Source of the DNA: Actinomycetota bacterium | GTDB lineage: Bacteria > Actinomycetota > UBA4738 | Direction of reading: 5' to 3' | NCBI GenBank assembly: GCA_036395815.1 | Contig: DASWCX010000229.1 | Coordinates: forward strand, 1-30,766 | DNA length: 30,766 bases | Shown: piece after piece, positions 1 through 30,766 of the stretch | Layout: every line of letters begins with the position of its first letter | Numbering within the stretch: position 1 is the first letter of the stretch | The notes under the pieces: generated by a model | Seen by the model: the letters and a program-made list of their open reading frames with translations, nothing else | The model's database searches: none | Told to the model about the DNA's origin: nothing | Position numbers and translations under genes: made by a program

Positions 1-929
1 GCCTTCCTGATCTTCGACACGAAGGTGTAGTTGGGGTCGACCACGTTCGCCACCGGGGTCTCGCTGGCCTGGGTCACGAGCTGATAGCCGTCCAGCGGGT
101 GCAGGCCGAACTCCGCGGACAGCCACTGCACCAGGTCCACCTGGGAGATCCGGAACGCGTCCTCCAGCGGCCGCGCCGACCCGGTGCTCATCACGTAGTC
201 GTCGTTCTCCAGCCGAGGCCACGGGGTGGCCACCCCCTTGATCAGGTCCACGATCACCACCGTGTCCATGGCGGCCTCGACCGCCACGCCGCACGTCTCG
301 CCCTCGCCCTGGCGGCAGTGCCCGTCGCCGATGGAAAACAGCGCCCCCTCCACGTTCACCCCGAGGTAGCAGGTGGTCCCGGCCCGCATCTCGGGCGTGT
401 CCATGTTGCCGCCGTGGGCGTCGGGGACCAGGGACGACCGGGCCTCGAACGCCGCCGGGGCCACCCCCACCGTCCCGTGCATGGGATCGAGCGGGAGCTC
501 GACGGACCAATCGCCGTGGGCGGCGTGGAACCGAACCGTCCGCGCCTTCGCGTCGACCTCGTAGATCCAAACCACCTCGGGAAGCGGGTCCTGAAGGGTC
601 GCTGTGGCATGAGTCGAGGTGAGCGCGCCGAACAGCGGCACCGTGGTCGACGCCGCCCAGTCGCGCGACGGCTCGATCGACACGAAGTGGAGCGCCAGCG
701 TGTCGCCCGGCTCGGCCCCCTCCACGTGGAACGGGCCCGTTTGGGGATTGACGAACGGGAACTCGATGACCTTCGACACCAGGTCGTCGGGCCCTCGGAC
801 CTTTCCCCCGAAGGCGTCCTCGGTCCACAGCTCCAACACCGTCCCGGGCTGCACCGAGCGCACCGGCTTCACCCCGCCGAAGGTCCAGGCGAACTCCGAC
901 GGGTTCGGCCGGTAGCTAATGGCGTCCAT
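1..929 (-). CDS. Acetamidase/formamidase family protein (3' end runs off the window)
   Basis: Not in the ORF track because no stop lies in the window. Manual translation from ATG at 929: MDAISYRPNPSEFAWTFGG...NPQTGPFHVEGAEPGDTLALH...HGGNMDTPEM...LFSIGDGHCRQGEGE. These are typical FmdA/AmdA motifs. The start overlaps the permease stop (TGATG). Confidence 0.9.
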   Translation of the reverse strand, partial: MDAISYRPNPSEFAWTFGGVKPVRSVQPGTVLELWTEDAFGGKVRGPDDLVSKVIEFPFVNPQTGPFHVEGAEPGDTLALHFVSIEPSRDWAASTTVPLFGALTSTHATATLQDPLPEVVWIYEVDAKARTVRFHAAHGDWSVELPLDPMHGTVGVAPAAFEARSSLVPDAHGGNMDTPEMRAGTTCYLGVNVEGALFSIGDGHCRQGEGETCGVAVEAAMDTVVIVDLIKGVATPWPRLENDDYVMSTGSARPLEDAFRISQVDLVQWLSAEFGLHPLDGYQLVTQASETPVANVVDPNYTFVSKIRK

Positions 930-2404
930 CACGCCTGGACCGCGGCCGGTTCGTCCTCGTCGAACACCCTGGCCGTGTCCCGCACTCGCCCGGGGGCCTT
1001 CGCGTACAGATAGGCGAGGTAGACCAAGCCGATGAGGTACCACGCCCCGACCACGATGCCCACCCTGGCGGCGGGCCCGGACAGCCTGGCGATGAAGCTG
1101 AAGGCCCTGATGCCGACGGCGGTCAGCCACCCGGGGATGAAGAACAGGATCCCCACCACCGGCACCAGCAGATGCTTGACCGGGTTGAACTCGGTTCGTC
1201 GCTCGGTCAGGAAGAACCTGATGGCGGCGACGTTCAGCGCGATGTAGATCAGCACGACCACGGCGGTCGCCATGGTGGCGATCAGGACGAATGCGGGGAG
1301 CGGTTGGAAGGCGAACCCGAGGCCGAGGGCCACGCCGATCCCCACCACGAGCTGGGCGATCACCGAGACGTACGGAGACTTCCACCTGGGATGGACCGCG
1401 GCGAACAGGCTCGGGATCAACCGGATCCGGCCCATCGCGAACCAGGTCCGGGTGGTGGCGTTCGCTCCCGCGTTCGAGTTGGCGATGGCCGAGTTCACGA
1501 TGGCCAGGAACACGAACACCCAGGCCGCGCCCCAGACGATGTGGCCGAGCCCCTCCCACGGGTCGCCGCCGTTGAACAAGTTGAACTTCCCCATCCTGGC
1601 CGGCCCGAAGTACACGGTGGCGGCGTACGTGGTGAGGACGTAGAAGAGCCCGATGCCGACGCACGAGTAGATGACGGCCTTGCGGATGTTCCTCCTCGGA
1701 TCTCGGGTCTCCTCGGCCAGTGGCGCGGCGGCTTCGAACCCGATGAACGCGAGGATCGCGTAGATCGACCCGGCGAACACGCCCTTCAACCCGGTGAATC
1801 CCTTGACGGTGGCCTTGCCCGTCCCGAACACGGCCAGCGTGTTGTGGTCGGCCTTCCCGATGAGCCAGAGGGACAGCAGGAAGAACACCACGATCTCGAA
1901 CGCGCCGAGCACGGTGCCGGCCCGGGTGCTGAGCTGGATCCCGAAGTAGCCGAGGACGAACACGACCAGGGCGGCGGCCACGGCCCAGATCCACCACTGG
2001 TCGGCGTGGCAGATGGCGCAGTTGAACTCCGAGTCCAGCGTGCCGGCGACCACGATGCCCAGGATCAGGTAGAGGAGCGGGGCCACCAGCGGCTCGACGA
2101 AGGCGTACCCCCACGCCACGAGGAACCCCACCGAGGGATGCAGCGCCCTCGCCGTGTAGGCGTACATCCCGCCTGCCGACGGGATGTGCTTCGCCAGCTC
2201 GCCGATCGAGATGGCCACGCACAGGCATGCCACCAGCGCGATGATCACCGCCAGGGGGAGCGCCCCACCCGCGTACGGCGCGCCGGCGATGATCGAGAAG
2301 GCCACCGCGGCGGCGGGCGCCATGTGGGTGATGGACTGGAACAGGACCTCGGGGAGCCCGATGGCCTCACGAGCCAGGCCGGTGGAGACCGTGCGCTGTT
2401 CCAC
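929..2404 (-). CDS. APC-family amino acid/amine permease
   Basis: 491 aa with about 12 hydrophobic segments, TM1 motif QSITHMAPAAAV and GFEAAAPLAEETRDP motif. GGAGG RBS at 2411-2415. Confidence 0.9.
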   Translation of the reverse strand: MEQRTVSTGLAREAIGLPEVLFQSITHMAPAAAVAFSIIAGAPYAGGALPLAVIIALVACLCVAISIGELAKHIPSAGGMYAYTARALHPSVGFLVAWGYAFVEPLVAPLLYLILGIVVAGTLDSEFNCAICHADQWWIWAVAAALVVFVLGYFGIQLSTRAGTVLGAFEIVVFFLLSLWLIGKADHNTLAVFGTGKATVKGFTGLKGVFAGSIYAILAFIGFEAAAPLAEETRDPRRNIRKAVIYSCVGIGLFYVLTTYAATVYFGPARMGKFNLFNGGDPWEGLGHIVWGAAWVFVFLAIVNSAIANSNAGANATTRTWFAMGRIRLIPSLFAAVHPRWKSPYVSVIAQLVVGIGVALGLGFAFQPLPAFVLIATMATAVVVLIYIALNVAAIRFFLTERRTEFNPVKHLLVPVVGILFFIPGWLTAVGIRAFSFIARLSGPAARVGIVVGAWYLIGLVYLAYLYAKAPGRVRDTARVFDEDEPAAVQA

Positions 2405-2486
2405 GATCGACCTCCGTTCGAGCAGGGGGCGCGGCTCGTATTGTGGCGCGACGGGCCGCCGAAGGAAAACGCGGACGGGCGGCGGC

Positions 2487-3422
2487 TCAGGTCAGGGCGG
2501 CGGTTCGGGCGATGGTCATGACCACCCCGATGCCGATCAGCGCGGCGAATCCGAGGACCTGGACGAGAGCCCGCGTGGAGCGCGGACCGATCCCGTCGGC
2601 CAACGTTCCGGCGGCGATCCCGGCGATCAGCCCGCCGATGTGGGCGTTGTTGTCGATGATCGCGATCGAGAAGCCCAGGATCAGGTTGATCCCGATCAGC
2701 ATGAGCGCCCACCGGAGCTGGAACGCGGCAGCCGGCGTGCCCCGGCGCCGGTAGTTGTACGCCACCCACGCCCCCAGCAGGCCGAAGATGGCCCCCGACG
2801 CCCCCACCGCCACGGCGTGCGGGTCGCTGAACGTGTAGGAAGCCACGCTCGCCAGGAGCCCGGCCACGAGGTAGATGAGGAGGAACCGGACCTTCCCGAA
2901 CGCCTCCTCGATCAAGTACCCGAAGAGGTACAGGGCGTACATGTTGAAGGCGATGTGCACCAGGCCGGCGTGCAGGAACATCGCGGTGAACAGCCGCCAG
3001 TACTGTCCGTGCGCGATGGCCGGCGGGTACATGGCACCGAGGTTGAACAGCTTCAGCTCGGATGGGCCGGACGCCAGCGACCTGGCCCCGCCCACGGCCA
3101 CCTCCACGACGAACATCGCCAGGTTGATCGCAAGCAGCGAGGTGGTCAGGGCCCCGGGCCGGCCCAGGACGAACTTGACCTGGACCCGGCGGCGGGGGAA
3201 CGAGGCGCGGGCTTCGGCCACGCATTCGGGACACTGGTAGCCCACCGCCGCCGGGCGCATGCATTCCGGACAGATGGGCCGCCCGCACCTCGTGCAGTGG
3301 ACCCCGGTGGTCTCGCGGGGGTGGCGGTAGCAGGTCTCGAGGATGATCCCCGACGTGCGCTCGGCCGGGCCGTCCGGCCCCGCCTCGTCGCGCGGGGGGA
3401 CGGTCCCGCCGGCGTCGTCCAT
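2487..3422 (-). CDS. Rhomboid intramembrane serine protease with N-terminal Cys/His zinc-finger (B-box-like)
   Basis: C-terminal 311 aa of track ORF 2487..4553. Motifs: CYRHP...CTRCGRPICPEC...CPEC, WRLFTAMFLH, catalytic GASG and AHIGG. A TACCAT -10 box lies 7 nt upstream of ATG 3422 (leaderless). Confidence 0.9.
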   Translation of the reverse strand: MDDAGGTVPPRDEAGPDGPAERTSGIILETCYRHPRETTGVHCTRCGRPICPECMRPAAVGYQCPECVAEARASFPRRRVQVKFVLGRPGALTTSLLAINLAMFVVEVAVGGARSLASGPSELKLFNLGAMYPPAIAHGQYWRLFTAMFLHAGLVHIAFNMYALYLFGYLIEEAFGKVRFLLIYLVAGLLASVASYTFSDPHAVAVGASGAIFGLLGAWVAYNYRRRGTPAAAFQLRWALMLIGINLILGFSIAIIDNNAHIGGLIAGIAAGTLADGIGPRSTRALVQVLGFAALIGIGVVMTIARTAALT

Positions 3423-3494
3423 GGCTTCGATGGTATCGCCTTGCTCCCGATAGCGGGCTGGAACAGAATCACCGCGAGGGGAGAGGAGGGGAAG

Positions 3495-3983
3495 ATGGCG
3501 GAGATCGTCACCATCGAGGGGCAGGAGTTCAAGAAACGCAGCCCATGGGGAGCGTGGGGGCTGGGGCTGATCACGATCGGGATCTACGGGATCGTGTGGT
3601 ACTACAAGATCAACGACGAGGCGCGGCGGTACCTGCGCGACGACACGATCAAGCCGGTGCTGTCGGTGCTCGCCATCATCCCGGGTGTCATCCTGCTCGT
3701 GCCCCCGTTCGTCTCGTACTTCCGGACGGGAGCCCGGATCGTTCGGATGGAGGAGAACGCGGGGATCCAGAAGACGGTCGAACCGGTCCTGGGGCTCATC
3801 GCCGCGCTGGTCTACTCGCTGCACATCGTGTACTACCAGAGCCACCTGAACAAGATCTGGGAGCGGTACCAGGCGGGGACGCCGGCCATGCCGTCCGCAT
3901 CGACGCCCCCTGCGGTTCCTCCGCCGCCCCCGGCCCCCGAGATGCCGCCCGCGGAGCAGCCGGGTGACGCCGGGACCGAATAG
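3495..3983 (+). CDS. DUF4234-like membrane protein with Pro-rich C-terminal tail
   Basis: GGAGGGG RBS then ATG at 3495. RSPWGAWGLGLITIGIYGIVWYYKINDE pattern followed by further hydrophobic segments. Confidence 0.75.
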   Translation: MAEIVTIEGQEFKKRSPWGAWGLGLITIGIYGIVWYYKINDEARRYLRDDTIKPVLSVLAIIPGVILLVPPFVSYFRTGARIVRMEENAGIQKTVEPVLGLIAALVYSLHIVYYQSHLNKIWERYQAGTPAMPSASTPPAVPPPPPAPEMPPAEQPGDAGTE

Positions 3984-4037
3984 ATCCGCGTAGCCGCACG
4001 CCGCGGGCTCAGCTCCGTACTCAGGTACCCTCAAGGG

Positions 4038-5225
4038 GTGAAGGTCGGAGCGGGTCTCTCCACGCTCTCGGATCCCCGGGAAGCGGCCATCGAGGCGACG
4101 GCGACCGCGTGCGGGGGGCTCGATGGCGAGCGGCCGGATCTGGCGCTGGTGTTCGCGTCGCCGCATCACGCCGCGGAGGCTCGGGCCGTGCTCGACGCGG
4201 TCCACGAGCGGGCCAACCCGCGAGGAGTCATCGGGTGCGTGGCGGAGGCCGTGGTGGGCGGGGCGCGGGAGGTCGAACGCGAACCGGCGCTCTCGGTGTG
4301 GCTGGGCGCCCTCCCCGGCGGAGCCGAGACCTTTCACATGGAGTTCCTGCCGACGGACGGCGGCGGCGCCTTCGCCGGCTGGGTGGTCGACGCCCGCGGA
4401 CAGCCGGACGGCACCGTGCTGTTGGTGTGCGATCCGTTCACCTTCCCGGCGGACCTGTTCCTCCAGCATCTCAACGAACGCATCCCGGGCACGCCCGTCG
4501 TCGGGGGCATGGCGAGCGGAGGGATCGAGCCGGGACAGACGGTGCTGTTCCACGACCGGGAGGTGCTCCGCTCGGGTGCGGTCGGCGCCAGGCTTCCCGG
4601 AGCCGTCTCGGTGCAGACCCTCGTGTCGCAGGGTTGCCGGCCCATCGGGCAGTCCCTGGTTGTGACCAGGGCCGAGGACAACGTGCTGTTCGAGCTGGGG
4701 GGCCGGCCGCCGCTCGAACGGCTGAAGGAGACGGTGAACGCGCTGGCCTCACCGGACCGCGACCTCCTGTCGCGTGGCCTGCACCTCGGGCGGGTGATCG
4801 ACGAATACAAGACCGAATACGGCACGGGCGACTTCCTGATCCGGGGGGTGGTGGGCGCGGACCCGGACTCGGGGGCCATCGCCGTCGGCGACCACCTGGA
4901 GGTCGGGCAGACCGTACAGTTCCACGTCCGCGACGCGGCCACCGCCGACGAGGAGCTCAGGACCCTCCTCGAGGACTCGGCGTCGGCCCGCTCCGGTTCT
5001 GCCGCGGGGGCCCTCCTGTTCACCTGCAACGGCCGGGGGAGCCGGCTGTTCACCACGCCGGACCACGACGCCCGGATGGTCTCGTCCTATCTGGAGGGTG
5101 CCCCGGTGGCCGGGTTCTTCTGCGCCGGCGAGCTGGGACCGGTGGGAGGCAAGAACTTCCTCCACGGGTTCACCGCCAGCGTGGTGGTCTTCGTCGACCG
5201 GGCTACCTCGACTGCCAACCGCTGA
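4038..5225 (+). CDS. FIST N/C domain protein (NosP-like sensor)
   Basis: 395 aa. Motifs PVVGGMASGG, VSQGCRPIG, LLFTCNGRG and GFFCAGELGP...LHGFT. TACCCT -10 box 6 nt before the GTG. Confidence 0.88.
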   Translation: MKVGAGLSTLSDPREAAIEATATACGGLDGERPDLALVFASPHHAAEARAVLDAVHERANPRGVIGCVAEAVVGGAREVEREPALSVWLGALPGGAETFHMEFLPTDGGGAFAGWVVDARGQPDGTVLLVCDPFTFPADLFLQHLNERIPGTPVVGGMASGGIEPGQTVLFHDREVLRSGAVGARLPGAVSVQTLVSQGCRPIGQSLVVTRAEDNVLFELGGRPPLERLKETVNALASPDRDLLSRGLHLGRVIDEYKTEYGTGDFLIRGVVGADPDSGAIAVGDHLEVGQTVQFHVRDAATADEELRTLLEDSASARSGSAAGALLFTCNGRGSRLFTTPDHDARMVSSYLEGAPVAGFFCAGELGPVGGKNFLHGFTASVVVFVDRATSTANR

Positions 5226-5616
5226 CCCGAACCAGGTCGACGGCCACCACCGGGCCCTCGGGCGGGGCGGTCCGGTACTGACCGTACTTCTCGCCCAGGA
5301 GCGCCAGCGCCCGGTCGCGTTCGCCAGCGCCTTCGACCAGGATCCTCGCCGTGCCCGCGGCCCGAACCCACCACAGTGCGTCCCAGTCCTCCTCGTAGTG
5401 GTCGACCACCAGCGCCACGTTCGGGTTCGCGTCGATGTTGTCCAGGCGCTTCAGCCGGGTGGAGCGCTTGAGCTTGCGGTCCACCGCCCAGTAGAGCGTG
5501 CGGCCGTCGAGGGCGAACGTGAAGGGGACCACGTGAGGCACGCCCTGGCGGTCCACGGTGGCCAGGCGGCCCACCCGCGCTTGGCCCAGCCGGCGCAGCG
5601 CTTCGGCTTCCTCCAC
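5203..5616 (-). CDS. PPOX-class F420-dependent oxidoreductase, TIGR03668-like
   Basis: ARVGRLATV...PHVVP...AVDRKLKRSTRLKRLDNI..NPNVALVVDHYEEDWDALWWVRA, characteristic of this split-barrel family. Confidence 0.85.
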   Translation of the reverse strand: MEEAEALRRLGQARVGRLATVDRQGVPHVVPFTFALDGRTLYWAVDRKLKRSTRLKRLDNIDANPNVALVVDHYEEDWDALWWVRAAGTARILVEGAGERDRALALLGEKYGQYRTAPPEGPVVAVDLVRVSGWQSR

Positions 5617-5618
5617 CG

Positions 5619-6284
5619 CTACTTCGGCCCCTTCGGCTCGAGCACCCCTTCCAGCCGGAGCAGCGCCTCCTTGCGGTCCAGCCCTCCCGTGTAGCCGCCC
5701 AGGCCTCCGCCGGTGCGAAGGACCCGGTGGCAGGGGACCACGATGGGTACGGGGTTGGAGCCCAGGGCGTTTCCAGCGGCCCGGACGGCGGCCGGGTTGC
5801 CGGCCCTGGTGGCCACCTCCCGGTACGTGCTCACCTTGCCGAAGGGGATCCGGGCCGTGGCCCGAAGCACGTCCCGGGTGAACCCTCGAACCAGCGACAG
5901 GTCGACCCTCGTCTCGAACCGGCGCAGCCGTCCCTCGAAGTACCGGTCGAGCTCCCGCCTGACCGGATCGGTGGCCCGCGAGGACTCCAGCACCCGAGGC
6001 GACACCCTCGCTGCCAGGTCAACCAGGACCCGATCGGCCTCCTCGTTCGGATAGGCCAGCCGGGCCAGCCCTCGCGCCGTCACCGCCACGGTCAGCGGAC
6101 CGAACGGTGACTCCACCGTGGCATAGGCCACGTCGACCTCGCCCGCATCCCACGCCGCCTCGCCGAACCGCCTGGCCGCGGCCCGAGAGAGTCCCTCCAG
6201 GCCCATCTCGACGGCCCGCCACTCCTGCACGTCGAGCTCGGCCTCCGTCGCGGCCGGCTCCTTCGTCTTCACCTTCGACCTCAT
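5619..6284 (-). CDS. ogt: Methylated-DNA--protein-cysteine S-methyltransferase with ~50-aa N-terminal extension
   Basis: Active-site motif NPVPIVVPCHRV, IPFGKVSTYREVA...AVRAAG helix-turn-helix, GGYTGGLDRKEALLRLEG. ATG at 6284 overlaps the sigma factor stop (ATGA). Confidence 0.93.
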   Translation of the reverse strand: MRSKVKTKEPAATEAELDVQEWRAVEMGLEGLSRAAARRFGEAAWDAGEVDVAYATVESPFGPLTVAVTARGLARLAYPNEEADRVLVDLAARVSPRVLESSRATDPVRRELDRYFEGRLRRFETRVDLSLVRGFTRDVLRATARIPFGKVSTYREVATRAGNPAAVRAAGNALGSNPVPIVVPCHRVLRTGGGLGGYTGGLDRKEALLRLEGVLEPKGPK

Positions 6285-6769
6285 CGCTCCGTCACCTCGA
6301 TTCGCAGCCTCTTGAGCGCCTGATACACGTTCGCCCTGGCCGCCTCCACCGAACCTCCCATGGCGGCCGCCATCTCCGCATACGTCTGGTCCAGCACCAC
6401 CCGGTGGACCAGCGCCACCCGCTGGCGCGGGGGGAGGTTCCGGACGGCGTCCCACACCGGATCGAACGGAACGAGGGGATCCTCCCCGGCGCCGGCGACC
6501 TCGGGCACCTCGTCGACCGGGACCGGACGGCGCGACCTGGCCCGTCCGGCGTCGATCGCCTTCCTGGTGGCGATGGCCAGGACCCACCCCCGGAGGTTGT
6601 CCCCGTGCCGCAGGCGCGGGTACGCCTTCAACGCCGAGAGGAACGTCTCCTGGAAGCAGTCGTCGGCCTCCTGCGGCCCCGCGGCGGCCAGGAGGAACCG
6701 GTACACCACGGCCCGGTGCTCCTCCAGGAAGCTCTGGAACGGGGGGATCCCCCCCTCGGTCCTGCCCAT
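6281..6769 (-). CDS. ECF RNA polymerase sigma factor
   Basis: 162 aa. Region 2: ADDCFQETFLSAL...LRGWVLAIATRKAID. Region 4: LPPRQRVALVHR...TYAEMAAAMGGSVEAARANVYQALKRLR. Confidence 0.9.
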   Translation of the reverse strand: MGRTEGGIPPFQSFLEEHRAVVYRFLLAAAGPQEADDCFQETFLSALKAYPRLRHGDNLRGWVLAIATRKAIDAGRARSRRPVPVDEVPEVAGAGEDPLVPFDPVWDAVRNLPPRQRVALVHRVVLDQTYAEMAAAMGGSVEAARANVYQALKRLRIEVTER

Positions 6770-6813
6770 CCCCTACAGAACGGCGGGGGAGCGGTGGGCG
6801 TGAAAGGCGGCGA

Positions 6814-7581
6814 TCACACCGGGGGCCACGGATACGGGCGCCGCCCGAGGGGATGGGGGAACCGTCCCGACCGGGCCAGGGCGTCGGCTCGAGCCGCCGT
6901 GGCATCGACCTCGGCCTCGGTGAGGAAGGCCCGAAGCTCGCCCCGGATGGCCCCCGTTCTGAGCTCCTCGGCCACCCTGCACACGTCGGCCAGCAGCGCT
7001 GGCGGGACCGGCTCGCCGGCGAAGTCCCAGATCACCGTGCGGATCTTCGGCTCGGAAGAGAAGCACACGCCGTGATCGATCACCCAGATCCGTCCTCGGG
7101 GACCGAGGAGGCAGTGCCCGCCCTTGCGGTCGGCGTTGTTGGCGATCACGTCGAAGGCGGCGACGGCCCGGAACTCATCCGGGTGCCGGTCGCGGAGGGT
7201 GAAGAAGTGGTGTTCGAAGTCGGCTTCGATGAAGACCTGAATCGCCCCGGGGCCGTGCGGTCCGTCGCGAAAGATCGTGGGCGGCACCGATGGCCACCCG
7301 AGCGCCGCCGACAGGAGGTACGCGGCGACCTCACGACCGGACAGCGAGCCCGGGGGGAAGTCCCACAGTGGAGCCTCTCCCGCCCGTGGCTTGTACACGG
7401 CCAGGAGCGAGCTGCGGTCGTCGCGAACCCGCGCCAGAAACGTGGAGTTCGAGGCGTCGGGCATGAGGCCGAGGACCTCCATATCGCCCGTGGCCAGCAG
7501 CGCCAGCGCCTCGGCCGGGGGTGTGGCCGCGCCCGAGAGGGCTATTCGCCCGTCTTCCGGTGCCCGTTCAGCGCGGGGCAC
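6814..7581 (-). CDS. SCO1664-family protein (PI3/PI4-kinase-like fold)
   Basis: ASNSTFL...VYKPRAGEAPLWDFP..LSGREVAAY...FDVIANNADRKGGH...WVIDHG. The start was placed at GTG 7581, overlapping the DUF3090 3' end; exact start uncertain. Confidence 0.85.
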   Translation of the reverse strand: MPRAERAPEDGRIALSGAATPPAEALALLATGDMEVLGLMPDASNSTFLARVRDDRSSLLAVYKPRAGEAPLWDFPPGSLSGREVAAYLLSAALGWPSVPPTIFRDGPHGPGAIQVFIEADFEHHFFTLRDRHPDEFRAVAAFDVIANNADRKGGHCLLGPRGRIWVIDHGVCFSSEPKIRTVIWDFAGEPVPPALLADVCRVAEELRTGAIRGELRAFLTEAEVDATAARADALARSGRFPHPLGRRPYPWPPV

Positions 7582-8249
7582 TGGTGTCCTTCCGGTTCGA
7601 TGGGGTTGTGGCAGAGCTGGCAGAGCGGCCGACCCTGAGCGCAGACGGAGGCCCCGTGGCGGGCCAGGGACAGCATCTGCTCCCGGGTGGCCCAGAACCG
7701 CACCCGTCCCGGTTCCCGGGCCGGCTCCCCGAGCTCGCGCAGCTCTTCGAGCTCCTCCAGCTCTTGGAGCTCCTCGAGCTCTTGCAGCCCTTCCAGGTCC
7801 TCGCTCCAGCCGGCGTCCTCCGAGCCGCCGTTCGGCTCGCCCTCGGGGCCGGGCAGCTCGGTCGTTTCGAGCTCCACCCCGAGCTCCTCGAGGATCTCTC
7901 CCTCGTCCGACTCGTCTTCGGCTTCCTCCTCGGGGAGCAGCTCCTCGGCCTCCAGGAGGATGAGGTCGCGATCCTCCTCGTATCCGATCGAGAGCCGGCC
8001 CGCCCGCCACTCCGGCATCACCGGCTCCTCGAGGCCCATGGCCTCCTCCCCGGGGCCCTCGCCGGTCGTCTTGCCGAGCCGGGACAGGATCTCAACGACC
8101 GAGGCCGCCAGCAGCTGCACCTGCTGCTTCTCCACCAGGAGGCTCACCACGCGGTCGGCCTTGCGGCCCTGAAGGTAGAACACCCGCTGTCCGGGAGGTC
8201 CGACCGCATCGGCGGTGATCCGGTCGACCGGGTCGAGATCGATCAGCAC
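7542..8249 (-). CDS. DUF3090-family protein with long acidic insertion
   Basis: DPVDRITADAVGPPGQRVFYLQ...EKQQVQLL...GRPLCQLCHNPIEPEGHQCPALNG. TACGAT -10 box 6 nt upstream of the GTG. Confidence 0.85.
   Translation of the reverse strand: MLIDLDPVDRITADAVGPPGQRVFYLQGRKADRVVSLLVEKQQVQLLAASVVEILSRLGKTTGEGPGEEAMGLEEPVMPEWRAGRLSIGYEEDRDLILLEAEELLPEEEAEDESDEGEILEELGVELETTELPGPEGEPNGGSEDAGWSEDLEGLQELEELQELEELEELRELGEPAREPGRVRFWATREQMLSLARHGASVCAQGRPLCQLCHNPIEPEGHQCPALNGHRKTGE
7725..7796 (-). repeat. Eight tandem 9-bp units (CTS-NNN-GAG type) encoding (L-x-E)8 within DUF3090
   Basis: Minus strand reads CTGGAAGGG CTGCAAGAG CTCGAGGAG CTCCAAGAG CTGGAGGAG CTCGAAGAG CTGCGCGAG CTCGGGGAG. Confidence 0.85.
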
Positions 8250-8253
8250 CTAT

Positions 8254-8922
8254 CTATCGTAGTCGGCGACCGTCCCGCGACGGCCTCGTGGTCTGACGCC
8301 CGGCGGGTCGCTTGGCCGCCAGTTCTTCCATCGAACCGGTGTCGTTCACCCGGATGATCCGAGGGATCCGGTCGCCGAGGGAGAGCGCGGACACCGACGC
8401 GGGGCTCACGGTGAGCCGCTGGTACAGGTCGATGTGGACCCCCGCGTAGTGCGCAAGCGTGAGCCGGATGACGTCGGCGTGGGCCACGACCGCTACGGCC
8501 TTCTTGGCGTGACGCGCGGTGATCTCCTCGAGGGCGGTCACGCACCTCCCCTGGACCTCCGCGAGCGTCTCGCCGTCGGGGAACCTGATCGAGGAAGGAG
8601 CCTGCTGGAGCCGCTTCCACAGCGTCGTCCGATACAGCTGGGGGAGGGGCCGGCCGGTCCACCGGCCGTAGTCGACCTCCATGAGTTCGGGAAGGAGACG
8701 AACCTCGAGCGAGCGGCCCTCGGCCACGATCTCCGCAGTCTCCACGCACCGCTCCAGGGGGCTCGAGTAGAGGGCGGCGAGCGGGATCGGGGACAGCCGG
8801 TCCGCCAGAAGCTCGGCCTGCGCTCGACCCGATTCGGACAGATGGAGGCCGGGCTCCTGGCCCGAGAGCCGCCTGCCGGTGGCGTCGGTGAGGGCGTGCC
8901 GAACGAGCAGCAGGAGAGCCAT
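8254..8922 (-). CDS. Histidine phosphatase family protein (MSMEG_4193-like)
   Basis: LLLVRHALT (RHG variant), LYSSPLERCVETA, EVDYGRWTG, AVVAHADVI. TATCCT -10 box 6 nt before ATG 8922. Confidence 0.88.
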   Translation of the reverse strand: MALLLLVRHALTDATGRRLSGQEPGLHLSESGRAQAELLADRLSPIPLAALYSSPLERCVETAEIVAEGRSLEVRLLPELMEVDYGRWTGRPLPQLYRTTLWKRLQQAPSSIRFPDGETLAEVQGRCVTALEEITARHAKKAVAVVAHADVIRLTLAHYAGVHIDLYQRLTVSPASVSALSLGDRIPRIIRVNDTGSMEELAAKRPAGRQTTRPSRDGRRLR

Positions 8923-9045
8923 CGGGGAAGGATAGCCCGCGCCGGCGATGCCAACGCCTTGGGTTTGCCCCACTGGCCCGGGATTTGCCCACCGCCGGGA
9001 GTGGGTATCGAATCAACCGCCGTCAACGATCGAAAGGAGGCCCGT

Positions 9046-9204
9046 ATGTGCCTGACGTGTGGCTGCGGCGAGCCGAACGCCGATCACGGCGATCCCGCGC
9101 ACATCACCTACGACGACCTGAAGAAGGCCGCCGACGCGGCCGAGATCTCGATCGACGAGGCCGTCAAGAACTTCGACCAGACGGTCCAGAAGGCCCAGGC
9201 TTGA
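9046..9204 (+). CDS. 52-aa small protein with N-terminal CxxCxC motif
   Basis: AAAGGAGG RBS at 9033-9040 then ATG. Sequence MCLTCGCGEPNADHGDPAHITYDDLKKAADAAEISIDEAVKNFDQTVQKAQA. It is hidden at the end of track ORF 8434..9204. Confidence 0.72.
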   Translation: MCLTCGCGEPNADHGDPAHITYDDLKKAADAAEISIDEAVKNFDQTVQKAQA

Positions 9205-9256
9205 CGGACGCGGTGCGGGGCCTCAGCTGGGCGAGAGAAGCTGAGGCCCCACGCCG

Positions 9257-9763
9257 ATGATCCGCCTCCGGCATCGCGCCTCCAGCGGTGAGGAGCGGCC
9301 CTGGACGCTCCGAGAGGTGGTCCAGGGCCATCCCCTCGGCCATCCCAGCCACCCGATGTTCGTCCACTTCCCCGTGGCCTACTACATCGCCGTGCTGGCC
9401 TTCGACCTCCTGACGCGGCTGCATCCCGACGCCGGGCTGGTGTTCGCGGGCACCCTGCTTGTCCTCGGGGCCTTCATGGGCAGCGCCTTCGCCGTGACCA
9501 CCGGGCTGGTCGACTGGTTCCAGATGGTCGCCGGGTCGAAGAAGCGCCGGAAGGCGACGCAACACATGCTCCTCCAGCTCTCGACGTTCGCGCTGTTCGT
9601 GGTGGCGCTGGCGATGCGATGGGGGAGTCGCCGCGCTCCTCGGGCCGCCTGGTCCTGGATCGCCGTCGAGGCCCTGGGGGTTGCCGTGCTCGTAGTCGGC
9701 CAGTACCTCGGGGGCATCCTGGTCTACGAGATGGCCATGAGGGTCCGAACCAGCAGGGCCTGA
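9257..9763 (+). CDS. DUF2231-like membrane protein
   Basis: GHPSHPMFVHFPVA...AVTTGLVDW...ATQHMLLQ...VGQYLGGILVY; four hydrophobic helices with conserved His residues. Confidence 0.8.
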   Translation: MIRLRHRASSGEERPWTLREVVQGHPLGHPSHPMFVHFPVAYYIAVLAFDLLTRLHPDAGLVFAGTLLVLGAFMGSAFAVTTGLVDWFQMVAGSKKRRKATQHMLLQLSTFALFVVALAMRWGSRRAPRAAWSWIAVEALGVAVLVVGQYLGGILVYEMAMRVRTSRA

Positions 9764-9910
9764 TCCGAACCGGCAGGGCCCGGCCGCATGTGTGGTGCTT
9801 CTGTTCCAGGCGGCGACAAGCCGGGGCCCGGCCGGTAGCATGCTCTCCTTCGCGCCCGCGGTCGGCTCCACTCCGGGGTCGGCTCGAGGCGCACGGCGAG
9901 GGGGGCGGCC

Positions 9911-10759
9911 ACGAGCTCGTTCCAGGCGATCATCCTGGGCATCGTCCAGGGGCTTACCGAGTTCGCCCCGGTCTCCAGCTCGGGCCACCTCATCCTGGTG
10001 CCGTGGCTGTTCCACTGGAGCATCCTCACGAACGAGCAGCTGAACAAGACGTTCGACGTGGCCCTGCATTTGGGGACCTTCGTCGGAGCCGTCGTGTACT
10101 TCTGGCGCGATATCTGGCGATATCTGGTCTCCTGGATCCGTTCCATCCGCAGGCGCCGGGTCGAGACCGTCGACGAACGGCTCGCCTGGTACCTGGTCAT
10201 CGGGACCATCCCCGGCGCGTTGGCCGGGGCCCTCTTCGAAGACGTCATCGAGAGGAAGCTCGGCCAGCCATGGCTCATCGCGGTGATGCTGGCCGTGTTC
10301 GGTGTGGTCCTGTACCTGGTGGACCGTTCGGCTCGCCAGACCCGAACGTTCCGCGACCTGAGACTGAGGGACGCACTCGTCATCGGCATCGCCCAGGCCG
10401 TGGCGCTCCAACCGGGCGTGTCGAGGTCCGGCGTGACGATCACTGCCGCGCGGGGGCTCCGCCTCAAACGGGACCGGGCGGCGCGGTTCTCGTTCCTCCT
10501 CTCCATCCCGATCATCGGCGGAGCCGGGGCGTTCAAGGGGGCGAAGATCCTGCTCGGCAAGGAGACCATCCCGCATGGCTTCGCCGGCCCCTTCGCCTGG
10601 GGGATCATCGCCTCCGCGATCAGCGGCTTCGTGGTCATCTGGGCGTTGCTCGCCTACTTGCGCAAGCGCGACTTCGCCCCGTTCGTGGTCTACCGGCTGG
10701 CCGCGGCGGCGTTCGTGCTCGGCATCATCGCCGCCGGCGTCCGCCCTGCCTCGGTTTGA
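9911..10759 (+). CDS. uppP: Undecaprenyl-diphosphate phosphatase (start inferred at ACG 9911)
   Basis: In frame upstream of the track's GTG 9998 is SSFQAIILGIVQGLTEFAPVSSSGHL. Further motifs: FDVALHLGT, QAVALQPGVSRSGVTI, AARFSFLLSIP. No ATG/GTG/TTG lies in frame between the TAG at 9836 and 9998. Confidence 0.88.
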   Translation, partial: TSSFQAIILGIVQGLTEFAPVSSSGHLILVPWLFHWSILTNEQLNKTFDVALHLGTFVGAVVYFWRDIWRYLVSWIRSIRRRRVETVDERLAWYLVIGTIPGALAGALFEDVIERKLGQPWLIAVMLAVFGVVLYLVDRSARQTRTFRDLRLRDALVIGIAQAVALQPGVSRSGVTITAARGLRLKRDRAARFSFLLSIPIIGGAGAFKGAKILLGKETIPHGFAGPFAWGIIASAISGFVVIWALLAYLRKRDFAPFVVYRLAAAAFVLGIIAAGVRPASV

Positions 10760-10802
10760 CGCCCCGGGCCACCCCGGGAGATGGACGGCCCCCCGGGGGC
10801 GT
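10759..10802 (+). terminator. GC-rich inverted repeat after uppP, possible terminator
   Basis: ACGCCCCGGG (10759) is nearly complementary to CCCGGGGGCGT (ends 10802). There is no clear U-tract. Confidence 0.35.
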
Positions 10803-10876
10803 GTGTCAGAATGCCGCGCCATCTGCCAACTGATCGGGCCGGCTTCCCCAGCTTGGGCTTGACCGAGGAGCGCGAG

Positions 10877-11494
10877 ATGAGGTTCAGGATCATCCCCAGG
10901 GAGGAAGGCTTCCACGACCTGTTCGAGAAGGCCGCCGCGAACCTGGCCGAGACCGCCCGCCTCCTGCTGAAGCTCATGGTCGACTTCCACGATCCGGCCG
11001 CCGCGCACGCCGAGATCCGCCAGCGCGAGCACGAGGGTGACGAGATCACCCACCAGATCATGCGGGCGCTCAACACCACGTTCGTCACGCCGTTCGACCG
11101 CGAGGACATCCATCGGCTGGCCTCGGGCCTGGACGACATACTCGACGGGGTGGAGGCGGTGGCCGACCTGCTCGTTCTGCACCGGATCGAACAACCCCTG
11201 CCCGAGATGCGCCAGCAGGCCGACATCCTGTCTCGAGCCGCCGACCAGTGCTACCAGGCCATGGCGGGGCTTCGAAGCTTTTCCGGGCTGGATCAGTACT
11301 GGGTCGAGATCAATCGCCTGGAGAACGAAGGGGACCGGGTCTACCGGCAGACCGTGGCCCGGCTGTTCTCCGGCGACTACAAGGCCATGGACGTTCTCAA
11401 GTGGAAGGACCTGGTCGACCAGATGGAGGCTGCCATCGACGGTTGTGAGGACGTGGCCAACACGCTGGAGTCCATCGTCTTGAAGCACGCCTAG
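10877..11494 (+). CDS. DUF47/PhoU-like Pit accessory protein
   Basis: GAGGAG RBS then ATG at 10877. EHEGDEITH...NTTFVTPFDREDI..LASGLDDILD...LENEGD motifs. Confidence 0.9.
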   Translation: MRFRIIPREEGFHDLFEKAAANLAETARLLLKLMVDFHDPAAAHAEIRQREHEGDEITHQIMRALNTTFVTPFDREDIHRLASGLDDILDGVEAVADLLVLHRIEQPLPEMRQQADILSRAADQCYQAMAGLRSFSGLDQYWVEINRLENEGDRVYRQTVARLFSGDYKAMDVLKWKDLVDQMEAAIDGCEDVANTLESIVLKHA

Positions 11495-11497
11495 CCG

Positions 11498-12487
11498 GTG
11501 GTCACGACCGGCCTGGTCCTGGTCATCCTGGTTGCCCTGTCGTTCGACTTCTTCAACGGCTTCCACGACGCGGCGAACTCGATCGCCACCGTCGTCAGCA
11601 CCCGGGTCCTCTCGCCGAGCCTCGCCGTCGTCTGGGCGGCCGTCTTCAACTTCGTCGCGTTCCTGGTGTTCAAGACGAAGGTCGCCTCGACCATCGCCAA
11701 GGACGTGGTGAAGCCGGAGGTGTTCACCCTCGGCGTGGTGTTCGCCGGGCTCATCGGTGCCATCGCGTGGGACATCATCACGTGGTACTTCGGGCTTCCC
11801 ACGTCCTCGTCGCATGCCCTGATCGGCGGCATGGCGGGAGCCGCGGTTTCCAAGGCCGGGTGGCACTCGCTCATCGCCGAGGGCTTCCGCAAGATCGCCG
11901 TGTTCATCGTGCTCTCGCCCATCATCGGGCTGCTGCTCTCGTTCACGATCCTGGTCGGCGTGGAGTGGGCCTTCCACCGCTACCGGAAGGTGACCCGGCT
12001 GAACAAGGCGTTTCGCCGGACCCAGCTCGTGTCGGCGGCGGCGTTCAGCCTCGGCCACGGGGCGAACGACGCCCAGAAGACCATGGGCGTGATCCTGGCT
12101 GTCCTGATCGCGACGAAAGTGGTTCCGACCACCTCGGACGTGCCTTTGTGGGTGGTGCTCTCGGCCCACGCCGCGATCGCGCTGGGGACGCTGTCCGGCG
12201 GGTGGCGGATCGTCCACACGATGGGCTCGAGGATCACCAAGCTCCAGCCGGTCAGCGGGGCCAGCGCCGAAGCTGCAGCCGCGGCCACGCTTTTCTTCAC
12301 TGCGGCGCACGGGATCCCCGTGTCCACCACTCACACGATCACCGGCGCCATCGTGGGGGTCGGGTCGAGCCAACGGCTCTCCGCCGTACGGTGGGGCGTG
12401 GCCCGCCGGGTGGTGTGGGCGTGGATCCTGACCATCCCGGGCGCGTTCGCCGTGGCCTGGCTCGCGTACGCGCCGTTTCGCCTGTAG
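11498..12487 (+). CDS. pit: Inorganic phosphate transporter, PiT family
   Basis: FDFFNGFHDAANSIAT and HGANDAQKTMG signature motifs; PTSSSHALIGG; PVSTTHTITGAIVGVG. Confidence 0.93.
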   Translation: MVTTGLVLVILVALSFDFFNGFHDAANSIATVVSTRVLSPSLAVVWAAVFNFVAFLVFKTKVASTIAKDVVKPEVFTLGVVFAGLIGAIAWDIITWYFGLPTSSSHALIGGMAGAAVSKAGWHSLIAEGFRKIAVFIVLSPIIGLLLSFTILVGVEWAFHRYRKVTRLNKAFRRTQLVSAAAFSLGHGANDAQKTMGVILAVLIATKVVPTTSDVPLWVVLSAHAAIALGTLSGGWRIVHTMGSRITKLQPVSGASAEAAAAATLFFTAAHGIPVSTTHTITGAIVGVGSSQRLSAVRWGVARRVVWAWILTIPGAFAVAWLAYAPFRL

Positions 12488-12496
12488 GAGGATCGG

Positions 12497-12760
12497 ATGC
12501 CGAGGACGGTTGGACGACGGGCGCTGTTCTTCGCCGCGTTGGCGCTCCTCTCGCTGCTGCTGTACTACCCGACGCCGTCGGACTTCCGCTGGGTCTGCCT
12601 GTTCAGCGCGTCGCTCGGCGGTTTTTGGGCCGTGGCCCTGGCCCTCGAGGACCTCACGGGTCCGAGCGCTCCGCCGCGGCAACGACCCGTTCAGCCCACC
12701 GCGGAGTCGGAGAGCCCGTTCGCGCCGCCGCCTCCCCCGGGCGGGGGGGCGTCCTCGTGA
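12497..12760 (+). CDS. Small hypothetical membrane protein (2 TM, Pro-rich tail)
   Basis: AGGAGG RBS overlapping the pit stop; two hydrophobic segments; 87 aa. Confidence 0.65.
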   Translation: MPRTVGRRALFFAALALLSLLLYYPTPSDFRWVCLFSASLGGFWAVALALEDLTGPSAPPRQRPVQPTAESESPFAPPPPPGGGASS

Positions 12761-12820
12761 GACCCTCCTGAGTTCCCCCCTGGGTGCGGGCCCGCCGGGC
12801 GGTGCCATAGTTGACTGGCT

Positions 12821-13621
12821 GTGGGAGCCAACCGCGAGGAGCGCCCGGGCAGGTACGCCACCCAAGCCCGGACCTACGACCTGACCAGGTCCGCCAGCCC
12901 GACCGTTGTCCGGCTGGTGTCGAAATACCTCGGGCCGGCGAACGGGCGGCGGCTCCTCGAGATCGCCGCCGGGACCGCCAACTACGGCCGGGTCATGCAG
13001 GCCCGGGGGTTCGACCTGCTCGTCCTGGACGCGGAGTTCGAGATGGTGTCGCGCTCGGTGGGGAAGATCGGGCGGGGCCGGCAGATCGTCGCCGATGCCA
13101 TGGCCCTGCCTCTCCGCGCCCGGTCCGTCGACTGCGCCATGCTGGTCGCCGCCATCCACCTCATGCCCGATCCGGACCGGGCGATGTCGCAGGCCCGTCG
13201 GGTGATCCGGGACGGCCCGTTCGTGCTCCAGGCGTTCACCGAGGAGAACATGGCCCCGATCTTCGTTCTGGAGTACTTCCCAGGGTCGGAGCTGCTGAAC
13301 GACTTCCATCCACCGGCGGCGGAGTTCGCCCGGCGCCTCGAAGCCGCGGGGTTCTCTCGGATTGAGCACGAGAAGTTCGTGTATCTGGACACGGCGGACG
13401 GGACGCTGCCGGCGCTGCACACCGACGCGCTCCGGCTGGCCGGACCCGCGTACCTGCGCAACAACTCGTGGTTCAACCGAATCCCGGAGGACGTTCGGGA
13501 GGCCGGGCTGGCCCGGCTGGCCGAGGACCTCCGGTCCGGCGCCCTCGAGGAGAAGGTGAAGGCCTCGTTCCAGGAGGCCGTGGTCACCGGGCACGGCATC
13601 GTCTTTGCAGCCTGGCCCTGA
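12821..13621 (+). CDS. Class I SAM-dependent methyltransferase
   Basis: YDLTR, LLEIAAGTANY (motif I variant), VLDAEFEM, ADAMALPLRARSVDC motifs. Confidence 0.8.
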   Translation: MGANREERPGRYATQARTYDLTRSASPTVVRLVSKYLGPANGRRLLEIAAGTANYGRVMQARGFDLLVLDAEFEMVSRSVGKIGRGRQIVADAMALPLRARSVDCAMLVAAIHLMPDPDRAMSQARRVIRDGPFVLQAFTEENMAPIFVLEYFPGSELLNDFHPPAAEFARRLEAAGFSRIEHEKFVYLDTADGTLPALHTDALRLAGPAYLRNNSWFNRIPEDVREAGLARLAEDLRSGALEEKVKASFQEAVVTGHGIVFAAWP

Positions 13622-13664
13622 CCCGCGGGTATAGTCGGTGCAGCGGACCGAGGAGGGACGAGCC

Positions 13665-14795
13665 ATGGCGCAGGATCTGGGACAGCCGCAGCAGCAGGTC
13701 GACGAGGACTTCATGCCCCTCCTGGGCATCGACCACGTCGAGTACTACGTGGGCAACGCCCGGCAGGCCGCCTACTACTATTCGAAGGCCTTCGGGTTCC
13801 ACGTCACCGCGTACGCTGGGCCGGAGACGAAGGTCAGGGACCGGGCGTCCTGGGTCGTCGAACAGGGCGAGGCCCGCTATGTGTTCACCGGCTCCATGGG
13901 TCCCGAGGGCCCCATCGCCGACCACGTCCGGGAGCATGGCGACGGCGTGAAGGACGTGGCCTTCCGGGTGCCCGACGCCTCCGACGCGTTCGAGCAGGCC
14001 ACGTCGCGGGGGGCGAAGGCGGTCCTCGAGCCCACCGTTCTCGAGGACGACCAGGGCAAGGTGGTCCACTCGGCCATCGCGGCGTACGGCGACACCGTGC
14101 ATTCGTTCATCGAGCGCGAGAACTACTCGGGCGTGTTCCTCCCCGGCTACCGCGCCGAGGATCCCATCGCCGACGAAGGGCCGGAGGCCGGCATCAAGCT
14201 CATCGACCACGTGGTGTGCAACGTCGAGCTGGGCAAGATGAACGACTGGGCCCAGTTCTACGCGCAGATCATGGGCTTCAACCAGCTGGTGCACTTCCGC
14301 GACGACCAGATCTCATCCGAGTACTCCGCGCTCATGTCGAAGGTGATGTGGGACGGGGTGGGACGGGTGAAGCTGCCCATCAACGAACCGGCCCCCGGGA
14401 AGAAGAAGAGCCAGATCGACGAGTACATCCAGTTCTACCGGGGCCCGGGGGTGCAGCACATCGCGATGCTCACCGAGGACATCGTCTCGACGGTGGACGC
14501 GCTGCGAATGCGGGGGATGAAGTTCATCCGCGTGCCGGCGACGTACTACGAGGCGGCGCGGGAGAAGGTCGGGGAGATCAACGAGGAATGGGCCGACATC
14601 GAGCGGCTGAACATCCTGGCCGACCGGGACGAGGAGGGCTACCTCCTGCAGATCTTCACCAGGAACGTCCAGGACCGCCCGACGATGTTCTACGAGCTGA
14701 TCGAACGCCGCGGCTCACGCGGCTTCGGCCTGGGCAACTTCAAGGAGCTGTTCCTGGCGATCGAACGGGAGCAGGAGGAGCGCGGCAACCTGTAA
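13665..14795 (+). CDS. hppD: 4-hydroxyphenylpyruvate dioxygenase
   Basis: GIDHVEYYVGNARQAA, HGDGVKDVAF, IDHVVCNV (Fe-His), SQIDEY...GVQHIAM (Fe-His), FYELIER (Fe-Glu), GFGLGNFKELF. GAGGAGGG RBS before ATG 13665. Confidence 0.95.
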   Translation: MAQDLGQPQQQVDEDFMPLLGIDHVEYYVGNARQAAYYYSKAFGFHVTAYAGPETKVRDRASWVVEQGEARYVFTGSMGPEGPIADHVREHGDGVKDVAFRVPDASDAFEQATSRGAKAVLEPTVLEDDQGKVVHSAIAAYGDTVHSFIERENYSGVFLPGYRAEDPIADEGPEAGIKLIDHVVCNVELGKMNDWAQFYAQIMGFNQLVHFRDDQISSEYSALMSKVMWDGVGRVKLPINEPAPGKKKSQIDEYIQFYRGPGVQHIAMLTEDIVSTVDALRMRGMKFIRVPATYYEAAREKVGEINEEWADIERLNILADRDEEGYLLQIFTRNVQDRPTMFYELIERRGSRGFGLGNFKELFLAIEREQEERGNL

Positions 14796-14863
14796 CGGTT
14801 CGTTCGGGCCGCATCACCCTCGGATGGGTTGGGTCCAAGAAGCGTGATCGGACACCGCCTAGT

Positions 14864-15268
14864 TCACCTCCGCTTCAGCACGATCACGTCGGCTCGGTGC
14901 CCCGGCACCTCTGCCAGACTACGGTCGGCGGTGAGCAGCTGAGCTCCGAGTCGTTCCGCCAGGGCCAGGTACAGGGCGTCGTGGAAGGTGGTGTTCTGCC
15001 GGAGTTCGAAGGCCCGCATCAGGAAGGGGGTGTGCGGATGTCTGATGAGGGCAAGCATTCTGAGGCGGCTCATCGCGCGAACCGCCCGCCTCTGCGGAAG
15101 CGAGCCACGAAGAGCGAAGCGACGAAGGACTTGGCCCACCTCCGCGTCGAGGAGATGGGGCCCGTGCAGCGCGCCTCCCGCCGCGGAGATCTCGTCGGCG
15201 GCCTGCCGCCCCAGGTTCGGTGTGGCGAGCAGCAGTTCGACCGCGACCGACGCGTCGAGGACGATCAC
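14864..15268 (-). CDS. vapC: VapC-family PIN-domain toxin
   Basis: MIVLDASV...HLLDAEV...FHDALYLALAERL...LLTADRSL retains the PIN acidic tetrad. The start overlaps the antitoxin stop (GTGA). Confidence 0.9.
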   Translation of the reverse strand: MIVLDASVAVELLLATPNLGRQAADEISAAGGALHGPHLLDAEVGQVLRRFALRGSLPQRRAVRAMSRLRMLALIRHPHTPFLMRAFELRQNTTFHDALYLALAERLGAQLLTADRSLAEVPGHRADVIVLKRR

Positions 15269-15513
15269 CCGATCAGGTGTCGCGTCCTGGCATCCCGTTC
15301 AGCACGCACCGCTGCAGCGGAGCCCTGGTCCTGAGGGACGGGTCCGTCCTCCTGGACATCCCTCCACCACTCATCGAATGAGGGCAGGCTGGCCACCCGC
15401 TCGATCTCCTTGAGGAGATACTCCGAGAGCGACATGCCCGCCCGGGCGGCCCTGGCCTTCATCTCGCGGTGGACCTGGTCAGGGACGTTTCGGATCTGGA
15501 TCATCTTGCTCAT
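15265..15513 (-). CDS. vapB: FitA/VapB-like ribbon-helix-helix antitoxin
   Basis: MSKMIQIRNVPDQVHREMKARAARAGMSLSEYLL is an RHH pattern; the gene lies directly upstream of and overlaps the PIN gene. The start could alternatively be 15522. Confidence 0.85.
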   Translation of the reverse strand: MSKMIQIRNVPDQVHREMKARAARAGMSLSEYLLKEIERVASLPSFDEWWRDVQEDGPVPQDQGSAAAVRAERDARTRHLIG

Positions 15514-15545
15514 GTCAGCCACATGTTTAGCATGTGAAGTACATG
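15511..15545. promoter_or_regulatory. Dyad operator, probably for VapB autoregulation
   Basis: CATGT-N4-CACATG-N5-CATGTG-N4-ACATG is symmetric about 15528, with four CATG cores spaced 11/9/11 bp. Confidence 0.7.
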
Positions 15546-16424
15546 CAAGGGCCGCAGACCCGGACGAACGGCGCCCACGAGGTCTGGACCGAGAAGGAGG
15601 CCCGGCCCAGGCGGAAGTGGCACCGGGAGACGTTCGCCTGCGCGTTCAGCGGGCACGTGGTGCCGGCGGCCGGTGTGGCCCAGCTCAGGCCCGAGGACGC
15701 CGGCCTCGGGATCGACCTGCCCGACGGCCGTCGGCTGGCCCGGTGCGTGCGGTGCGACGCGTGGGTCCAGACCACGCGGCCGGCCAACCCCGAACGGCAA
15801 CACCTCCCTCCCCTCGATCAGCTCGAGGTCCCGAAGCGTGGACGCCGGCTTCGCGACCTGCTGGTCCTCCGCCTGATCGCCATCGACCGGGGGATCCACT
15901 CGGTGATCTTCGGGATCATCGGCGCTGCGCTGATCCTCCTGGAGGTGAACCTCGGCTCGCTCGACCGCGGGGCCCGCGACCTGGTCGACCGGTTGACCGG
16001 TGCGGCCTCGGATACCGGACCGGCCGGGAGCCGCACCTTCCTGGTCCGGGAGCTCCAGAGCTTCCTTCACGTCCAGAAGCACGCGCTGCTGATCCTTGCC
16101 GTGACGGCGGTGGCCTATTGCGCAGTCGAAGGCGTGGAGGCGGTCGGCCTGTGGCTCGAGAAGCGGTGGGCCGAATACCTGACCGCCGTGGCGACGGCGG
16201 GGTTCCTGCCGTTCGAGATTCACGAGCTGCTCAAGAGGGTGACGTGGCTCCGGATCACCGCGCTGGTCGTCAACGTGGCGATCCTCGTGTGGCTGGTGTG
16301 GAAGAAACGACTGTTCGGTGTGCGAGGCGGCACCGCGAGCCTCGAAGACGACGAGGAGTTCGACCGTGCCGCGCTGTTCGGTCCGCCCGGGAGGGCGCCC
16401 TCCTCCGCGCGGTCCGGCGCTTGA
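15534..16424 (+). CDS. DUF2127-like membrane protein with N-terminal Cys/His cluster
   Basis: CAFSGH...RCVRCDAW, then LRLIAIDRG...EGVEAVGLWLEKRWAEYLTAVATAGFLPFEIHEL. The start may be ATG 15543. Confidence 0.8.
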   Translation: MKYMQGPQTRTNGAHEVWTEKEARPRRKWHRETFACAFSGHVVPAAGVAQLRPEDAGLGIDLPDGRRLARCVRCDAWVQTTRPANPERQHLPPLDQLEVPKRGRRLRDLLVLRLIAIDRGIHSVIFGIIGAALILLEVNLGSLDRGARDLVDRLTGAASDTGPAGSRTFLVRELQSFLHVQKHALLILAVTAVAYCAVEGVEAVGLWLEKRWAEYLTAVATAGFLPFEIHELLKRVTWLRITALVVNVAILVWLVWKKRLFGVRGGTASLEDDEEFDRAALFGPPGRAPSSARSGA

Positions 16425-17226
16425 CCGAAGGAGGCGCGGCCGCCACCGTAAGGATGGGCAGCGATGCCGCCGGCCCACCGGGTTTGCCCCTGGCCGATGC
16501 GAACTTCGCGCCGTAATCCGGGCGCCGGAGCAGCCCGATCCTGGACGGCGGCCAGATGGTAACGAAGGCCCGGCCGATCACCTTGTCCAATGGGATGTCG
16601 CCGAGGGTCCCGCGGGAGTCGTTCGAATCGCCCCGGTTGTCGCCCATCACGAACAGCCTGCCGCGGGGCACCGTGTCCGTGAAGTCGGCCGTGCTGATGA
16701 CCGGCCCGAGGTAGTGCTCGGACAGACGCTTCCCGTCGATGAACACGATCCCGTGGGTGACCTCGACGGTCTCGCCGGGGAGCCCGATCACCCGCTTGAT
16801 GAAGTCCTTGTTCGGATCGCGCGAGATGCCCAGGCCGTCGGTGAGCCAGTGGACGACTGCGGACAACGGCGAACGATGCTGCACGATCGGATGGGGATCG
16901 GAGAACACGATGATGTCGCCTCGCCTCGGCGGGTGGATGTGGTACACGACCTTGTTCACCAGCACCCGGTCGCCCACGTCGAGCGTGTGCTCCATCGAGC
17001 CCGACGGGATGTAGAACGCCTGGATCAGGAAGGTCTTGATCAGCAGGGCCAGGATGAAGGCGAGCAGCAGGAGGCCTGGGAGCTCGCGGAAGAACCCCAG
17101 AACCGCCTTCATCGGGTCGCGGGTCCGGCCCCGGGCGGCCTCCTGCTCGCGTCCCGTCTCCGAGGGCGGACCAGGCTCCTTGTCCTCCCGGTCCCGTTCG
17201 GAGGGTTCCGGCGTCGGCCCCTCCAT
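16270..17226 (-). CDS. lepB: Signal peptidase I
   Basis: QAFYIPSGSMEHTL (catalytic Ser), DFIKRVIGLPG (catalytic Lys), FVMGDNRGDSNDSR. ATG at 17226 overlaps the upstream stop (TGATG). Confidence 0.93.
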   Translation of the reverse strand: MEGPTPEPSERDREDKEPGPPSETGREQEAARGRTRDPMKAVLGFFRELPGLLLLAFILALLIKTFLIQAFYIPSGSMEHTLDVGDRVLVNKVVYHIHPPRRGDIIVFSDPHPIVQHRSPLSAVVHWLTDGLGISRDPNKDFIKRVIGLPGETVEVTHGIVFIDGKRLSEHYLGPVISTADFTDTVPRGRLFVMGDNRGDSNDSRGTLGDIPLDKVIGRAFVTIWPPSRIGLLRRPDYGAKFASARGKPGGPAASLPILTVAAAPPSVKRRTARRRAPSRADRTARHGRTPRRLRGSRCRLAHRTVVSSTPATRGSPR

Positions 17227-19001
17227 CACCACGGGGAGCTCTGGCCGAACATCTCGCCGAGCCTGGCGGCGAGCTGGAAGTCGCCGTCGATCTGGATCTT
17301 GCCCTCGAACCACGCCTTGGCCGGAGGGAGCTCCCGGGCCACCATCCTGGCGAAGGTCGGCACCGACGTCCGAATCACCACCGAGGGGTGAGGAGACCGG
17401 CCCGCCCCCGCTATGGCGACGCCGTTGTCGATCCGGATCACCCACCGCCTCAGCCCGCGACGGCCCCGCAGCTCGTACTGGATGTCCCCCCGGAACCCGC
17501 CCGCCCGGTCGGGCTGGAATGCCCGCTGCATGCCCTTGAAGATCGCCCGCAGCATGGGACCCGAGCTCACCCGCCGGTCGATCTGCTCGTCGCTCTTCCC
17601 CCGGACCAACAAGGCGAACGCGGCCTCCTGCCGGGCCCGGACTCCCTCTGCCATCCGGATGCGGGCTTGCCGCAGCGCTTCCATGGCCCCGTTCCTCTGC
17701 TCGTCACAGGGGGGAGCCGGCGCGGCGGACTTCGACCCAACCCAAGCCGGAGAGGGCTCACCGCCGGGCATGATCACGTAGCCGGGGCTGGCCTCCCTGG
17801 CCGGTTCGCGGCGGGCCAGGGCCCTCTCGGAGGCCTCCGCCAGGCGCTCCCGCTTCGCCGCCTCCCGCCCCTCCTCGCGGGAGGCGAACTCGCCCAGCAC
17901 CTCCTTGGCGAACAGCTCGATCGACTCGCAGATGTGCTCGTGCCGGTTCCTGCCCGCCTGTGCCACGAAGATGACCTCGTCCACGCCCGCGGCCTCGTAC
18001 CGTCCCAGCAGGTCTCGGACCTGTGCTGGGGTTCCGACCGCTCCCCTCAGCGACCCGAGCCCCTGTTGCAGGATGTTGACGCCGAGCTGCTCCGACCCCG
18101 TCTCGATGATCTCCCTGGTGAACCCGCGCTCCGAACGGTGCTCCGAGAATTCCTCCCACACGTTGGTCCGCCCCGGCCGGTGCTCCCCGAACACGTAGTA
18201 GTGGGCGAGCGAGTACCCGAAGAAGTGCGCGCCGTCGATCCCGCGACGGATCGCGGTCTCCTCGTCGGGGTGGAGCATGAACGGCAGGACCACGGCCACC
18301 TGCGGGTTGACGTCGAACCCCGCGGGCATGCATTCGTCCGAGGCGATCAGCGCGTAGTACTGGTCGACCCACTCCTTCGCCTGCTCCGGCTCGATGAAGG
18401 AGAACGAGAGCGCGCCCAGGCCCTTACGCGCGGCCAGCAGGATGGTGTCCCGGCGGCTGCACGCCACCCATAGCGGGGGATGCGGTTTCTGCTTCGGCTT
18501 GGGGACGACGTTGCGCGGAGGCATGTCCACGAACCGCCCGTGGTAGCCGGCGAACGGCTCCTCCACGAACATCCGGGTGATCGCGTCGACCCCCTCCTCC
18601 CACTGGGCGCGCTTGAGGTCCCGGTCAACACCGAACCCGCCCAGCTCGGCCTGCGACGAGGACTCGCCGGTCCCGAACTCCACCCGCCCGCCCGAGACGA
18701 GGTCGAGGGTGGCGATCCGCTCGGCCACCCGCGCCGGGTGGTTGAAGCCCGGCGGGATCTGGACGATCCCGTGCCCCAGCCGGATGGTGGAGGTGCGCTG
18801 CGACGCCGCGGCCAGGAAGACCTCCGGCGCGCTCGAGTGCGAGTACTCCTCCAGGAAGTGGTGCTCGACCTCCCACACCGAATGGAAGCCGAGACGGTCG
18901 GCCAGCTCGATCTGCTCGAGGGCGTCGGACAGCAACCGCTCCTCGTCGCCGTCGTGCCACGGCCGCGGCAGCTGGTGCTCGTAGAACAGCCCGAAGCGCA
19001 T
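17226..19001 (-). CDS. LLM-class flavin-dependent oxidoreductase fused to a C-terminal SCP2 sterol-binding domain
   Basis: N-terminus: WEVEHHFLEEYSHSSAPEVFLAA...HPARVAERIATLDLVSGGRVEFGTG. C-terminus: FQPDRAGGFRGDIQYEL...WVIRIDNG...KAWFEGKIQIDGD. GAGGAG RBS before ATG 19001. Confidence 0.88.
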   Translation of the reverse strand: MRFGLFYEHQLPRPWHDGDEERLLSDALEQIELADRLGFHSVWEVEHHFLEEYSHSSAPEVFLAAASQRTSTIRLGHGIVQIPPGFNHPARVAERIATLDLVSGGRVEFGTGESSSQAELGGFGVDRDLKRAQWEEGVDAITRMFVEEPFAGYHGRFVDMPPRNVVPKPKQKPHPPLWVACSRRDTILLAARKGLGALSFSFIEPEQAKEWVDQYYALIASDECMPAGFDVNPQVAVVLPFMLHPDEETAIRRGIDGAHFFGYSLAHYYVFGEHRPGRTNVWEEFSEHRSERGFTREIIETGSEQLGVNILQQGLGSLRGAVGTPAQVRDLLGRYEAAGVDEVIFVAQAGRNRHEHICESIELFAKEVLGEFASREEGREAAKRERLAEASERALARREPAREASPGYVIMPGGEPSPAWVGSKSAAPAPPCDEQRNGAMEALRQARIRMAEGVRARQEAAFALLVRGKSDEQIDRRVSSGPMLRAIFKGMQRAFQPDRAGGFRGDIQYELRGRRGLRRWVIRIDNGVAIAGAGRSPHPSVVIRTSVPTFARMVARELPPAKAWFEGKIQIDGDFQLAARLGEMFGQSSPW

Positions 19002-19204
19002 GATCGCTCCTCGCCCCCACCGACGTGCGGACGGGCCCGAGCTTACGACGAGGCTCGGCCGAACGCGACCGTCCGCCCACGCCCGCACGAACCGGGCATC
19101 TGCCTGCGGAGTTGAACGCCCGAAGCCCGTGGCGATAGCGTTGGGTCGATCTCGTCGAACGGCGCATCGACCGTCTGTTCGACACCTTCGGGGAGTGTTG
19201 TTCG

Positions 19205-20299
19205 ATGGCCCGACGGAACACCTCGACCTTGGTCGCCCTGATCGCGCTGACCGCGTCGCTGGCCCTGACCGCCCGGGGAGCGATGGCCTCGCCGGCGTGT
19301 GTCCCAGGCTGGCACGTTGTCCCCAGCCCCTCGCCGGGCGATCTGGGCTCGCAGCTGAGCGGCGTGGCCGCGATCAGCTCGACCGACGCGTGGGCCGTCG
19401 GGGTGGCGGGCGGCTCACCCTCGCGGACGCTGATCGAACACTGGGACGGGGCCGAGTGGAGCGTCGTGCCGAGCGTGGATGTCGGCACCTTGAACAGCCT
19501 TTCCGGTGTCACCGCGCTGTCCTCTTCCGACGTGTGGGCGGTCGGCCAGACCTTCGTCACCGACTACGCGCCCCTGATCGAGCACTGGGACGGTTCCATG
19601 TGGTCCCTGGTCCCCAGCGACCCGACGGTACCCTCCGGCGGTCTGTCCGGCATCTCCGGGACCGGGCCGGCGGACATCTGGGCGGTGGGAGGCACCGGCA
19701 CGTCGAGCCTGATCGAGCACTGGGACGGCCACGGCTGGTCCCGCGTCGATTCACCCACCGGCAAGAACACCGGGCTCCTGTCGGTGCAGGCCATCGCCCC
19801 GGACGACGCCTGGGCCGTGGGCAACGACATCCGGGGATTCGACGAGACCGCCCCCGTCATCGAGCACTGGGACGGCAGGGCCTGGTCGCGGGTCCGCAGC
19901 GCCCAGACCTCCCGCCCGAAGGTGCTCGAGGCGGTGTGGGCCGACTCTGCGAGCGACGCGTGGGCGGTGGGGTCGGTGGGCCCGGGTATCCAGACGCACG
20001 CCGAGCGGTGGGACGGATCGACGTGGACCACCACCTACACCCCGAGCCCGGGTTCCGACGCCGTGCTGCGGGGGGTCGGCGGGAGCTCGGCGGATGACGT
20101 GTGGGCGGTGGGGAACGTCCAGGGCGGGGCGATCGCCGAGCGCTGGAACGGACGGCGGTGGAAGGACTGGCCGATCGACGGCAACTACTGGCTGTCGGGG
20201 GTCGAGGTGGAGCCCACCGGCGATGCCTGGGCGGTTGGAGCGAACCTCGACAGCCTCCTGGAGACGCACGTGGTCCGGTTCATCGGCTGTTCGGCCTGA
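19205..20299 (+). CDS. Secreted seven-repeat, probably seven-bladed beta-propeller protein
   Basis: Signal-peptide-like N-terminus and seven copies of L-x-[GSA]-[VI]-x5-D-[AVI]-WAVG-xn-[IA]E[HR]W[DN]G-x2-W; the last copy is truncated. Confidence 0.8.
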   Translation: MARRNTSTLVALIALTASLALTARGAMASPACVPGWHVVPSPSPGDLGSQLSGVAAISSTDAWAVGVAGGSPSRTLIEHWDGAEWSVVPSVDVGTLNSLSGVTALSSSDVWAVGQTFVTDYAPLIEHWDGSMWSLVPSDPTVPSGGLSGISGTGPADIWAVGGTGTSSLIEHWDGHGWSRVDSPTGKNTGLLSVQAIAPDDAWAVGNDIRGFDETAPVIEHWDGRAWSRVRSAQTSRPKVLEAVWADSASDAWAVGSVGPGIQTHAERWDGSTWTTTYTPSPGSDAVLRGVGGSSADDVWAVGNVQGGAIAERWNGRRWKDWPIDGNYWLSGVEVEPTGDAWAVGANLDSLLETHVVRFIGCSA

Positions 20300-20308
20300 T
20301 CCGCGCCG

Positions 20309-20917
20309 CTAGGCCAGGTTCGTGATGCCGCGCCAGGCGAACTGGACCAGCGTGTCGACGGCCGCCCGGCGGGTCTCCTCCGGACCGCCGGGGTCGCGCT
20401 GGGCCACCGTCTCCACCATCCCGATCAGCGCCAGGGCCACGGTCTCGGCGTGCTCCCGGTCGAGCCGGCCGCGGGACTCCCTCACGATGAGGTCGGCCAC
20501 CTCGTTCAGGATCTGGTCGCGAACGCCGCCCACGCGATCGCGGAAATCGCGCTCGGTGCCCACGGTCTCCTGCATCAGCAGCTGGAAGCCCTCGGCGTGC
20601 TCGTCGACGAAGTCGAAGTAGGCCTGGAACGAGGCCCGGATGCGCTCGCGGTTGCCGATGGGGCTCGCCAGCGCCTCCTTCACCCGGTCCAGCAGATTGC
20701 TCAGGTCCGCGTCGAGGAGGGCGAGGTACAGGTCCTTCTTCGAGGTGAAGTGGTCGTACAGGATCGGCTTGGTCACGCCGGCTTCCTTCGCCACCGTGTC
20801 CATGGAGACCGAGTGGAACCCGGCCTTCCCGAACACCCGCCGGGCGACGGCCAAGAGCTGGGCCCGCCGTTCGGGGGCCCGCATCCGTCGCCGGGTCGAG
20901 GGTTGACTGCCTGCCAT
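20309..20917 (-). CDS. TetR/AcrR-family transcriptional regulator
   Basis: RRAQLLAVARRVFGKAGFHSVSMDTVAKEAGVTKPILYDHFTSKKDLY helix-turn-helix. Confidence 0.92.
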   Translation of the reverse strand: MAGSQPSTRRRMRAPERRAQLLAVARRVFGKAGFHSVSMDTVAKEAGVTKPILYDHFTSKKDLYLALLDADLSNLLDRVKEALASPIGNRERIRASFQAYFDFVDEHAEGFQLLMQETVGTERDFRDRVGGVRDQILNEVADLIVRESRGRLDREHAETVALALIGMVETVAQRDPGGPEETRRAAVDTLVQFAWRGITNLA

Positions 20918-20928
20918 GCTCGGGTATA

Positions 20929-20957
20929 TTACCGGGCGGTAACCTACCCATAGGTAA
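20929..20957. promoter_or_regulatory. Two tandem 14-bp palindromic operators between tetR and the acyl-CoA dehydrogenase gene
   Basis: TTACC-GGGC-GGTAA (20929-20942) and CTACC-CATA-GGTAA (20944-20957). They overlap putative -10 boxes TAATAT (minus, 20926-20931) and TAAGTT (plus, 20955-20960). Confidence 0.7.
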
Positions 20958-21036
20958 GTTTACGAAGATCCCGGCCGGTGGCTCCGGACGATTGTCCCCC
21001 CACCGGGGCGGAAGGGCCAGCACGGAGGGAACGGAT

Positions 21037-22233
21037 ATGGACTTTCAGCTCGCGGAGGAGCACCTCAGCATCAAGAAGTGGGTCCACGAGTTCGCCGAGA
21101 ACGAGATCCGCCCGGTCGCCTCCGAGTACGACGAGACCGAAGAGTTCCCCTGGCCGGTGATCAACAAGGCCGCGGAGATCGGCCTGTACTCCATCGAGTT
21201 CTACATGGAGCAGGTGGCCGGCGACCCCACCGGCCTGGTCCTTCCGATCTGCCTGGAGGAGACGTGCTGGGGTTGCGCCGGCATCGCCCTCGGGATCTGG
21301 GGGACCGGCCTGCCGCTGTCGGCGCTGGCCTATTCGGGCACTCCCGAGCAGCTCGCGGAGTGGGCCCCGAAGATGTTCGGCACGCCCGACGATCCGAAGG
21401 TCGCGGCCCTATGCGTCACGGAACCGGACGCCGGGTCCGACGTCTCCGCCCTGCGGACCACGGCGAAGCGGGACGGAGACGAATGGGTGCTGAACGGCCA
21501 GAAGATCTTCGCCACGAACGGGGGCCCGGCGAGCGTGCGGATCGTGGTGGCCTCCGTCGATCCCGAGCTGGGGCACCGGGGGCAGGCCGCGTTCATCGTC
21601 GGTCCCGACACCCCGGGGATCAAGCCGGGGAAGAAGGAGAAGAAGCTCGGCATCCGGGCCTCCGATACGTCCGAGGTGCTGCTCGAGGACTGCCGCATCC
21701 CCCTGGAGAACGTGCTCGGTGGGATGGAGAAGCTCGAGGCCAAGCTTGACCGGGCCCGGGCCAAGGGCGCCCAGGCGGCCGGCCACTCCGCCGCCCTCAA
21801 GACCTTCGAGGTCACCAGGCCGTCGGTGGCGGCGCAGGCCGTCGGGATCGCCCGGGCGGCGTTCGAGTTCGCCCTTGGCTACGCCAAGGAGCGCAGGACG
21901 TTCGGCCGCCCGCTGATCGAGCACCAGGGTGTGGCCTTCAAGCTCGCCGACATGGCGATGGAGATCGACGCTGCGAGGCTGCTCACGTACCGGGCGGCCT
22001 GGCTCGCCCGCAACGGCCACTTCGAACACGCCGAGGGGTCGATGTCGAAGCTCAAGGCCGGGGAGACCGCGGTGTGGGTCACCGAGCAGGCCGTCCAGAT
22101 CCTGGGCGGCTACGGGTACATCAAGGACTTCCCGGTGGAGAAGTGGTACCGGGACGCCAAGATCTACACGATCTTCGAGGGCACCTCGGAGATCCAGCGC
22201 ATCGTGATCAGCCGGGCCCTGGCCCGGGACTGA
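21037..22233 (+). CDS. Acyl-CoA dehydrogenase
   Basis: ALCVTEPDAGSD, LNGQKIFATNG, KLGIRASDT, QILGGYGYIKDFPVEKWYRDAKIYTIFEGTSEIQR. GGAGGG RBS before ATG 21037. Confidence 0.95.
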   Translation: MDFQLAEEHLSIKKWVHEFAENEIRPVASEYDETEEFPWPVINKAAEIGLYSIEFYMEQVAGDPTGLVLPICLEETCWGCAGIALGIWGTGLPLSALAYSGTPEQLAEWAPKMFGTPDDPKVAALCVTEPDAGSDVSALRTTAKRDGDEWVLNGQKIFATNGGPASVRIVVASVDPELGHRGQAAFIVGPDTPGIKPGKKEKKLGIRASDTSEVLLEDCRIPLENVLGGMEKLEAKLDRARAKGAQAAGHSAALKTFEVTRPSVAAQAVGIARAAFEFALGYAKERRTFGRPLIEHQGVAFKLADMAMEIDAARLLTYRAAWLARNGHFEHAEGSMSKLKAGETAVWVTEQAVQILGGYGYIKDFPVEKWYRDAKIYTIFEGTSEIQRIVISRALARD

Positions 22234-22254
22234 AGAGTCTCCGAGACGGAACCG

Positions 22255-24438
22255 TCAGGGCCCCAGCCTGGCCTCCACACAGCAGACCCCGTCCACCTGG
22301 ACCGGGGTGATCCCGGCCTCGGCGTCGGCGTTCGGGATCTGGATGCTCGCGCTCTGCTTGCGGGCGAAGGTGAACGCCGACAGGCTCTCCAGGAGCGACC
22401 CGTCGGCAGGGTTCCCCACGAGCGTTCGTGGCACCACGATCTCCCAGTAGTCGAACCCCGGACCGTGCTTCAAGGTGGCCGACACGGCGGTTCCGCCGTT
22501 CCCGGGGCCTCCGTAATCGACCACGTGCGGGTCGCAGGCCGAGACGGAGCACAGGTCGATCGAGGTCGCCGTGCCGGCGAAGGCCTGGGTGACCCCGCCG
22601 GGCAGCGCCTCGACCGCGGCGTAGTAGATGGGGTTCTCCAGCCCCTGCACGGGATCATCGACGGACTGCCCGATCCACCGGACCACGAAGTCGACGGCCC
22701 CCGCGCCGGTGGCGGTCAGGGCGTGGCCCAGGTCGGCCAGCGAGGAGGTCCCGAGGTCGATCACCACATTGGCCCCGGACGAGCGGACCCGAACCACCCT
22801 GATGTCGAGCTCCGGCACGTTGTCGGGACCGTAGACGGGGTCGAACAGCGCGTCGCCCGAGGGGTCCTTCATCGCGGTGCCGGTGGCGGGCGGCCCGGTC
22901 ACCTTCGTTCCGAACATGCTGATGCCGCGGTTCTGCTTCACCAGCATGACGGCGGGGGCGCCCGGATGATCCAGTGTCTGGACCGGCGGAGGGGCGTCGG
23001 CCTGGAGGAGCTGGTTCGAGGTGTCGTTGTAGACGATCTCGAGCGCACCGGTCGCCGGGTCGACGCCGTCCTGGAAGAAGTCGGCCATGTTGCGGTTGCC
23101 CTGCACCGCGATGCAGCCCGTCCCCTCCAGGCAGATGGTGCCGTAGTGGTTCGGATGCCGGGTGACCTGGATCTGGTGCAGGGACGGAGCCGACGTGTCG
23201 GCGCCGGTGATCACGTTGGCGTAGACGAACCACGGCTGGTGGGCGTCGGTCTGGCTCGGATCGTCGGTGGCGTCGGCCGTGCCGTAGTACACGATGGCGA
23301 TGCGACCGGCGGCGCCCGCCGTGATCCAGGGCATGACGTTCGCCGCGGCCGGCCCCGAGCTGATCTTCAGGGGCGTCGACCACTGGGTCCATCCGGTGGC
23401 CGCGGACGCGTGCGAGTACCAGATCTGCCAGTAGTCGGGGTCCTCGCTGGCCGAATGGCCGGAGGCTCTGGTCACCCACGTCACGTAGGCGTTCCGGGCC
23501 GAATCCATGGCGATCACGGGGAACAGGCCGCGGGCGTCGGTCTCCGCCGGAAGGGTGGCGATGGGGATCGTCTGCGACTTCGTGAGGGCGGGATCGCCGG
23601 GGTTCCCCGGGTCGCGCGAGTAGAGGATGAGGCCGATGTCAGAGAGGCCGGTGAGCCCGGCTGCCTCAAGCACGTCGCCGGTCTGTTGGTCGACGGCGAT
23701 GTTCCCATCGAGCCCGATGGGGACGCTCTCGGTGGGTCCCGTGTAGTTCAGGCCGTCGGTCGAGTAGGCCGCCCCCTCGCCGGTGCCGGCCACCTCCAGG
23801 TAGATCAGGTAGTTCACGGGCAGCGGGCCCGTGTAGTTGGACGGACGGGCCGCCGGATCCCATGTGGCAAACCATTGCCGGTCGATGCCGTTGTTGTCCG
23901 GATCGCTGCTGGTGTAGACGCCCTGGCCCATGGTCTTGGTGGCGTCGTCCCACGTGGCCGTCTTCAGGGCCTCCAGCGCGGCCAGGTCCGCGTAGTAGAC
24001 GGTGCCGGTGTTTCCCAGGCCGTGGTCGTCGATTGACAGCTCCGTGTCCCCGCCTCCCACGCACTGCGCCGCGGGGACCGGGCACGGGATCTGGCTGTCG
24101 GACTGGGCCGCGGTAGTGATCGGCGGGTTGTGGAGGGGCCGGAACGTGCGGCCGCCGTCCGCCGAGATGTTCCAGATGCTGCGCTGCGTGCCGGTGCCCC
24201 AGGGGCCACTGGCGTACACTCGGCCGTCGTCGGCGCTGATCCTCACGTCGGGCTCTCCGTACGCGTGCACCGGATCCACCACCGCGGGGCTGGAGAAGCC
24301 GATGCCGCTGGTGGCGAGGGCGTGCCGGGCGATAGCTCCGGCCCGGGGGGCCCCGGTCAGCCCCAGGGTGAGGATGGCCGCCGCGGCCGCGACCCCGGCC
24401 CGCCTGATACGTGGCTTCCCGTTCGACCGACCATCCAC
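22255..24438 (-). CDS. Large secreted protein with BNR/Asp-box (sialidase-like propeller) motifs
   Basis: AAGGAGG RBS then GTG at 24438, followed by a basic-then-hydrophobic signal peptide. Contains GEPDVRI, Asp-box SADGGRTF, GGGDTEL, YSTDG and AAGRIAIVYYG. Substrate unknown. Confidence 0.7.
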   Translation of the reverse strand: MDGRSNGKPRIRRAGVAAAAAILTLGLTGAPRAGAIARHALATSGIGFSSPAVVDPVHAYGEPDVRISADDGRVYASGPWGTGTQRSIWNISADGGRTFRPLHNPPITTAAQSDSQIPCPVPAAQCVGGGDTELSIDDHGLGNTGTVYYADLAALEALKTATWDDATKTMGQGVYTSSDPDNNGIDRQWFATWDPAARPSNYTGPLPVNYLIYLEVAGTGEGAAYSTDGLNYTGPTESVPIGLDGNIAVDQQTGDVLEAAGLTGLSDIGLILYSRDPGNPGDPALTKSQTIPIATLPAETDARGLFPVIAMDSARNAYVTWVTRASGHSASEDPDYWQIWYSHASAATGWTQWSTPLKISSGPAAANVMPWITAGAAGRIAIVYYGTADATDDPSQTDAHQPWFVYANVITGADTSAPSLHQIQVTRHPNHYGTICLEGTGCIAVQGNRNMADFFQDGVDPATGALEIVYNDTSNQLLQADAPPPVQTLDHPGAPAVMLVKQNRGISMFGTKVTGPPATGTAMKDPSGDALFDPVYGPDNVPELDIRVVRVRSSGANVVIDLGTSSLADLGHALTATGAGAVDFVVRWIGQSVDDPVQGLENPIYYAAVEALPGGVTQAFAGTATSIDLCSVSACDPHVVDYGGPGNGGTAVSATLKHGPGFDYWEIVVPRTLVGNPADGSLLESLSAFTFARKQSASIQIPNADAEAGITPVQVDGVCCVEARLGP

Positions 24439-24510
24439 GACGTTCCCTCCTTCATGAGCGCAGGCGTCGATACGCGTGGTTCCCCGGACCGGAGGCCCAG
24501 TGGCCGGCAC

Positions 24511-24540
24511 ATGATGTACTAGTCCGAGATAACTAGTCAA
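24511..24540 (-). promoter_or_regulatory. Putative sigma-A-type promoter of the secreted BNR gene, with two ACTAGT cores
   Basis: Minus strand TTGACT (24540-24535)-N18-CATCAT (24516-24511). ACTAGT occurs at 24518-24523 and 24532-24537. Confidence 0.5.
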
Positions 24541-24545
24541 ACCGA
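24538..24545 (+). repeat. 8-bp target site duplication, left copy (CAAACCGA)
   Basis: Identical to 27364-27371; both copies directly abut the inverted repeats. Confidence 0.95.
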
Positions 24546-24575
24546 GGGAAGTATCAAACACGAGCACGTACGTGC
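24546..24575 (+). repeat. Right terminal inverted repeat (IRR)
   Basis: GGGAAGTATCAA-ACACGAG-CACGTACGTGC; 22/30 identical to IRL in two conserved blocks. Confidence 0.92.
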
Positions 24576-24578
24576 TCG
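24555..24578 (-). terminator. Perfect 18-bp palindrome with U-rich tail on the minus strand, probable intrinsic terminator inside the IS right end
   Basis: CGAGCACGTACGTGCTCG (24561-24578), followed on the minus strand by TGTTTG. Confidence 0.55.
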
Positions 24579-24595
24579 ATAACTAGTCAGGCCGG
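24578..24595 (+). repeat. Internal 18-nt near-copy of the insertion-site flank (24528-24545)
   Basis: GATAACTAGTCAGGCCGG versus GATAACTAGTCAAACCGA: 15/18 identical, first 12 nt perfect. Confidence 0.9.
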
Positions 24596-24638
24596 TTTCA
24601 CACCGGGTCGAGCAGCAGAGGGTTCTCGCGGCCTGGTC

Positions 24639-24872
24639 TCAGGGGACCCTTTGACCTCGACGAGTCACCGTGCGCTGGTGAATCACCTCTGCATCCGGAG
24701 CCCAGCGAATGACCTGGCGCACGTCTTGCTCGCACTCAGCTGGGCTGCTGAAGCTGTTGACCGACTCGGCTACGGGGTCGTGCTCGTCCCGAAAGAGCAC
24801 CCAGCGCCAGGGGAACAGGTCGTCGAGGGTCTTCCCCTTCCAGTAGACGTAGAAGAACGGGTCTTCGGCCAT
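24639..24872 (-). CDS. YegP/DUF1508-like small protein (IS passenger)
   Basis: GGGAGGTGA RBS then ATG at 24872. FYVY...WRWVL...VAESVNSFSSPAECEQDV..V...APDA resembles the DUF1508 pattern; recognised by eye only. Confidence 0.6.
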   Translation of the reverse strand: MAEDPFFYVYWKGKTLDDLFPWRWVLFRDEHDPVAESVNSFSSPAECEQDVRQVIRWAPDAEVIHQRTVTRRGQRVP

Positions 24873-24938
24873 CGTCCTCACCTCCCGCACCCGATTGAAA
24901 CACACGCGTCACGCTGGCCCGTTTGCCAAGCCAGGAGG

Positions 24939-25088
24939 TCAGTCCTTCGGGCCCGTTGGAGGGTTCCGCCTGCTACCGCGCCAGCCCTTCGACTCCCGCT
25001 CGAACTCGATCATCCGGGCGTAGTCCCGAACCGTCCACTTGAAGCGTGGGGACCAGTGCCGGTACTTCCGCGTGTACCGCTTTCGCAT
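24939..25088 (-). CDS. 49-aa Arg/Lys- and aromatic-rich peptide (IS passenger)
   Basis: GAGGAGG RBS at 25094-25100. Sequence MRKRYTRKYRHWSPRFKWTVRDYARMIEFERESKGWRGSRRNPPTGPKD. Below the ORF-track size cutoff. Confidence 0.6.
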   Translation of the reverse strand: MRKRYTRKYRHWSPRFKWTVRDYARMIEFERESKGWRGSRRNPPTGPKD

Positions 25089-25130
25089 GGCGACCTCCTC
25101 GGCCCGGGCTCGTCCCGGATAGGAGGTGCC
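25089..25130 (-). promoter_or_regulatory. Hairpin sequestering the SD of the 49-aa ORF
   Basis: 5'-GGCACCUCCU-AU-CCGGG-ACGAG-CCCGG-GCCG-AGGAGGUCGCC-AUG: 10-bp outer stem with one bulge plus a 5-bp inner stem. Confidence 0.65.
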
Positions 25131-25201
25131 AGGAGGGATAGCGGCTCGTCACGGCTCCTGAGCCTACCCGAAAGGGGGCGAGGCTAGGTGCTGCGTGTCT
25201 C

Positions 25202-26032
25202 TCAGCCCCCGAATTTCCAGAGAATCTTTTTGATCTCAGTGGCCATATCCTGCAAGGTAGGGATGACGGCGGTTCCAACATCTTGGAACCCTACCGTCGG
25301 GGTGAACTGAGCGTGCATAGCCACCTCGTCGTAGCTGACATCCGCAGGCAAAGGAGAGCGAAGGATGAACGTTACGAGGTGTGCGTTCGCTTTCAGCGGT
25401 TCACGCGGAGTCCCCATAGGGACGGTGCTTTCAACGACGCCCGGCGATGTGCGATAGCTGCCCGGCCGCAGAATGGTGACGAGCACGGTCCGGTGTTTGT
25501 CGACGCGCAGAAGCGTTTTGAGCACCATGAGCGGGCCGGGGGGGATCGGCAGGTTGAGATAGAGCCGATTCCGGAAGAACCAGCTTTGCTGCCGACTCTT
25601 GTACGGCTGGAATGGCGAGAGCATCAAGAGGCGATGCTTGGAGACGCCCGGCAGCTCCCTCCGCCGCACATTCGCCAGGAAATCTTTTCGGGTCGTTGCG
25701 TAGAGGGGGAAGTAGATGGCTCGCAGCTGCTTCTCGTTGAGCTGTCGTTTGGAGGGCACCAACTCCCAGGCCAGATGATCAAGAGCGGCCCCGAAGTTGG
25801 TGAGCACGTCACCAATGAGCAGGCTCCATTCTCGCTTGATCGGCTTGACGTGGGTGGAGAAGAGTTCGAGCCGGTCTGGGTGCGTTTTGAGTTCGTACCT
25901 ACGACCGAGGGCGGGCACACCATCGGGGCCACCGTTGGCCCACGAGGTTATGTCTCCTTCGAGTTCTTTCAGATGGTGTTCGGCCCGCCCCAGCTTCGCT
26001 CTACTGCTGGACAGGTCAAGGCGGTGACTCAT
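25202..26032 (-). CDS. Uncharacterised protein, possibly HEPN-like (IS passenger)
   Basis: 276 aa with SRAKLGRAEHHL, WSLLIGDVLTNFGAALDHLAWEL, IYFP, PFQPY and LRVDKHR. The HEPN assignment is inferred from the DKHR motif and helical layout. Confidence 0.75.
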   Translation of the reverse strand: MSHRLDLSSSRAKLGRAEHHLKELEGDITSWANGGPDGVPALGRRYELKTHPDRLELFSTHVKPIKREWSLLIGDVLTNFGAALDHLAWELVPSKRQLNEKQLRAIYFPLYATTRKDFLANVRRRELPGVSKHRLLMLSPFQPYKSRQQSWFFRNRLYLNLPIPPGPLMVLKTLLRVDKHRTVLVTILRPGSYRTSPGVVESTVPMGTPREPLKANAHLVTFILRSPLPADVSYDEVAMHAQFTPTVGFQDVGTAVIPTLQDMATEIKKILWKFGG

Positions 26033-26053
26033 GGCGCGTAGACTGGAGGCACG

Positions 26054-26200
26054 ATGCCAAAGCGAAACGGGAAGCGGTCACTCGTCCGCGAGGGCGAGCC
26101 GAGCCAGCGCACGAAGCAAGGGCTCGAAATCCCCATCGTCAAGACCGAGGACTTCGACCGGCTGCTACGCAAGGCTGCTAGGAAGCGTCGGGCGAAGTAG
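26054..26200 (+). CDS. 48-aa basic small protein (IS passenger, opposite strand to the transposase)
   Basis: GGAGG RBS at 26045-26049. Sequence MPKRNGKRSLVREGEPSQRTKQGLEIPIVKTEDFDRLLRKAARKRRAK. Below the ORF-track cutoff. Confidence 0.65.
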   Translation: MPKRNGKRSLVREGEPSQRTKQGLEIPIVKTEDFDRLLRKAARKRRAK

Positions 26201-26378
26201 TCGAGCTTCGACGGACTCGCCTGGCTTTCCACACGATAAGCCCACCGATGAGCAAGACAACGAGGCGCAACGCGATCGCCCACCAGGGCAAGGCTCGCAC
26301 GAACGTCAGGACAACCAGCCCGGCTACGGACAGCCAGAAGGCGCCTTCCGCCCACGGGGGAATCGGCCGCAGCCTCAT
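26178..26378 (-). CDS. 66-aa two-TM small membrane protein (IS passenger)
   Basis: ATG immediately follows the transposase TAG. Two hydrophobic helices followed by a basic tail (KARRVRR). Confidence 0.55.
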   Translation of the reverse strand: MRLRPIPPWAEGAFWLSVAGLVVLTFVRALPWWAIALRLVVLLIGGLIVWKARRVRRSSTTSPDAS

Positions 26379-27314
26379 CTATGCCTTCGCGATCCGATGC
26401 AGGAACGCGTTGAACATCCCACCGGGCTCGTCCCGATGGTTGTACCGGAAGGCATACTCGTCCAAGTAGGACTGAAGATGCTTGGTCGAGACCGAGTGGT
26501 ACGTCCCACGGATGCCACTCTTGAGCAGCGACCAGAAGCCCTCGATGGTGTTCACGTGGACATCCCCATCCACGTAGATCGCCTGCGAGTGGTTCACCCG
26601 CTGGTGCTCGTAGCCCTGGCCCTTGAGCGCGTTGTACGCGTTCCCCTCGTCCGTGTAGACGGTGGACGCGGGCAGCACCTTGGTCTTGATGTGCGGCAGC
26701 ACGGACGAAGTGCTGGCCGCTGGGATCGCCTTCGCCACGACCTTGCCGGACTTCCCGTTAGCTCCGCGCTGGGCCATCCCGAACACCGGGGTCTTGGACG
26801 AGAACGCGGTGTCGTGGCCGCGCTTGGCAGCGTGCTTCCACTTGTTCGCCCCGCCGATGTAAGCCTCGTCGGCTTCGATGGTTCCATCGAGCATCGGGTC
26901 GCCTTGGTCGAGCAGCGACCGGATCTGCCGGAACATCCGAAGTGCCGTCGGGTAGGACACCCCGACCTCGCGCTCCAATTGCTTCGCGGAGATTCCGCAC
27001 CGAGTGCTCGCCATCAAGAACATCCCGTAGAACCAGAGCTTGAGCGAGGTGGACGACCCCTCGAAGATGGTGCCCTTCATCGGGTACTCGTGCCGTCCGC
27101 AGAACTGGCACGCGTAGGCGGGGCGTTTGGCGAGCCGGTGGTGCTTCGTCACCTTCCCGCACTTGGGGCAGAAGATGCCGTCCGGGTAGAGCATCCCGAC
27201 AAGCTCGTCCAAGCAGGCGGCGTCGTTCGGGAAGCGAGCCTCGAAGTCGAACACAGTGGTCGTCGCGTCCGAAGACTTCGCGTTCTTCGGCTGGTTCCGG
27301 TCTGTCTTGCCCAT
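26379..27314 (-). CDS. IS1595-family DDE transposase
   Basis: N-terminal Zn ribbon CPKC...CQFC, HTH region GISAKQLEREVGVSYPTA, and catalytic motifs IEADEAYIGG, VYTDE, VNHS, HVNTIEGFWSLLK, YLDEYAFRYN. Start placed at ATG 27314 on the basis of the promoter. Confidence 0.96.
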   Translation of the reverse strand: MGKTDRNQPKNAKSSDATTTVFDFEARFPNDAACLDELVGMLYPDGIFCPKCGKVTKHHRLAKRPAYACQFCGRHEYPMKGTIFEGSSTSLKLWFYGMFLMASTRCGISAKQLEREVGVSYPTALRMFRQIRSLLDQGDPMLDGTIEADEAYIGGANKWKHAAKRGHDTAFSSKTPVFGMAQRGANGKSGKVVAKAIPAASTSSVLPHIKTKVLPASTVYTDEGNAYNALKGQGYEHQRVNHSQAIYVDGDVHVNTIEGFWSLLKSGIRGTYHSVSTKHLQSYLDEYAFRYNHRDEPGGMFNAFLHRIAKA

Positions 27315-27320
27315 AGAGGT

Positions 27321-27350
27321 AGTATAAGCCGACGCAAGTACGTGTGTCAA
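27321..27350 (-). promoter_or_regulatory. Near-consensus transposase promoter giving a leaderless mRNA
   Basis: TTGACA (27350-27345)-N18-TATACT (27326-27321)-6 nt-ATG. The -35 lies inside IRL. Confidence 0.8.
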
Positions 27351-27363
27351 CTTGATACTTCCC
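27334..27363 (-). repeat. Left terminal inverted repeat (IRL)
   Basis: Minus strand GGGAAGTATCAA-GTTGACA-CACGTACTTGC. Confidence 0.92.
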
Positions 27364-27371
27364 CAAACCGA
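27364..27371 (+). repeat. 8-bp target site duplication, right copy (CAAACCGA)
   Basis: Identical to 24538-24545. Confidence 0.95.
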
Positions 27372-27380
27372 GCCAGGCAG

Positions 27381-28139
27381 CTACTGCGCCTCGCGGCCGT
27401 GGACGGTGGGCCTCGTGGGCTGGCCCTCCGCTCCGTCCTTCCCTCCGAGGATCTCCACGATGGACTCGATCACCTGCTCGGGGCTGTCGCAGATGCGGAA
27501 GAGCTCCAGATCCTTCGGGGCGACCGTCCCCTGGGCCAGAACCGGCGAGTGGAGCCAGTCGAGGAGGCCGGCCCAGTACGCCGACCCGTACAAGATGACC
27601 GGGAAGTGCTGGACCTTGCCGGTCTGGATCAGGGTGAGGGACTCGAACAGCTCGTCGAGGGTGCCGAACCCGCCCGGGAACACCACGAACCCCTCCGCGT
27701 ACTTGACGAACATCGTCTTGCGCACGAAGAAGTAGTTGAAGTCGAGCAGCAGGTTCAGGTACGGGTTGGCCACCTGTTCGAACGGCAGCTCGATGTTGCA
27801 CCCGATGGAGAAGCCGCCCCCTTCCTGACAGCCCCGGTTGGCGGCCTCCATGACCCCGGGGCCTCCCCCGGTGATGACGGCGAACCCGGCCTCGGCCAGC
27901 TGCCGCCCCACGGTCCGGGCCGTCTCGTACATCGGATCGTCCCGGCCGATCCTGGCCGAGCCGAACAGGCTGATGGCGGGCGGGATGGCCGCCAGCTGGG
28001 TGAAGCCGTCCACGAACTCGGACAGGATCCTGAGCGCTCGCCAGGGGTCGGTGCCGACGAAGGTGTTGTCGCGGCGTTCGAGCAGCGCCCGGTCGGCGTT
28101 CGCCTGCTCCCTGCGGCCCCTGCGAGCGGAGTGGGTCAC
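27381..28139 (-). CDS. LOG-family (TIGR00730-like) nucleotide phosphoribohydrolase
   Basis: DPWRALRILSEF, ISLFGSAR, ITGGGPGVMEAANRG, FFVRKTMF and PGGFGTLDEL. GATAAT -10-like box 6 nt before GTG 28139; the start could be up to 28172. Confidence 0.92.
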   Translation of the reverse strand: MTHSARRGRREQANADRALLERRDNTFVGTDPWRALRILSEFVDGFTQLAAIPPAISLFGSARIGRDDPMYETARTVGRQLAEAGFAVITGGGPGVMEAANRGCQEGGGFSIGCNIELPFEQVANPYLNLLLDFNYFFVRKTMFVKYAEGFVVFPGGFGTLDELFESLTLIQTGKVQHFPVILYGSAYWAGLLDWLHSPVLAQGTVAPKDLELFRICDSPEQVIESIVEILGGKDGAEGQPTRPTVHGREAQ

Positions 28140-28146
28140 GGGTGCA

Positions 28147-28962
28147 TTATCTGCCGGAGCCCGAGCGCCCATCCGGCCGAAGGCTGCGGGTCACGCTCGC
28201 CACTCTGGCGCGGGCCCGGAACCCCAGGCCCTCGTACAGCCGCGCGGGCCCTCCTCGTTCCGCCGTCAGCAGGTGGACGACGCCGTCCCCGTTCGCCAGG
28301 CTCTCCCGCACCGCGCGCCCGGTGGTGGCCGAGGCCACCCCTCGCCGCCGGAACCGGGGGAGGGTAACCACGTTGTCCACGTAGCCCACCCCGGCCAGGG
28401 AGATCAACGAGGCGAACCCGGCCAGCTCGCCCTCCGCGTACCCGGCGAAGATCTGGAGGCCGGCCGGGACCAGGACATCACGGTCCCGGCGCACCAGGGC
28501 GCGGATCATGGTGTCGTCCATGGACCCGCCGAACTCGCTCCGGGACGAGGTGTAGATGTTCCAGAACCGCGCCCCCGGGCGGCGGAGGTGGCGGACCCGC
28601 ACCACAGGACCGCTGGATTCCGGCAGGCGAGCGGCATCGCCCTCGAACACCATGACGGAGTCGACCCCGGAATGGTCGGCCTCCGCCATCATCGCTCGGA
28701 GGACTGGGCAACGGGCCGGCGGGTCCCAGAACTCGACGTGCTCGTACAGGGCTCGAGCCCGGTGAAGGACGGGCAGGAGCGAGCCGCGGATGTCGTCGGG
28801 GGTGAGGGTCCGGTGATCGGAGAAGACCGCGGCGTGGTTCGACTCCCACACCGCCGGGAACCGGGGATCGGCCACCACGACGCCCCAGGGCGTGGGATCG
28901 CACACCGGGTTGAGGGCTCCCCACGCGGACCAGAAGGAACGGAGTGGCTCGAGCAGAGTCAT
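28147..28962 (-). CDS. GNAT-family N-acetyltransferase
   Basis: C-terminal GYVDNVVTLPRFRRRGVAS acetyl-CoA motif A and ARLYEGLGF motif B. Confidence 0.85.
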   Translation of the reverse strand: MTLLEPLRSFWSAWGALNPVCDPTPWGVVVADPRFPAVWESNHAAVFSDHRTLTPDDIRGSLLPVLHRARALYEHVEFWDPPARCPVLRAMMAEADHSGVDSVMVFEGDAARLPESSGPVVRVRHLRRPGARFWNIYTSSRSEFGGSMDDTMIRALVRRDRDVLVPAGLQIFAGYAEGELAGFASLISLAGVGYVDNVVTLPRFRRRGVASATTGRAVRESLANGDGVVHLLTAERGGPARLYEGLGFRARARVASVTRSLRPDGRSGSGR

Positions 28963-29014
28963 GCGGTCACCCGTGGCAGCGTACAGGCGCGCCGGGGCGG
29001 GGTACGCTCTGTCG

Positions 29015-30169
29015 ATGGACGACCTGACGATCCGCGACCACCTCGAACGCATGATGCCGGCTGGTGGTCGGGGCAGGCAGGTGCTCGGGTGGGGGGTGGT
29101 GGCGTGGAGCGCGATCGGCGCCGTCATCCTCCTCGGCGTGCTGTTCCGGGTGATCGATCGGATGGCCCCGATCTTCCCGTACCTCGTGGTGGCCTCCATG
29201 GTCGTGTTCGTCCTCAACCCCGCGGTGAATCGCCTGACCGGCCGGGGGGTGCCCCGCCGGCTGGCCGCCACCCTGGTGTTCGCCGCTGCGGCGGCGGTCG
29301 CCGCGGGGCTCCTCTACCTCACCGTCCCCGCGGTGATCCACCAGGCCCAGTCGCTGGCCCGGCAGTCCGGAGGGCTGGTCCGAAAGGGGGGCGGGCTGTT
29401 CGACGGCCTGGCTCGCTCCTCCAACCCGGTCCTGCGCGAGGCGGGGAAGAGCATCAAGGGATGGCTCCAGACGCATGCCGGGAGCGCTCCCCGAGCGCTG
29501 AACACGCTGACCGACGCGGGGCTCCAGCTCGCTCAGGCCGGGGTGATCCTGATCATCGGAGGGTTCCTGGGCTACCTGTTGTTGCTCTCGCTCTCCGATA
29601 CCCGGAGGGGTGCGCTGGCCCTGATGCCACCGGCCAGCAGGGACAAGATCGAGCCGGTGCTGGGCGAGATCCGCCGGATCGTGGGGGGCTACGTCAGGGC
29701 CCGGCTGATCGTCTCGGCCGTGGTCGGGGTCCTGGCCACCATCGGGCTGTGGGCCGTCCACATGCCATTCTGGTTGCTGCTCGGGCTGGTGGTGGGCGTG
29801 GCGAACCTGATCCCGATGCTGGGCTCGTGGATCGGCGGAATCCCCGTGGCGCTGGTCGCCCTGGTGACGAAGCCGCCCTCCTTCCTCCTGGTGGTGATGG
29901 CGGTGATCGTGGCGTCCCACATGGTCGACGGGTTCGTCCTGTCGCCGATCATCCTGAAGGGGACCACGAACCTGCATCCCGTCGTGATCCTGCTGGCGGT
30001 GCTCCTGGGGGCGGACCTGCTCGGGTTCTGGGGGATCCTGGCGGCGATCCCCGTGGCCGGCGTGGTGAACTTCCTCCTGCGCCAGTGGGTGGTGCCGAGG
30101 CTGTCGGGCCAGACTCCCCCCGAGGGGGCGGTGCCCATGGGCGAGCCGGCAACCGGAGTGCCGGGCTAG
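29015..30169 (+). CDS. AI-2E family transporter
   Basis: VFVLNPAVNRL, IVGGYVRARL, NLIPMLGSWIGG, LSPIILKGTTNLHPVVILLAVLLGADLLGFWGILAAIP. TACGCT -10 box 6 nt before ATG 29015. Confidence 0.92.
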   Translation: MDDLTIRDHLERMMPAGGRGRQVLGWGVVAWSAIGAVILLGVLFRVIDRMAPIFPYLVVASMVVFVLNPAVNRLTGRGVPRRLAATLVFAAAAAVAAGLLYLTVPAVIHQAQSLARQSGGLVRKGGGLFDGLARSSNPVLREAGKSIKGWLQTHAGSAPRALNTLTDAGLQLAQAGVILIIGGFLGYLLLLSLSDTRRGALALMPPASRDKIEPVLGEIRRIVGGYVRARLIVSAVVGVLATIGLWAVHMPFWLLLGLVVGVANLIPMLGSWIGGIPVALVALVTKPPSFLLVVMAVIVASHMVDGFVLSPIILKGTTNLHPVVILLAVLLGADLLGFWGILAAIPVAGVVNFLLRQWVVPRLSGQTPPEGAVPMGEPATGVPG

Positions 30170-30505
30170 ATGTGCCGCGCGCTCAAGGTACTGTGCGCCG
30201 CGGGGGATCGCGACCAGCTGAGAGAGCTGAAGCGAGCCGCGGTCGGCGTGGCCTGGGAGCTGGTGGGCGGGGCCGCCTCGCTCGATGAGCTGCCGGACCA
30301 GCTGGCGTCGTGGCGCCCGGACGTCGTGGTGCTCGACGCCTCGCTGGGGCCCGGCGCGCTGCGCGCGGTCCGCGGGACGGGACGTTCGATCCGGGTGGTC
30401 TCGGTCGGGGAGCTGCCCGGCTCCGATGCCGTGGCTGGGTCCCTCCACGAGGTCAGGGGTGCCATCCTCGGGGTCCCCAAGCCCGGCGGTCCGGTCCGGG
30501 CCTAG
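30170..30505 (+). CDS. Hypothetical protein, degenerate receiver (CheY-like) domain
   Basis: ATG directly follows the AI-2E stop. LKVLCAA...WELVGGAAS...WRPDVVVLDASL follows the receiver beta/alpha pattern. Confidence 0.6.
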   Translation: MCRALKVLCAAGDRDQLRELKRAAVGVAWELVGGAASLDELPDQLASWRPDVVVLDASLGPGALRAVRGTGRSIRVVSVGELPGSDAVAGSLHEVRGAILGVPKPGGPVRA

Positions 30506-30509
30506 GCGG

Positions 30510-30766
30510 TCACGCCCACCGGAAGCAGTTCGGCCACGCGCTCGGGCCCTGGGCCGCCAGGACGCGCTCGGCCACCGCGATCTGCTGGCCCGCCGAATAG
30601 GGGAATGGCCCGGTCCCGTCGAAGGGACCCCCGCCGTAGGCATACCACGTGCCCGGGGAGAACTGGAGCCCGCCCCAGAAACCGTTCCCCGAGTTGATGG
30701 CCCACACCCCGCCCGATTCGCACGCCGCGATGGCGTACCAGTTGGCGCCGGAGTGGCTGACCACGG
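30510..30766 (-). CDS. Resuscitation-promoting factor (Rpf) transglycosylase domain; 5' part outside the window
   Basis: [33 protein letters not shown]...[21 protein letters not shown], with the catalytic Glu in CESGG and the Cys pair. Confidence 0.9.

What the first reader, a model, noticed from the sequence alone, without database searches (positions are those of the whole stretch)
24528..24595. The IS1595 element carries an internal copy of its own target site: candidate sequence-guided transposition
Seen: the 18 host bases ending exactly at the insertion junction (24528-24545, GATAACTAGTCAAACCGA = 10 flanking nt plus the 8-nt TSD) recur inside the element at 24578-24595 (GATAACTAGTCAGGCCGG). 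The first 12 nt are identical, and all three differences are A to G, which would still pair as G-T wobbles with the target bottom strand. Similarity stops at the junction and does not extend upstream. The copy directly follows a perfect 18-bp palindrome in the IR and is followed by a second small hairpin (CCGGT-TTCAC-ACCGG, 24592-24606). The two TSD copies are identical while the internal copy has diverged, which suggests the element held this sequence before it inserted here. Known: IS200/IS605 use element-encoded DNA guides near terminal hairpins and IS110 uses bridge RNAs; I know of no such mechanism for IS1595 DDE transposases. Inference: a DNA or RNA guide next to the right end may direct target choice. 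Alternatives: both copies are binding sites for one protein (the core TAACTAGTCA is a near-palindrome, possibly a host operator or transposase-preferred site), or a local duplication or conversion event.
Basis: partly seen in the sequence, partly recalled or inferred. Interest (0 to 1): 0.85.

Follow-up and report, generated by a model that had tools for sequence, protein, structure and literature searches.

The report
Site-specific IS1595 element with target-like box
A cargo-carrying jumping gene of the IS1595 family always lands in one orientation, exactly 5 bases upstream of a rare host promoter motif (TTGACTAG), and carries a conserved copy of that motif's ACTAGT core just inside its right end. 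This looks like a shared protein-binding box rather than a programmable DNA or RNA guide.

Summary
GATAACTAGTCA occurs at 24528 and 24578, on either side of the right tip (24546) of a 2,818-bp IS1595-family element with a perfect 8-bp duplication (CAAACCGA).

The guide reading is not supported. In six related elements from other metagenomes and loci, only the palindromic core ACTAGT(C) is shared between the inside and the flank. The surrounding bases do not covary, and the extended box is flipped in one relative. One relative has no internal box, yet it sits at a degenerate site in the same register.

What the relatives do show is strict site and orientation specificity. Seven of seven elements have CT(A/G)G.C starting 13 bp outside the right tip, so the target is N5-TTG|ACTAG. 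Five of the seven targets look like promoters of the type -35 TTGACT / second ACTAG box / -10. One of these cases was predicted from a tree before it was fetched. A related genome has the same promoter without the element. The host motif, two ACTAG boxes 14 bp apart, recurs in this genome and in its family.

The best reading is that one box-reading protein, either the transposase or a host factor, binds both the subterminal box and the target. The precedent is IHF sites in IS1 ends and in its hot spot. This scan had already noted promoter- or operator-specific IS1595 cargo elements on other DNA. The new point here is the shared box.

The parts
24546..27363 (-). Complete IS1595-family cargo element, 2,818 bp. 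The transposase and cargo genes read on the minus strand, towards the right end at 24546.
   Evidence: Tips GGGAAGTATC at both ends. Perfect 8-bp duplication. Transposase domains found. Single copy in the 2.48-Mb MAG.
26379..27314 (-). Transposase, 311 aa, with an N-terminal zinc ribbon and a DDE domain.
   Evidence: Pfam DDE_Tnp_IS1595 at 5e-45 and Zn_ribbon_IS1595 at 7e-9. Thousands of homologues, the closest at 98-70% identity in soil metagenomes.
27314..27363 (-). Left inverted repeat (IRL). It holds a promoter-like TTGACA (27350-27345), an 18-nt spacer and TATACT (27326-27321), around a GTAC-centred near-palindrome. The ATG at 27314 follows the -10 by 6 nt, which fits a leaderless mRNA. 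There is no ACTAGT box.
   Evidence: Sequence reading. The same layout is seen in relatives.
24546..24595 (+).
   Evidence: The box is invariant at 37-42/38-43 nt from the tip in the window, L018, L020 and L078, while the neighbouring columns vary.
24561..24578 (-). The IRR palindrome doubles as a terminator-like hairpin (7-bp stem, GTAC loop, then TGTTTGAT) at the end of the cargo operon.
   Evidence: One search found this as the only terminator-like site in 24350-24950. The fold has z -2.5.
24592..24606 (.). Small hairpin CCGGT-TTCAC-ACCGG.
   Evidence: Present in the window. Not conserved in L018, L020 or L078.
24538..24545 (.). Target-site duplication, IRR-side copy (CAAACCGA). On the minus strand it ends in TTG, which is the start of the host -35 hexamer.
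   Evidence: The duplication ends in TTG in 9 of 10 related ends.
27364..27371 (.). Target-site duplication, IRL-side copy (CAAACCGA).
24511..24540 (-). Host promoter-like site TTGACT - 18 nt - CATCAT, upstream of the 727-aa gene. It contains the two host ACTAGT boxes (24532-24537 and 24518-24523), which start 14 bp apart.
   Evidence: One search found this as the only promoter-like hit, against 0.0 in shuffles. Boxes. The orthologous promoter without an insertion in G002 (L063) reads TTGACTAGTTAACTCTTCCTAGTGATACT.
24528..24545 (+). It is native host DNA: the proximal box, the start of the -35 hexamer and the duplicated 8 bp.
   Evidence: empty site. The alignment shows invariant flank columns C, T, G, C of CTAGTC.
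22255..24441 (-). Host gene downstream of the target: a secreted ~727-aa protein. Its paralogue on contig C7 has BNR repeats.
   Evidence: Orthologues lie downstream of the same box promoter in L018 and G002.
26055..26201 (+). Conserved 48-aa very basic ORF, antisense to the transposase gene and just downstream of it. Function unknown. It is a candidate accessory factor.
   Evidence: Homologues of 48-63 aa occur in all seven elements compared. The DNA is conserved in L015 and in family genomes. No Pfam family matches.
24639..26032 (-). Variable cargo: a 276-aa protein (25202-26032) and small ORFs, including a weak DUF1508-like ORF (24639-24905).
   Evidence: The cargo differs in L018 and L020 (MerR/DUF433 plus a 146-aa protein). 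It is distantly similar, at 27-30%, in L055, L078 and L021.

Best explanation
The element is a cargo-carrying IS1595-family insertion sequence from a clade that inserts at one kind of site and in one orientation. The 8-bp staggered cut is placed so that the duplication is N5-TTG, and the right end (IRR) comes to lie directly before ACTAG. That is the upstream edge of a rare host promoter type: -35 TTGACT(AG), a second ACTAG box 14 bp further on, then a -10. This much is shown. The 'internal copy of the target' is a conserved 6-8-bp palindromic box, (G)ACTAGT(C), that forms the innermost conserved block of the IRR, 37-42 nt from the tip, next to the GTAC-centred palindrome that both ends share. 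The inferred mechanism is that one sequence-specific DNA-binding protein reads the box both in the IRR and in the target. The candidates are the transposase's N-terminal zinc-ribbon/HTH module, the conserved 48-aa basic protein, or a host ACTAG-box regulator. Only the IRR carries the box, so the IRR-bound side of the transpososome is tethered to, or preferentially captures, box-containing DNA. That fixes both the distance and the orientation. The 12-of-12 and 15-of-18 identity in this copy is the shared core plus family-typical neighbours and two lineage-specific matches. It comes from chance or local conversion, not from a programmed guide.
For: Site specificity. In the alignment of flank plus IRR from seven elements, the host flank has invariant C, T, G, C of CTAGTC in a fixed register, 13-8 nt outside the tip (raw ends). 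The duplications differ between elements and are perfect within each. CTAG has a frequency of 2.6e-4 per position in this genome, so the pattern cannot be chance.

Independence of the insertions. L020, L055 and L078 lie between unrelated genes. The window and L018 hit the orthologous promoter. Their transposases are 83% identical, while the adjacent host proteins are 53% identical and the other flank differs: a LOG-family gene in the window and a GlnR-like regulator in L018.

Prediction test. The ACTAG-type elements form one clade in the transposase tree. P0022 was picked from that clade before its DNA was seen, and it showed tip|CCGAATTG|ACTAGATACTTCAGACTAG together with an internal ACTAGT.

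The flank is host DNA. The empty orthologous site in G002 has the boxes and no element. CTAG pairs 14 bp apart occur 5 times in this genome against about 0.17 expected. This spacing is also the modal one in family genomes without the element, 18 of 75 listed sites, p about 1e-5.

Promoter nature of the target. One search supports it for the window. Hexamers read by eye support it in L018, G002, L055 and L078.

Box under constraint. ACTAGT is invariant in four IRRs whose transposases are only 69-83% identical and whose neighbouring columns differ.

Precedent. IHF binds the ends of IS1 and its major pBR322 hot spot, which holds several sites (Gamas 1987 and Prentki 1987, as cited in PMC11043490).
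Against: No binding was tested, and the structure job with DNA was not folded. L054 has no internal box but sits at a degenerate site (TTGGCCAG) in the same register. L021 and L055 have only degenerate internal boxes (CACTCGTC, GGACTACC) beside TCTAG and ACTAG targets. So the internal box may not be needed for target choice. The four elements with a perfect box are related, so its presence is partly shared ancestry. The orientation bias (all 7 IRR-proximal) could in part reflect selection after insertion, because the element's genes then read in the same direction as the downstream host gene. L079 has an ACTAGT 45-50 nt inside its left end, so the asymmetry is not universal. Only seven ends with flanks could be recovered.
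Confidence: 0.55

Rival explanations
1. The internal box has nothing to do with target choice. The transposase-target complex alone recognises N5-TTG|ACTAG. The ACTAGT in the IRR would then be a host-factor or regulatory site with another role, such as transpososome architecture, control of the cargo operon or its terminator, or the diverged counterpart of the IRL -10 region. Alternatively it is simply inherited.
For: L054 lacks the box but uses the same register, and L021 and L055 have degenerate boxes. The box sits where the IRL has its -10 (TATACT), about one base out of register (sequence reading). It lies directly upstream of the terminator-like palindrome. The box-bearing elements are a single clade.
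Against: ACTAGT occurs about once per 180 kb in this genome. An unrelated origin for the same rare hexamer as both the innermost conserved IRR block and the core of the target would be a striking coincidence. An asymmetric target also needs some asymmetry between the two ends, and the box is the obvious one.
Confidence: 0.3
2. One reading: a DNA or RNA guide next to the right end base-pairs with the target and directs insertion, and it could be reprogrammed.
For: In this copy, 12 of 12 and 15 of 18 positions match and the differences would allow G-T wobble. The shared core is present in every box-bearing relative. Guides as short as 4-5 nt are known in IS200/IS605 (own knowledge).
Against: There is no covariation outside the 6-8-bp palindromic core in L018, L020, L055 or L078. 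The extended box is inverted in L078. The internal GG is ancestral. The neighbouring hairpin is not conserved. No Rfam family matches. No promoter-like site drives a transcript over 24560-24640 other than cargo read-through into a terminator-like hairpin. The enzyme is a DDE transposase that makes 8-bp duplications, a chemistry that acts on double-stranded targets. The target is the same in all relatives, so nothing shows programmability.
Confidence: 0.07
3. A local duplication or gene conversion between the flank and the element, specific to this copy, made the similarity.
For: The two copies are only 50 bp apart. Two positions (G at -5 and A at -2 relative to CTAG) match the flank here but differ in L018 and L020.
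Against: The box is at the same IRR position in relatives at unrelated loci, so it predates this insertion. TAACTAGTC also occurs in L078. Conversion can explain two extra matches at most.
Confidence: 0.03

Closest known systems
[quoted passage not shown] 1987 J Mol Biol 195:261; Prentki et al. 1987 EMBO J 6:2479; cited in PMC11043490)
   Same: The same protein-binding motif occurs inside the element's ends and, in several copies, at the preferred target. It is a DDE element that makes a target duplication.
   Different: IS1 hot spots are regional, not exact to the base pair or fixed in orientation. IHF sites lie in both IS1 ends. Here the box is in the IRR only in most elements, and its binder is unknown. 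Actinobacteria lack classical IHF (own knowledge).
Tn7 insertion at attTn7 through TnsD
   Same: Insertion at a fixed distance from a recognised sequence that stays intact, always with the same end proximal.
   Different: Tn7 uses a dedicated selector protein and an ATPase. No such genes are recognisable here. The target is a small recurrent promoter motif, not one essential gene's end. Tn7 carries no copy of the attTn7 sequence in its end.
IS30, IS911 and IS21 insertion next to sequences that resemble their own inverted repeats (own knowledge)
   Same: The target resembles part of the element's own end, which implies that the end-binding protein also reads the target.
   Different: Those elements target whole IR-like sequences. 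Here only a 6-8-bp subterminal box is shared, and the tip and the palindrome are not.
IS200/IS605 (subterminal DNA guides) and IS110/IS1111 (bridge or seek RNAs)
   Same: The element carries an internal sequence related to its target near one end.
   Different: Those use HUH or DEDD/serine chemistry without 8-bp duplications, and their guides covary with their targets. Here the enzyme is a DDE transposase, there is an 8-bp duplication, no covariation is seen, and the core is palindromic.
Passenger-carrying ('transporter') IS1595-family elements
   Same: Zinc-ribbon DDE transposase, 8-bp duplication, cargo between the transposase gene and the IRR, and swappable cargo.
   Different: I found no published report of base-pair-exact, orientation-specific targeting or of a target-like box in the IRR. 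Earlier notes of this scan report promoter or operator targeting in other IS1595 lineages.

Membership tests
IS1595 family of insertion sequences | DDE transposase of the IS1595/ISXO2 type | tested here: met
   PF12762 at 5.3e-45 over the full profile.
IS1595 family of insertion sequences | N-terminal zinc ribbon | tested here: met
   PF12760 at 7e-9, residues 29-75.
IS1595 family of insertion sequences | Terminal inverted repeats and an 8-bp target-site duplication | tested here: met
   GGGAAGTATCAA at both tips and CAAACCGA on both sides. Relatives also have 8-bp duplications.
IS1595 family of insertion sequences | Subgroup assignment (ISNwi1, ISSod11, etc.) by end consensus and ISfinder comparison | not testable with these tools
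   No ISfinder library was available. Any resemblance of the tip to subgroup consensus ends is from memory only.
Guide-directed transposons (IS200/IS605 DNA guides; IS110/IS1111 bridge or seek RNA) | HUH or DEDD/serine-type recombinase | tested here: not met
   The only transposase is a DDE enzyme.
Guide-directed transposons (IS200/IS605 DNA guides; IS110/IS1111 bridge or seek RNA) | The internal guide covaries with each element's own target | tested here: not met
   Only the fixed core ACTAGT(C) is shared in five elements, and the extended box is inverted in L078.
Guide-directed transposons (IS200/IS605 DNA guides; IS110/IS1111 bridge or seek RNA) | Conserved structured non-coding RNA or subterminal hairpin holding the guide | tested here: not met
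   No Rfam match. The 24592-24606 hairpin is absent from relatives. The conserved palindrome is shared by both ends and does not hold the box.
Site- and orientation-specific transposons that read a flanking attachment sequence (Tn7/TnsD type) | Fixed distance and fixed orientation relative to an intact recognised sequence | tested here: met
   CTAG starts 13 nt from the IRR tip in 6 of 7 elements (CTGG in the seventh). All seven are IRR-proximal.
Site- and orientation-specific transposons that read a flanking attachment sequence (Tn7/TnsD type) | Dedicated target-selector protein encoded by the element | tested here: inconclusive
   No TnsD/TniQ-like or other DNA-binding family was found in the cargo. 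A conserved 48-aa basic ORF of unknown function is present in all seven elements.
Elements with one host-factor site in both end and hot spot (IS1/IHF type) | The same motif inside an end and at the preferred target | tested here: met
   ACTAGT lies 37-42 nt inside the IRR, and ACTAG boxes lie at the target.
Elements with one host-factor site in both end and hot spot (IS1/IHF type) | Demonstrated binding of one protein to both | not testable with these tools
   The complex job with DNA was not folded. No TrpR-family gene was found in the 81%-complete genome.

The most novel reading that the evidence does not exclude
The IRR box is the address label. A bridging factor, either a multimeric box-binding protein or (less likely) a nucleic acid, physically pairs the element-borne ACTAGT box with the target's ACTAG boxes. 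Swapping the box would then retarget the element, giving a simple matching-site targeting module in a DDE transposon. Related IS1595 clades, which sit at other promoter or operator motifs, would each carry their own label.
Probability: 0.2. Interest if true: 0.8.

Novelty: new variant of a known kind. Interest (0 to 1): 0.55.

Why it matters
DDE insertion sequences are usually described as having weak target preferences. Here a clade of IS1595-family cargo elements shows insertion that is exact to the base pair and fixed in orientation, at the upstream edge of a specific promoter type. The promoter is left intact. Related elements with different cargo sit at the orthologous promoter in hosts whose flanking proteins are only about 53% identical, so the site works as a reusable docking place for cargo. 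The rare hexamer shared between the right end and the target gives a concrete, cheap hypothesis about how a DDE transposase reaches an asymmetric target. It also suggests a natural small system for directed insertion. In addition it points to an uncharacterised ACTAG-box promoter or operator class in soil Actinomycetota. The programmable-guide idea that made the finding look exceptional does not hold up.

Tried and rejected
- Other copies in the own genome: none.
- DNA search of the family's genomes: only distant transposase fragments.
- Genome contigs and metagenome-contig scans: the same locus again (L011), one truncated 96% relative (L015) and distant relatives. L015 is rearranged and its right end could not be defined.
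- Class- and phylum-wide protein searches: relatives of 70% identity or less, with other tips and other targets.
- Three look-ups returned no DNA because the sample files were too large.
- Plasmid and viral collections: nothing close.
- Reads and contigs of four soil runs confirmed both junctions but showed no empty-site joint. One variant contig in X4 leaves the window's flank at 24533 and 27373. I could not read its sequence, so I do not count it as an independent site.
- Complex prediction with the transposase N-terminus plus target DNA was not folded and counts neither for nor against binding.
- A TrpR-type regulator, whose E. coli operator also has ACTAGT (own knowledge), was not found in the genome.
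- My first pattern search used the wrong spacer (N9 instead of N10) and is void.
- I considered whether the host site is a decayed IS end, because L018 and G002 have CATACTCCC / GATACTGCC after the second box, which resembles the tip GATACTTCCC. I rejected this as the main reading. The boxes lie in promoter geometry upstream of host genes and recur in genomes without the element. It is still not excluded for individual sites.
- I considered a second subgroup (L041, L046, L049, L021), where the internal motif ATGAGCCGC resembles ATGAGCGTC in two targets. A 6-mer match is expected by chance at that search depth, so I make no claim.

Full report
**What is there.** The window holds a complete 2,818-bp IS1595-family element at 24546-27363.
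- The tips read GGGAAGTATC on both strands.
- An identical 8-bp duplication, CAAACCGA, flanks the element at 24538-24545 and 27364-27371.
- The 311-aa transposase (26379-27314, minus strand) has the IS1595 zinc ribbon and DDE domain.
- All cargo reads in the same direction as the transposase, towards the end at 24546, so that end is the right end (IRR).
- The genome is a soil MAG of 2.48 Mb in 451 contigs, 70% G+C, with one copy of the element.
- Both junctions are bridged by contigs from independent soil runs, and a second public contig is 99.9% identical over the whole locus.

**The observation.**
- GATAACTAGTCA occurs at 24528 and 24578 and nowhere else in the window.
- It is the only exact 12-mer repeated within 100 bp in the window.
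- Such close repeats occur about once per 10 kb in this genome, so the pair alone is only moderately unusual.
- What makes it stand out is composition. ACTAGT occurs 14 times in the whole genome, and three of those lie within 70 bp here.
- The 18-nt palindrome and the small hairpin are also present.

**Relatives.** The protein search found thousands of homologues, the closest at 98-70% identity in soil metagenomes. I could define ends and flanks for six close relatives. Written in transposase orientation as IRR tip | duplication | flank, the seven sites are:

| Element | Transposase identity | Duplication | Flank |
|---|---|---|---|
| window | - | TCGGTTTG | ACTAGTTATCTCGGACTAGTAC |
| L018 | 83% | CGCGTTTG | ACTAGTTCGCTCTAACTAGTTC |
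| L020 | 79% | GCCCGAAG | ACTAGATATTTCGAACTAGGGTACGGTTACTAGG |
| L055 | 72% | CGCAATTG | ACTAGATAGATCGG |
| L078 | 70% | CCGAATTG | ACTAGATACTTCAGACTAGATAAG |
| L021 | 74% | TGGGATTG | TCTAGCCC |
| L054 | 72% | CAAACTTG | GCCAGCC |

- In the alignment of flank plus IRR, four columns of the host flank are invariant: C, T, G and C of CTAGTC, 13-8 nt outside the tip. That is as conserved as the tip itself.
- The five bases next to the tip vary and always match the other copy of the duplication.
- Where only the left end is visible (L019, and two ends in L079), the duplication again ends in TTG.
- The target is therefore N5-TTG|ACTAG, and it is always next to the IRR.

**Independence of the insertions.**
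- L020, L055 and L078 lie between unrelated genes.
- The window and L018 sit before orthologous ~700-aa genes. Their transposases are 83% identical, while the host proteins are only 53% identical.
- Their other flank differs: a LOG-family gene in the window and a GlnR-like regulator in L018.
- Their cargo also differs, and each has its own perfect duplication.
- These are separate hits on the same promoter in distantly related hosts.
- The ACTAG-type elements form one clade in a transposase tree. I chose P0022 and P0029 from that clade before seeing their DNA. P0022 (L078) showed the predicted register, boxes and internal ACTAGT. P0029 (L079) showed a TTG-ended duplication at the one end that is visible.
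- More distant relatives (56-70% identity) have other tips and other targets.

**The flank is host DNA and a recurrent host motif.**
- In G002, from the same family, the orthologous intergenic region reads GGGTTTGACTAGTTAACTCTTCCTAGTGATACT and has no element.
- In the window the flank is the only promoter-like site in the region: TTGACT, 18 nt, CATCAT at 24540-24511 on the minus strand, 70 nt before the 727-aa gene.
- By eye, L018 (TTGACT-18-CATACT), G002 (TTGACT-17-GATACT), L055 (TTGACT-17-TAGCCT) and L078 (TTGACT-17-TAAGAT) have the same layout. Each has a co-directional gene downstream. L020 is the exception.
- CTAG pairs starting 14 bp apart occur five times in this genome against about 0.17 expected, with the common form CTAGTC-N8-CTAGTCA. 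A sixth, variant site precedes a paralogue of the 727-aa gene.
- The same spacing is the mode among CTAG pairs in family genomes that lack the element, 18 of 75 listed sites, p about 1e-5.
- So the element targets a pre-existing host regulatory motif and leaves it intact, because the duplication restores TTG.

**The internal copy.** Reading from the right tip inwards, the IRRs are:

| Element | IRR, tip inwards |
|---|---|
| window | ...GTGCTCGATAACTAGTCAGG |
| L018 | ...GAGCACAAATGACTAGTCAGG |
| L020 | ...GTGCTCAATGACTAGTCCGG |
| L078 | ...GTGCTCAGGGACTAGTTAGC |

- ACTAGT is invariant at 37-42 (38-43 in L018), while the columns on either side vary. After it the sequences become unalignable.
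- L055 has GGACTACC there, twice. L021 has CACTCGTC. L054 has nothing similar.
- The left ends lack the box, except L079, which has ACTAGT at 45-50.
- Instead the left ends carry the transposase promoter (TTGACA-18-TATACT in the window) around a GTAC-centred palindrome that both ends share. That palindrome is the likely transposase-binding site.
- In the IRR the palindrome also looks like the terminator of the cargo operon.

**Testing the guide idea.** If the 18-mer were a guide, the bases around the core should follow each element's own flank. They do not.
- Outside CTAGTC, self-comparisons (window 6/9 after the core, L018 5/9, L020 3/9, L078 3/8) are no better than cross-comparisons (3-5/9). 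This is read from the sequences.
- The window's extra identity comes down to family-typical A-T-A positions plus two lineage-specific matches.
- In L078 the extended box (TAACTAGTCC) points the other way, as expected for a palindromic protein site and not for a directional guide.
- The 'A to G' positions are G in the relatives too.
- The small hairpin is not conserved, Rfam finds nothing, and the enzyme is a DDE transposase that makes 8-bp duplications.
- I put a nucleic-acid guide at about 7%.

**Most likely mechanism.**
- Shown: exact, asymmetric, orientation-specific targeting of TTG|ACTAG, and a conserved ACTAGT box confined (mostly) to the IRR.
- Inferred: one box-reading protein binds both. 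An asymmetric target can only orient a transpososome whose two ends differ, and the box is the clearest difference.
- The candidates are the transposase's N-terminal module, the 48-aa basic protein conserved in all seven elements, or a host ACTAG-box regulator.
- The precedent is IHF, which binds IS1's ends and its main hot spot, itself a cluster of sites (Gamas 1987 and Prentki 1987, via PMC11043490).
- The main rival, at about 30%, is that the transposase alone reads the target and the IRR box serves another purpose. L054 and the degenerate boxes of L021 and L055 speak for this rival.
- Selection after insertion could add to the orientation bias.

**Comparison with what is known.**
- The element meets the tested criteria of the IS1595 family.
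- It fails the defining features of guide-directed families.
- In outcome it works like Tn7 at attTn7. In having the same site in the end and in the target, it works like IS1/IHF or the IR-targeting ISs.
- I found no paper on sequence-specific targeting in IS1595 elements.
- Earlier notes of this scan (unchecked AI notes) describe other IS1595 cargo elements that sit at fixed promoter or operator positions: e1-2743695, e1-4011633 and e1-3958925. Promoter targeting has therefore been seen by this scan on other DNA. The shared box in the end and the target is the new element here.

**Limits.**
- Seven ends with flanks, all from metagenomes.
- No binding or transposition data.
- The structure job with DNA was not folded.
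G016 only contributed to an overall tally that I did not use.

Noticed in passing
window 26055-26201 (+): A 48-aa, very basic ORF lies antisense to the transposase gene and just downstream of it. Homologues of 48-63 aa are present in all seven related elements, including those with different cargo. There is no Pfam match. It may be an accessory factor of this IS clade.
   Followed up: partly
window 27314-27363 (-): The left inverted repeat contains a full promoter, TTGACA-18-TATACT. The transposase ATG starts about 7 nt after the -10, so the mRNA is probably leaderless. A GTAC-centred palindrome sits between the hexamers, which suggests autoregulation by the transposase. The same layout is seen in distant relatives.
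   Followed up: partly
G000 contigs C146:48, C303:2193, C413:2817, C414:9507, C7:1622-1643 (loci L073-L077): The host motif CTAGTC-N8-CTAGTCA (CTAG pairs 14 bp apart) recurs upstream of unrelated genes: a BNR-repeat paralogue, GMC oxidoreductase/ABC transporter, a methyltransferase and a galactose-oxidase-like protein. It is also enriched in family genomes. This is probably an uncharacterised promoter or operator class. No TrpR-family gene was found.
   Followed up: partly
L046 (G034:C7), left-end flank: The right tip of another related element lies exactly 8 bp from this element's left tip, and it shares the duplication: GATAGTTCCC|CTACGACT|GGGAACTATC, with CTACGACT again after the IRR. This is the structure expected if two elements insert one after the other at a target that each insertion regenerates. 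Two loci with two IS1595 transposase genes in the same orientation (and L079) fit the same idea.
   Followed up: no
L041 (G259:C52) and L049 (G092:C86); also L080, L081: Two 60-63% relatives in different genera are inserted 30 bp apart in the same conserved operator-like sequence, CGATAC-N11-GTATCG...GACGCTCAT. The sequence lies upstream of a short cysteine-rich ORF. This suggests that other clades of this family also aim at specific regulatory regions.
   Followed up: partly
window 24533 and 27373, run X4: A soil run holds a 98.6%-identical variant of the element. Its contigs leave the window's flank 13 nt outside the IRR and 2 nt beyond the other duplication (records 18 and 21). This is either a diverged strain at the same site or a second site with the same 13 bases. 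The contig sequence could not be read.
   Followed up: no
L015 (Ga0137373_10030648) 1-1700: A transposase fragment 96% identical to the window's is followed by different DNA: an IRL-like tip pointing outwards at 1064 and a tRNA-like stretch near 1480-1555. This is probably a nested or rearranged element.
   Followed up: partly
window 27384-28172 (-): The gene on the other side of the element is a LOG-family (Lysine_decarbox/SLOG) protein. In L018 and G002 that position holds a GlnR-like response regulator. The neighbourhood of the box promoter has therefore been rearranged between hosts.
   Followed up: no

What the first reader, a model, noticed from the sequence alone, without database searches (positions are those of the whole stretch)
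24546..27363. Complete, apparently recent IS1595 transporter element with five passenger ORFs and asymmetric, dual-purpose ends
Boundaries are fully resolved (IRs, perfect TSD, intact DDE transposase). About two thirds of the 2,818 bp is cargo, and two cargo ORFs fall below the ORF-track cutoff. The IRs share a 12-bp outer block and an 11-bp inner block, but the 7 bp between them differ completely: in IRL they hold the TTGACA -35 of the transposase promoter, and in IRR they help form the palindrome. The end sequence resembles the ISNwi/ISSod11 groups as I recall them. It may be an undescribed IS.
Basis: partly seen in the sequence, partly recalled or inferred. Interest (0 to 1): 0.65.

Follow-up and report, generated by a model that had tools for sequence, protein, structure and literature searches.

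The report
Cargo-carrying IS1595 jumping gene, promoter-targeted
This is a real, intact 2.8-kb jumping gene of the known IS1595 "transporter IS" kind in a soil bacterium; most of its "cargo" is a conserved gene pair that travels with related elements, and both sites where it is found lie 5 bases upstream of the same kind of host promoter.

Summary
Observation confirmed. Window 24546-27363 is a 2,818-bp element with two-block inverted repeats and a perfect 8-bp target duplication (CAAACCGA). It encodes an intact IS1595-type zinc-ribbon/DDE transposase (311 aa; D149, D222, E258, K265). The promoter's -35 lies inside the transposase-side repeat (IRL), and a hairpin lies inside the other repeat (IRR).

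It moves as a unit. A near-identical copy sits at a second site in other soil metagenomes, with its own perfect duplication (TCGACTTG). Ten relatives of 2.3-4.7 kb also have perfect 8-bp duplications.

Two corrections:
- "Cargo" is partly a misnomer. The 48-aa and 276-aa genes form a divergent cassette that recurs beside related transposases across the phylum.
- "Recent" holds only relatively. The insertion here is shared by strains whose flanks differ by about 2.5%.

Both known sites share TCGnnTTG|ACTAG, 5 bp upstream of a TTGACT -35 box, in the same orientation. The element carries TGACTAG near the end that abuts the target. With only two sites, targeting is suggestive, not proven. A guide-like copy of the target is not supported.

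The 276-aa protein has no Pfam, PDB or defence-library match.

Verdict: a new member of a known kind (IS1595 transporter IS). This scan has noted many such elements on other DNA, some also beside promoters or operators. ISfinder could not be searched.

The parts
24511..24540 (-). Putative host promoter of the downstream secreted 727-aa gene (TTGACT-18-CATCAT). The element sits 5 bp upstream of its -35 box, and the duplicated 8-mer contains the TTG of that box.
   Evidence: 9/12 match. Same architecture at site B and at contig C414 of the same genome.
24538..24545 (.). Target-site duplication, left copy (CAAACCGA)
   Evidence: read directly. Identical to 27364-27371.
24546..24575 (+). IRR, the end far from the transposase: outer block 24546-24557, unshared 7 bp 24558-24564, inner block 24565-24575 (contains the 10-bp palindrome CACGTACGTG)
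   Evidence: pair I15. The two-block pattern GGGAAsTATCAA-N7-CACGTA recurs at ends of related elements.
24561..24578 (-). 18-bp perfect palindrome forming a hairpin at the 3' end of the minus-strand cargo transcripts, followed by UGUUUGAUAC; inferred terminator or insulator
   Evidence: terminator-like site; stable 3' hairpin, z = -2.4. The function is inferred.
24578..24589 (+). Internal GATAACTAGTCA, identical to host bases 24528-24539. Its 7-nt core (TGACTAG on the other strand) is also present in the second target.
   Evidence: D7; only these two exact copies in the genome.
24639..24872 (-).
   Evidence: PF07411 E=3.9e-4, 20.7 bits, just under the 22-bit cut-off. DUF1508 genes lie in related elements L063 and L064. 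Called as 77 aa in 9 assemblies.
24939..25088 (-). 49-aa basic ORF behind GAGGAGG. It resembles the N-terminus of a 117-aa ORF in related element L053.
   Evidence: 49% identity over 37 aa; a variant copy keeps the frame, with 6 synonymous-only and 9 replacement codons.
25202..26032 (-). 276-aa protein of a large uncharacterised family; partner of the 48-aa gene
   Evidence: 1,643 representatives at E<=1e-3; AlphaFold pLDDT 90, pTM 0.88; no match; two unnamed phage proteins.
26054..26200 (+). 48-aa basic protein (family motif G-L-E-I-P-V-P), divergent from the 276-aa gene with 21 bp between start codons; conserved GGAGG before the ATG
   Evidence: over 20 homologues, six invariant columns in a 17-sequence alignment: M1, Q18, T20, G23, I26, P27; 18 of 19 places beside a 276-aa family gene.
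26178..26378 (-). 66-aa ORF with two hydrophobic helices; its ATG abuts the transposase stop (TAGATG). Unique to this element, so the weakest of the five.
   Evidence: (GC3 0.78); no homologue in any related locus; cluster of one.
26379..27314 (-). IS1595-family transposase, 311 aa: N-terminal zinc ribbon, helix-turn-helix region, catalytic D149, D222, E258 and K265
27321..27350 (-). Transposase promoter TTGACA-18-TATACT; the -35 box lies in the unshared 7 bp of IRL, and the ATG follows 6 nt after the -10 box
   Evidence: 11/12. GTTGACA at the same place in IRL of L021, L036, L040, L043, L048 and L053.
27334..27363 (-). IRL, the transposase-side end: outer block 27352-27363, middle 27345-27351, inner block 27334-27344
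27364..27371 (.). Target-site duplication, right copy (CAAACCGA), 9 bp after the stop codon of the LOG-family gene

Best explanation
Window 24546-27363 is an intact transporter IS (an insertion sequence carrying extra genes) of the IS1595 family.

**How it moves.** A zinc-ribbon/DDE transposase binds the two-block terminal repeats and inserts the whole 2.8-kb unit, making an 8-bp duplication. This is shown by perfect duplications at two independent sites.

**What the ends do.**
- The transposase-side end (IRL) holds the -35 box of a near-consensus promoter for a probably leaderless transposase mRNA. Transposase bound at this end should therefore repress its own gene. This is inferred from what is established for other IS.
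- The far end (IRR) holds a hairpin that probably stops the minus-strand cargo transcripts from running into the host promoter right next to it (inferred).

**What it carries.**
- The 48-aa and 276-aa genes are a divergent two-gene cassette that belongs to this clade of elements. The usual layout is transposase, then the small gene converging on it, then the large gene. This association is shown.
- My best guess for the cassette is a regulator or antidote paired with an effector, that is, an addiction or phage-defence type module that pays for the element's keep. I hold this at about 40%. It is inferred from the RNase, DUF3800 and methylase-nuclease passenger genes of sister elements and from an R-x4-H motif in the 276-aa family.
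- The DUF1508-like, 49-aa and 66-aa ORFs are looser additions.

**Where it lands.** It seems to choose its target. Both known sites read TCGnnTTG|ACTAG, 5 bp upstream of a TTGACT -35 box, with IRR next to the promoter. Two sites make this suggestive only.
For: **Boundaries, repeats and duplication:**

**Transposase:** domains; invariant D149, D222, E258 and K265 across 12 clade members.

**Promoter and hairpin:**

**Composition:** the element has 59-65% GC and the flanks 68-74%.

**Second site**
- IRR-side contigs L099, L100 and L101 and IRL-side contig L104 all show TCGACTTG next to the element tips. L099 and L104 come from the same sample.
- Outside one 120-bp patch, the cargo half differs by at most 2 SNPs in about 1.4 kb between the two sites.

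**Relatives:** ten elements of 2,275-4,724 bp have perfect 8-bp duplications.

**Cassette linkage**
- 18 of 19 places found with the small gene alone lie beside a 276-aa family gene, and 14 of 19 have an IS1595 transposase within 1.5 kb.
- Close homologues P0006, P0007 and P0011 show the same layout.

**Passenger genes of relatives:** NYN RNase-like, DUF3800, DUF6941, HTH_66/DUF433, and an N6/N4 methylase fused to an Mrr nuclease.

**Target**
- TTGACTAG occurs only 3 times in the 2.48-Mb genome.
- Both sites have the same offset and orientation.

**Literature:** transporter IS are a recognised class, currently restricted to the IS1595 and IS66 families (bioRxiv 10.1101/2021.05.26.445724; PMC3129680 citing Siguier et al. 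2009).
Against: - There is only one copy in this 81%-complete draft genome.
- No empty site was found: none in 4 soil runs, and relatives from other genera lack the gene order.
- Target preference rests on two sites.
- The hairpin's U-tract is poor, and the minimum-energy fold uses it in the stem.
- The function of the cassette is untested. The window's 276-aa protein has glycine where 62 of 69 relatives have the motif arginine, so it may be inactive.
- ISfinder could not be searched, so the element may already have a name.
- The 66-aa ORF has no homologue anywhere.
Confidence: 0.88

Rival explanations
1. The 48-aa/276-aa cassette is not selfish or defence cargo. It is a transposition accessory, for example a small DNA-binding protein and partner that regulate the transposase or pick the target.
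For: - The small gene converges on the transposase gene and in most relatives overlaps its 3' end.
- The cassette is kept in the same place across a clade whose transposases differ by 40-50%.
- The element shows a target preference that needs some recognition device.
Against: - About 16 of 29 family loci sampled across the phylum show no transposase or small gene within 1.5 kb.
- The family also occurs in phage genomes.
- Sister elements L020, L021, L030, L055 and L058 transposed with perfect duplications without this cassette.
Confidence: 0.2
2. The internal 18-nt near-copy of the target (24578-24595 against 24528-24545) is a guide that directs insertion by base pairing. This is the reading of a companion first-stage note.
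For: - 12 of 12 bases are identical, then 3 of 6, with all differences A to G.
- This 12-mer occurs nowhere else in the genome.
- Longest-shared-word test: p of about 0.007 against random 48-mers from the same window sequence.
Against: - At site B the same unchanged internal sequence faces a target that shares only the 7-nt core TGACTAG, about 10 of 18 positions.
- None of 9 related complete elements holds an internal copy of its own target.
- No known RNA family matches anywhere in the element.
Confidence: 0.04
3. It is not one unit. A short transposase-only IS lies next to host DNA that happens to end in a solo repeat, and the 8-bp match is a relic.
For: Cargo-free IS1595 members are about 0.7-1.2 kb (from memory of ISfinder). 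The 66-aa region between the transposase and the small gene is unique to this element.
Against: - The whole unit, including the DUF1508-like gene at its far end, is found at a second site with its own perfect duplication on both sides.
- GC content is low across the whole 2.8 kb.
- No repeat-like sequence lies just downstream of the transposase.
Confidence: 0.02
4. The likeness of sites A and B does not reflect sequence recognition. It reflects a regional bias, such as open or protein-bound promoter DNA of one regulon, or plain chance.
For: - Only two sites are known.
- Both lie upstream of secreted-protein genes whose promoters look alike (TTGACTAG, 8-9 nt, ACTAGT), so a bound host regulator could be the real landmark.
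- Other clade members sit in or beside operator-like palindromes.
Against: The insertion point is identical to the base relative to an 11-position motif, and the orientation is the same. For a random second hit this is below about 1e-5. A look-alike site in this genome (contig C414, TCGTCTTGACTAG) is empty, so occupancy is not automatic.
Confidence: 0.25

Closest known systems
Transporter IS (tIS) of the IS1595 family: the ISfinder '+' groups, ISNwi1+ and ISPna2+, and ISNha5 (Siguier, Gagnevin & Chandler 2009, cited in PMC3129680; TnCentral preprint 10.1101/2021.05.26.445724)
   Same: - One zinc-ribbon/DDE transposase of the IS1595 type.
- Short terminal inverted repeats and an 8-bp duplication.
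- Passenger genes inside the repeats, moved as one unit.
- Size 2.8 kb, within the 1.5-7.9 kb range I recall for these groups.
   Different: - The sequence is new as far as I could search: at most about 70% amino-acid identity to any transposase in one genome per species, and at most 43% in annotated plasmids.
- Part of the 'cargo' is a clade-wide two-gene cassette.
- Both known insertions are at the same base of a promoter motif.
- I found no paper in the held library describing target choice in this family. ISfinder itself was not searched.
ISNwi1 and ISSod11 subgroups of IS1595 (end consensus and catalytic residues as I recall them from ISfinder; not tested)
   Same: - The ends GGGAAGTATC resemble ggnnatTAT (ISNwi1) and nnnGcnTATC (ISSod11).
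- D-D-E-K residues fit ISNwi1 (DDEK) rather than ISSod11 (DDHK).
   Different: Subgroup membership needs an alignment or tree with ISfinder reference transposases, which were not available here.
IS elements whose terminal repeat holds the transposase promoter (general IS biology, e.g. IS1, IS10, IS911)
   Same: The -35 box lies inside the transposase-side repeat, so the end-binding transposase can shut off its own promoter.
   Different: - Here the -35 box occupies exactly the 7 bp that are not shared between the two ends, sandwiched between two shared blocks.
- The same 7 bp at the other end are part of a hairpin.
- Autoregulation is inferred, not shown.
Earlier notes of this scan on other genomes (AI notes): IS1595 tIS landing just upstream of -35 boxes (e1-4639908) or in DnaA-box or LexA-box neighbourhoods (e1-1219354, e1-2062353, e1-3958925), and a clade with a conserved small gene plus an exchangeable toxin-type gene (e1-4033597)
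   Same: Promoter- or operator-proximal insertion at a fixed offset, and a small conserved gene beside a variable effector-like gene.
   Different: - The motifs, offsets and hosts differ.
- No sequence likeness to those windows was found with the small protein.
- Only 3 of 180 shared words were found with the transposase.

Membership tests
IS1595 family of insertion sequences | Transposase with the IS1595-type DDE catalytic domain | tested here: met
   PF12762 E=5.6e-45 over 153/153 profile positions. NCBIfam NF033547, 198.6 bits against a cut-off of 75.
IS1595 family of insertion sequences | N-terminal zinc-ribbon domain | tested here: met
   PF12760 E=7.6e-9, 35.8 bits against a cut-off of 25.4. 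C49, C69 and C72 are invariant in 12 clade members.
IS1595 family of insertion sequences | Intact catalytic D, D, E (or N/H) with K/R seven residues after the third | tested here: met
   D149, D222, E258 and K265 are invariant in the alignment of 12 transposases.
IS1595 family of insertion sequences | Terminal inverted repeats and an 8-bp target duplication | tested here: met
   Repeat blocks of 12 bp and 10/11 bp. Perfect 8-bp duplications at site A, at site B and in 10 relatives.
ISNwi1(+) subgroup | End consensus ggnnatTAT and DDEK signature (recalled from ISfinder); clustering with ISNwi1 reference transposases | not testable with these tools
   The ends GGGAAGTAT and the D-D-E-K residues are compatible, but no ISfinder reference sequences were available. 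The resemblance is from memory.
Transporter IS (tIS) | Genes unrelated to transposition lie between the repeats and move with the transposase as one unit | tested here: met
   The same element, including its far-end genes, is found at two sites, each with its own duplication.
New IS by ISfinder naming rule (below 95% DNA or 98% protein identity to a listed IS; rule recalled from memory) | No listed IS above the threshold | not testable with these tools
   ISfinder is not available. Proxy results: at most 43% amino-acid identity in 72,556 plasmids, and about 67-70% at best in one genome per species and in metagenome contigs outside its own population.
HEPN-type RNases (considered for the 276-aa protein) | Match to a HEPN profile or fold | tested here: not met
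   - No Pfam hit for it or for 68 relatives.
- No PADLOC or PHROGs hit.
- No PDB match by sequence profile or by Foldseek with a pLDDT-90 model (best E = 1.2).
- Foldseek can miss small helical domains.
HEPN-type RNases (considered for the 276-aa protein) | R-x4-6-H catalytic motif | tested here: inconclusive
   The family has N79-x-R81-x4-H86 (R in 62/69, H in 56/69). The window's protein has G81, the only glycine among the 69.
DUF1508 (YegP-like) small proteins (considered for the 77-aa ORF) | Score above Pfam's gathering cut-off | tested here: inconclusive
   20.7 bits against a cut-off of 22. Genes carrying PF07411 lie in related elements L063 and L064.
Toxin-antitoxin or defence module (considered for the 48-aa/276-aa pair) | Toxicity of one partner relieved by the other, or protection from phage | not testable with these tools
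   Only the tight divergent pairing and the defence-type cargo of sister elements point this way.

The most novel reading that the evidence does not exclude
This IS1595 clade includes elements that pick specific promoter or operator motifs as landing sites. This element inserts at TCGnnTTG|ACTAG, 5 bp upstream of a TTGACT -35 box. It may get there because a DNA-binding protein (the transposase, the 48-aa protein or a host regulator) recognises the same TGACTAG core in the element's own subterminal IRR region and in the target, tethering that end to the site. The conserved 48-aa/276-aa cassette would then be either the targeting device or an addiction or defence module of a fold not yet seen in the PDB.
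Probability: 0.25. Interest if true: 0.72.

Novelty: new member of a known kind. Interest (0 to 1): 0.45.

Why it matters
The element itself is an ordinary, if well preserved, example of a known class. Three side results could matter.

1. **A natural safe-landing system.** A DDE transposase family usually treated as unselective may contain lineages that land at a fixed base next to promoters without destroying them. This would bear on how IS shape gene regulation.

2. **A portable gene pair worth testing.** A 276-aa protein family has about 1,600 sequence clusters and a confident predicted fold, but no Pfam or PDB relative. It travels with a 48-aa partner on these elements and in phages, which marks it as a candidate new defence or addiction module.

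3. **Scale of the clade.** Eleven complete elements (this one plus ten relatives) with different passenger genes (RNase-like, DUF3800, methylase-nuclease) show that soil Actinomycetota hold a sizeable, undescribed clade of transporter IS that shuttles small defence-type genes.

Tried and rejected
- **Other copies in the same genome:** none.
- **Empty site:**
  - Relatives from other genera keep the LOG gene but not the neighbouring 727-aa gene, so no orthologous empty site exists there.
  - Four soil runs gave no contig skipping the element. One 93%-identical contig departs from the window exactly after the duplication (27372), but I could not fetch it.
  - The site B flank is not in this draft genome.
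- **Guide idea:** rejected as a family feature and by site B.
- **Function of the 276-aa protein:** Pfam, NCBIfam, PADLOC, PHROGs, PDB sequence profile, Foldseek against PDB, and ESM Atlas named clusters all came back empty. Foldseek against viral models gave two unnamed proteins.
- **Function of the 48-aa protein:** no Pfam hit for 9 family members.
- **RNA families:** none in the element.
- **Literature:** nothing on ISNwi1 ends or on IS1595 target choice in the held library.
- **Word-index homologue search for the 276-aa protein:** only 3 weak hits. The exhaustive search was needed.
- **Contig L106:** only 4 bp of flank, so it adds no new site.

Full report
**1. What is in the sequence**

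I read 24300-27600 directly.
- The left end starts at 24546 with GGGAAGTATCAA, then ACACGAG, then CACGTACGTGC.
- The reverse complement of the right end, from 27363, reads GGGAAGTATCAA, then GTTGACA, then CACGTACTTGC.
- So the outer block matches 12/12 (also, pair I15), all seven middle bases differ, and the inner block matches 10/11.
- CAAACCGA lies immediately outside both tips, at 24538-24545 and 27364-27371.

The minus-strand ORF 26379-27350 matches the following:

| Model | Result |
|---|---|
| Pfam DDE_Tnp_IS1595 | E=5.6e-45, full-length |
| Pfam Zn_ribbon_IS1595 | E=7.6e-9 |
| NCBIfam IS1595 transposase | 198.6 bits, cut-off 75 |

In an alignment with 11 clade relatives, D149, D222, E258 and K265 are invariant, and K265 lies seven residues after E258. 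Three zinc-ribbon cysteines and a helix-turn-helix stretch are also invariant.

A promoter scan finds TTGACA-18-TATACT (11/12) at 27350..27321 on the minus strand. The ATG at 27314 follows six bases after the -10 box. The transcript is therefore probably leaderless and the protein 311 aa. Gene callers in another assembly made the same call.

The -35 box is exactly the unshared 7-bp segment of IRL. GTTGACA sits at the same place in the IRL of L021, L036, L040, L043, L048 and L053.

At the other end, the unshared 7 bp are part of the perfect 18-bp palindrome at 24561-24578. This was flagged as terminator-like. The last 100 nt of the cargo transcript fold with a strong 3' hairpin, z = -2.4.

The element has 59-65% GC against 68-74% in the flanks.

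**2. It moves as a unit**

Only one copy is in this draft genome (2.48 Mb, 451 contigs, 81% complete).

Exact-protein look-ups found the same insertion at the same site in several other assemblies, at 97.7-99.8% identity:
- NCBI WNGE01006410.1, WNGF01048141.1 and WNFY01097504.1;
- JGI Ga0137372_10019176;
- one ENA contig.

A Logan contig (L027) holds the same element but ends 3 bp past its tip, so its site is not established.

SNP density inside the element is close to that of the flanks:

| Comparison | Element | Flank |
|---|---|---|
| L026 | 8 / 2,437 | 19 / 3,999 |
| L103 | 12 / 950 | 5 / 200 |

So the insertion predates the split of these strains. 'Recent' holds only in the sense that nothing has decayed.

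The same look-ups also gave contigs in which the element has a different flank (site B).
- On the IRR side, L099, L100 and L101 read tip|TCGACTTGACTAGCCCGACCGAACTAGTCACTATT, followed by a different secreted-protein gene.
- On the IRL side, L104 reads ...GAGCTCGACTTG|tip. L104 comes from the same ENA sample as L099.
- Site B therefore has its own perfect 8-bp duplication, TCGACTTG.
- Outside a 120-bp patch, the 1.5-kb cargo half differs by at most two SNPs between sites A and B.

This shows transposition of the whole 2.8-kb unit. It disposes of the idea that the left repeat is an unrelated solo end.

Two oddities remain.
- The L100/L101 copy carries 19 SNPs within 24932-25050, which is the 49-aa ORF. 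This looks like a patch acquired from a related element.
- Contig L105 has a site B flank that is 211/212 identical to L104, but its element differs at 50 of 1,072 positions. Either the same site was hit twice by variant elements, or one copy was replaced by recombination.

**3. The family**

A scan of public contigs for the two-block end pattern gave 32 loci. Pairing ends with flanking repeats gave ten further complete elements of 2,275-4,724 bp, each with a perfect 8-bp duplication:
- L015, L016, L017 and L020;
- L021;
- L030 (L047 is the same element);
- L053, L055 and L058.

L021 comes from genome G030, which is unpublished. Its size, its duplication CCAAATGG, its DUF6941 cargo and its palindromic target rest on that genome and may not be published without the depositors' permission.

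All of these elements are longer than a bare IS1595 member, so this is a clade of cargo carriers. The record titles of several loci name Actinomycetota or Acidimicrobiia genomes assembled from metagenomes.

Passenger genes of relatives, where recognisable:

| Locus | Passenger gene |
|---|---|
| L017 | NYN RNase-like protein |
| L020 | DUF3800 |
| L021 | DUF6941 |
| L053 | HTH_66/DUF433 protein |
| L053 | N6/N4 methylase fused to an Mrr-type nuclease |

Transporter IS are a recognised class, said to be restricted to the IS1595 and IS66 families (cites Siguier et al. 2009).

**4. The 'cargo' is partly a conserved cassette**

The 48-aa ORF (26054-26200, plus strand) has homologues next to the 3' end of the transposase gene in more than 20 related loci.
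- The core motif is G-L-E-I-P-V-P.
- A GGAGG sequence is conserved before the ATG.
- The C-terminal tails vary and often overlap the transposase gene on the other strand.

The 276-aa ORF (25202-26032, minus strand) starts 21 bp from the 48-aa ORF, in the divergent direction.
- It belongs to a family with 1,643 representatives at E<=1e-3, nearly all 250-300 aa.
- The family is found in 32 of 401 sampled genomes of the phylum.

To avoid ascertainment bias, I searched the same 401 genomes with the small-protein profile alone.
- 18 of 19 places outside this genome lie directly beside a 276-aa family gene.
- 14 of 19 have an IS1595 transposase, or a fragment of one, within 1.5 kb.
- In the reverse direction, 13 of 29 sampled 276-aa loci have the transposase or the small gene nearby.

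The three closest homologues show the same layout, two of them with a DUF1508 gene as well. Among complete elements, the window element, L015, L016 and L017 carry the cassette.

So the pair is a portable two-gene module that is a standing part of this IS clade.

The remaining three ORFs are looser additions.
- **77-aa ORF.** It scores just under the DUF1508 cut-off.
- **49-aa ORF.** It resembles the N-terminus of a 117-aa ORF in L053. It keeps its frame in the divergent patch, with 6 synonymous-only and 9 replacement codons.
- **66-aa ORF.** It codes for a two-helix hydrophobic protein, is coupled to the transposase stop (TAGATG), and has no homologue anywhere.

**5. What the 276-aa protein is**

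There is no match in Pfam, NCBIfam, PADLOC or PHROGs, either for it or for 68 relatives. A PDB sequence profile search also found nothing.

AlphaFold with a 69-sequence alignment gives a confident model (pLDDT 90, pTM 0.88).
- Foldseek finds nothing in the PDB (best E = 1.2).
- It finds two unnamed phage proteins in the viral library (E = 3.4e-12 and 4.9e-4).
- ESM Atlas neighbours are all unnamed and come mostly from Actinomycetota and phages.

The family's conserved residues are K13, G74-D75, N79, R81, L84-D85-H86, F108-P109, Q142-P143 and D178-K179-H180-R181. N-x-R-x4-H is reminiscent of the HEPN R-x4-6-H motif, which is what a companion first-stage note proposed. However, no profile or fold match supports membership. 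The window's protein is also the only one of 69 with glycine at the arginine position.

I therefore commit only weakly (about 40%) to an effector-plus-regulator module of the addiction or defence type. I give about 20% to a transposition accessory role.

**6. Target choice**

In the element's own orientation the two empty sites reconstruct as follows.

| Site | Reconstructed target |
|---|---|
| A | ...CTGGC TCGGTTTG ACTAGTTATCTCGGACTAGTACATCAT |
| B | ...CGAGC TCGACTTG ACTAGCCCGACCGAACTAGTCACTATT |

- Both sites share C-TCG-nn-TTG-ACTAG.
- In both, TTGACT is the -35 box of a promoter-like site, with ACTAGT in the spacer and a -10-like hexamer.
- In both, a GAAGGAGGGA-type ribosome site and a signal-peptide protein follow.
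- In both, IRR faces the promoter.

TTGACTAG occurs only three times in the 2.48-Mb genome. The third and fourth look-alike sites are on contigs C413 and C414. C414 reads TCGTCTTGACTAG and is unoccupied.

A random second insertion would match 11 specified positions at the same base and orientation with a probability well below 1e-5. Still, n = 2.

The element itself carries TGACTAGTTATC 33-44 nt inside the IRR tip.
- Site A shares all 12 nt. These are the only two exact copies in the genome.
- Site B shares only the 7-nt core.
- None of nine complete relatives has an internal copy of its target.

This speaks against a programmable guide. It leaves open a shared protein-binding site that tethers IRR to the target.

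Other clade members also sit in operator-like sequences.
- L021 (unpublished G030) and the L031/L032/L042 element abut CTTGACAnGTGACCAwwTGG.
- L017 sits in the centre of tandem TATGGCGCCATA palindromes.
- L053 and L039 lie 8-9 bp from another element's tip.

Earlier notes of this scan describe IS1595 transporter IS on other genomes that land next to -35 boxes, DnaA-box-like motifs or LexA boxes. These are unverified AI notes and not independent evidence, but they point the same way.

**7. Comparison and verdict**

The element meets every family feature I could test for IS1595, and it meets the definition of a transporter IS.
- The subgroup (ISNwi1+ is the best fit, from memory) and its ISfinder status could not be tested.
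- The nearest transposases are at most 43% identical in 72,556 plasmids. They are about 67-70% identical at best in representative genomes and metagenome contigs outside its own population.

It is a new member of a known kind. The conserved cassette and the apparent promoter-proximal targeting give it moderate extra interest.

Noticed in passing
window 24578-24589 and 24528-24539; L099-L101 flanks: The element holds TGACTAGTTATC 33-44 nt inside its IRR tip. Site A repeats all 12 nt just outside the tip, and site B repeats only the core TGACTAG. CTAGTCA occurs 13 times (both strands) in the whole 2.48-Mb genome.
   Followed up: partly
L099/L100/L101 (IRR side), L104/L105 (IRR-distal, IRL side): There is a second insertion site (B) with duplication TCGACTTG, upstream of another secreted-protein gene. 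In L105 the flank is 211/212 identical to L104, but the element differs by 4.7%. Either the site was hit twice or one copy was replaced by recombination.
   Followed up: partly
window 24932-25050 against L100:1024-1174: One copy of the element carries 19 SNPs packed into 120 bp (the 49-aa ORF) within an otherwise identical 1.5 kb. This is a mosaic patch, presumably from a related element.
   Followed up: partly
window 25790-25792 (codon 81 of the 276-aa ORF): The window's 276-aa protein has glycine where 62 of 69 family members have arginine, in the N-x-R-x4-H motif. It may be an inactivated copy.
   Followed up: partly
G000 contig C414:9495-9545 and C413:2815-2860: These are two more promoters of the TTGACTAG type in the same genome. 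C414 reads TCGTCTTGACTAG, a perfect look-alike of the two occupied targets, and is empty. They may form a small regulon with ACTAGT operator-like boxes.
   Followed up: partly
L053:1180-1212 (DAITPV010000007.1) and L039:735-768: The tip of one element (TGATAGTTCCC) lies 8-9 bp from the tip of the next (GGGAAC...). In L053 the 8 bp between them are the newcomer's duplication. Elements of this clade therefore land right beside another copy's end.
   Followed up: no
L021:2454-2473 and 4917-4936 (genome G030, unpublished); L031, L032, L042 flanks: Different family members abut the same 20-bp motif CTTGACAnGTGACCAwwTGG. This is a near-palindrome, GTGACCAAATGGTCAC, next to a -35-like TTGACA.
   Followed up: partly
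L017:40-70 and 2937-2960: This relative's 8-bp duplication TGGCGCCA is the centre of one of two tandem TATGGCGCCATA palindromes, an operator-like target.
   Followed up: no
window 22255-24444 (-): The downstream host gene encodes a 727-aa secreted protein with no NCBIfam hit. Its longest ORF (770 aa) runs 22 bp into the element, so an automatic annotation could mis-start it.
   Followed up: no
window 27525-27838: In four soil runs the contig depth rises more than ten-fold over a conserved part of the LOG-family gene. These are reads of many other organisms, not extra copies of this locus.
   Followed up: no
window 27372 (run X4, record 22): A 93%-identical contig matches the LOG gene end and departs from the window exactly after the right copy of the duplication. 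It may be an empty site in a relative. I could not fetch the contig.
   Followed up: no
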